35,645 nt of DNA, taken from a virus (lineage: Duplodnaviria; Caudoviricetes). Location of the stretch: IMG/VR virus record IMGVR_UViG_3300034894_000009, positions 1-35,645 of that record. The stretch is one strand, 5' to 3'. Below are positions 1 through 35,645 of the stretch, in pieces. The first letter of the stretch is position 1; each line of letters opens with the position of its first letter. The notes under the pieces are model-generated. The model did not search any database and was not told where the DNA came from. It saw only the letters and a list, made by a program, of their open reading frames with translations. Made by a program: the position numbers and the translations under genes.

Positions 1-567
1 CGTCTCTACAGATCCAGCCAGCAGCCGGTAAAACGAGTCTGGCAATGCTCGCCATACTAAACCATCCCTTACCTCGATCGAGGCTCCAGAGTACTCTGGC
101 ATGGGTATCATCCATCCATATGAGCGGTACTCCGGCTGGTCGAACGTGCTCTCGATTGTTTTATCCGATGTACCATGGATGTGTACTCCGACCGGGGCGG
201 TGATACCTGAGCACCCGAAAAACAGTATGTATAATAATATGATTAAAATCAACGAATTAATAATAGTATGTGAATCTATTTTTCTTTTTTTTGGAGTAAA
301 TAATGAATGCAACTCATTATTTAATTTGATGGCGCTTAAAACCAACACTGGTCTTAATCGGTCAATTTTGTATTGTTTTTTATCCTCAACTCTAATCATG
401 CGATATACCACTCCGCAGTTAATTGTTTCTGCATATTTGTTAGCGGAGTTATTAAGAATAAAGTTCATTCCAAGAACTTCGCAGTCGTACCTATATTTTG
501 TAATTATATTCCACTTAGATTCATTCTCGCGCCTGCGAATCATTATTCTGTTGTTATCGTTTATCAT
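1..567 (-). CDS. Hypothetical membrane-anchored protein, 3' end truncated by the window edge
   Basis: Manual translation, absent from the ORF track because it has no stop. ATG at 567 after an AAGGGA SD, open to base 1 (MINDNNRIMIRRRENESKW...SLILIILLYILFFGCSGITAPVG...LAGSVET). One hydrophobic segment. Confidence 0.65.
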   Translation of the reverse strand, partial: MINDNNRIMIRRRENESKWNIITKYRYDCEVLGMNFILNNSANKYAETINCGVVYRMIRVEDKKQYKIDRLRPVLVLSAIKLNNELHSLFTPKKRKIDSHTIINSLILIILLYILFFGCSGITAPVGVHIHGTSDKTIESTFDQPEYRSYGWMIPMPEYSGASIEVRDGLVWRALPDSFYRLLAGSVET

Positions 568-582
568 ATATAAATATTCCCT

Positions 583-1026
583 TCAACTTTTTACTCTCAT
601 TTCATTGTATTTACACACAAAAGATGGATAATCGTAATACTGACACTGTGTGCCCATAGAACAATTTCCACATATTTCTATTACAGCCATTGCAGTATCT
701 ACTTGACGGCGCTGAAACCTGCGTACACCAATAATTTTACCATCTTTGTCGCGAACTACAGAATCAGGCCCAGTGTCTGGACATACCAGGTCGGATCGGT
801 CTGATGCCTGAAGAACGGGGAGGGACACAATATAGATAACACCATCACATTGTTCCGGAAGATTAATAATTGTATCGTACCGCTTCGCGACGGTCGGAAT
901 ACCGTTGATAGCTTCGGATTCGATGCATACCTCAGATGCCCGTGCTACACCTATAGACGGTAAAACAAACATACTACCTTCATAGTATATTGTAACTTCA
1001 TGCGGAGTAAAATTTTTAAGTTTCAT
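583..1026 (-). CDS. Conserved phage hypothetical protein (NxTPH...YIVS...RxDL..P...VRD..G.IIG family)
   Basis: Start moved to MKLKNFTPHEV (ATG 1026, AAAGG upstream). The motif pattern is one I recognise from small phage proteins of unknown function. Confidence 0.75.
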   Translation of the reverse strand: MKLKNFTPHEVTIYYEGSMFVLPSIGVARASEVCIESEAINGIPTVAKRYDTIINLPEQCDGVIYIVSLPVLQASDRSDLVCPDTGPDSVVRDKDGKIIGVRRFQRRQVDTAMAVIEICGNCSMGTQCQYYDYPSFVCKYNEMRVKS

Positions 1027-1080
1027 AATGCAAAAACCTTTCGTTAGTTTTAAATTATAAATCATCTGCACCGTATCAAT

Positions 1081-1109
1081 AATATACAAAATATTTTAAT
1101 GTTATGCAA
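1081..1109 (-). promoter_or_regulatory. Leftward sigma70-like promoter
   Basis: - strand TTGCAT-N17-TATATT in an AT-rich intergenic region. Confidence 0.55.
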
Positions 1110-1157
1110 GATATTTTTAACAATATTAAAAAATATTTTAATAAGATTAAAAAAAGA

Positions 1158-1186
1158 TTGAATGTTATACAAATTTATTGTATATT
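1158..1186 (+). promoter_or_regulatory. Rightward sigma70-like promoter overlapped by a 7-5-7 palindrome (candidate operator)
   Basis: TTGAAT-N17-TATATT; TATACAA-ATTTA-TTGTATA at 1166-1184. Confidence 0.55.
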
Positions 1187-1213
1187 ATAGGAGTATTAAA
1201 CAAAGGAGTTTTT

Positions 1214-1438
1214 ATGGTAGCAACTGATTTAAAATCGATGGTGATGGTAGGAAAAATTACTGTCAACAAAAAGAAAGTTCGAGTTCCGGCGATCGATATA
1301 CCGGAACAAAAAATGAACCAGTTGCGTAAAATCGCTGCTCTTACTGACGACACAGCCAACAAAATGTCGGTGAGCGAAGTGGTCGAATACGCTATTGACA
1401 AGATGATAAATCTTTATAAAGGGCAGGGGTGGATATGA
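1214..1438 (+). CDS. Ribbon-helix-helix (Arc/CopG-like) DNA-binding protein
   Basis: AAGGAG SD before ATG 1214. Strand-like VRVPAIDI, helix PEQKMNQLRKIA, then MSVSEVVEYAIDKMI, matching the RHH pattern. Confidence 0.6.
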   Translation: MVATDLKSMVMVGKITVNKKKVRVPAIDIPEQKMNQLRKIAALTDDTANKMSVSEVVEYAIDKMINLYKGQGWI

Positions 1439-1650
1439 TGACAATAAAAATAATTCTGGTGTTGGTGTATTTTTTAGCACTTGCAATATGCTTTATCAAG
1501 GGAGCATTTTTTACAAGGATGTTTAAAATCATAATAGAAAACAACGTTCGCAAGCTGGTAGAAAAACCGTCATTTGAAATCGATGGAAGCGTACCAGCGA
1601 TGTTCATCTGTTTTGGAATAGTTATTTTAAGTATCTGCCTGGCGTTTTAA
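1435..1650 (+). CDS. Small two-TM membrane protein
   Basis: ATGA overlap with the upstream stop; two hydrophobic stretches. Confidence 0.6.
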   Translation: MMTIKIILVLVYFLALAICFIKGAFFTRMFKIIIENNVRKLVEKPSFEIDGSVPAMFICFGIVILSICLAF

Positions 1651-1651
1651 T

Positions 1652-2038
1652 ATGAAAACACCAGAGGAAATACTAAAAGAAACTATTCCAAGGGCAATGC
1701 ACCTGATCGATCAATTGAAAGATAGCGGGATGGTTGAACGGTATTGTGATTTCGATGGTCATGAGGTTGTGTTGCCTGAAATAAGGGCAAAAATAGCTGT
1801 TTATTATCCAGAACTATTTGACGATAATAAAAAAGGTGAACTTGACAAGGTGATTTTAAAGTACATCGGTGTTAGGAAAATAGAGCCTATAAATGGAACA
1901 TCAAAATATCAAGACGAAAGAAATAAAAGGATTGTAAGAGAAGCTAAAGAAGCCTCAAAAAAGTCAAGAAGGTTAAAAATGTCAGATCCTGGCTCGATAA
2001 AAAGAACCGGTTTTTCTTCGAAGGCACATATCGAATGA
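1652..2038 (+). CDS. Hypothetical protein
   Basis: 128-aa ORF tightly packed in the operon; basic C-terminus. Confidence 0.65.
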   Translation: MKTPEEILKETIPRAMHLIDQLKDSGMVERYCDFDGHEVVLPEIRAKIAVYYPELFDDNKKGELDKVILKYIGVRKIEPINGTSKYQDERNKRIVREAKEASKKSRRLKMSDPGSIKRTGFSSKAHIE

Positions 2039-2208
2039 GAACTCCGGCTCAAGACAGAGCAAATCTAAAATATCGGGAGAAAAACCGGGAAAAGATTGCT
2101 GAAAAACAAAGAAAAAGATACTATAAAAACGTTAAATATCAACTCGATCGACAGAAAAAGTATCGTAAAGAAATAAGTGATTATTATAAAGAAAGGGAGC
2201 CTGAATAA
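2035..2208 (+). CDS. Small basic helical protein (57 aa)
   Basis: Manual translation MRTPAQDRANLKYREKNREKIAEKQRKRYYKNVKYQLDRQKKYRKEISDYYKEREPE. ATGA overlap upstream, ends 1 nt before the next ATG. Confidence 0.6.
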   Translation: MRTPAQDRANLKYREKNREKIAEKQRKRYYKNVKYQLDRQKKYRKEISDYYKEREPE

Positions 2209-2209
2209 T

Positions 2210-2371
2210 ATGGAACATATATTCAATGTACTAACGGTAATTGTTTATATGGCAAAATTTGTTATGGTAATATTTGTTGTTCTGGCTCTCGATAAATTGA
2301 TATGGTTTATCAAGATGGAGTGCGAGAGAAGAGCTTGGAGGAATAACAGTACCAACGTAAGGCGTGATTGA
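2210..2371 (+). CDS. Small membrane protein
   Basis: AAGGGAG SD, start MEHIFNV, hydrophobic segment followed by a basic tail. Confidence 0.55.
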   Translation: MEHIFNVLTVIVYMAKFVMVIFVVLALDKLIWFIKMECERRAWRNNSTNVRRD

Positions 2372-2393
2372 CACGCCTTTTTAGTACCAACGA

Positions 2394-2639
2394 TCACAGT
2401 TTGTTTTTATCCAGAATTCCGTAATCCTCGATGTAGTAACCCGACTCGTCTTTGTCAAAACGAATCGACATTTTTAAAATCCTTTTAGCGGTTTTTAAGT
2501 GCCGGAATAGTCCAGCTTGTGAAACAAGATTTATCCACATTAATCTTTCTACTCCGGGAAATTTCCCGTTGTGAATATTACTGACAATATCGAGAGTTTT
2601 CTCGATACCTCCTTTTTCAGATATTCTTGTTGGCATCAT
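2394..2639 (-). CDS. Hypothetical protein
   Basis: AAGGAG SD; last gene of a leftward four-gene unit. Confidence 0.6.
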   Translation of the reverse strand: MMPTRISEKGGIEKTLDIVSNIHNGKFPGVERLMWINLVSQAGLFRHLKTAKRILKMSIRFDKDESGYYIEDYGILDKNKL

Positions 2640-2648
2640 TTCTCCTTT

Positions 2649-2807
2649 TTAAACGCATTTATTTTGTTGATGGTAATAAACTTCTTCCGATGATTCAAAT
2701 TTTTCCCCGCAAAAACCGCAAATATAGGGCTTTTTTACGGCGATTAACGATAGTACCAATAGTGCTGTTATACTAACGGCACCGATGACTATTATTGCTA
2801 TCAACAT
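2649..2807 (-). CDS. 52-aa membrane-anchored C2H2/C2HC-like zinc-finger peptide
   Basis: Manual translation MLIAIIVIGAVSITALLVLSLIAVKKPYICGFCGEKFESSEEVYYHQQNKCV; CAGGGAGG SD. Confidence 0.65.
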   Translation of the reverse strand: MLIAIIVIGAVSITALLVLSLIAVKKPYICGFCGEKFESSEEVYYHQQNKCV

Positions 2808-2968
2808 ATTTCCTCCCTGTTATATTCATCTTCGGATATTTCATCATCTTCCCAGAAATTTAAATCATTAATAAGCTCCTGTAGCCCTGATACGGGGAGA
2901 GGTCGCGCATCAAGGGCATCTAACCGATCTGATAGCATATAGGTGTTGGTTTTTGTTGCTGTTGTCAT
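2801..2968 (-). CDS. 55-aa acidic hypothetical protein
   Basis: Manual translation MTTATKTNTYMLSDRLDALDARPLPVSGLQELINDLNFWEDDEISEDEYNREEIC; CAGGGAG SD. Confidence 0.55.
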   Translation of the reverse strand: MTTATKTNTYMLSDRLDALDARPLPVSGLQELINDLNFWEDDEISEDEYNREEIC

Positions 2969-2994
2969 TTTCTACTCCCTGGTTAGTGTGATTG

Positions 2995-3318
2995 TTATCT
3001 CAATTCGGACTCAATTATTTGTTCTGCCGCCGCCGCCGACATATTAAACCGTGTTACAATACCAAAACTATGGACACTTCTCCTGCTCCATCCTATTTTT
3101 CGTTCATTATGCTGTTTTCTGGCATCGTTGCAAGAAGGACATGCGCACCCATTGATGCAGTTAGGCCATCGGTAATGAGACCTATCGAGCGTGTGCATGT
3201 ATTGTACATGTTTGTCCATGCTGATCGACTCGTTTTTGCTCAGTTTAACATGAGCGTAAACACCGTCAAAAGTGTAGTTGATTTCGATTCCATTGATTTT
3301 GATTTTGTTGTCAAACAT
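2995..3318 (-). CDS. Hypothetical protein with a CxCxxC motif
   Basis: CAGGGAG SD, shared with the next two genes downstream; NGCACPSCNDA motif. Confidence 0.65.
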   Translation of the reverse strand: MFDNKIKINGIEINYTFDGVYAHVKLSKNESISMDKHVQYMHTLDRSHYRWPNCINGCACPSCNDARKQHNERKIGWSRRSVHSFGIVTRFNMSAAAAEQIIESELR

Positions 3319-3364
3319 TTGTGACTCCCTGTTTTTGTGTTGAGTAACTATCTATACTACTAAT

Positions 3365-3393
3365 ATACTATCATAATTTGATAGTGAGTGCAA
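3365..3393 (-). promoter_or_regulatory. Leftward promoter with a 7-5-7 palindrome
   Basis: - strand TTGCAC-N17-TAGTAT; ACTATCA-TAATT-TGATAGT at 3367-3385. Confidence 0.45.
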
Positions 3394-3454
3394 CTAAATA
3401 TGGGATTTTGATAAATAGCGTACACAGGTTGTGTACACGTTTGTTTATCTGGTA

Positions 3455-3483
3455 TTGATATTGTTACTACCACAATGTATAAT
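3455..3483 (+). promoter_or_regulatory. Near-consensus sigma70 promoter facing the late operon
   Basis: TTGATA-N17-TATAAT. Confidence 0.65.
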
Positions 3484-3734
3484 TATACTGTCGTGCAGCG
3501 GACATTAAACGCTACCGGGTAGTTTGGGGATCTAAACCCGGCTTCGGGAAACTCGCTAAAGATGGTTGTTTCCATAACTCTCTAAAAAATATGGGGGTTA
3601 GGGGGGATTTTGCTCTTCAAAAAATCTGCTAATCTGGTTATTGATTAAAAAAAATATACTTTGGTCTCAAAATCGATTATATTTAAATACATACTGTATC
3701 GAAACTATAACTCATTTCAATAAAGGAATTTATC

Positions 3735-3776
3735 ATGGGATGCAAAAAAGGCACAAAAAAAGGTCGCGGGAAATAA
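3735..3776 (+). CDS. 13-aa basic micropeptide upstream of terS
   Basis: AAAGGA SD; MGCKKGTKKGRGK*; stop 1 nt before the terS ATG. Confidence 0.5.
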   Translation: MGCKKGTKKGRGK

Positions 3777-3777
3777 A

Positions 3778-4224
3778 ATGGCAATGACTCCTGAGCTATT
3801 CGAGGAAATTTGCACGATTATTGAATCGTCAAGCATCGGCATTCCTCATATATGTAAACAGGTAGGAATTGGCAGTGATACATTTTACAAATACATGAGA
3901 GAAACTCTTGACGCACCAAAAAGATACGCGCGCGCAAAAGAAATACAATGTGAATATATCGCCGACGAAATGCTTGAAATAGCAGACGATGCAACAAATG
4001 ATTTTATGACTGTTGTAAAAGGTGATGAATCATACGAACGCGAAAACAAAGAATTTGTAAACAGGTCAAGGGTTCGTATTGACACAAGAAAATGGTTGCT
4101 GTCAAAGCTTGTTCCAAAAAAATATGGTGACAGGGTCGATCTGACATCACTCGGAGAAAAACTACTGCAACCACCTGGTGAGTTAATGGTTCGAGTTGTT
4201 GAAACTGTTCGAAAGGAAAGATGA
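3778..4224 (+). CDS. terS: Terminase small subunit (Sf6 gp1-like)
   Basis: N-terminal HTH; YARAKEIQ..IADEMLEIAD; RSRVRIDTRKWLLSKLVPKKYGDR signature; position before terL. Confidence 0.9.
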   Translation: MAMTPELFEEICTIIESSSIGIPHICKQVGIGSDTFYKYMRETLDAPKRYARAKEIQCEYIADEMLEIADDATNDFMTVVKGDESYERENKEFVNRSRVRIDTRKWLLSKLVPKKYGDRVDLTSLGEKLLQPPGELMVRVVETVRKER

Positions 4225-4811
4225 TGAAATTTTTATTTGCAATTATGACACTTGCAACGTTCTGTTTGGCTGGAACTGGTATAACAAACTGGACTGGATT
4301 ACTGGACTCAAACACGATCAACACGTTTCGAGCTGATTCATTCAAGTTAACAAAAGCGTTCAACTATGGGGACTATGAAAACAAATTAGCGTTGTTTGTG
4401 TTTGATGACAGTTTGCATTCTGGAAGGGCAAGTGATTCCGTAGCGTGTGAAATTGGTTATCAGCTTGGATGCCCTATATTCTCTACCGCTGGTGCGTATG
4501 ATACCACATGGACAAATTATCAGCCACTTGACACAATAAATACAACAACTGGTACTACTCGATACGATCCAAGCAAATATGCAGGTAGCGGATGGCCACT
4601 TGATCCATCGACAGGATACAACGTACGCCCTGTAGGATCAATGGACACTACAGTTGGCACTGCGAGCGGATGCGTATGGTTGCCCCAGTTCCCGGTATAC
4701 GCTCCTCTGGTCAGATTTTATGTTAAGGGTAGAACTGGAAACTGTAACACATTTATCAGATGCAAATTTCACATAATTCAACGTCAATGGTCTGGGGTGA
4801 GGCAAAAGTAA
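4221..4811 (+). CDS. Secreted-type beta-rich protein inserted between terS and terL
   Basis: Signal peptide-like MMKFLFAIMTLATFCLA; overlaps both neighbours (ATGA and TAATG). Confidence 0.75.
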   Translation: MMKFLFAIMTLATFCLAGTGITNWTGLLDSNTINTFRADSFKLTKAFNYGDYENKLALFVFDDSLHSGRASDSVACEIGYQLGCPIFSTAGAYDTTWTNYQPLDTINTTTGTTRYDPSKYAGSGWPLDPSTGYNVRPVGSMDTTVGTASGCVWLPQFPVYAPLVRFYVKGRTGNCNTFIRCKFHIIQRQWSGVRQK

Positions 4812-6283
4812 TGCCTATAGTAAACGGACAATTCACAGCTCTTGAACTGCCTGATAAGCATTATCGGGTGATATTCGATCAGTCTAAGGACTGGAGAATA
4901 CGCGCACTGTGGGGAGGTCGTAACGGGGCTAAAGACTGGAGTTTCGATCAGGCCGCTGTTGAGATTGCTGTTCATCGTAAGACAGAGTTTTTGTTTACAA
5001 GAGAGGTACAAAAAACCCTCGCGTCCAGTGCTAAAAAACTCATCAGCGATCAGATCGACCGGCTAGGATACCGAGATTATTTTAAAATCACTGAGAATCG
5101 CATCACCGGTGTGAATGGCTCTATATTCATGTTCACCGGTTTGAATGACCTGAATGTAGGTGATCTAAAATCAACTGAAGGTGTTGACATAGCAGTAATT
5201 GGAGAAGCTGAAAACCTTACAAAAGATTCATGGCTTAAATTCAACCAGACGATTCGAAAGCCGGGAAGCGAAATATGGATTGCATTCAATCCCGCAAACG
5301 AAGACGATTTTGTTTATCAACTATGTGTAGTTGATCCACCCGACGATCTAATAGGTTGCGAGGTCAACGGGTATGCGCTCGATCGTGATGGTAAGACTGT
5401 TATTCCGGCAGACAACCCATACGTAACAGATACTATGCTGCGTCAAGCTCAGTTTGAGTTCAACACCGATCGGGATTCGTTCAAAAACCACTGCCTCGGT
5501 ATTCCAATGGGCGGAGGGGGAAGAGTATACGGTATTTACAGCCAAGACGCTCACCTTATCAATTTTGAACGTAGTTACTTGGCGCAATGTGATCTTTACA
5601 TGAGCATAGATCCGCACCGTAAATACTACCCGGCCATTACCTGGAATGCCATCACACCTACCGGATGTGTGATCACGTACAACGAATGGCCGAAGCGGAA
5701 AGATTTTCTCGATGATTCGAGCGATGAAAATAGTCGTGGATTATGGTACGACGAAGCGAGAGAAACACGGGTATTTGATATGTCAATGAAGGAACTCGCA
5801 TCAATTATATTGTCAAATGATTTGACGTTACAGTATGGTGGAAGGATGGTTTACCGCACCGGTGATCCAAGATTTTTCGCAGAGAATCCTGATTTTACCA
5901 GGGAACTCATTAGGTACGGCGTGCATGGATGGACTGAAGCACCGTTTGAGCTGATCGAGACACAACGAAATAACCTGCGAGATCTGTTGATGTATCGCAA
6001 AGATTTGCCGGCGGTTGGAGTAAACTCCCCTGCATGGTATGTTGCGAGAGAGTGCGAGAATGTAGATCGTGCATTGCGCCGGCATTATTTCTCAAAAGAC
6101 AAGGACAAGGAAACTGAAGATTTCAAAGACTTTATCGATTCGCTACGGTACTTTCTGTCGACGCATAACGGTCGACCGAGATATATAGAGCGTAAAAACT
6201 CATCCAGCAATGATGCTGGGCATGTGACCATGGCACAGGTAATAATGGGTAGATCCGGCGTTGCCATGGCTGAGAGAGATTAA
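4811..6283 (+). CDS. terL: Terminase large subunit (PBSX/XtmB-like)
   Basis: Start MPIVNG at 4811. Walker A-like GGRNGAK, REVQKTLASS, Walker B-like IAVIGEAE, TIRKPGSEIWIAFNP; nuclease motifs SIDP and DFIDSLRY. Confidence 0.9.
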   Translation: MPIVNGQFTALELPDKHYRVIFDQSKDWRIRALWGGRNGAKDWSFDQAAVEIAVHRKTEFLFTREVQKTLASSAKKLISDQIDRLGYRDYFKITENRITGVNGSIFMFTGLNDLNVGDLKSTEGVDIAVIGEAENLTKDSWLKFNQTIRKPGSEIWIAFNPANEDDFVYQLCVVDPPDDLIGCEVNGYALDRDGKTVIPADNPYVTDTMLRQAQFEFNTDRDSFKNHCLGIPMGGGGRVYGIYSQDAHLINFERSYLAQCDLYMSIDPHRKYYPAITWNAITPTGCVITYNEWPKRKDFLDDSSDENSRGLWYDEARETRVFDMSMKELASIILSNDLTLQYGGRMVYRTGDPRFFAENPDFTRELIRYGVHGWTEAPFELIETQRNNLRDLLMYRKDLPAVGVNSPAWYVARECENVDRALRRHYFSKDKDKETEDFKDFIDSLRYFLSTHNGRPRYIERKNSSSNDAGHVTMAQVIMGRSGVAMAERD

Positions 6284-6401
6284 TTGTGCATTGTACGATG
6301 GATTTGATTATATTTGTATAGAGTGTCTTTATTAACGCGTAGCACATGGCTCCATATCCCTGCAAGCAAGACCTGCAGGGGCGGAGCATTTAGGATGGTG
6401 T

Positions 6402-6746
6402 ATGGTACTCGACATAAGCGGCAGACCTTACAGAAACCATGGCAGGATAGACGGTTTCCAGCTCCCCGACGGTGCGATAGTATCCGCTCGAATTACTCTC
6501 GATATCCACAACAGAATCAAAAATAATTCAGTTTTACGCGAAAAACTCGAACAGGCTCAGCGGTTTACAGGTCGTAAGTTGATACATCTGGATTTACTGC
6601 GAGCTGGCGAGCGTGGAGAGATCAGTAACGAAAAGATCGATTACATGATTCGGGATCAGGGTGTGGCCGAAGACATCATGCACGAACGTATTGACAAAGA
6701 GTATCTTGCAACAAGCGGAAAGGCATATGAATCCTCAACAATCTAA
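6402..6746 (+). CDS. Hypothetical protein
   Basis: 114-aa ORF between terL and the portal gene, overlapping the portal start. Confidence 0.6.
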   Translation: MVLDISGRPYRNHGRIDGFQLPDGAIVSARITLDIHNRIKNNSVLREKLEQAQRFTGRKLIHLDLLRAGERGEISNEKIDYMIRDQGVAEDIMHERIDKEYLATSGKAYESSTI

Positions 6747-8508
6747 CCACTACATCCAGACTGACGAAGGTGTTGACAGGGGTCGTGCTCTGTACAATAA
6801 GTTCCCTCGTGCAATAACCCAGATGGTTTTGTCTCGGAAGAAGCAGTGGTTTAATTCTGATACGTATACCAAGTTTCGTCGGTTGTGTGAATCGATGGAC
6901 AAATACATTGATGGCACCCAGGGGAAGCCCGGAACGTTTATCAGTGATGTAAATCCGCAGACTATCAATAAGGCATACGAGGAGTTTGTTTCGCTGTTTG
7001 AAAAGTTCTTTGAAACAGATCCGTTGTTTTCGGTAAGAAAGCAAGAAGGAATTACTGTTGAGCAGGAACGAATTATAACTGATCTGATAAACAAAAACCT
7101 TGAAAAAACTTATTATCGAGAAAGTTGTTTTCAGTATACTATTGACTGCATTGTTCGATACGGGACTGCCGGTACGTACACATTTGCTGTTGATGATTAC
7201 AATTCAAACTCTCTCATGACTGTGCGTGATGAAAACGCATACGACGACACCACATACAAGCAGATCGTTCAGCCTGGAAGCCCAGCAGTTATTTCTTCCC
7301 CTATACATCCATTAAATATCATAATTGACCCCATGGCAAACTTCATGGTTCAACCTGATTTTAAAGGATTGGTTTCTGATATTTGCGTGGCAAACATAAT
7401 GATGCTCGCAGAAAATCCTGCATACATTCCAGAGTCGTTGAAAATAGTAATTGATAGATGCAAAGATGGGATGCTCGATGAAAATTGGTTTAACGGAAAC
7501 GAAACATCGAAGCGGGATTACACCAAAGGCCATGCGAGCAACACATACATGTGGTTGCGGTTGCCATTTGAGGGCAATGAGGCAGACCAGACATGGTATT
7601 ACGTCGAGGAGATAGCCGGTGAAATAATAAGGATTGAACGTAATAACCTGGACGGCAATGTCATTCCACTGGCAATACAGAGAGTCCGCCCACGACTGTT
7701 TTCAATGTTCGGAAACTCTGTTCTTCAGCAAAAGATTCCGATACAAAACCTTCAGCACTTCTTGATAAATGCAAATATTGAGCTTACAGCAAAGGGACTT
7801 GACAGAGTTATTCTGTACAAGAAAGGTGAACTTTCTTTAAGCGCTCTTAATTCGAGGCACACCACAAATGGAATGGTGCCATACGAAGGTCAGATATCTG
7901 ATTTAAGTTCACTGATGTTCTCGCCTCAGTTTCCGAACAATGCATACAGGGAAAGCAACGATCTTTGGAATTTGTCAAGAAGAGAAGATCAAGACTCTTC
8001 TGCAATGCCGAACTTTAATCCGCAATCTGAGGGTGGCCCGACAAATAAAACGCTTGGCGGTGCTCAGATGATGGCAAGTATTGGCGAAATGAAAGCATCA
8101 TCTCATATTACAAAGTTTTGCAACGGGCTTAAAGATGTTCCTAAACACCAGCTTTCTATAATGATAAACATATTGCCGGATAACGATCCGGTAAAGCAGT
8201 TTATTTCAAGTAATATGTCATTTTCTGTAAAGACAAGCAATGTGTTCAATTATATTCGGGAAGGAATTGATGCTCAGAATAGATTAACACAAATGATTCA
8301 GTATATGGCAACAGGTCGGCAGGAGTTCGGAGCTGTTAAATTGCCACAGTATATCCGGGATTACATCAGGAATACCGTAAAAAGAGAGAATATTGAAGAT
8401 TATTATGACGAGCAAATGATAGAACAGCAACCTGGAATGATGCAGCAACAGGATGCTACAGGGCAACCACAAATGCCACCACAAGGGGCACAGGGAGGCA
8501 TGGTATGA
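6727..8508 (+). CDS. Portal protein (podovirus type)
   Basis: About 593 aa from MNPQQS, directly after terL. VRYGTAG, IHPLNIIIDP and FGNSV..IPIQ motifs; Q/P/G/M-rich C-terminal tail. Confidence 0.8.
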   Translation: MNPQQSNHYIQTDEGVDRGRALYNKFPRAITQMVLSRKKQWFNSDTYTKFRRLCESMDKYIDGTQGKPGTFISDVNPQTINKAYEEFVSLFEKFFETDPLFSVRKQEGITVEQERIITDLINKNLEKTYYRESCFQYTIDCIVRYGTAGTYTFAVDDYNSNSLMTVRDENAYDDTTYKQIVQPGSPAVISSPIHPLNIIIDPMANFMVQPDFKGLVSDICVANIMMLAENPAYIPESLKIVIDRCKDGMLDENWFNGNETSKRDYTKGHASNTYMWLRLPFEGNEADQTWYYVEEIAGEIIRIERNNLDGNVIPLAIQRVRPRLFSMFGNSVLQQKIPIQNLQHFLINANIELTAKGLDRVILYKKGELSLSALNSRHTTNGMVPYEGQISDLSSLMFSPQFPNNAYRESNDLWNLSRREDQDSSAMPNFNPQSEGGPTNKTLGGAQMMASIGEMKASSHITKFCNGLKDVPKHQLSIMINILPDNDPVKQFISSNMSFSVKTSNVFNYIREGIDAQNRLTQMIQYMATGRQEFGAVKLPQYIRDYIRNTVKRENIEDYYDEQMIEQQPGMMQQQDATGQPQMPPQGAQGGMV

Positions 8509-8873
8509 TCCAATGGATTAAAAATATGTTTCATAAAAGAGCAACCATAAAGGATCTTAAATTATTGTATGATAAGTACAATAAAGCCATTTCGAGCGTT
8601 GAAGAAAGAGTAAAAAGCGAAAGAAATTTTATCTATGTCGATATGCCAAGGCCTGAAGAGATTCCTGAATACCATAGGGCTATAGCTGAAATTATAGAAA
8701 ATAAATTCTATTCGTTCTGGCTATCGTCTTTACAGTATGATATTATAAGAAGGTTTCAGAATTCTTCCTCTGTATCTCCAGAGTTTTACCGTGGGCAATT
8801 AGCATTGATTTCAGATATTTATACCGATTCAAAACGGGCAAAAGAAGAATTAGAGGCAAAAGATGAGGCATAA
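8505..8873 (+). CDS. Hypothetical protein (post-portal helical protein)
   Basis: ATGA overlap, GGAGG SD, FYRGQ motif. Confidence 0.7.
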   Translation: MIQWIKNMFHKRATIKDLKLLYDKYNKAISSVEERVKSERNFIYVDMPRPEEIPEYHRAIAEIIENKFYSFWLSSLQYDIIRRFQNSSSVSPEFYRGQLALISDIYTDSKRAKEELEAKDEA

Positions 8874-9204
8874 TTTCTATGATCAGCTCAATGCGGTAAA
8901 AAGAGATCCGACGCATGTTCTTCCCGAAGACATAAATGCTCCGGTGATAAAATTCCTCGAAGGAATAAATTGTATACCGGCAGTTGAAGAATTGTTGATG
9001 TACCAGAAAAATGTCCAGTACGGGAAAATTGAAATTGTCCATGAAGACGCACCTGGATCTAAAATAGAGATTCCGGTAGAATGCGGTATGGCTTGCAAGT
9101 ATACAAAATTTACATTTAAAAAAGTTGGTAAATGGTCGGTATATACGACTAAAACAATAATCAACTACAATATCAAGAGGAAAAGGGATTGTAGTGATGT
9201 GTAA
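8863..9204 (+). CDS. Hypothetical protein
   Basis: GAGG SD, overlaps the upstream gene. Confidence 0.6.
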   Translation: MRHNFYDQLNAVKRDPTHVLPEDINAPVIKFLEGINCIPAVEELLMYQKNVQYGKIEIVHEDAPGSKIEIPVECGMACKYTKFTFKKVGKWSVYTTKTIINYNIKRKRDCSDV

Positions 9205-9266
9205 ATACGAAAAATGTCACGCACTAAATAGGCGTGTTGAAATAAAACTAACCCAAAGGGAAAATC

Positions 9267-10469
9267 ATGGATGAATTTATTGATGATGTAGGTTCTGCAG
9301 GTAATGGTGATTCTGGAGTCGAACAGGTATCTGGGGGTGATGAGGGATTACAACAGCAATCGGAGGATGGCAATTTTGAGGCCATGCAGAAGCGCATGGA
9401 AGCTGGAGACCCATGGTACTCAGATAGCGTAGACCAAGTATTGACTCCTGATGGCGATCCGGTAATTAACCCAGCTACCGGAAAACCGTTCAAGAGCATG
9501 GACGAGTGGAACGCCGCATATCAGCAACCATCAAAAGAAACGGCAAAGCCGAAAACCGAAGAGCCAAATCAGGTTCAAAAACCGCTTTCAAAAAGTTTCG
9601 ATGCGTATGTATTCGGAGAAGAAGGTTTTTCTCCTGATCGTATTCGTGAACTCTCAAAGGCGGGATCTGGTTATACTTATAATAACCAGATTGCAATTAA
9701 AGCCACTCCTGATTTACCAGGATCAGCAGCTCCAAAGGCTATTGATCCAATAGAACAGGTAAGAAAGAATCGTGAGGATTGGAGTAAGGTAATTATTGAT
9801 CCTCTTAAAGGAATTCGTGAAGCTTTGATCAAATCGGGTGGAGTAGACCCGGCGGCTGCAGATAATTTTATTGCACCATACTTGCAAAAAGCAAACGATG
9901 AACTGAATAAGGTTTATCAGGAGCAGTTTGAAAAGGCAATGGTAGAAAGATCTGAAAGTCAAGTAAAGCCGTTGGCAAAGCAAGCGGAAGCAAAGTTGAT
10001 TGAATCGGAGAGCAGGTATAATATCAATCGACTATCTACTGCATACTATCCGAATGGTGGAAAGGATCAATTTTTCTCACTTATAAATGGGCATAACGAC
10101 GAATCTGGAAAGTTCGTTCCGGGACCGGCAGCTCATTTTATCAACCTACTTACAAGAGTGGCGAACAGAGATAAAAAATTTTCAAACGACGCTGAAATAA
10201 GTTCAGCGTATAACGATACATTCAAGCAAATAATGGCTGATCCGGATGAGGCGCAAGTTTTATTTGACATTGTACACAAGTATTACATCGGGTCTAATTT
10301 TGATAAGGCTCAAGGCGAAGTGTTCAAGAAGGGTAAAGATGCGGCAAAAGCGGAAAGCCAAAGAATTCAAACAACGATCAAAACAAAACCATCTGGATAT
10401 TCTCCGGCTCCATCTGATCCGGAGGATGATATCTTTGCGGCGGTCGCAAGACATCAGCAGATGAGATAG
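9267..10469 (+). CDS. Capsid scaffolding protein (putative)
   Basis: Acidic disordered N-terminus, helical body, P/S-rich linker and short C-terminal helix; immediately precedes the capsid gene. Confidence 0.65.
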   Translation: MDEFIDDVGSAGNGDSGVEQVSGGDEGLQQQSEDGNFEAMQKRMEAGDPWYSDSVDQVLTPDGDPVINPATGKPFKSMDEWNAAYQQPSKETAKPKTEEPNQVQKPLSKSFDAYVFGEEGFSPDRIRELSKAGSGYTYNNQIAIKATPDLPGSAAPKAIDPIEQVRKNREDWSKVIIDPLKGIREALIKSGGVDPAAADNFIAPYLQKANDELNKVYQEQFEKAMVERSESQVKPLAKQAEAKLIESESRYNINRLSTAYYPNGGKDQFFSLINGHNDESGKFVPGPAAHFINLLTRVANRDKKFSNDAEISSAYNDTFKQIMADPDEAQVLFDIVHKYYIGSNFDKAQGEVFKKGKDAAKAESQRIQTTIKTKPSGYSPAPSDPEDDIFAAVARHQQMR

Positions 10470-10484
10470 AAAGGCTCATTAACC

Positions 10485-11711
10485 ATGAGTGCATTACAAA
10501 CAATAGTAACCCAGAAAGATGTTGTAACAACGACATCTCACCACAAGAGGGATATAAGCGAGCGGCTTAGAAGGCTGCACTCGACCCTCACTCCAATGTT
10601 GTCGCTTGTCAAAGGATCGTCTTTTGACTCGTTCGGAAAAGAAGCGTATACCGGTGAAGGAATGTTCAAAAAGGAACCGTGCAGCAGGGTAGACCCTGAA
10701 TGGTTTACGTATACACCGATCGACATTGTGTATGCTGCAACCGGTGGAAGTTCCAGCACTGCGGTAGTTGCCGACACAACGTATTTTCAGGTTGATGATA
10801 CGGTTTTCAACCAGAATACAAACGAGGTTGGAATTGTTACCGCATTGACAGATGGAACAACTCTGGCAATTACCGGTATGGGTGGTGATTGGTCTTGTGC
10901 AGCCGGTAATTATGTGGTACTTATGGCGTCAGCGTATGAAGAAGGTACGGCACGATATTCGAATATCACAAAAGAAAATACCCGCTGCCAAACACGGCTT
11001 CAGACCTACCGAGAAGGTTTAACGTGGTCTACAGTGAGCAAAACCGTTGATAGTTATCTTTCGGAAAGCCAGAACGATCAGTACAAGGCAAACACTATGT
11101 ACCATGCGCTATCGAAGTTGGAATCCTCTTTTCTGTTTTCAAAGGAAGGCGTTTCGTCGGGAACCACTTCTGTTACGATTGGTGGAACCGCATACACAAT
11201 CCAGACGATGCGCGGGCTTGTGAATTACGCTGGATCGGCAATTGACATGGGTGGTGCTCTTACATGGGATTCGTGGAATACCAATTTGTATCTTCAGATG
11301 CCGCAGACGTTGATTCCGAGCGAAACAATGTATGCAGTAATGGGTACAAAAATTTCAAGCGAAATGAACATGTGGGTTCAGGATTCTCACCTTATGACAT
11401 CGGAGAATAAGGGGCAAACCAAATTTGGTACTTCTGTAAAGACGTACCTTATGGGTGGAAACCTGAAGATCGAACCGATGGTTCACGGATTGTTCAATAC
11501 TGGTATTTACAAAGACAGTATTCTGTTTTTCCAGTCTTCAGATATTGCGTACCTGTATTTGAAAGGTCTTGATCTCCAGATGAGAAAGAACGCTCAGAAC
11601 CCGGCCATGATGGGGCAGACTGACATCATCGAGGGGCTTGTCGGTTTGAAGAGTTACTCGAACGGTGCAAACATTAAACTTGTAAAGAACTGCCTGGCAG
11701 CGGCAGCGTAA
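10485..11711 (+). CDS. Major capsid protein (SU10/DUF5309-like, HK97 fold)
   Basis: 408 aa. KRDISERL..L....TPMLSL N-terminus, PEWF, AYEEG, QTYRE, LESSFLF and TMRGL motifs; synteny. Confidence 0.8.
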   Translation: MSALQTIVTQKDVVTTTSHHKRDISERLRRLHSTLTPMLSLVKGSSFDSFGKEAYTGEGMFKKEPCSRVDPEWFTYTPIDIVYAATGGSSSTAVVADTTYFQVDDTVFNQNTNEVGIVTALTDGTTLAITGMGGDWSCAAGNYVVLMASAYEEGTARYSNITKENTRCQTRLQTYREGLTWSTVSKTVDSYLSESQNDQYKANTMYHALSKLESSFLFSKEGVSSGTTSVTIGGTAYTIQTMRGLVNYAGSAIDMGGALTWDSWNTNLYLQMPQTLIPSETMYAVMGTKISSEMNMWVQDSHLMTSENKGQTKFGTSVKTYLMGGNLKIEPMVHGLFNTGIYKDSILFFQSSDIAYLYLKGLDLQMRKNAQNPAMMGQTDIIEGLVGLKSYSNGANIKLVKNCLAAAA

Positions 11712-11720
11712 GGGGGAAAT

Positions 11721-12233
11721 GTGAAAAGTAAATTTTTATCAATCGTATTGCTTCTGTTTTCGGTTTCGGTATTTGCTGCAACCGTTCATTACAATCCTGG
11801 TGAAACGATCGTTTTGCCAGGCGATGAGAAATGTATTACCCTTGGCGATAACACATTCAACGAATCTGAGGACACAATTGCAACTACCGGAGCCATAATT
11901 TTTGGGCCGTACAATCTATCTATGGGTAAAGGGTATCCGGCGGCGGGAGGTATCCGGTTCATGGCAGAAAAGAACTCTGTTGCATCCGGTGATAGTCTCG
12001 GATTGGCTTACCAGGTTGTAGGAGGAACAAGTATTACCGACACGGTAACTTCTGGATGGACTTCTGTTGACAGCATCAAGGGAAATGTTGGAAAGTCCGG
12101 TGCATATACTGACATAAGTCAAAAAATCGGACAGGCCATATTTTTCAGGCTTTACAATTTTGACGCTGATTCGTGCGCGGTTGGAGCACCAATAAGAGTC
12201 ATTATGAAAAGCACAATAACAAAACAGTTTTAA
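11721..12233 (+). CDS. Signal-peptide-bearing beta-rich protein after the capsid gene (possible decoration protein)
   Basis: GTG start, AAGGGGG SD; MKSKFLSIVLLLFSVSVFA signal peptide. Confidence 0.7.
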   Translation: MKSKFLSIVLLLFSVSVFAATVHYNPGETIVLPGDEKCITLGDNTFNESEDTIATTGAIIFGPYNLSMGKGYPAAGGIRFMAEKNSVASGDSLGLAYQVVGGTSITDTVTSGWTSVDSIKGNVGKSGAYTDISQKIGQAIFFRLYNFDADSCAVGAPIRVIMKSTITKQF

Positions 12234-12239
12234 TTAACC

Positions 12240-12270
12240 GGGAAGGTAGCCGTTATGCGACTATCTTTCC
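12240..12270 (+). terminator. Stem-loop after the capsid/decoration genes (terminator or stabiliser)
   Basis: GGGAAGGTAG...CTATCTTTCC, 10-bp stem with two G.U pairs; no U-tract. Confidence 0.35.
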
Positions 12271-12292
12271 ATATACTCAAAACGAGGAAATA

Positions 12293-12844
12293 ATGCCTAA
12301 AAAATCTCTTGTATCAACAAACTCGATACTTGGCGGAAGAAATGACGTTGTCGCGAACGAAGGCGAAACGAAGTTTATTTGCACTCTTCCAAAGCCCTTT
12401 GTGTTCATGCTTCCTGCAATAAACGAACGTGGAGAACCCATATTCAAAACAGATGCGAATGGTAACAACAAAGTTCGTCGAACCGACAGTTTTGAGTTTA
12501 CCGCAGTTGTTCCAATTCACTCTGAATCGAAGGGTAAGCCGTCGGCAAGCCAGGACGATCTATTTTCTTTCTTCATCGTGTCAGAAGAAAAGCTAAAACA
12601 GTATTACAAGCCGATTCTAGAATACTTGACAAAGCAGGCTGCACAACGTGGATCTCGTATATTTACAGACGAGCAGCATTGGAAAAATAAGAATCCGGTT
12701 GCATTCAAAGTTGCCCAGGAAAAGGCAGAACTTGAAAATACTATCGCCGAAAAAGACAAGACAATTAATGACAAGGATGCAAAAATTGCCGAACTCGAAA
12801 AAAGGCTTGGATTCAACAAACAGGGTGGTAGTGGGAGTCGATAA
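12293..12844 (+). CDS. Hypothetical protein with C-terminal coiled coil
   Basis: GAGG SD before MPKKSLV; heptad-like ELENTIAEKDKTINDKDAKIAELEK. Confidence 0.65.
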   Translation: MPKKSLVSTNSILGGRNDVVANEGETKFICTLPKPFVFMLPAINERGEPIFKTDANGNNKVRRTDSFEFTAVVPIHSESKGKPSASQDDLFSFFIVSEEKLKQYYKPILEYLTKQAAQRGSRIFTDEQHWKNKNPVAFKVAQEKAELENTIAEKDKTINDKDAKIAELEKRLGFNKQGGSGSR

Positions 12845-13590
12845 TGATAGGCCGTGATACAATTGCAAGTATTATCGAGTGCATAAATGCACAATCGGTA
12901 TACAATACCGCAAGGACTACTACTCCTGTAAATCTTGGTCTTGTCATTTACAATCAGACGCAGGATATGATTGTAATGGCAGGAACCTTTCGTGACATGG
13001 TGAGAGATGTTCAGCTTACTCCTGATGCTGACAGAAAAATTACTCTTCCATCTGATTTTGGTAAGGCTCTTACTGTTTACATTGATGAATCTAGTTTAGG
13101 TAAGCCAAGCAGGTTTTATTATCTCAATGCAAACGATGTACACGAGCGGTATACCGAAGAAGTTACGATAGATTCGGCAACTGGAGTGTTCACAAGAAAA
13201 TTTGTATTCCCTGCCAGTGCGTATCTTCCTGTAAGTCCGCATTTGGAGTATACAATAGTTTTGGAAAATGCTACTCAGGAAGATATCGATACCGGTACAA
13301 AGTATTCATTCTTTCCAAAAAATTTGATGCTGGTTGGTGCGAAAAAAATATTGCAGGACTACTACGGAATATCTGCAAACCAAGATCCTAATTGGATTAC
13401 CTCACGGTACCGGGAAGAGCTTGATGCATATTCAAAGTACACCACCGACAACAACGATGTGCTGCGGTGGGAACTGCACGACAGCTATGGAAACAATGTT
13501 GCCATACTTGGTTCCCCTATGGATGGAAGCGGCGGTGCCTATGTACCGTATACCAATCCGGCAACCTTGATGAGTGGTGGTGCATATTGA
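12844..13590 (+). CDS. Head-tail adaptor (putative)
   Basis: 248 aa; ITLPSDF motif; lies between the capsid genes and the nozzle. Confidence 0.6.
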   Translation: MIGRDTIASIIECINAQSVYNTARTTTPVNLGLVIYNQTQDMIVMAGTFRDMVRDVQLTPDADRKITLPSDFGKALTVYIDESSLGKPSRFYYLNANDVHERYTEEVTIDSATGVFTRKFVFPASAYLPVSPHLEYTIVLENATQEDIDTGTKYSFFPKNLMLVGAKKILQDYYGISANQDPNWITSRYREELDAYSKYTTDNNDVLRWELHDSYGNNVAILGSPMDGSGGAYVPYTNPATLMSGGAY

Positions 13591-15506
13591 AAGAGTTGGT
13601 GATTGATTTTTCTGATATGAGCGGTGGGAAAAACAACACGTATCCAGCTCATGCTATTGCGCAGAATCAGGTGTCTGAAACCCTCAATGCAATGCATGAA
13701 AAGATCGGAATAAGTCGGGCACCCGGATACCGAGGGGTTACAGAAACCGCATTGTTTTCGGCACCATGCACCGGATTCTTTAATTACGTTCATGACGATG
13801 GAACTGAATCGATTATTGCTGTATCAGACGGTAAGGTTTATAGAATAGACAATACCGACTGGACGCTCGACGAAATTGGAGCGATGACCGGAACCGGTGA
13901 ATGCTATTCGGTAAACGCAACTGGAAAACTTTGGATCTGTAATGGCACTGAATTCGTAAAGGTAGAAAACGATTTGAGCGTATTTAGGGTTCAGATTGTT
14001 GCGCCAAGCGACGGAGCAGCTTCTGCTATTTCCGGAGGAACACTTGCAGATGGAGTGTATGGGGTGTACGTGTCCTATGCTCGATACGATTCAACTACCG
14101 GGCAATACCTATACTCATTGCCGCAATCATTGGGGAATAAAACGTGTGGAGCAGGCAGCAATACCATTAGGGTAACTCTTACTGATTCTACCGACACCCA
14201 GGTCAACAGGGTAGTTGTGTTTATGACTGATGCGGGAGGGGCTATACCGTTTTACTACAAAGAGGCAACCGTTACCACTCCAGGAGCACGTACAATTGAT
14301 GTAACATCATCCGCAACTCGAAATGGCGATATCTTGATGACTACTGTCTCAACGCCAAACCAAATACTTCCGTACATTCCTACCGGGATATGTTATTTCG
14401 ATGACCAGATATTCGTCTGGAGTTCCAGCAACCCAAAGACCGTGTACTGGTCGATACGGTCAGATGTAAACGCCATGGATCTTGAACGATTCGTCCCTGA
14501 GAATTTTCGAGTACTTCCATTCGGGATAAATGCAATGTTCGGGGTTGGATCTGATTTATTCTTCAACCATATCGGGAATGGCGTATCTATTGCATCAATG
14601 GGAAATGTAGGGGGAGTGATAAAAAACGCATGGCGGGACTTCTGGTTTCTTGATTGTAAAACGGATTTAGGGAAAAGCAACGTTGTTTATGTTGGTGGAG
14701 CTGCTTTCGGATTAACAAATGATGGATTCAGGTTATTTAATGGGCAATATTTTACCGAAGATCTTTCCGCTCATATAAAACCCGATATAGATTTGATCCG
14801 TTTAGGGACTGGAATCCCATCTGCAACAGTATACAGGCGACCAAACAAACGAACTGAATACCGATTTTCGTTTAACAACTTCAATTATGGAAACTCCGGA
14901 AACAATGACCAGCGGGTATTCAATATTGATTTTTACTCTCAGGGGTTAAAAACGTGGGAGTGCTGGGAAAACGGATTTACTTATTCTATAATATTTGGAG
15001 GCGTAATTTTATTGCTGCAAAACGGAGCTTCCGACGCACAAGTAGTTCAGGAAGTAGGAAAAACCGATGTGTACTGTTACGATAGGTCCGGTGCGTTTAT
15101 GGCAAGTAGTGCCCTTGTAAAACAATTGTACGTTTTAGGTAGAACCGTAATTCCAGATCTTGATTCAATATATTTTTGGGGTGCAGTATACGCATTGGCT
15201 ACATCGAGCGGAACAATATCCGGAAACGTTATAATATTTGACGAAAACAACTCAAAGTTTCCATTTGAAGTCATTGGGGTGCCATCAGGATTAGCGATAC
15301 TTCCAAGCGAGGCAAGTGGTGAAGGGCTTGAGCTTCCATTTATTTTGGCTCCGCAATATCCGATAAGAACCAACGAACCAGGTGTGTTTAATTGCAGAGG
15401 AAGCTGTGTTTCTGTTGAGATATCTCAATCTGCAGATGATGAAAACTTCTTTCTTTATAAATTACAACTTCCGAGAGTAAGACAGGAGAAAAGCAACATA
15501 ACATGA
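13587..15506 (+). CDS. Tail nozzle / DNA-stabilisation protein (P22 gp10 / T7 gp12-like, beta-propeller)
   Basis: TTG start overlapping the upstream stop. DFSDMSGG..N, ISRAPG and VYWS motifs; about 639 aa, beta-rich. Confidence 0.7.
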   Translation: MKELVIDFSDMSGGKNNTYPAHAIAQNQVSETLNAMHEKIGISRAPGYRGVTETALFSAPCTGFFNYVHDDGTESIIAVSDGKVYRIDNTDWTLDEIGAMTGTGECYSVNATGKLWICNGTEFVKVENDLSVFRVQIVAPSDGAASAISGGTLADGVYGVYVSYARYDSTTGQYLYSLPQSLGNKTCGAGSNTIRVTLTDSTDTQVNRVVVFMTDAGGAIPFYYKEATVTTPGARTIDVTSSATRNGDILMTTVSTPNQILPYIPTGICYFDDQIFVWSSSNPKTVYWSIRSDVNAMDLERFVPENFRVLPFGINAMFGVGSDLFFNHIGNGVSIASMGNVGGVIKNAWRDFWFLDCKTDLGKSNVVYVGGAAFGLTNDGFRLFNGQYFTEDLSAHIKPDIDLIRLGTGIPSATVYRRPNKRTEYRFSFNNFNYGNSGNNDQRVFNIDFYSQGLKTWECWENGFTYSIIFGGVILLLQNGASDAQVVQEVGKTDVYCYDRSGAFMASSALVKQLYVLGRTVIPDLDSIYFWGAVYALATSSGTISGNVIIFDENNSKFPFEVIGVPSGLAILPSEASGEGLELPFILAPQYPIRTNEPGVFNCRGSCVSVEISQSADDENFFLYKLQLPRVRQEKSNIT

Positions 15507-16921
15507 AAAACATATTTTTTATTATAATGCTAATGTGTGTAAGCTCTCATGCCGTAAGCAAGTTTACATACTACTGGACTGTTAAGCTTACCGGGGACAC
15601 TGTTACTGTTACTAAACTGAAACGTAATTATGATTCTGTTCTGGTGTGGGCGAATAAGATTTCTGATTCTCTTAACCAAGTAGTCCCTCGATCAAATTGG
15701 TTTACAGATCACTCTAAAACATTTGCGTGGATGAACATTGATACGATAAGCGGAAAGGTTCGATGTGATACTATTGTTGCCGATAGCCTCGGAATACGCA
15801 TTATTCGGATGACCGGTTTGCCGTCGGGCGGTACTGGCGATTCATGTTTGATACTCAAAAGCGGAGTTCCGACGATAATTTCAGCATCTTCTTACCGAGT
15901 AATGATCGGTGCTGCATCCACAGTACAACTTGCAGATTCTTGTTTTAAAAAGGCAAATAAGTTACACGGAGTAACAGCCGGGTATGTTCCCTATGCTGCA
16001 ACAGACAGTACGTTTTCAGCCAGTGGGATGAAAGATTCTACAACTTACATGATGATACCAAGTAAAAAACTTGTATTCGGGGCAAAGCCTACCCATAGTT
16101 ATTATTTTTCAATATCGCAAGGAAAATACTTAACATCCTACGGAGGAGGAGCAAATGAATCGCACGTAGGAATACATAACGCATATTACTCCGACACGTG
16201 GAGATATCGGGAAACCGATGGAATAGGAGCGGTAAATTTGTCCCTTGGTGGAAATGGATGGCTAATTAACGCTGCGGCATCCGGAACTCAGGGAGATGTT
16301 ATTACGTGGAAGCGATCAATTTCTGGAGATAGCACTGGCAGGATATCAGTAAAATCAACTTCTTTTGACTCCACCTTTAAGGTCGATGGTTCTGCAAACG
16401 TTACCGGTAACGCTAAAATAGGCGGCCATCTAAACGCCGCCACTGCTACCTACACCGGAACGGTGAGTGTTGATTCTATTAAATCTACTAAGGGTATTGC
16501 TGCCACTACTGGTACCTTCTCTTCAAAAGTGCAAGGAACTTACTTTACAACAAACGGGGAAGATTCGTTGGTTTATGAGGATACACTATTTTATGATTCT
16601 CTTTACGATGGTACAACATATAGAAGTAGAAGTGTATGCAGACTCATAAGGATAGGCAATCAAATAACAATGAGCGTTCAGGGGTTATCTGGCACCATAA
16701 CAGCCGGAACAGCAACCTATTTGAAGGGAATACCGGCACGTTTTCATCCTCCATCGGCAAGATATATTGTTATTCCGATACTTAATGATGGTGTAACAGA
16801 AATAGGTATTCTTAATTTTGACGGATCTGGAATATGTACAATTCAAACAGCCTTACATGACTTTCTTACCGGATCTGCTAATTCTGGATGGGGTTATATG
16901 GTTGCGGTTTGGACAAAATAA
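15503..16921 (+). CDS. Tail fibre / receptor-binding-like protein with an N-terminal signal peptide
   Basis: Position after the nozzle; G/S/T-rich fibre-like repeats; C-terminal RIGNQIT...GIPARFHP head-like domain; MKNIFFIIMLMCVSSHA leader. Confidence 0.65.
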   Translation: MKNIFFIIMLMCVSSHAVSKFTYYWTVKLTGDTVTVTKLKRNYDSVLVWANKISDSLNQVVPRSNWFTDHSKTFAWMNIDTISGKVRCDTIVADSLGIRIIRMTGLPSGGTGDSCLILKSGVPTIISASSYRVMIGAASTVQLADSCFKKANKLHGVTAGYVPYAATDSTFSASGMKDSTTYMMIPSKKLVFGAKPTHSYYFSISQGKYLTSYGGGANESHVGIHNAYYSDTWRYRETDGIGAVNLSLGGNGWLINAAASGTQGDVITWKRSISGDSTGRISVKSTSFDSTFKVDGSANVTGNAKIGGHLNAATATYTGTVSVDSIKSTKGIAATTGTFSSKVQGTYFTTNGEDSLVYEDTLFYDSLYDGTTYRSRSVCRLIRIGNQITMSVQGLSGTITAGTATYLKGIPARFHPPSARYIVIPILNDGVTEIGILNFDGSGICTIQTALHDFLTGSANSGWGYMVAVWTK

Positions 16922-17256
16922 TGAACACAATACAAAGAATACCTGAAACATATCGCATCTTTCTTTCTCCTGTTCAGAACAGGCTTATTGGGAGCTATCC
17001 GGCTTCAGCGAAGCGCATTCATGTTATTTGCGATAGTTCAACATCACCATTCACGGTTGAATTACCTCCGCTTGGAATAAGTGAGGAGCAGGAATTCACG
17101 TTTTACAATATTCCTTTGTCGGGATCTGGAAATTATGTTGATATTACTGCTGCAAGATCTATGGAGATAAACAAGACGGATTTTGTAAAGCGCATAATTC
17201 CCGGTGAGGCCATGTTATTTGTAGATACACTTAAGTCTTATTGGGTAACAAAATAA
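16921..17256 (+). CDS. Small tail-associated protein
   Basis: TAATG overlap; VICDSSTSPFTVELP motif resembling small beta-domains of tail proteins. Confidence 0.55.
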   Translation: MNTIQRIPETYRIFLSPVQNRLIGSYPASAKRIHVICDSSTSPFTVELPPLGISEEQEFTFYNIPLSGSGNYVDITAARSMEINKTDFVKRIIPGEAMLFVDTLKSYWVTK

Positions 17257-17265
17257 GGATAGCAA

Positions 17266-19683
17266 ATGGCAACAAGCAATTTTTTACAAGATGATATAGA
17301 CCCGGTAACTGGCCAAAAGAGAAAAGCCACTCAACAGTTGCAGATGGTTAATCCGAACTCGCAAAACACGCTAACCAAACTTTCGAGCGAGGCAATGCCT
17401 GGATCTGGAGGAACGGGGCCAACCGCCGGAACAGTTCCGATGCCCGATACTGTTTCAGGAAACAATGCGGTACTCGGAAAGGCACAGCAAAGCGTTCTTC
17501 AGCAACCACAGACAAGCCCATTACAGCAGGCAACGACCGCACAGGCCATGAACTGGATACAGAATCCATCGGGAGAGTACGATCCTCAACGGGTTAAACA
17601 GGCAACTCTTGAAAGCAATAAACAAGCCAATTCCGACAGCATGGAAGCCATGAGACGGCAATATGGAAGCTTGAGCGGATCGGGATTGTTCCAAAAGGAG
17701 ATGCTTGACAATGCCATAAGAAGCAACGTGCAGCAATCGCAACTTGGAGCTGATCTTGACAGACAGAATTATGACATCTACGTTGATTCTCTCGGAAGGA
17801 GTTCCGCAAATGCTCAGGCAGTGAACCAACAAAATGAAAATATATTTTCTCAACAAATTGGTAATGCCGCTACAGTTCGAGGTATGGGAGAAGGAGAACG
17901 ATCTCAGGGGCAGGGGCAGAAAAATACTCTTGAACAGATGGCGACACAACAGGGGTACACCAAAGAAAATCTTGCTCAACAACAAGCAAACACCGTTGCC
18001 CTGCAGAAGCTTGGATTTGACCAGAATGCGCAACAGGCGGCAACCGAGTTTGGTTATGACCTTACCAAATTGAAGACAGCACAGGATTTCACTGCAATAC
18101 AGCAGGATGTTCAAAATAAAATCGCACTGGCAATGCAGAACAATGACTCTGTGAACGCTCAGAAGCTTGAAACGCTCCGAGGTCAAATTACATCAGCACA
18201 ACAGATGCAACAGCAGGAAAATGCTATCAAGTTGCAGAAGCTTGGTTTCGACCAAACTACTCAGACGCTTGCGCAACAGTTCGGGTACGATCTGACCAAG
18301 CTCAAAACCGTAAACGATTTTACAGCAGCACAAGAAGATATTAAAAACAAACTCGCGGTATCGATGCAGGGTACTGACATTAAAGCGCAGCAAGACCTAA
18401 CTACACTCAAGGGTAAAATTGATGCGGCAGCACAACAGGCGCAACAGAAAAATGCTATTGAGCTGATGAACCTTGGGTATGAGCAGGATGTTCAGAAGCT
18501 TGCCACTCAACAGGGTTACGATCTTGTCAAGCTTGATAAGACCTTCGGTAATGACATTACGAAGTTGATTACCGCAACGAATCTTGATACTCAATCAAAA
18601 TCTTCGCTGATGGAATTGCAGGATCAGCTCGATAGCGGAAAACTGCTTACTCAGCAGAACTTTACTGCAATTCAGAATGATCTCGACCGACAGCTTGATC
18701 TTGCAAAGCAAAGCAACGAAGCCAAAACAGCGGAGAATCTGACTATTCTTAAAGGTCAGATAGATTCTGCTGCACAGGCAGCTCAAAACGAGTTTTCTGA
18801 TGCTCAACGTATCGCAACTCAATCTTGGCAGACCGGAGAAAACATTTCTGAACAGGATTTCGAAAAGGCCAAAATGTATTACGATTGGGCGCAAAAACAA
18901 GCAGAACAAACAAACAATATTGATGCGCAAAAAGTCATTGAACAGATGCGCATGAGTACCGAACTATCGATGCAAATGAATGGTATGGATCATGATACAC
19001 GAATGGCATTTTTGAAATCTCAACTTGCAGAATCGGCGGCAAGTGGAGAGTTCGGCAGACAAAAGAGCCTGATGACTCTTGCCTATACCCAGGATCTCAA
19101 TAAAATGGCAACTGAACAGGGTTACGATGTTGCCAAGATTGCTATGCAGGGGCAGATTGAAACCGCTCTGCAGGAAGGTAATTTTGACCATGCCGAAGCC
19201 ATGCAAAACACGCTTCTTACCGAACAGGCAAAACAAGCTTCTCTTAACCGTGGAGTGCAAACGCTTGAGCTTATGTTGCAGCAAAAGGGTATTGATCTGA
19301 ATGCTCAGAATGCTGAATGGGATCGATTGAAAGCCGGGGTCGAGGCGGGAACTGTTAAACCGGATGTGCTTCGCTCGTTCCTTGAGGAAACAGCAACAAC
19401 CAACGGATTAAAGATCGAAGCTCCCGATCCGATGGCAGTGTATAAAGAAGTGCAGCAGCAGATGCAGGCCATGAAACAGGAGTTCGGACTTACGCATCCA
19501 GAGATGGTTGCTAATCCGGCTACAGGTGAACTAAATGCTGCAGGATTGAAAGCATTCAACGATTTTTTCAACAAACAGATGTATAATACTGATAGTACCA
19601 CAAAGGCAGGAGTTACGACTTACGGGCCGATAACAACAACACAAAAAACATCACCAGCATCAACCAATGTGAGGCAGTGGTAA
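17266..19683 (+). CDS. Gln-rich coiled-coil internal virion / ejection protein
   Basis: 805 aa, Q/A-rich, with a 77-aa internal repeat; position typical of podovirus ejection genes. Confidence 0.6.
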   Translation: MATSNFLQDDIDPVTGQKRKATQQLQMVNPNSQNTLTKLSSEAMPGSGGTGPTAGTVPMPDTVSGNNAVLGKAQQSVLQQPQTSPLQQATTAQAMNWIQNPSGEYDPQRVKQATLESNKQANSDSMEAMRRQYGSLSGSGLFQKEMLDNAIRSNVQQSQLGADLDRQNYDIYVDSLGRSSANAQAVNQQNENIFSQQIGNAATVRGMGEGERSQGQGQKNTLEQMATQQGYTKENLAQQQANTVALQKLGFDQNAQQAATEFGYDLTKLKTAQDFTAIQQDVQNKIALAMQNNDSVNAQKLETLRGQITSAQQMQQQENAIKLQKLGFDQTTQTLAQQFGYDLTKLKTVNDFTAAQEDIKNKLAVSMQGTDIKAQQDLTTLKGKIDAAAQQAQQKNAIELMNLGYEQDVQKLATQQGYDLVKLDKTFGNDITKLITATNLDTQSKSSLMELQDQLDSGKLLTQQNFTAIQNDLDRQLDLAKQSNEAKTAENLTILKGQIDSAAQAAQNEFSDAQRIATQSWQTGENISEQDFEKAKMYYDWAQKQAEQTNNIDAQKVIEQMRMSTELSMQMNGMDHDTRMAFLKSQLAESAASGEFGRQKSLMTLAYTQDLNKMATEQGYDVAKIAMQGQIETALQEGNFDHAEAMQNTLLTEQAKQASLNRGVQTLELMLQQKGIDLNAQNAEWDRLKAGVEAGTVKPDVLRSFLEETATTNGLKIEAPDPMAVYKEVQQQMQAMKQEFGLTHPEMVANPATGELNAAGLKAFNDFFNKQMYNTDSTTKAGVTTYGPITTTQKTSPASTNVRQW
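17980..18560 (+). repeat. About 2.5 copies of a 231-bp (77-codon) in-frame repeat
   Basis: GCAGAAGCTTGGATTTGACCA at 18003 and GCAGAAGCTTGGTTTCGACCA at 18234; LQKLGFDQ...FGYDLTKLKT units. Confidence 0.8.
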
Positions 19684-20000
19684 TGGATAACCCCTTAATG
19701 TACGGAGCGCAAGCAGCGGGATCGACCGGAGGCGGGATAAATTGGGCTGGTTTAGGGCAGGGACTTTTGAACAGTATCCCGGTTATAGGCCCCATTGCAG
19801 GTGGAATTTTTGGAGCTTTTGGTAATGGCATGAATGCTAATGATGACAGAAAATACCGGAACCGGCTTTTCGATTATCAGAAACAGCAGGACAAGATACA
19901 GCAGGGAAATTTCGATCGCCAGATGGGAATGAACACCCTTTCTTTACTCCGGGATGATTTTAAAACTGCGCTGTACCGGTCGCTGACGAGGGGGTACTAA
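19683..20000 (+). CDS. Gly-rich small ejection/pilot-like protein
   Basis: TAATG overlap; hydrophobic Gly-rich N-terminal half (IPVIGPIAGGIFG) followed by a Q-rich helix. Confidence 0.6.
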   Translation: MDNPLMYGAQAAGSTGGGINWAGLGQGLLNSIPVIGPIAGGIFGAFGNGMNANDDRKYRNRLFDYQKQQDKIQQGNFDRQMGMNTLSLLRDDFKTALYRSLTRGY

Positions 20001-21346
20001 TGGCTTCGACACTTGGAAGCATATTTTCTTCTTTGGGTGAATCCCTTCCGAGAATGAGCAAGGCATTCACCGATGAGGAAGAACGGCGGCGAGAGCGGGA
20101 GATTGCGCTCGAAAGGTTGGCTCAGCTTCGAGCTACCAGCGAAGACCAAAATTATGAACGAGAGCAACGTAATTTAGGTGATCAACGATACAACGAATAC
20201 TCTTCTGACATGAGCGCGCTTTCCGAGCTTGGCGGTACTCCTGAAAGCGTTTTATCGCAGATGGACGCCGGGCCGTTACCAGCACAACAGCAGGGCAAAG
20301 TACAAAAACTGTACCGACTTTCGCAGCAGAAGCCTATGGAGCAGATGCAATCGTACGATCTTCCAAAATTGGCAGGATTCAACAAGGGTATTGGCAGTGC
20401 GATTGATACTGAGCTGGCTATGGAGAGGATGAACGCTTCATCCGGGAGTACAGGCGGAGGATCTTCGGTATATGGAATGAAAAAGAAAGAGTGGAATGAA
20501 AATCCAGAAAAAGCAAAAGGTGTTTTTATGGGGAAGGTTGAAACCCTTCTTGGATTAGGTCGTATTACCCCTGAAGAGGCTGAGGTATGGAAAAAAGATG
20601 TTGATGTTAGGCCTATCGATGCGTCCATTGCTCTTGACCAGCTACTGGTTAAACCAAGTGTTTCGGCAGCTAATGTTGCCGCTCAAACTCCCGCAAAGGT
20701 AGAACAGAAATATGCTCTTATTGCTCCAGAAGCGGCAGGTGCAGTGGCAGAACAAACAGCAAAAACGAACGCTCCCAGGCGTATGGACAAGGGAGAGCTT
20801 GAGTCGTTAAGGACGAAAAGATCGATCTACGACGATTTAACATCTGCACAAGCAAAGTTTAAGCCTGAGTATGCTAAGGCATATTTCGGTAAGCTGGTCA
20901 AAATTTCATTCTTGAAACAGAATGTTCCAGGTTTTTCTGATTTTATTTCCGATCTTGAAAGAGGAGTCGGAAAATATCGAAAAGACCAATTTGGAGCGTC
21001 TCAGACTGAGGGAGAAGCATCGAATCTAAAGGATGCCATAAACAAGGATCTTGATGTTGATCCGAAAGTTTTTATCACTCAGATGAACAATTTTGTACAA
21101 TCCCTTGAGCGAGACTATTCAGATGAAGTTGAAGTTTACAAATCTGACAATGTAAAAGTTCCAGATATTTTTAATGGCATACGAACAACGAAAACAGTGA
21201 ATCCAAACCGGCCAAACCCTCCACCGGTTAACACCCCGGTAGAGAGTTCTGGTATAAAACAGATAAAAACTGATGCCGATTATGATAACCTTCCTTCTGG
21301 AACCGAATTTATTGATCCTACCGGGAAACGCAGGAGAAAACCGTAA
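20000..21346 (+). CDS. Putative DNA-transfer/ejection protein
   Basis: 448-aa helical protein; C-terminal YDNLPSGTEFIDPTGKRRRKP motif typical of podovirus ejection proteins. Confidence 0.6.
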   Translation: MASTLGSIFSSLGESLPRMSKAFTDEEERRREREIALERLAQLRATSEDQNYEREQRNLGDQRYNEYSSDMSALSELGGTPESVLSQMDAGPLPAQQQGKVQKLYRLSQQKPMEQMQSYDLPKLAGFNKGIGSAIDTELAMERMNASSGSTGGGSSVYGMKKKEWNENPEKAKGVFMGKVETLLGLGRITPEEAEVWKKDVDVRPIDASIALDQLLVKPSVSAANVAAQTPAKVEQKYALIAPEAAGAVAEQTAKTNAPRRMDKGELESLRTKRSIYDDLTSAQAKFKPEYAKAYFGKLVKISFLKQNVPGFSDFISDLERGVGKYRKDQFGASQTEGEASNLKDAINKDLDVDPKVFITQMNNFVQSLERDYSDEVEVYKSDNVKVPDIFNGIRTTKTVNPNRPNPPPVNTPVESSGIKQIKTDADYDNLPSGTEFIDPTGKRRRKP

Positions 21347-22722
21347 TGGGATGGCGTGATGCACCGATTATTGAAGATGAGGTACCAATAAAAAACGCAT
21401 GGGAATCGGCTCCGCTTGTTGAAGAAGAGCCCGAAGAAAACCCCGGATATCGTGAGCGTGTTTCATCTGGATTCGACAAAGCTCTTTCCGAAAACATCGA
21501 ACGCCAGAAGGGTGGCGCTAATCCGATTGTTTCCACCCTTAGAACACTTACCGAAGCCCCTCAGATTGCAGTGAGTGAAATTCCCGGAGTTAAGCCCCTT
21601 GGCAAAGCAATAGGCAGTCTTTACGGTAATACTTATGGAAGGATTGGAGGAATGATTAAAAAGGGATATGAAAATGCTCCTCCACTCATAAAAAAAGCTG
21701 CCGATGCAACACTTATTCCGGGAGCATTAAAGGCTATTCCGAAAGTAATTTCAAAGGCCGATGAGGTACTACCTCAAACCGCAAAAGATGCTCTTGTTAC
21801 AGGCCTAAACCTTGCCGAGTACATTCCGGCGGCTAAAGGCGTTCGTATGGCAGAGCAGGGAACTAAAGCGGGATTGATGAAGACTGGTGAGGGGCTTGAA
21901 TCGCTTGGGAAAATGGTAAAGCCAGGCGAATTAAAAATGACAAAGCCAGTTGCCAATAAAGCTTACGGGAAAACACTTGACGAAAAAAAACAAACCATTG
22001 TAAATGATATTGCGGAATTTGGAACAACAAAACTTACCAATAAAAGATCAGCAATTGATGCAATGGAAAAAGCTCAACAGCGTTTTGACAAAGCTGATGA
22101 AATTGCCACCACATTAAAAAGTAATCCAAATACGCCGCTTACCAATATTGACAACGTGCTATTAAAGGATATTGATGTTGAAAAACTTGCAGATATTGAC
22201 CTTGAAGATTCGGCGATTGAATACATACAATCTCTCGTATCAAAAATGGATAAAAAGGGATTTCGAGGAGAGGTTACACTTGACCAACTTATAAAGGCAA
22301 AGCAATCTTTAAATAGGCAGGGAAAAGTATTTGGGCATGGCCCGGCACCAACGGATGAAGATGCGTTGAAACAGGTAATAAAAAAGAAAATGTATCTTAA
22401 TCTTGTTGACGCTATTGGAGAATTATCACCAGAAATAAAGGCAATGAATCAGGAAGGTAAAAGGCTCCTTGATGTGCATGCAGCACTTACCGGTGCGGCA
22501 AGCAGAGAAGCAAATTTAAATGCAGCGGGACTTACGGATTGGGTTGTTGGGGGGGCTACTATTGCGAATCCTGGATCATTGGCGGTTACCGCACCGCTAT
22601 TAGTTACCAAGAAAGCCCTTGGTGGTGGCAGATTCGGCAATTTGTCGATAAATGCAGGTCGATTTTTACAGGGGAAAAATCCAAAATCTATTGAAGAAAC
22701 GCTTGCAAAGGTTGCAAGATAA
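21346..22722 (+). CDS. Putative DNA-transfer/ejection protein
   Basis: 458 aa; N-terminal WRDAPII/WESAPLV repeats; A/G/K-rich helical body. Confidence 0.6.
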   Translation: MGWRDAPIIEDEVPIKNAWESAPLVEEEPEENPGYRERVSSGFDKALSENIERQKGGANPIVSTLRTLTEAPQIAVSEIPGVKPLGKAIGSLYGNTYGRIGGMIKKGYENAPPLIKKAADATLIPGALKAIPKVISKADEVLPQTAKDALVTGLNLAEYIPAAKGVRMAEQGTKAGLMKTGEGLESLGKMVKPGELKMTKPVANKAYGKTLDEKKQTIVNDIAEFGTTKLTNKRSAIDAMEKAQQRFDKADEIATTLKSNPNTPLTNIDNVLLKDIDVEKLADIDLEDSAIEYIQSLVSKMDKKGFRGEVTLDQLIKAKQSLNRQGKVFGHGPAPTDEDALKQVIKKKMYLNLVDAIGELSPEIKAMNQEGKRLLDVHAALTGAASREANLNAAGLTDWVVGGATIANPGSLAVTAPLLVTKKALGGGRFGNLSINAGRFLQGKNPKSIEETLAKVAR

Positions 22723-22813
22723 ACGGTATAAACTCCGGCACCGACATACAAGTCCGGGTGTTTAAGATGGCAACGAAAGGAAAGAGATGTGTGAGATAAA
22801 GATTGGTGGTCGA

Positions 22814-23215
22814 ATGGTTGAAATTAGTCTGCTGTCAAAGACGAAAGACGGAAAAATCGATATCGCAGCTACTATTAAAAGCGTATCGATAGTGGGGGGA
22901 GTACTAATTGCAACAGTTGGCACTCTCTACGGATGCGGTAAAGCTTACGCCGATCTAAAGATCACGCAAATGCACCAAGAAGTTTTTATTCCGACGATGA
23001 CTGAGTTTGTAAAAAAAATATCATATACAGAACGCGAAACTGATTCAATAATAGCGTATTGCAACAATAAAAACAACGAAGAGGTGCGGCTGCTTCTTCA
23101 TGAGATATCTTTTCAGATGAGGGTGAATAACCAGATGCATATTGACAATGAGGGTATCGAAGCGTACAACAACGCGCTTAAAAAGGTGCTTGCTATCGAC
23201 GGTAGTGGAAAATGA
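22814..23215 (+). CDS. Single-TM membrane protein (lysis-region)
   Basis: GGTGG SD before MVEISL; TM segment SIVGGVLIATVGTLYG followed by a helical region. Confidence 0.55.
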   Translation: MVEISLLSKTKDGKIDIAATIKSVSIVGGVLIATVGTLYGCGKAYADLKITQMHQEVFIPTMTEFVKKISYTERETDSIIAYCNNKNNEEVRLLLHEISFQMRVNNQMHIDNEGIEAYNNALKKVLAIDGSGK

Positions 23216-23595
23216 AAACAGAAGCCTTTGCCACGGTATTATTGTGTCTGTTTATTTGTATGATAACAGTACTGCAATATCAACTGTATAGCCAAAAAGA
23301 AGATAAAAATATATTTTTGAAATGGCAGAGAAATGGGTATGAATATGTTGATTATCAATCTACAGACGGAAAAGTGTACCATGTAATTCCAGATCAAGTA
23401 TTTTGGAACAAATACGGGTATAATGCGGCAAGGCATGGATTGTCAATGTTTTATTGGAACTACGGAAATAGGGTTATAAATGTTCCAAGTGACGGAATGT
23501 TTATTATAAATCAGGACAACGGTGTGTTTTACGTTGATGTAAATGGAAAACCAATTACGCATCTTGTTGATGTAATAGCTAGGAGGTCAGAATGA
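23212..23595 (+). CDS. N-terminally anchored hypothetical protein
   Basis: ATGA overlap; hydrophobic N-terminus. Confidence 0.6.
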   Translation: MKTEAFATVLLCLFICMITVLQYQLYSQKEDKNIFLKWQRNGYEYVDYQSTDGKVYHVIPDQVFWNKYGYNAARHGLSMFYWNYGNRVINVPSDGMFIINQDNGVFYVDVNGKPITHLVDVIARRSE

Positions 23596-24350
23596 TAAAA
23601 CAAGAATTTATCGACCACACGAAAACCGTCCGGGCATGGATAATTGCAATGATTGCATCGTGGGATGACCTGGAAAAGATCACTAATCTCATTCTAAAAT
23701 ATGTAGGTAATCCAGAATTAAAACTATTCAACGAAAAGGTTGATTCGTGGTTTATCGCTCAGTTTCCAGAGATGAATATTATAGGAATTGACGGTACTAA
23801 AAATATACCGGCATGGATATCAAATCTCGACGGGTTCGGAACATATTTTCATGATGGAATTTTTGATGCAACACATGATACCATTTTACCAGAATGTGCG
23901 ATCATTAAAAACACCCGTAAAAACACCCTGATTGCCGGACAGTCGCGGGGTGGGCTAATTGCTCTTTTCCTAAATTATCTTTTGAAAGGACAAGGGTATC
24001 AAAACGTGGAGTCGTTCGGCTTTGCGAATCCTTTTGGAACGACAAATGCAGGAACCGAAAATATGCGCAAATTCGGAATACGCCACACAAACTTTGTGAC
24101 CGATGCTTTTGGTAGCATTCCCTCAGATCCAACTGACGATGTGGGGGTTATTGGTGGCGGGCACTACGGGCATGTTGAGACGTTGTACGGGGGAGCCGGG
24201 GTATTTGATCACTCATACCTCAATATCACGCTAAAACTAAGCGCCTGGCTGCTCAGGCAATACGACGAGAAACATGATGAGAAGCTTTTGCGTGATGCGG
24301 TATTCTTGGCAAAAATGGCCGATAAGGGAAACGATTTAATAAAGAAATGA
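23592..24350 (+). CDS. Alpha/beta-hydrolase, class-3 lipase-like
   Basis: IDGT, FHDGIF, nucleophile elbow IAGQSRGG, SFGFANP, candidate catalytic Asp (SDPTDDV) and His (DHSY). Confidence 0.8.
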   Translation: MIKQEFIDHTKTVRAWIIAMIASWDDLEKITNLILKYVGNPELKLFNEKVDSWFIAQFPEMNIIGIDGTKNIPAWISNLDGFGTYFHDGIFDATHDTILPECAIIKNTRKNTLIAGQSRGGLIALFLNYLLKGQGYQNVESFGFANPFGTTNAGTENMRKFGIRHTNFVTDAFGSIPSDPTDDVGVIGGGHYGHVETLYGGAGVFDHSYLNITLKLSAWLLRQYDEKHDEKLLRDAVFLAKMADKGNDLIKK

Positions 24351-24357
24351 GGACTGC

Positions 24358-24600
24358 ATGAAACGAAACATTGCAATTTTAATGATTATCATTGTTGAGA
24401 TTCTTCGGCAGCTTGGAATCGATGTGAATATCGAACAGGCTAATTATACCGGCGGACAGCTTATGCAGGGTATTGCTGCATTGTGGGGAATATATGGTGT
24501 TGTTCAATCTCTTCATAAAAAGTGGAAAGCCGGAGAGATTGACCTGTTTAAAATACTGATTAGCGTTTATGATAAATACAAGAAAAGCGGTGGGAAATGA
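24358..24600 (+). CDS. Holin-like small membrane protein
   Basis: 80 aa; two hydrophobic segments around LGIDV; basic C-terminus. Confidence 0.5.
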   Translation: MKRNIAILMIIIVEILRQLGIDVNIEQANYTGGQLMQGIAALWGIYGVVQSLHKKWKAGEIDLFKILISVYDKYKKSGGK

Positions 24601-27600
24601 GATTTATTTTATTCGTTCTGATTATTGTGTCAGTGGCATTTTCAGCAAATTTTTTCATTCGATCTGACGGAGTAGCAACAAAGGCAAACGCCACCGGCCC
24701 ATATACCGACGTTAATGCCTGCATGACCGTAACCACACATAACGCCGCTACTTATTCGGCTGGTGATAATGTTTACATTTACGGAGTTAATAGATTAACA
24801 GCTCTAAATCCTCCGTCCACTGGTGTTAATTATAAAAATATTGGAGGTATGGCTGAAATAAACGGATCAAAACTATTGACATCTGCAACATATAGATGGA
24901 TAAAAAGTTCTTCCGGTCGTAACGAGTATTATTGTGAACTTGCAGCAGGCGGTAATCCGTCGATAGCAAGTCCATCATACATGTGGATAAATGACCAAAG
25001 GTGCCTTGTTGACGGCACACTTGGAAACCTTGACCAACATAAAGGCAAGTATGGCGATAATGACGGTTTGGGATTTTCAACAATTTACGTTAGATTTGAA
25101 GAGGGAGATCCCGATGTTGTGACAGGCATAAAAGTTGAAGTGTCGGCAACCAACTATGCATGGACACACACTTCAACTAATATAGCAAACTGCACGTTTG
25201 ATTCTATCCTGTTTAACAAAACCACATCATACGTAGGATATTTAAGTACAGCGTGTACATCGTTTGTATTCAAAAATTGTCGCTTTGAAAAAGGTTCTGA
25301 CATGTTTCAAATGACGAATCCGATGCGGTGGAAATTCCACAACTGTACATTCGCAGAATCACATGGAGCAAATTACGGCGTGTACGTAATAGGAACTTCA
25401 ACAGATTCAATATTGTTTAATTATTGTGTTGTCAAAGAAACGTACTCAAACGGATTCTATTTTAATACAACGGTTGCAACCGTTTATGATATTATCAACT
25501 GTAGTATTTACGGAACCGGAAGTACAGCAGTACGCATACCAACTGGTAATACAGATGCAGAGGTAAATATAAGCAATACAGCCATAATAAATCATGGTTG
25601 GCGATCATCATCGACTTATGGGATACAGGCATCTTCCGGAACTGTTGATGTTGCTCACAGTTACTATACGGATAACTGGGTTTCACCAGCAAGTGGTGGA
25701 GGAGTAACTGGAACTATTGATAGTACCGGAAATATATACGGCGGATTTTCTCGCATTGTATCACATAAAATAAAAAACGCACCATTTGCAATAACGTTCG
25801 ATGACCGTACAAGCCTTGCATATGCAGACACATTGGCAAAAGTGTGTAACGCAAACGGGGTATACCTTACCGTTGCCCTTCCAAATACCAATCAATTTAG
25901 TGCCGCTGAATGGGATACTGCAAATGTTTTTGTATCAAATGGTAATGAGATATCGAACCATACGCAGGATCATGCCATGCTTAACGTAATGACGGCCTGT
26001 ACGCTCCAGTATGTTGGAGCAGGAACTGCTGCAACAGTTACCATAGATTCGGTAAACAAAACCCTCGTTACATCAATAACAGATGCTTCTGGCGATAATT
26101 TAAACATATCTCTTACCAATGCATCGTACAATACAACGACCGAACTAATAGCATACCTCGAAGGGCTTGCTGCGTATACATGTGGAAAAACAGAAGCATA
26201 CAATGATGCAGTTCAAACATCATTATTATTTGGTGTTTCTGGATCAAGTATAATGTCGAAACTTCCGTTGGGGTATGATTCAACAAGGTTTTACGATTAT
26301 CAAATAGCAGGTAATGCAAAATATCTTGACGATTCTATAACAGTTGCAGGATATACCTGTAGAACAATCTTGTGGCCCTACGGAAGACACGACGATAGTG
26401 TCGATGTCTTCTCACGAAAACTTGGAGTGATAGGCGCAAGAGACGTATCTCCTATGATTTCAGAATTTCCTTATGTTGATATTTACGATATACCATCATG
26501 GGGAATATCTGACATATATTCTGCTACGGAAGCGACGATGAAACGAAGATGTGCCGCCGTGCTTGAGGGCAGCGCGTATACCGGATACGGAGCCTGCTTG
26601 CAGCATGGCTGGACAGGAACAAGTAAGGCAGGAAGTATTATATTTACTGAATACGCAGATACGGCTCAAGAACTCGGGTATTGTAAAGCCACAACGTTCG
26701 CGCTATTGAGTGATACCATAAGATCGTGGGGCACACCTTATAGAACAAACATTGACACAGGAAGATTCTATTTTATTAATAACAGAAATTATCTTGATTT
26801 AAGATTGCTCAGCGCGTCACCCCTTGCTTCCGCCGGAGATACCGGGAAGCTAAAAAGAGATCTTGGATTGATATTAAATATGAATGGCGATACCATTGTT
26901 AGAGCTGACGGATCTTTAAAAACTACTAGTGTAAATATAGGAGCATATGGAACATACAATGCCTCACCGCCTCCGGACTCTTTTACAATAGATACAACAT
27001 GGTATTTGGGAGGAGCAGCAAGTGGAACTGTGATAGTACTACCTTCGCGACTTAAATTTGAGGAAAACGAACCATGCTCAGTTGTTGCAATCCCGTCATC
27101 TGGATATAGATGCGACTCCATTATTTATCAAGGGGACGGAATAATCGGAGAGACAAAAATAACAAATGACACATTGGCTTTAACAATGACAGAAAACATT
27201 AGCGCAAGCGTGTATTTTTCACTTATTCCTGTAGTAGACACGAATACTTACGATACAATAAACAGGTGGTCTGATTTACTTTTTCAAGATTATTTTGAAA
27301 CTGGTACATATCATCGATGGGCACAAATAGGTGCTGTAGATGTTTGGGATTGGAATAAATTGGACACTGTAAATGTTACAGATAGCATTAAAAAAGGAAG
27401 ATATGCGCTTAAGGTTAAATACGACGGAAAATGTAATGCATTGTTTGACGATGACTATACAAACACAACGAACCGGTCACACGACACTGTTTTCGAGAGG
27501 TTTGAAATATACTTAGGAAGCGATTTTTCTCTCACCACAAACAGTGAGGTAGTAATAGGATCAGTTGCAAACACTACTCAGGGAAATCAGGCGTATTTGC

Positions 27601-30600
27601 TAATCCGTAACGTAGCTGGTAGTTACGTATTAAGAGGATTTTCCTTTTCTGGCTTAAACACAAACGGTACAACTACGATAAATAAAGAGCAATGGTATAC
27701 AGTAGAGTTTATGTATGATAATACAAATAATAGATTTGCAGCATGGTTAAATGGTTCTGTTGAAATAAACCAAACTCCATCATTTAGCTATCCAGTGCAC
27801 AAAATATCGATAGGGTCAGAAGATTATTTATCGTCGTGGTCAGGGACAATGTTTTTTGATAACGTGATTGCGGCAAAAGATTCTATTGGGTACCAAAAAG
27901 AAATAAAGTTGATTTATCCAGATTTTAGAAGCAGAGTAAGTGCAAACGTTACTGCAATCTTTCTGGAAGAAGATGTTGGAGACTATGCAATCATAAAGAT
28001 TGATGGAACTGCAATCGACACACTATCCTCACCGCTTAATGGAGTAGGATATTTTAATGTAAACATAAATTCATTAAGCTCTGGAAACCATATCCTTAGA
28101 GCCGTATTGTACAATTCTTCGGATGATTCTTTAACCAAAACAGATTATAAATTTTATAAAGAATACTCATCTACTCCAGCGTTTACAATTGATTCGTTAA
28201 ACAACATTATAATTGATGGCAATAGGAAAATACTTGCGACCTCTTTTTCTTCTACTTTAGGCGGCATTAGAACTGTTGCAGTAGATTCAAACGCTGTTAA
28301 TATTATGATGGGCGGGAGCTTTTCAAATACCGATGTGGGGAGGTATTTAGATTCTTGTAATTTGTTTGATATTAAATTCATGGGGCCTGCACTTTTAAAT
28401 AACTGGTACAGCTCTGTTCCAAATGATACGATTGACAGTTTAATTTCTCGGCATAGCAGCGATCCTGCAATGGCTGCATGGATATTCCAAGAGGAGCCTG
28501 ATAATTGGGGGTCTGACCCACTGGAGACTAAAGAGTGGTGGGATACTATAAAAAAGCAAGACCCTATTCACCCACATGAAATTATTTTGATGGGATATTC
28601 TTATTTTGATAGCAACTGGCCAAGTACAAGGCGGTATCATTGGCCGACGTGGTCGGGAGATATTTATGGTTTTGACGTTTACCCAATTGCGCATTGGGAT
28701 GATGTAGGAGAAGATCATTTCGGAATAACTGAATATGTAAATTGCGTTGATGCAGCCATACAATGGAACCATTTTAAAATACCGGTAATACCGTTTATAC
28801 AGTCATCTAACTGCAATACCGGCTCTTCTTCATGGTTACCAACTGATTCGATGGTCATAAATATGTCATGGTTGGCGATAGTGCATGGAGCAAAAGGAGT
28901 GCATTGGTATCCATATCCGATTGATGGGACTGTGTGTGAAGATCCTGACTATGTTGATTATAGATATATCGGAATGAGGAACTTTAAAATACAAATGGAC
29001 TCTCTATCGAAATATATATGTTCCGACTCTGCCACTGGATTTACAATAACAGATAATGCAAACGATTCTGGAAGTAGGGTGGATTTTATGTGCAGAAAAG
29101 ATGGTGATACTACATACGTTTTTGCTGCGCGACTTTCTGAGCCAAATGAAATAAATACTGTTTCCGCAACATTTACAACTAATCAAACGTATCGAGTAGA
29201 TAAGTTAAACCTTGGTACGTGGGAATATTCTGAACATGATGCTAATTCATCAACGTTTTCTTCGGCGTTTACGCCAAACGATGTGCAGATTTTTAAATTA
29301 TACACTGACGAAACACCCACAGAGCCACCGGTGATAACAGTAGATCCGGTGTCGGTAACCGACACCATCAACCGGGACACTACGCTCTTTGCAGCAGCCA
29401 CTGGAGCAACATCGTGGCAGTGCCAGATATGGAGCGATGGCTCATGGACGGACACGGTTGCGAATGACTCGGCAAGGGTTGCTCTCACGCAATCCAGGGA
29501 CGGCGACAGTATACGCTTTATCGCGTCAAATACCGGCGGAGACGATACCAGCACGGCGGCTTTAATTACGGTACTCGCCGACACTTCGGCATATTTCAAC
29601 GTTGTTGTGCTGCCGGACATGCATATTGAAACAGCACTGAATTATCAATATGCAAAGTCTCAAGCTCAATGGATAATTGCAAACAAAACCGTGCAGAATA
29701 TCAAATACGTAGTTACCGTAGGCGATATGGTAACAAACGCAAAAACACGGCAAGAATGGCTGTGGGCGGACTCTATTTTCGACATGCTCGATACTGCAAA
29801 AGTTCCATACGCGATTGCTACCGGGAACCACGATTATGATTCCCTTGGAATTCGCCGGCTTGATTCGATGGCTCTTTATTTTCCGAAAACAAGGCTATCG
29901 AATAATTTTTGGTGGAATGGTAAATTTTGTGATTCAAGCAAAATATGCGAATCTGGCGTAAACACATTTACGGCATACGGGAATGCGTACGGAGTAATGA
30001 CTATAGAGGCTTTCCCGCGCGATACAATAACAGCATGGGCGAAAGAGTATTTGGATACCTCCAGCAATTATTACAATATTTTGTCAACACACTCTTATCT
30101 CGACAGCAACAACACCATTACCTCTGCAGATGTAACAGTTCTGACCGGCGAGGACATGGGGGATTCGATCTGGAAAAAGCTTCGTACAACCGATATTAAC
30201 TTCATAGTTTCCGGTGACATCGGAGGGAAGCTAAATTCATCCGGATTCCGGGTAAATTACACGAAACAAAAGACATATTGCAACCAGTTCAACAACGATT
30301 ACCAGCTGGAGGGAACATCAAACGGTGGCCTTGGATATCTCAGGATTTACAAATTTAAACCGATTGCAAACCGTATTGAAGTTCGCACGTACTCACCGTA
30401 TTTAAATCTGTACTCGAAAACTGATTACAGAGATAATTTTGCAACTTATATGTTCACTCCCGACAGCATAGGAAAATTGCCGAACAAATACATCAAACAT
30501 GCACTGTTGCCGACGGCTGCAAAGCTCGGGTACAATCCTGATTCCACTACCGGGAATTTCACCGTTGATAACACTGCCGGCAACAAATATCTGATCTACC

Positions 30601-31304
30601 GGGGGCCGAGAAACGACACAGACATAACTGTTACCGGGGCGAATTTGACCTATGCCAACGGTAAGCTAAAATTCAACAATTCCTCGACTTACATCACTTC
30701 TCCAACATACCGGCTGCGATTCGGGCAGCATGATTCCCTAAACATTTCACAGCTCGTTGTTGCACAAGTTAAGTGGACGGCTGCAAAAGACCTGTTCGGA
30801 GATCAGGGCACCGGCGGTTTTGGTGGGCTACAATTTTACCAGTCGATTACGCCAAAACGTTTTAGAGTACTCATGCAGCCAACAGCTACTACCGGAGGAT
30901 ATGCAATCTCTAAGTCGGTCAATCCAGGAGCCACAGACACTGTGCAGCTCGGATACGAGATCGATGGGGGAGCACCGCACGTTTATTACAACGGTGCTCT
31001 GCACGACTCGCTGACTAAAAATATTACCCATGACACTACGGTTGCCAGTGCGCTATACGGGTTCTGCGACATCGCCTATTTTGATACTGCTATTATTGCA
31101 GCGGTGCTGTTTGATACATCGATCGAGGCAACAGGGTTCAGCGGGATTTACTCTTCTGGTGGATCTTTTGGAGGATTAAAACTTTTTGACAATAACTTTT
31201 TAGTTGATTCTACTTTTTATAAAATCGATGACCTTGATATAGTTTCGGATGGAGCCAGTCACCGCAGATGGTGGTCATGGAGAGCGTTTAGTAATTGGAG
31301 GTAA
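24597..31304 (+). CDS. 2235-aa secreted multidomain protein: beta-helix, NodB-type polysaccharide deacetylase, LamG-like, glycoside-hydrolase-like barrel, Ig-like, calcineurin-like metallophosphoesterase
   Basis: Signal peptide MRFILFVLIIVSVAFSA; NCTF/NCRF/NCSI beta-helix repeats; ITFDD, NHTQDH, WPYG; WIFQEEPD, GFDVYP, AIVHGAKGVHWY; LPDMH, VGDMV, TGNHD, STHSY. Confidence 0.85.
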   Translation: MRFILFVLIIVSVAFSANFFIRSDGVATKANATGPYTDVNACMTVTTHNAATYSAGDNVYIYGVNRLTALNPPSTGVNYKNIGGMAEINGSKLLTSATYRWIKSSSGRNEYYCELAAGGNPSIASPSYMWINDQRCLVDGTLGNLDQHKGKYGDNDGLGFSTIYVRFEEGDPDVVTGIKVEVSATNYAWTHTSTNIANCTFDSILFNKTTSYVGYLSTACTSFVFKNCRFEKGSDMFQMTNPMRWKFHNCTFAESHGANYGVYVIGTSTDSILFNYCVVKETYSNGFYFNTTVATVYDIINCSIYGTGSTAVRIPTGNTDAEVNISNTAIINHGWRSSSTYGIQASSGTVDVAHSYYTDNWVSPASGGGVTGTIDSTGNIYGGFSRIVSHKIKNAPFAITFDDRTSLAYADTLAKVCNANGVYLTVALPNTNQFSAAEWDTANVFVSNGNEISNHTQDHAMLNVMTACTLQYVGAGTAATVTIDSVNKTLVTSITDASGDNLNISLTNASYNTTTELIAYLEGLAAYTCGKTEAYNDAVQTSLLFGVSGSSIMSKLPLGYDSTRFYDYQIAGNAKYLDDSITVAGYTCRTILWPYGRHDDSVDVFSRKLGVIGARDVSPMISEFPYVDIYDIPSWGISDIYSATEATMKRRCAAVLEGSAYTGYGACLQHGWTGTSKAGSIIFTEYADTAQELGYCKATTFALLSDTIRSWGTPYRTNIDTGRFYFINNRNYLDLRLLSASPLASAGDTGKLKRDLGLILNMNGDTIVRADGSLKTTSVNIGAYGTYNASPPPDSFTIDTTWYLGGAASGTVIVLPSRLKFEENEPCSVVAIPSSGYRCDSIIYQGDGIIGETKITNDTLALTMTENISASVYFSLIPVVDTNTYDTINRWSDLLFQDYFETGTYHRWAQIGAVDVWDWNKLDTVNVTDSIKKGRYALKVKYDGKCNALFDDDYTNTTNRSHDTVFERFEIYLGSDFSLTTNSEVVIGSVANTTQGNQAYLLIRNVAGSYVLRGFSFSGLNTNGTTTINKEQWYTVEFMYDNTNNRFAAWLNGSVEINQTPSFSYPVHKISIGSEDYLSSWSGTMFFDNVIAAKDSIGYQKEIKLIYPDFRSRVSANVTAIFLEEDVGDYAIIKIDGTAIDTLSSPLNGVGYFNVNINSLSSGNHILRAVLYNSSDDSLTKTDYKFYKEYSSTPAFTIDSLNNIIIDGNRKILATSFSSTLGGIRTVAVDSNAVNIMMGGSFSNTDVGRYLDSCNLFDIKFMGPALLNNWYSSVPNDTIDSLISRHSSDPAMAAWIFQEEPDNWGSDPLETKEWWDTIKKQDPIHPHEIILMGYSYFDSNWPSTRRYHWPTWSGDIYGFDVYPIAHWDDVGEDHFGITEYVNCVDAAIQWNHFKIPVIPFIQSSNCNTGSSSWLPTDSMVINMSWLAIVHGAKGVHWYPYPIDGTVCEDPDYVDYRYIGMRNFKIQMDSLSKYICSDSATGFTITDNANDSGSRVDFMCRKDGDTTYVFAARLSEPNEINTVSATFTTNQTYRVDKLNLGTWEYSEHDANSSTFSSAFTPNDVQIFKLYTDETPTEPPVITVDPVSVTDTINRDTTLFAAATGATSWQCQIWSDGSWTDTVANDSARVALTQSRDGDSIRFIASNTGGDDTSTAALITVLADTSAYFNVVVLPDMHIETALNYQYAKSQAQWIIANKTVQNIKYVVTVGDMVTNAKTRQEWLWADSIFDMLDTAKVPYAIATGNHDYDSLGIRRLDSMALYFPKTRLSNNFWWNGKFCDSSKICESGVNTFTAYGNAYGVMTIEAFPRDTITAWAKEYLDTSSNYYNILSTHSYLDSNNTITSADVTVLTGEDMGDSIWKKLRTTDINFIVSGDIGGKLNSSGFRVNYTKQKTYCNQFNNDYQLEGTSNGGLGYLRIYKFKPIANRIEVRTYSPYLNLYSKTDYRDNFATYMFTPDSIGKLPNKYIKHALLPTAAKLGYNPDSTTGNFTVDNTAGNKYLIYRGPRNDTDITVTGANLTYANGKLKFNNSSTYITSPTYRLRFGQHDSLNISQLVVAQVKWTAAKDLFGDQGTGGFGGLQFYQSITPKRFRVLMQPTATTGGYAISKSVNPGATDTVQLGYEIDGGAPHVYYNGALHDSLTKNITHDTTVASALYGFCDIAYFDTAIIAAVLFDTSIEATGFSGIYSSGGSFGGLKLFDNNFLVDSTFYKIDDLDIVSDGASHRRWWSWRAFSNWR

Positions 31305-31691
31305 CGGTTGCGCTATGAGTTCACTGATCTTGCTGACAAGATAGTCTGATGTTACCGACTTGCAGTAACTTGACATATCTTTGTACTCGTTTACCACTTT
31401 GGTAATATCAGCCTTTAGCTGTTGCCTGTCTGTGGCCTGCGACTCCTGATTAGCCTCCGCGCATCTTCCGCTTATTTTTTTACCGTTCTTGATAATAAAT
31501 CCAGATGGATCAATATACACTCCCCCAAACTCACAAAGCTCGCCATTTACGGTAATGGTACGTGGCCCGTCAACGTGGATTCCCATAGCTACTAAATATG
31601 CTGAAATCGCTATCGCAACCTCATTGCCGGTTAAATCAATTTGAACCCCCGGCCAATATTCTGTAGCCCATTTACCAAACGAGACTTTCAT
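31275..31691 (-). CDS. Cassette 1 gene, hypothetical protein
   Basis: AAAGGGA SD before MKVSFGKW; reads through the left arm and S0. Confidence 0.7.
   Translation of the reverse strand: MKVSFGKWATEYWPGVQIDLTGNEVAIAISAYLVAMGIHVDGPRTITVNGELCEFGGVYIDPSGFIIKNGKKISGRCAEANQESQATDRQQLKADITKVVNEYKDMSSYCKSVTSDYLVSKISELIAQPLPPITKRSP
31303..31423 (+). repeat. Degenerate attC-like spacer S0
   Basis: AAC-GGTTGC-GCTA..CTGAT ... ATCAG..TAGC-T-GTT; the AAC overlaps the stop codon of the giant gene. Confidence 0.45.
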
Positions 31692-31746
31692 ATTTCCCTT
31701 TCTTTGGAGCGGCCTACAATATTTGATCTCGCAGGCCATTGCGCAT

Positions 31747-31805
31747 AACGTGTTGCTCAATCTGCGCTGGCCGGGTCAGTTTCCGGCTGGCGTAGTTAAG
31801 CTGTT
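31747..31805 (+). repeat. attC-like spacer S1
   Basis: AAC-GTGTT-GCTCAA-T-CTGCGCTGGCCGG-N8-CCGGCTGGCGTAG-TTAAGC-T-GTT. Confidence 0.8.
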
Positions 31806-32018
31806 GGGCGATGTGCCCGTTTTTTCTATAGTGTTCGCGGCGCACGACACACACTTAGGAAAGGCACTTTCAGCCTTTGTTGCTAAACGCCATGACACGC
31901 GCACCGTTGAATAAAAGCACTCACGGAACTTCTCGATATTTATTGAATCATCAACGCACGCCATACATGGCGTTTTACCGCATTGTTTATCTTCGTAACA
32001 GCAAATAACCCACTTCAT
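31776..32018 (-). CDS. Cassette 2 gene, Cys-rich hypothetical protein
   Basis: AGGCGG SD-like sequence; arms GTTGGGCGATGTGCCCGTTTT / AAAACGGGCATTTCGCCCAAC and GCGGCGCA / TGCGCCGC. Confidence 0.65.
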   Translation of the reverse strand: MKWVICCYEDKQCGKTPCMACVDDSINIEKFRECFYSTVRVSWRLATKAESAFPKCVSCAANTIEKTGTSPNSLTTPAGN

Positions 32019-32063
32019 TTGCGCCGCCTATAATAAATTGTTTTCAAAACGGGCATTTCGCCC

Positions 32064-32120
32064 AACGTCACGCGCAACCCGCCAGTAGTGCCGCTTTGGG
32101 CATTGCTGGCTTGCGCTGTT
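32064..32120 (+). repeat. attC-like spacer S2
   Basis: AAC-GTCAC-GCGCAA-CCC-GCCAGTAGTGCC-N6-GGCATTGCTGGC-TTGCGC-T-GTT. Confidence 0.85.
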
Positions 32121-32952
32121 GTATGACGTTTTGTAAACTACCATGATTTTCAGCGGCGCATTTTCGATATATAATTGCGGGTCGCGCCCACTCGCGTTGA
32201 AACTTCTGCCACGTTGAATCGACGGTGTTCTTCACGTCGCGCCAGAGCATCGCCATAGGAAAAAAACCCAGTTCTACGCAAAGGCGCAGTCGCACTTCTG
32301 CCGCTTCGAAGGTGTCTCGCGGATATCCGATAAGGCAATACACCCGCATGCTTTGCCGAGTGAACCCGGCCGACCTAAGCATCGCAGAAGCTATTCTGAG
32401 CGGCTCCTCGTCGTCGGGCGTATCAAATGCGAAAAACATCTGAGCGGGCCGCAACTTTGAAAGTAGATCTACATGCCACGGTAAAAGCCGCTTTGCTTCT
32501 AATCCGCCAGTAAATTCCACACGCCTGCGCTGCCGCATGAGCATATCAAAAACCCCGCGTATATGCCGCTCAGAACAGGCCAGTATGTTATCATCAAGAA
32601 CATTTGTACCGTCCACAATAGGCAGTTCTACGAGGCCGGGTTCACGCTGCCACACGGAGCAAAACCAGCACCGATTCGGGCACCCGCGAGACGTTATTAC
32701 CGCACCTTCACGAACGTACATTCCAGGCACGAATACTGCGCCCGGTTGATTGTGGGCAGGACCTCCGAATTTAATAGGCGCGACGTGTCTCCACTGTTCC
32801 GCAAGATAATCAGCGCGACCCATATCCCACGTAAACAGAGTAGATACGTGTACCTCGTCGGCTTCATCGAAGAAACCAGGGACATCGTAATACGCCAGAC
32901 TATCGGTAGGTGACAGCCGGGTCTTTCGTGGGAATACTCTCGCAATCTTCAT
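32068..32952 (-). CDS. Cassette 3 gene, radical SAM protein
   Basis: Start MKIARVFP; TSRGCPNRCWFC (CxxxCxxC), LDDNIL, FAFD and VYCLIGY motifs. Confidence 0.9.
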   Translation of the reverse strand: MKIARVFPRKTRLSPTDSLAYYDVPGFFDEADEVHVSTLFTWDMGRADYLAEQWRHVAPIKFGGPAHNQPGAVFVPGMYVREGAVITSRGCPNRCWFCSVWQREPGLVELPIVDGTNVLDDNILACSERHIRGVFDMLMRQRRRVEFTGGLEAKRLLPWHVDLLSKLRPAQMFFAFDTPDDEEPLRIASAMLRSAGFTRQSMRVYCLIGYPRDTFEAAEVRLRLCVELGFFPMAMLWRDVKNTVDSTWQKFQREWARPAIIYRKCAAENHGSLQNVIQQRKPAMPKAALLAGCA

Positions 32953-32991
32953 GCGCCGCCTATAATTCAAAAGGTTTACAAAATGTTATAC

Positions 32992-33052
32992 AACGTTTGA
33001 CAAATGGTGACGTTTCCAATGTGCCTTTAGGCCGAAGCACCATTTGTCTGTT
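32992..33052 (+). repeat. attC-like spacer S3 (branched)
   Basis: AAC-GTTT-GACAAATGGTG...CACCATTTGTC-T-GTT, perfect 11-bp stem. Confidence 0.85.
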
Positions 33053-33251
33053 GTGGGATGTAACTCCCACTTTCAACCAGTTCATAGGAGCCGTATTCGC
33101 CCATAGCTTCGAGGCGTGCCATGATACAAGACCCGCACAGAAGGCCTGCCCCCTCGGCTTTCCCAGACGGTTTGATACGCTCCCAAATTTCGTCTGGCAC
33201 GCCCACATCAATACGGTACTGATTTCCACACCCTTGACATTTACACGACAT
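33027..33251 (-). CDS. Cassette 4 gene, zinc-ribbon-like protein
   Basis: AAAGGAG SD; MSCKCQGCG...VPDEIW...GLLCGSC. Confidence 0.75.
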   Translation of the reverse strand: MSCKCQGCGNQYRIDVGVPDEIWERIKPSGKAEGAGLLCGSCIMARLEAMGEYGSYELVESGSYIPQQTNGASA

Positions 33252-33299
33252 AGCTTCGACGGCTCCTTTACAATTTAAAAAGTGGGAGTTATTTCCCAC

Positions 33300-33360
33300 A
33301 ACGGAATAGCATGGCGACGTACCGCTTCGGTATGTGCGTAGCGAACGCCATGCGGTTGTT
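33300..33360 (+). repeat. attC-like spacer S4 (branched)
   Basis: AAC-GGAATA-GCATGGCG-ACGTACCG-CTT-CGGTATGT-N10-CGCCATGC-GGTT-GTT. Confidence 0.8.
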
Positions 33361-33402
33361 GGTAGAAGTAAACACCGCTACCAAATTTAACTTCCGGGCA
33401 CA

Positions 33403-33693
33403 CTACACTGACGACCTTTCACATAATTCATTGATGAGCGCAACCGACCTGTAAATACGATCGTTCGTTGCTGAGATAAAACCATCGAAATCGGAAAGCG
33501 AAGGCAATTTATCTGCGAGACCACACACCTTCGGATCTCCGGGGCCGATAACCGGAGCAAACTGAAGTTTGAAATGACCTACAGCTTCTTCGAGAACACA
33601 CAGAGCCTTGCCAACCTCATCAGTTCGTGATGAAAACTTCGACTGTGCCTGAAGAGCCGTAGCGCCGTTTGATGGATAACCTATTGTTTGCAT
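33403..33693 (-). CDS. Cassette 5 gene, helical hypothetical protein
   Basis: AAAGGAG SD before MQTIGYPS; the stop codon abuts the inner arm TCCGGGCACA. Confidence 0.7.
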   Translation of the reverse strand: MQTIGYPSNGATALQAQSKFSSRTDEVGKALCVLEEAVGHFKLQFAPVIGPGDPKVCGLADKLPSLSDFDGFISATNDRIYRSVALINELCERSSV

Positions 33694-33751
33694 GAGAACG
33701 ATGCTCCTTTTTGTGCCCGGACTACAATCTCGGGCTGGGTTTATTTTTACC

Positions 33752-33799
33752 AACGGGTTGCCGCACGCCCGATCGTTTTAATGTAGGGCTGCGGCTGTT
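33752..33799 (+). repeat. attC-like spacer S5 (42-nt family)
   Basis: AAC-GGGTT-GCCGCA-C-GCCC-GATCGTTTTAATGT-A-GGGC-TGCGGC-T-GTT. Confidence 0.9.
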
Positions 33800-33816
33800 A
33801 TGCGACGTAAATCCGC

Positions 33817-34035
33817 CTACCCGTTTTCTTTGGCGGGCGACGTTTCAAAACGACTGATGCGACTGTCGAGAATCTGAAGGTAATTCAACATCGCCGACGA
33901 CTGTCGGTTCATATCGAACTGTTCAATTTCGGGAAGCGACTTGAAAACATCGCCACCCAAAAATGCGTTCAACTTATCGAGACGGCTTTTAAGCTCGTCT
34001 CTTTCAACAATGACTCTTTCCTGATGCGGTTGCAT
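33817..34035 (-). CDS. Cassette 6 gene, crAss001_48-like small helical phage protein
   Basis: MQPHQERVIVERDEL..RLDKLNAFL...F..LP..EQ..M.RQ..AM..Y..IL..RI pattern; AAAGGAG SD. Confidence 0.75.
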   Translation of the reverse strand: MQPHQERVIVERDELKSRLDKLNAFLGGDVFKSLPEIEQFDMNRQSSAMLNYLQILDSRISRFETSPAKENG

Positions 34036-34103
34036 AGTAGCTCCTTTATGGTGTTAAATGTAAGCCCGCCAACTTTGATTTAAGAGGCGGATTTATGTTG
34101 TAT

Positions 34104-34151
34104 AACGGCCCCGCGCACAGCCGATCGTTTTAATGTCGGCTTGCGCGTGTT
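34104..34151 (+). repeat. attC-like spacer S6 (42-nt family)
   Basis: AAC-GGCCC-CGCGCA-C-AGCC-GATCGTTTTAATGT-C-GGCT-TGCGCG-T-GTT. Confidence 0.9.
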
Positions 34152-34172
34152 AGCCGATGTAAACCGCGCATC

Positions 34173-34487
34173 CTAATTGCCTTTCGGCGCATACACCGTT
34201 ACGACCTGTTCTTTTGCCTCGTACTCGCAAATACTTCCGGTATCGAACTTAAAGCCCGTTTCTTCTGCCGACATATCGCCGGTTGTTTCAGCATCACGAT
34301 ACCCGATGAGCATACCGTTTAATTCAACGACGGCAGTATAGTCAATCCACCAGCGCCGCCTTGATTCGTTGCCGCGCCATACTTGCTTGGCCTCACGTAT
34401 AGATTCAATGATTGTGGCCTCGTCGGCAGAGTATCCGTTTGCAGAATTGAACGCTGTTACATGCTGCAATACTTTTTCGTTAATCAC
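34173..34487 (-). CDS. Cassette 7 gene, hypothetical phage protein
   Basis: AAAGGAG SD before GTG (MINEKVLQ); RRRWWI...VVELNGMLIGY..A.TTGD. Confidence 0.75.
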   Translation of the reverse strand: MINEKVLQHVTAFNSANGYSADEATIIESIREAKQVWRGNESRRRWWIDYTAVVELNGMLIGYRDAETTGDMSAEETGFKFDTGSICEYEAKEQVVTVYAPKGN

Positions 34488-34542
34488 AAAGGCTCCTTTC
34501 TTTTTGCGCCGAACTATAAACTCAGCGCGGTTTATTTTGGCT

Positions 34543-34668
34543 AACGTGTTGCCGCACCCGCAAGAAGTTAAACTTTCCCACACTCACGATACCGCTCATC
34601 CTGATAGTGCTGCTCAATAAGCTGCATAGGATCGATGTCGGAAAGTTTAATTTTTTGCTGCGGCTGTT
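34543..34668 (+). repeat. attC-like spacer S7 (long, 120 nt)
   Basis: AAC-GTGTT-GCCGCA-CCC-GCAAGAAGTTAAACTTTCC...GGAAAGTTTAATTTTTTGC-TGCGGC-T-GTT. Confidence 0.85.
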
Positions 34669-34921
34669 GTGTTTTGTTGACAGTATCACCTTGAATTTCT
34701 TCTGGCGCGTTATCGTCTTTAACCCAGTATACAGGGACAAACGGAACGTGAGCCAGCTCGTTTTGATATTTGCAATACTTTACCGGACAGATACAAACCT
34801 TCAAAAAGCCACGGTACCCCGTGATGAATACCGCCGGTACCTTACTGGCAAACTTACACGTAGAAAAACTATTTCCCGTATCGTGACAGAACGGTATTTT
34901 ACAACTTGCCACGCTTGACAT
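34568..34921 (-). CDS. Cassette 8 gene, Cys-containing hypothetical protein
   Basis: AAGGAG SD before MSSVASCK; stop codon lies inside S7. Confidence 0.65.
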   Translation of the reverse strand: MSSVASCKIPFCHDTGNSFSTCKFASKVPAVFITGYRGFLKVCICPVKYCKYQNELAHVPFVPVYWVKDDNAPEEIQGDTVNKTQQPQQKIKLSDIDPMQLIEQHYQDERYRECGKV

Positions 34922-34976
34922 AAACAACGCTCCTTCGCGCCAGACTACAATAAAAAGAATGCTGGCAATTGAACAC

Positions 34977-35047
34977 AACGGATCAGCAAGGCAGAAGCGC
35001 CGCTTCGGCGTTTGGGTCGAGGCTTTGCGAGCCTGCCTTGCGTTGTT
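34977..35047 (+). repeat. attC-like spacer S8 (branched)
   Basis: AAC-GGATCA-GCAAGGCAG-AAGCGCCG-CTT-CGGCGTTT...CTGCCTTGC-GTT-GTT. Confidence 0.8.
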
Positions 35048-35291
35048 GGTTGACGTTTGGCAGTAGCACCTTATTTGCTTTTTGCTGCCGGTGATATTCG
35101 CGACAATGATCCGCAGAACAGAAACTGTTATTATGTGAATGCTCTGCACCGCAAAGCAAGCACCTTTTTAACGGCCTTGAAGTTCCGGAGTGTGAAAAAC
35201 AGTCGGCAAAACCAACCCCATGACATAGCATGGTGCCCATTGCCATTGCCAAAACTGCATAGTTTAACTGACGTTTCATAGGATTATTCAC
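34983..35291 (-). CDS. Cassette 9 gene, FCS-type zinc-finger protein
   Basis: GGAGG SD before GTG; CLLCG...FCSADHC motif. Confidence 0.7.
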   Translation of the reverse strand: MNNPMKRQLNYAVLAMAMGTMLCHGVGFADCFSHSGTSRPLKRCLLCGAEHSHNNSFCSADHCREYHRQQKANKVLLPNVNQQRKAGSQSLDPNAEAALLPC

Positions 35292-35350
35292 TTTATCGCA
35301 CCTCCGTAGGCAGCAAAACTATAATAAAGTTCTACTGCCTAATGTTAACC

Positions 35351-35398
35351 AACGTGTCGCGCAACGTGTGATCGTTTTAATGTCACACTTGCGCTGTT
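35351..35398 (+). repeat. attC-like spacer S9 (42-nt family)
   Basis: AAC-GTGTC-GCGCAA-C-GTGT-GATCGTTTTAATGT-C-ACAC-TTGCGC-T-GTT. Confidence 0.9.
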
Positions 35399-35437
35399 GT
35401 ACGAAGTTTGGCGGTCTTCCATAGTGTTTCCGCCGCA

Positions 35438-35590
35438 TTAACACGAAAGATCACAAGGAGCGTCCCCACACTCTTCGCATAATACCGGAGACCAGTTACA
35501 CCCAGAAGCAGCTTGACCATCTACGGTATCGGAACCACACTTGGGACACTCTCCATTTGGCTTACCTAAATCCCAACCATCTGAACACAT
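35438..35590 (-). CDS. Cassette 10 gene, 50-aa eight-cysteine mini-protein
   Basis: Manual translation MCSDGWDLGKPNGECPKCGSDTVDGQAASGCNWSPVLCEECGDAPCDLSC; AGGAAGG SD; below the ORF-track length cutoff. Confidence 0.75.
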   Translation of the reverse strand: MCSDGWDLGKPNGECPKCGSDTVDGQAASGCNWSPVLCEECGDAPCDLSC

Positions 35591-35645
35591 ACGAACCTTC
35601 CTTGCGGCGGACTATAAATTCAGAGACCGCCAAATTTTGTACAAC

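What the first reader, a model, noticed from the sequence alone, without database searches (positions are those of the whole stretch)
31803..35645. Every cassette has its own ~45-nt bipartite terminal inverted repeat, placing the gene in the loop of a large hairpin
Seen in cassettes 2-10: an outer arm of about 16-24 bp (C4 GTTGTGGGATGTAACTCCCACTTT / AAAGTGGGAGTTATTTCCCACAAC; C10 GTTGTACGAAGTTTGGCGGTCT / AGACCGCCAAATTTTGTACAAC). It is followed by an unpaired gap of roughly 10-20 nt and an 8-10 bp GC-rich inner arm (GCGGCGCA twice, GGAGCCGT, TCCGGGCACA, TTGGCGGGC, TTCGGCGCA, TCTGGCGCG, TTTTGCTGCC, TCCGCCGCA, each with its exact complement at the other end). Outer arms differ between cassettes but are complementary within one, so structure rather than sequence is conserved. 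Known: classical integron cassettes have only about 7 bp (R''/R') of end-to-end complementarity. Inference: an excised single-stranded circle would form a long rod (spacer hairpin + outer stem + internal loop + inner stem). That rod could ensure only cognate ends synapse, or be a trace of how cassettes are made.
Basis: seen in the sequence. Interest (0 to 1): 0.9.

Follow-up and report, generated by a model that had tools for sequence, protein, structure and literature searches.

The report
Foldable frames around phage gene cassettes
Each gene in this phage's row of swappable cassettes sits between matched, two-part inverted ends that change together and are reused around unrelated genes, and the row is likely shuffled by a host integron-like enzyme that lacks the domain thought essential for integrons.

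Summary
Nine cassettes (C2-C10) have cognate outer arms (16-20/22 matches; best non-cognate 15) and 8-10-bp inner arms. The backbone and 200 shuffles give none. The cassettes alternate with hairpin spacers that are attC-like but of non-canonical geometry. The same design occurs in about 100 cassettes from other phages and from Fibrobacterota genomes. Arms covary, position 11 is an almost fixed G·T mismatch on the non-coding strand, and frames recur around unrelated genes. Cassettes change order, invert and move between unrelated phages, with junctions at AAC/GTT. The phage encodes no recombinase. In 11 of 20 Fibrobacterota loci the same spacers lie downstream of an IntI-like integrase lacking the I2 insertion. 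Classical Vibrio cassettes pair over about 9-11 bp, with no inner arm. Best reading: an integrase-less array of an I2-less integron variant, run by the host enzyme; recombination itself is untested. One cassette encodes a Sequestin-family anti-defence protein. I found no paper describing this; this scan noted the system before on other DNA.

The parts
31303..31423 (+). S0, distal spacer; does not fold as one rod (chimeric or decayed). Its AAC overlaps the stop codon of the 2235-aa gene and marks the far end of the array
31421..31749 (-). C1, decayed cassette (outer arm 15/21 with one bulge, no proper inner arm); frame related to L080/L099 frames; 138-aa ORF 31275-31691
31747..31805 (+). S1 hairpin spacer (attC-like), belongs to C2; related by eye to a spacer in a Chitinispirillaceae MAG (L055)
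31803..32066 (-). C2: outer arms 31803-31823/32046-32066, inner arms 31837-31844/32020-32027; 80-aa ORF 31776-32018; frame reused with other cargo (L109, L002)
32064..32120 (+). S2 spacer of C3; identical in phage G012
32118..32994 (-). C3: outer arms 21 nt, inner arms 32153-32161/32951-32959; radical-SAM-like ORF 32068-32952; homologue in G012 has a compensatory change at arm position 12
32992..33052 (+). S3 spacer of C4
33050..33302 (-). C4: outer arms 24 nt, inner arms 33086-33094/33259-33267; small ORF in frame 33027-33299, start uncertain
33300..33360 (+). S4 spacer of C5
33358..33754 (-). C5: inner arms 33393-33402/33712-33721; ORF 33403-33696, stop codon abuts the inner arm
33752..33799 (+). 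S5 spacer of C6
33797..34106 (-). C6: inner arms 33830-33838/34064-34072; ORF 33817-34035 is PF21825 (Sequestin family, anti-Thoeris sponge) with R7, E11, Q45, R59
34104..34151 (+). S6 spacer of C7; identical or nearly so in L004, L011, L012, L016, L079, L093
34149..34545 (-). C7: inner arms 34183-34191/34505-34513; ORF 34173-34493; also in phage G012 (96% DNA) next to C3 and with another spacer; frame reused in L079 around an unrelated gene
34543..34668 (+). S7 long spacer (126 nt) of C8
34666..34979 (-). C8: inner arms 34701-34709/34936-34944; Cys-rich ORF about 34568-34921
34977..35047 (+). S8 spacer of C9
35045..35353 (-). C9: nearly continuous 45-nt stem, inner arms 35080-35089/35309-35318; ORF 34983-35291; joined directly to S6-C7 in another sample
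35351..35398 (+). S9 spacer of C10
35396..35645 (-). C10: outer arms 22 nt, inner arms 35429-35437/35603-35611; 50-aa ORF 35438-35590, stop abuts the inner arm. The contig ends at its AAC, where two different contigs continue in the best-holding run
24597..31304 (+). 2235-aa phage gene (polysaccharide deacetylase and metallophosphoesterase domains), convergent with the array; context, not part of the system

Best explanation
This is a phage-borne row of mobile gene cassettes with matched two-part inverted ends, likely cut and pasted at AAC/GTT by a host integron-like tyrosine recombinase that lacks the I2 domain. Shown: the unit is an inverted-repeat-bounded gene plus the hairpin spacer at its 3' end; junctions fall at AAC/GTT; units reorder, invert and move between unrelated phages; the same sites lie downstream of I2-less integrases and a hairpin-less attI-like site in Fibrobacterota. 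Predicted by folding: the non-coding strand forms spacer hairpin + 20-22-bp outer stem + loop + 9-bp inner stem. Inferred: the integrase recognises this folded strand, binding the first 11-12 bp of the outer stem and the spacer stem. The fixed G·T mismatch at position 11 and the lopsided 5x1 loop would mark the strand and hinder a second strand exchange, jobs that I2 and the extrahelical bases do in classical integrons. The extra stems would hold the two ends of a single-stranded cassette in register and favour re-insertion. Weakest step: the inner arm may also be the border at which cargo is exchanged.
For: Cognate pairing. 103 of 185 spacers have a matched end downstream, and 54 of these end exactly at the next detected spacer. 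Position 11 unpaired in 75 of 76 ungapped cassettes; wobbles 130 on the non-coding strand against 16 on the coding strand, the same bias as in attC sites (PMC5027507). Order changes and junctions at AAC: C7 beside C3 in G012, C9 joined to S6-C7 in run X2, two left and two right neighbours of S9-C10 in run X1. Two inverted cassettes in L002 carry their own spacer and sit at the GTT of a resident spacer. G012 shares only C3 and C7 with the window. Co-oriented spacers downstream of the integrase in 11 of 20 Fibrobacterota loci, none on the opposite strand; the same detector gave 1 hit in 103 kb of control DNA. These integrases keep R-H-R-Y but lack the IntI insertion (TIGR02249 164-180 bits against cut-off 265). 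A spacer of phage L023 is identical to one in a Fibrobacter MAG.
Against: No recombination assay. No circle junction seen, in contigs only. The window's host is not identified and the link to the integrase is by shared sites. The literature holds I2 necessary for cassette capture (PMC7790495). 43 of 185 spacers had no matched end despite at least 1.5 kb of contig, not inspected one by one. 9 of 20 integrase loci showed no spacer (L156 and L161 lack even a start box; three are near contig ends; in L160 my pattern found no integrase). In Bacteroidota the long arms were found at only 2 of 19 scored loci, so they are not required by every such integrase. Circle energies are not consistently lower on the non-coding strand (5 of 9). 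The two inverted cassettes lack a GC-rich inner arm.
Confidence: 0.68

Rival explanations
1. The arms are a by-product of how cassettes are built or repaired (templated copying within a folded single strand) and have no role in recombination; only AAC/GTT and the spacer matter.
For: Frames recur around unrelated cargo. Repair in a hairpin would also give concerted changes. Bacteroidota cassettes have only 12-14-nt arms.
Against: A templating process would erase the position-11 mismatch, which is kept in 75 of 76. Inner-arm register is conserved (median start 36/36). Arms persist where ORFs read through them. The distal cassette C1 has lost pairing.
Confidence: 0.13
2. The frames act as RNA or promoter/terminator modules (PeSL-like) and are shuffled by homologous recombination between repeats.
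For: A -10-like hexamer precedes the inner arm in 36 of 53 phage/small cassettes against 3 of 22 chromosome-like ones. Some outer arms look like terminators. Spacers are shared repeats.
Against: Wobbles favour the non-coding strand 130 to 16, so the mRNA would carry C·A mismatches. Sigma-70 pairs are not enriched (5 found, 6.5 expected). Junctions and inversions fall on the AAC/GTT triplet. Integrase linkage.
Confidence: 0.09
3. An ordinary CALIN: canonical attC sites used by a classical IntI.
For: AAC/GTT cores, hairpins downstream of genes, G·T bias; phage CALINs are known (PMC9892861).
Against: The loop is 5x1 with extra bases on the 5' arm of the folding strand (partly set by my detector). 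The published phage attC oligos look canonical. No TIGR02249 hit over cut-off in 5 MAGs that hold these spacers (incomplete genomes). Classical cassettes lack the long arms.
Confidence: 0.07
4. A HUH (Y1) transposase or reverse transcriptase mobilises the hairpin-bounded units.
For: Single-strand hairpins with strand bias are typical of such systems (recalled).
Against: PF01797 and PF00078 not found in 5 phage records. The gene next to chromosomal arrays is a tyrosine recombinase.
Confidence: 0.03

Closest known systems
Integrons (IntI, attI, attC cassettes); PMC5027507, PMC7790495
   Same: Tyrosine recombinase beside an insertion site and a co-directional cassette row; crossover at AAC/GTT; hairpin at each gene's 3' end; G·T bias on the non-coding strand.
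   Different: Integrase lacks I2 and points towards the array. Site loop is 5x1 with extra bases on the other arm. Cassette ends pair over 20-22 bp plus an inner arm, against about 9-11 bp.
Phage CALINs (Qi et al. 2023, PMC9892861)
   Same: Cassette array in a phage without its own integrase, presumably using a host enzyme.
   Different: Those sites were found with canonical attC models and 5 of 6 worked with IntI1. These have another geometry, long matched ends and attI-like starts in several phages.
IMEX / CTX phage integration by XerC (as described in PMC7790495)
   Same: A folded single strand is recombined by an I2-less tyrosine recombinase with one strand exchange.
   Different: Uses host XerCD at dif for a whole phage genome; no dedicated integrase or multi-cassette array.
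DUF1874 motif (Weinberg et al. 2017, PMC5737381)
   Same: Structured element in consecutive intergenic regions, proposed as an unusual attC.
   Different: No Rfam family matched this region; no integrase was seen for DUF1874.
PeSL promoter stem-loop modules of T4-type phages (recalled; also named in a scan note)
   Same: Phage small-gene modules bounded by structured, promoter-like repeats.
   Different: As recalled, homologous shuffling with no AAC/GTT core and no cassette-specific matched ends; not tested here.

Membership tests
Classical integron | Tyrosine recombinase with catalytic R-H-R-Y | tested here: met
   Array-linked bacterial integrases, alignment; PF00589 and PF13495. Absent from the phage itself.
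Classical integron | IntI-specific additional domain (I2 helix) | tested here: not met
   Gap of 32 + 10 columns against IntIA in all 21 array-type rows; TIGR02249 164 and 180 bits in two stretches, cut-off 265, control 494.
Classical integron | attI next to the integrase gene | tested here: inconclusive
   Hairpin-spacer-less boundary with a cassette-start box within about 40-360 nt of the stop codon in 16 of 20 loci, picked by eye; function untested; it lies 3' of the gene.
Classical integron | attC with conserved AAC/GTT R box and imperfect hairpin downstream of each gene | tested here: met
Classical integron | Canonical attC geometry (RYYYAAC/GTTRRRY; extrahelical bases near L'' on the bottom strand) | tested here: not met
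   5x1 loop in 76 of 95 spacers, extra C/T on the 5' arm (the detector required a 5x(1-3) loop, but S1-S9 were read by eye first); position 5 is T or G. Model R1 gave no hit in the classical array L145.
Classical integron | Bottom strand folds better (G·T bias) | tested here: met
   130 against 16 wobbles in arms; spacer energy lower on + in 7 of 9 for S1-S9.
Classical integron | Integrase-mediated excision as circles and re-insertion | not testable with these tools
   Only footprints: reorderings and inversions; no circle junction in contigs.
Classical integron | Pc promoter driving the array | tested here: inconclusive
   A -10-like word just before the first cassette in several phages; the window's array start is missing.
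CALIN | At least two attC sites without integrase nearby | tested here: inconclusive
   Ten spacers and no PF00589 in the record (82% complete), but the sites are non-canonical.
HUH/REP or IS200-type elements | Y1 transposase associated | tested here: not met
   0 of 5 phage records.

The most novel reading that the evidence does not exclude
A living 'pre-I2' integron in which the cassette's own DNA rod does the work of the I2 helix (strand choice and blocking the second exchange), and whose frames are reusable empty vectors loaded with new genes at the inner arms. Phages of Fibrobacterota hijack it to trade anti-defence genes. This would expose how cassettes are made.
Probability: 0.3. Interest if true: 0.92.

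Novelty: new variant of a known kind. Interest (0 to 1): 0.74.

Why it matters
I2 is held to be necessary for cassette capture and single-strand recombination (PMC7790495), and at least one survey kept only integrases that have it (PMC2426708), so a platform without it would be missed. It offers a natural intermediate for testing how integrons arose, where that paper notes a lack of intermediates. Frames that are 77-98% identical around unrelated genes give a handle on the unsolved origin of cassettes. The array shows unrelated phages drawing on one cassette pool with their hosts, including a counter-defence gene.

Tried and rejected
Rfam: no credible match. Sigma-70 promoter scan: no enrichment. 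No PF00589 in the window or 7 related phage records; no Y1 transposase or RT in 5; records may be incomplete. Search of viral contigs with the L043 integrase: nothing confirmed. No match of S2-C3 in 50,697 cultured phages. A first strict start pattern found only 2 of 33 integrase loci because it required the phage-type hexamer; replaced. A first 'consecutive spacer' set gave a bimodal result (mean 9.5 against 5.9 of 19) because missed spacers merged cassettes. A first classical control found no sites and was redone. The P1 region fetched held no integron and was not used, so class 1 cassettes were not tested as a control. TJE1 gave no spacer of this geometry. No RNA holder listed. No circle junction in 8 layings of 7 runs, contigs only. 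No solved structure for the C6 protein. L010 and L015 pattern hits looked like chance and were left out. No structure or complex prediction was run.
Full report
CONTEXT. The window is a whole viral record (35,645 nt, linear, 82% complete) with terminase and capsid genes. The array fills its last 4.3 kb. Genes lie on the - strand, convergent with a 2235-aa gene. No tyrosine recombinase, Y1 transposase or reverse transcriptase was found in it.

OBSERVATION. C2-C10 each run GTT...AAC. Cognate ends match 16-20 of 22 and non-cognate at most 15; the permutation test gives 1 of 362,880; duplex energies are -30.2 against -10.5 kcal/mol. Inner arms are 8-10-bp exact complements. Backbone and 200 shuffles give no such pair. 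S9+C10 folds as spacer hairpin, 22-bp stem, loop and 9-bp stem (z -4.5). A decayed tenth cassette (C1) and a non-folding distal spacer (S0) extend the array to the stop codon of the large gene.

CONTROL. In 21 classical Vibrio cassettes from two records, ends pair perfectly over about 9-11 nt (read from the listing). Positions 8-22 score 7.0 against 5.8 non-cognate, and the longest inner match is 5.3 against 5.4. The window scores 11.7 against 6.0 and 9.1 against 5.1. Class 1 cassettes were not tested.

SPACERS. Between cassettes lie hairpins of 47-188 nt: AAC, 5 nt, a 6-bp stem, usually an extra C or T on the 5' arm, a variable stem-loop, then T and GTT. The detector imposed part of this geometry, but S1-S9 were read by eye first. 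Classical attC recombines at AAC on the bottom strand and has extrahelical bases near L'' (PMC5027507 passages). The published phage attC oligos look canonical. A model of these spacers did not hit the classical array L145.

RELATIVES. Pattern scans gave 7 and 10 viral, 10 genome and 56 metagenome stretches, with overlaps. Of 185 distinct spacers, 103 had a matched end downstream (score at least 14 of 19). 54 of these end exactly at the next detected spacer, 30 more are followed by G as spacers are, and 19 by something else. 43 had no partner despite 1.5 kb or more of contig, 21 with less, and 15 were at contig ends. After adding four window cassettes and dropping 5 of 106 rows (duplicates, one merged, one doubtful), 76 are ungapped and 25 have a one-base bulge at the gene-end arm. 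Position 11 is unpaired in 75 of 76 (G against A in 67). Wobbles number 130 on the non-coding strand and 16 on the coding strand (63 and 15 without position 11); 99 mismatches are of other kinds. Match rates at other positions are partly circular because rows were chosen by similarity; the position-11 pattern and strand bias are not. Among 13 related frame pairs (not independent), 23 changes are compensatory, 5 one-sided and 3 two-sided without pairing. In the C3 homologue the only outer-arm change is compensatory. Inner matches average 8.3 against 5.4 nt and start at a median of 36 nt on both ends.

MOBILITY. Phage G012 shares only C3 and C7 with the window (95% protein identity), there adjacent. 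A contig of run X2 joins C9's end to S6-C7 at the AAC. In run X1, the best holder and perhaps the source, S9-C10 has depth 15.5 against 6.4, a second left neighbour, and two different contigs continuing from the last base. So the record ends at a cassette branch point. In L002 two inverted cassettes carry their own spacer at the gene's 3' end and sit at the GTT of a resident spacer, separating it from its cassette. This fixes the unit as gene plus downstream spacer and shows that both triplets can be used. 4 of 5 homologous cassette pairs keep their spacer; C7 does not. No circle junction was seen.

ENZYME. The same spacers occur in Fibrobacter and Chitinispirillaceae MAGs. In G008:C121 an IntI-like gene is followed by a hairpin-less boundary and cassettes of this design. 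Relatives were found in 40 of 151 genomes of the phylum. Of 20 loci fetched, 11 have co-oriented spacers downstream, none on the opposite strand, and one weak hit upstream; 16 have a cassette-start box just after the gene (by eye). These proteins have SAM_4 and integrase domains and R-H-R-Y, lack the IntI insertion, and group with IntIA rather than XerC/D in a midpoint-rooted tree with a long IntIA branch. Several phage arrays also start at a hairpin-less A/GTT boundary. In Bacteroidota (24 of 81 genomes) long arms were found at 2 of 19 scored loci, but 5 of 9 first cassettes have 12-14-nt arms with the same position-11 mismatch. So the short box is general; the long bipartite frame is mainly a feature of the Fibrobacterota pool and its phages.

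MECHANISM. Shown: unit, junctions, mobility, covariation, strand bias, integrase linkage. Predicted: in single-stranded array DNA the cognate stem forms (p 0.87-0.99 in 7 of 8; C5 0.11) while AAC/GTT pairing across the spacer does not (p about 0); in circles 15-23 of 24 outer positions pair. Inferred: the host enzyme binds the first 11-12 bp of the stem and the spacer stem and cuts AA/C on the non-coding strand. The mismatch and the 5x1 loop select the strand and hinder a second exchange, which I2 does in classical integrases (PMC7790495 passages). An 11-12-bp box resembles a Xer binding arm in length (recalled, not tested). The phage supplies sites and cassettes only.

FRAMES AND CARGO. Seven pairs have frames 77-98% identical up to the inner arm and 25-62% over the next 40 nt, with no detectable DNA or protein homology inside (one arm not scored). 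Examples are C7/L079, C2/L109 and C10/L011. In C5 and C10 the stop codon abuts the inner arm; in C2 and C3 the start does. This suggests cargo exchange at the inner arm, by microhomology recombination or an unknown route; selection on frames with exchange anywhere inside is not excluded. A -10-like hexamer precedes the inner arm in 36 of 53 phage/small against 3 of 22 chromosome-like cassettes (my grouping). It fits the consensus somewhat better on the non-coding strand, so its role is open.

CARGO. C6 is PF21825 (E 1e-20), named Sequestin and shown to block type I Thoeris; it carries R7, E11, Q45 and R59, the positions listed for SequestinB (printed 'O45' in the held text; bioRxiv 10.1101/2025.07.12.664507 passages). 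C3 is radical-SAM-like. The rest had no informative family match.

LITERATURE. Nine searches on integrons listed no paper on I2-less cassette arrays or extended cassette inverted repeats, judged from listings and abstract starts; most subscription journals are not held. Read: PMC9892861 parts 1-3 of 7 and a supplement search; passages only of PMC5737381, PMC8618304, PMC7790495, PMC5027507, PMC8876359, PMC2426708, PMC4542609 and the Sequestin preprint (its supplements were not seen). This scan's own notes describe the I2-less platform, the position-11 mismatch and reused frames in other genomes. They are not independent evidence. I had recorded the mismatch and frame reuse before seeing the matching notes.

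VERDICT. Real and non-trivial. It works like an integron cassette array but fails two defining tests (I2, attC geometry): a new variant of a known kind. Interest 0.74.

Noticed in passing
window 33817-34035 (-): Cassette C6 encodes a stand-alone PF21825/Sequestin-family protein with the four pocket residues listed for SequestinB; likely an anti-Thoeris sponge.
   Followed up: partly
L002 3523-4275 and 5257-6070: Two cassettes inserted in inverted orientation at the GTT of resident spacers; they lack GC-rich inner arms.
   Followed up: yes
window 31290-31305: The far end of the array overlaps the stop codon of the 2235-aa gene, and the flanking backbone carries the same start-box letters as cassette starts; probably the right half of the original insertion site.
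   Followed up: partly
L003, L006, L016, L079, L093 array starts: A conserved -10-like word 5-7 nt before the first GTT of several phage arrays; possible phage Pc or attI box.
   Followed up: no
L146, L148, L151, L158, L043, just after the integrase: Chromosomal attI-like sites are often preceded by a perfect inverted repeat.
   Followed up: no
window 24597-31304 (+): A 2235-aa phage protein with polysaccharide deacetylase and metallophosphoesterase domains; G012 has a large, non-homologous gene near its array.
   Followed up: no
L007 5821-6185; L020 8547-8699; L016 5488-5649 (- strand numbering): Very short cassettes (153-163 bp) that may be near-empty frames or carry tiny ORFs.
   Followed up: no
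window 31769-33004: C2-C3 assemble at about twice backbone depth in run X1, suggesting a second copy in that sample.
   Followed up: partly
L008, L009, L011, L012, L016: Arrays of this type lie in MAGs labelled Prolixibacteraceae, Acetivibrio, Sulfuricurvum, Paceibacterota and Omnitrophota; L012 has the same length and sites as a viral record, so some may be mis-binned phage contigs.
   Followed up: no

Follow-up and report, generated by a model that had tools for sequence, protein, structure and literature searches.

The window analysed here is the whole of virus record IMGVR_UViG_3300034894_000009 (G000; 35,645 nucleotides), a linear contig estimated to be 82% complete. A phage structural block identified with PHROGs and Pfam occupies positions 3778 to 31304 of the plus strand (small and large terminase subunits, an SU10-type capsid protein and a 2235-aa protein), and a cassette array converges on the end of this block. 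From 31747 to the contig end, nine hairpins (S1 to S9) alternate with nine short minus-strand genes, and the last letters of the contig (35643-35645, plus strand) are the AAC of a tenth site, belonging to either a next hairpin or an entry site. The phage carries at least nine small genes, each framed by DNA ending in a hairpin.

Giving hairpins on the plus strand, ORFs on the minus strand and inner inverted repeats by their two arms, the first cassette consists of S1 (31747-31805, folding with a 5/1 spacer and an unpaired T), a Cys-rich ORF of 80 aa without a family (c1, 31776-32018) that reads through the frame into S1, and a repeat at 31837-31844 and 32020-32027. The second combines S2 (32064-32120, CCC bulge from the fold) with a 294-aa radical SAM protein (c2, 32068-32952; phrog_9298 in PHROGs) and a repeat at 32153-32161 and 32951-32959, and the third combines S3 (32992-33052, folding with a 4/1 spacer and a branched tip) with a 74-aa ORF of no family (c3, 33027-33251) and a repeat at 33086-33094 and 33259-33267. 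S4 (33300-33360), a hairpin with a branched tip that our detector missed and that was placed by hand, is followed by a 96-aa ORF of no family (c4, 33403-33693), whose stop codon abuts the inner repeat (33393-33402 and 33712-33721). Fold and alignment both define S5 (33752-33799), S6 (34104-34151) and S9 (35351-35398), the class whose motif had been noticed earlier. They belong, respectively, with a 72-aa crAss001_48-related protein (c5, 33817-34035; Pfam PF21825) that takes its stop codon from the frame and has a repeat at 33830-33838 and 34064-34072, with a 104-aa protein with a weak PHROGs match, phrog_11684 (c6, 34173-34487; repeat at 34183-34191 and 34505-34513), and with a 50-aa protein of phrog_13157 (c9, 35438-35590; repeat at 35429-35437 and 35603-35611). 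Between them fold S7 (34543-34668, CCC bulge and a long tip), with a 119-aa ORF (c7, 34568-34927) and a repeat at 34701-34709 and 34936-34944, and S8 (34977-35047, branched tip), with a 102-aa ORF (c8, 34983-35291) and a repeat at 35080-35089 and 35309-35318, neither ORF having a family. The whole c9 cassette is 80% identical to a cassette of loci L045/L046 that has another hairpin in that place.

The minus-strand stretch 31275-31749, with a 137-aa ORF at 31275-31688, is probably a degenerate distal cassette (c0), with a site half at about 31401-31451 that is common to other loci; a complete distal site at 31303-31422 was considered and rejected, as the stretch does not fold as a site. PADLOC matched none of the ten cassette proteins, so that no defence role is shown for them. 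Rfam gave no relevant match in the window or in locus L018, described below, and no RNA holder was listed.

The first-pass annotation had described S5, S6 and S9 as 42-nt spacers with co-varying, perfectly compensated stems, and this observation is confirmed: each hairpin is AAC, 42 nt and GTT, and Watson-Crick pairs fill 6/6 and 4/4 positions of the two stems in all three. The loop said to be identical is so for a 14-mer, present in three plus-strand copies against 0.0002 expected from base composition, but the 42-nt length needs a fifteenth loop base, which is A in S5 and C in S6 and S9. This conserved segment likely prolongs the stem, through G-C, A-T, an unpaired T, C-G, G.T and T-A, up to a loop of 4 nt. 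A natural variant without the unpaired T (in L018, near 14190) retains the same stem register; however, none of the proposed pairs varies in the alignment, and only two appear in the energy model. The bulges reported for S1 (T) and for S2 and S7 (CCC) are present, but the 6-bp stem of S1 has one mismatch, while S3, S4 and S8 do fold into branched structures and S4 and S8 share CCGCTTCGG.

The search pattern AAC-N16-motif-N12-GTT retrieved 6 viral, 6 genome and 43 metagenome stretches which, with the window, gave 58 matches and 32 distinct 48-mers, several loci being the same contig found twice; the S6 48-mer accounts for 12 of the 58, several being re-finds of the same contigs. The possibility that the motif occurs mostly outside gene cassettes, as REP-like repeats or terminators, is not borne out, as only three of the 53 motif loci (L007, L008 and L028) match by chance and lack stems. 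At 43 of the 53 the motif is accompanied by a further site of the family, and the other ten include these three and five that are under 1.7 kb or nearly so. L042 and L052 pair in a shifted register and L022 pairs in part. The real sites among the GTDB matches lie on short contigs, which belong to MAGs under four unrelated labels; two of these contigs carry terminase genes. When a 19-pair structure was applied to all 32 distinct 48-mers, chance matches included, 94.7% of the 608 cells were paired, 11 pairs showed two-sided changes and the covariation score reached 0.532, against 0.143 for shuffles (0/500) and at most 0.108 for slid partners. The number of pairs with two-sided changes, taken alone, shows no excess over shuffles (87/500). 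Moreover, each single hairpin only modestly beats its shuffles in stability (z of -1.8, -3.0 and -2.3 for S5, S6 and S9), so the case rests on covariation and context.

A detector combining flank weights with stem pairing, which reached a maximum of 20 on 271 kb of shuffled DNA and was applied with cut-offs of 24 and 27, yielded 154 distinct hairpins of 45 to 169 nt; because its flank weights were trained on the motif matches, its counts lean towards this hairpin family. G follows AAC in 143 of the 154 and T precedes GTT in 151, and the unpaired region previously read as 5 nt versus 1 nt is therefore truly asymmetric but made up of a G.T pair plus a bulge restricted to the AAC arm. With symmetric options permitted, 121 of the 154 hairpins have a 5/1 or 4/1 spacer and 3 have a 5/5 or 5/4 one. 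Extrahelical bases lie on the AAC arm in 94 of these hairpins, on the opposite arm in 4, on both in 7 and on neither in 49, and about a third of all sites (55 of 167) have none. C, the base proposed earlier, is indeed the commonest at the extrahelical position, but it is not fixed (C 32, T 17, A 2 and G 2 in the 53 sites of that class). Likewise, the suggestion of at least two site sub-families is true of the hairpin tips, but all classes share one core geometry; as different tip classes are mixed in arrays beside a single recombinase (L090 and L092), they are best read as cassette lineages and not as separate systems.

The proposal that the hairpins are recombination elements of gene cassettes is supported by the multi-site loci, the single orientation of their sites and the junctions at AAC. 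The sites share one orientation in all 45 multi-site loci; each gene, as in integrons, is directed at its own hairpin, and 84 of 91 cassettes have their longer ORF on the strand expected. In all nine window cassettes, 12 to 15 of the 17 nt that follow GTT agree with the reverse complement of the 17 nt leading up to the next AAC, compared with only 2 to 10 in pairings of ends that do not belong together. Among 116 adjacent site pairs, chosen regardless of complementarity, the median is 13 for own ends versus 6, with at least 12 matches in 76 versus 1. Since its ends are complementary, each AAC-to-AAC unit would close on itself when excised. The G.T pairs, 201 versus 64 in favour of the site (plus) strand over the 116 pairs and 123 versus 9 in the 76 pairs that reach 12, mark the plus strand as the one predicted to fold; a G.T pair occupies position 11 in 112 of 127 cassette ends, a set chosen with a small bonus for such pairs. 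The bottom (non-coding) strand also folds more stably in 101 of the 154 hairpins, by a mean of -0.86 kcal/mol. In modelled circles the C-G pairing probability at AAC/GTT is 0.92-0.98, versus 0-0.54 in the array, and the plus strand is lower in energy in all nine cases; the site is thus predicted by these models to form well only in the excised circle.

Inside these ends lies a second inverted repeat, of 8-10 bp and 33-40 nt from each end in all nine window cassettes, so that a frame of about 45 nt at each cassette end closes on an inner repeat of about 9 bp. Of 131 cassettes, 93 have a repeat of at least 7 bp, compared with 47 of the 599 mismatched controls; its positions peak at 35-37, and it is irregular in bacterial cassettes. 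A TTRTAG-like motif precedes the repeat at the gene start and CT precedes the other arm, and start codons mostly lie within about 20 nt after the TATAG-like motif and the repeat. As a sigma-70 promoter the TATAG-like motif was rejected, since it is not above shuffles and the next base is T in only 36%. Among 132 cassettes, 24 pairs share an end; 19 of these have unrelated interiors, and 7 of the 19 share both ends. For example, c6 and a cassette of L024 match at 87 of their first 88 nt and also at the other end, the matching stops at the inner repeat, and the two payload proteins give no BLASTP alignment. Runs X4 and X12 show breaks at 34190-34191 and 34505, and X12 further ones at 33839 and 34059; breakpoints are not always sharp, with offsets spanning -4 to +25 on the gene-end side and -2 to +46 on the gene-start side. 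Altogether, the pattern points to an exchange of genes between frames at or near the inner repeat.

The relation of reading frames to this boundary was also considered. The stop codon lies past the inner repeat, often inside the hairpin, in 76 of 89 mechanically called ORFs, and the reading frame at the join is random (33/26/34 of 93). The stop codon itself was discarded as a capture target, there being no enrichment before the inner repeat. Among 11 informative read-through ORFs, assessed by hand and leaving out four with mid-profile matches, the projected C-terminus of the family comes to lie about 6 residues or less from the repeat in eight, but not in c2 and two others. No empty frame occurs among 135 cassettes, the shortest being 140 nt.

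Comparison with other sequencing runs, covering 8 of the 13 listed, provides signs of movement. In run X2, a single 249-nt contig (depth 2.7) joins 35163-35350 to 34104-34164, so that the start of c8 (188 nt) meets S6 (61 nt) instead of S9, with no differences and with four letters at the AAC that fit either side. In run X1, which may be the source sample of the record, S9 and c9 have a depth of 15.5 beside 6.4 and a second left neighbour. Besides, c2 is covered in X12 and X5 from 32064 and 32062 to 32994 and 32996, respectively, and the c2 unit from AAC to AAC (32064-32994) recurs in other samples. Other samples thus contain the cassettes in different orders and combinations, and the exchange falls within the AAC of the bottom strand, placed to a window of four letters and not to an exact bond; no excised circle was seen.

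No recombinase was found among the 39 proteins of the window with PHROGs and Pfam, nor with a family profile, and the enzyme is therefore assigned by neighbourhood in other genomes. In L018, 17 detected sites end at a hairpin-less AAC located 109 nt before the gene of P0001, a divergent recombinase of 271 aa with relatives named Patescibacteria. In the phage contig L006, the stop codon of the gene for a 272-aa recombinase (P0002) overlaps a hairpin-less entry site. Read by eye, the entry motif is at the 3' end of the gene in all five close members of the P0002 family (43-100% identity, L006 included), three of which have arrays, the other two contigs ending 81 and 18 nt from the AAC; in the rest of the best 80 of 187 viral loci, which were those examined, none of the 75 distant members has hairpin sites beside it. 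Both recombinase and entry site are present in L018, L088, L090 and L092, and of 11 entry sites aligned by eye, eight consist of two boxes 7 nt apart and two have 6 nt instead. Entry sites beside a recombinase thus occur in related phages as well as in bacteria.

Relatives of P0001 are encoded in 46 of 401 genomes of the phylum of genome G008. Among the 30 best loci, nine have a site within 1.5 kb and 21 have none; in wider regions of about 10 kb, six of ten have at least one site, always upstream of the gene, and four have none. No site was found at 12 of 13 loci of viral P0001 relatives, and the detector found no array in cultured phages with similar recombinases (Freya_10, LE1 and M16-3). 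PF00589 is absent from seven other viral records with such sites, including two estimated to be 95% and 100% complete (the complete one, G012, has 11 detected sites) and one with terminal repeats yet 55% complete by CheckV (G011), so that many arrays would need the enzyme in trans.

The array-linked proteins have the fold and the catalytic residues of tyrosine recombinases, R132, K155, H212, R215, H238 and Y247 being invariant in 39 of 39 family members. The P0002 model (pLDDT 90.5) has IntI4 (PDB 2a3v) as its best fold match and XerA as the second, and IntI4 is also the top sequence match of P0001. P0001 and P0002 fall apart in a poorly resolved recombinase tree, which cannot place the enzymes because its support is too weak. 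The insertion specific to IntI, near patch III and the I2 helix in the available portions of two sources (PMC4889954, PMC4792948), is absent from both proteins; 21 residues cover what takes 63 in IntI4. The gap appears in all five array-linked proteins shown in the alignment, and the TIGR02249 match is below the cut-off and split in two pieces.

Overall, we consider it highly probable that the hairpins are cassette ends that likely serve as single-strand sites for a short XerA/IntI-like tyrosine recombinase, with exchange at AAC. The likeness to integrons includes single-gene cassettes in one orientation, an imperfect hairpin closed by AAC and GTT triplets and located downstream of the gene, a non-coding strand that folds better, exchange at AAC, and a hairpin-less entry site beside a tyrosine recombinase. 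However, this integron-like mode of working does not make it an IntI/attC system, because its geometry fails classical attC rules. In the sections of PMC5027507 at hand, each arm of attC contributes 5-6 unpaired nt to the central spacer, in contrast to the one-sided bulge of these hairpins, and the extrahelical bases stand on the arm opposite AAC on the recombined strand and are usually G then T, whereas here they are mostly C or T and on the AAC arm (further attC/IntI rules are given in the available parts of PMC7439510 and PMC8352920). The attC rule by which the first-pass annotation linked extrahelical bases to strand choice is therefore not supported here, as the bases lie on the AAC arm of the best-folding strand, the arm that marks the non-recombined strand of attC in the same portion of that source (PMC5027507). 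Further differences are the recombinase of about 270 aa, without about 42 residues including the IntI insertion, the ends complementary over about 20 nt together with an inner 9-bp repeat, and the phage recombinase co-oriented with the array.

An ordinary CALIN of divergent attC sites, on which a classical IntI encoded by the host acts in trans, would explain the integron-like core, gene orientation and bottom-strand bias, and phage CALINs are known: according to the available text of Qi et al. (2023; PMC9892861), they are also clusters of cassette sites with no integrase on the same genome, and five of six tested phage attC sites worked with IntI1. In S5, S6 and S9 the two unpaired bases would be 6 bp apart, the preference of IntI1 in the accessible part of PMC5027507. 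We nevertheless regard this explanation as very improbable given the scarcity of near-symmetric spacers, the unpaired bases on the AAC arm, mostly pyrimidines, the array-adjoining recombinases without the IntI insertion, and the failure of our detector to find an array in the classical Shewanella phage integron. The phage CALINs differ, in the available text, in that classical attC models retrieved them and they proved functional with IntI1; the longest one displayed has 3 sites (PMC9892861), and some of the 17 CALINs of that study may overlap the present site type.

Recombination of the folded site by host XerC/XerD, or XerA, in the manner known from CTX-phi, with the adjoining short recombinase being incidental, is also very unlikely. 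The Xer systems (XerCD/dif, CTX-phi and XerA) share with ours a short recombinase without I2 and two boxes around a short centre, here of 6 nt in the folded site, the spacer of Xer sites measuring 6-11 bp in the portion of PMC9771954 available. XerCD recombine a folded single strand of CTX-phi without an I2 domain, as described in the accessible text of PMC4792948, and some near-complete phages have arrays without a tyrosine recombinase. Against this stand the entry sites at or overlapping the end of the phage recombinase gene in 5/5 close members, boxes that vary far more than a fixed Xer site would, and a CTX-phi stem that has no extrahelical bases in the same part of that source (PMC4792948), whereas the present system has cassette arrays, bulged and extrahelical bases and an enzyme of its own next to the entry site. 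Finally, although a TATAG-like motif and then start codons accompany the inner repeat at the gene start, paired ends could form in RNA too, terminator-like matches number 15 against 5.1 in shuffles, and homologous swaps could account for some shared frames, it is extremely unlikely that the elements function as RNA (as terminators, processing stems or promoter modules) and that genes move by homologous recombination between similar frames, given that G.T pairs favour the non-coding strand, promoter-like matches are at chance (5 versus 5.4), no Rfam family matches, junctions lie at a 4-nt AAC overlap and most stop codons lie past the inner repeat.

Under the preferred reading of the hairpins as sites of a short tyrosine recombinase, the enzyme would cut the folded plus strand in AAC, the cassette would be excised as a circle, and the circle would be inserted at the hairpin-less entry site beside the recombinase gene. 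The GTT arm reads as 28 contiguous nt in an 11-6-11 arrangement, with all unpaired bases on the AAC arm, and 11-6-11 is also the layout of dif. A signature of a mismatch plus a G.T pair outside the AAC/GTT core recurs at the mirror position in the inner stem, and the folded site is predicted from its sequence to consist of two mirror boxes sharing this signature. Tyrosine recombinases usually cut at the 5' edge of the centre, a position that would fall in the plus-strand AAC, where the junctions lie; the cut would probably be between A and C. Integrons and CTX-phi, as described in the available part of PMC4792948, suggest that a single strand exchange would be followed by resolution through replication. 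The one-sided bulge may block the second cut, doing the work of the missing I2 helix, and the enzyme would come in trans or from a gene past the contig end.

A two-level system is conceivable but somewhat doubtful, in which the recombinase without I2 shuffles cassettes and a second, dedicated enzyme builds them between the arms of the inner stem. The payload in this case would run from the ribosome-binding site to about the last codon, in random frame and usually without a stop. The inner frame resembles REP/TnpA-REP in having a GTAG/ATAG/GGAG-like end before a G+C-rich stem and CT on the other arm, TnpA-REP, an HUH nuclease, needing GTAG and cutting at CT in the accessible sections of PMC8266576, but it differs in that the 'loop' is a whole gene, the motif is loose and there is no local palindrome. 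Y1_Tnp (PF01797), reverse transcriptases and HUH transposases were each found in none of five phage records, and the REP-likeness of the frame is a lead only.

The ability of tyrosine recombinases to use folded attC sites is attributed to the IntI insertion, and recombinases without it are discarded by standard tools. A literature search, with most subscription journals outside it, returned no description of this site type, enzyme or frame. A Xer-like origin of integrons is a matter of speculation in Escudero et al. (2016; available part of PMC4792948), and the combination of integron logic with an insertion-less enzyme and a different site build, in a system widespread among phages and bacteria, would offer a test case for the origin of integrons from Xer-like enzymes. 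Besides, no reliable model exists for cassette genesis, according to the sections of the same paper at hand (PMC4792948). Near-identical frames that hold unrelated genes may show how cassettes are made, and if the two-level reading is true, these frames would be the visible marks left by the making of cassettes. With their fixed inner boundary and exchanged genes, the frames represent a defined substrate for testing cassette genesis, and the system as a whole would be an overlooked route of gene exchange among phages.

The array of nine gene cassettes fades out at an AAC, the triplet that opens each hairpin site, which is overlapped by the stop codon of the gene closing the structural block. 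This gene (24597-31304, + strand) encodes a multidomain protein of 2235 aa with polysaccharide deacetylase and metallophosphoesterase domains. In the cassettes c1 (31776-32018, - strand) and c2 (32068-32952, - strand, the radical SAM ORF), the start codons are located at the inner repeat, the second inverted repeat inside each cassette end, and no ribosome-binding site precedes them; therefore, both genes would be leaderless if transcription started at the inner repeat. Besides, in the sequencing run X1, a contig spanning both cassettes (window 31769-33004) had a depth of 10.4, compared to approximately 5 on both flanks, as though a further context for c1 and c2 existed in this sample.

Among the related loci, a similarly built hairpin in reversed orientation was found within the array of L001 (4185-4275), and its score was not above the cut-off of the later detector. 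At L018:16250-16900, directly beyond the recombinase, lies a GIY-YIG-like gene with repeated palindromes of a different type on its flanks. Additionally, a candidate 83-nt unit adjoining a bacterial recombinase in L207 (G278:C14, near 10009), whose match is weak, could be an empty cassette.

Among the payloads of cassettes in related loci (L034:1429-1848, L015:185-796, L090:10193-10900, and L074:10832-11107) are a PHROG recombination-directionality-factor family, DNA methyltransferases, and also an acyl carrier protein. Moreover, in several phage-like site-bearing loci (L004:872-7752, L005:4301-10014, and L013:1900-10140), genes for glycosyltransferases, aminotransferases or epimerases occur in blocks, which suggests DNA or surface modification.
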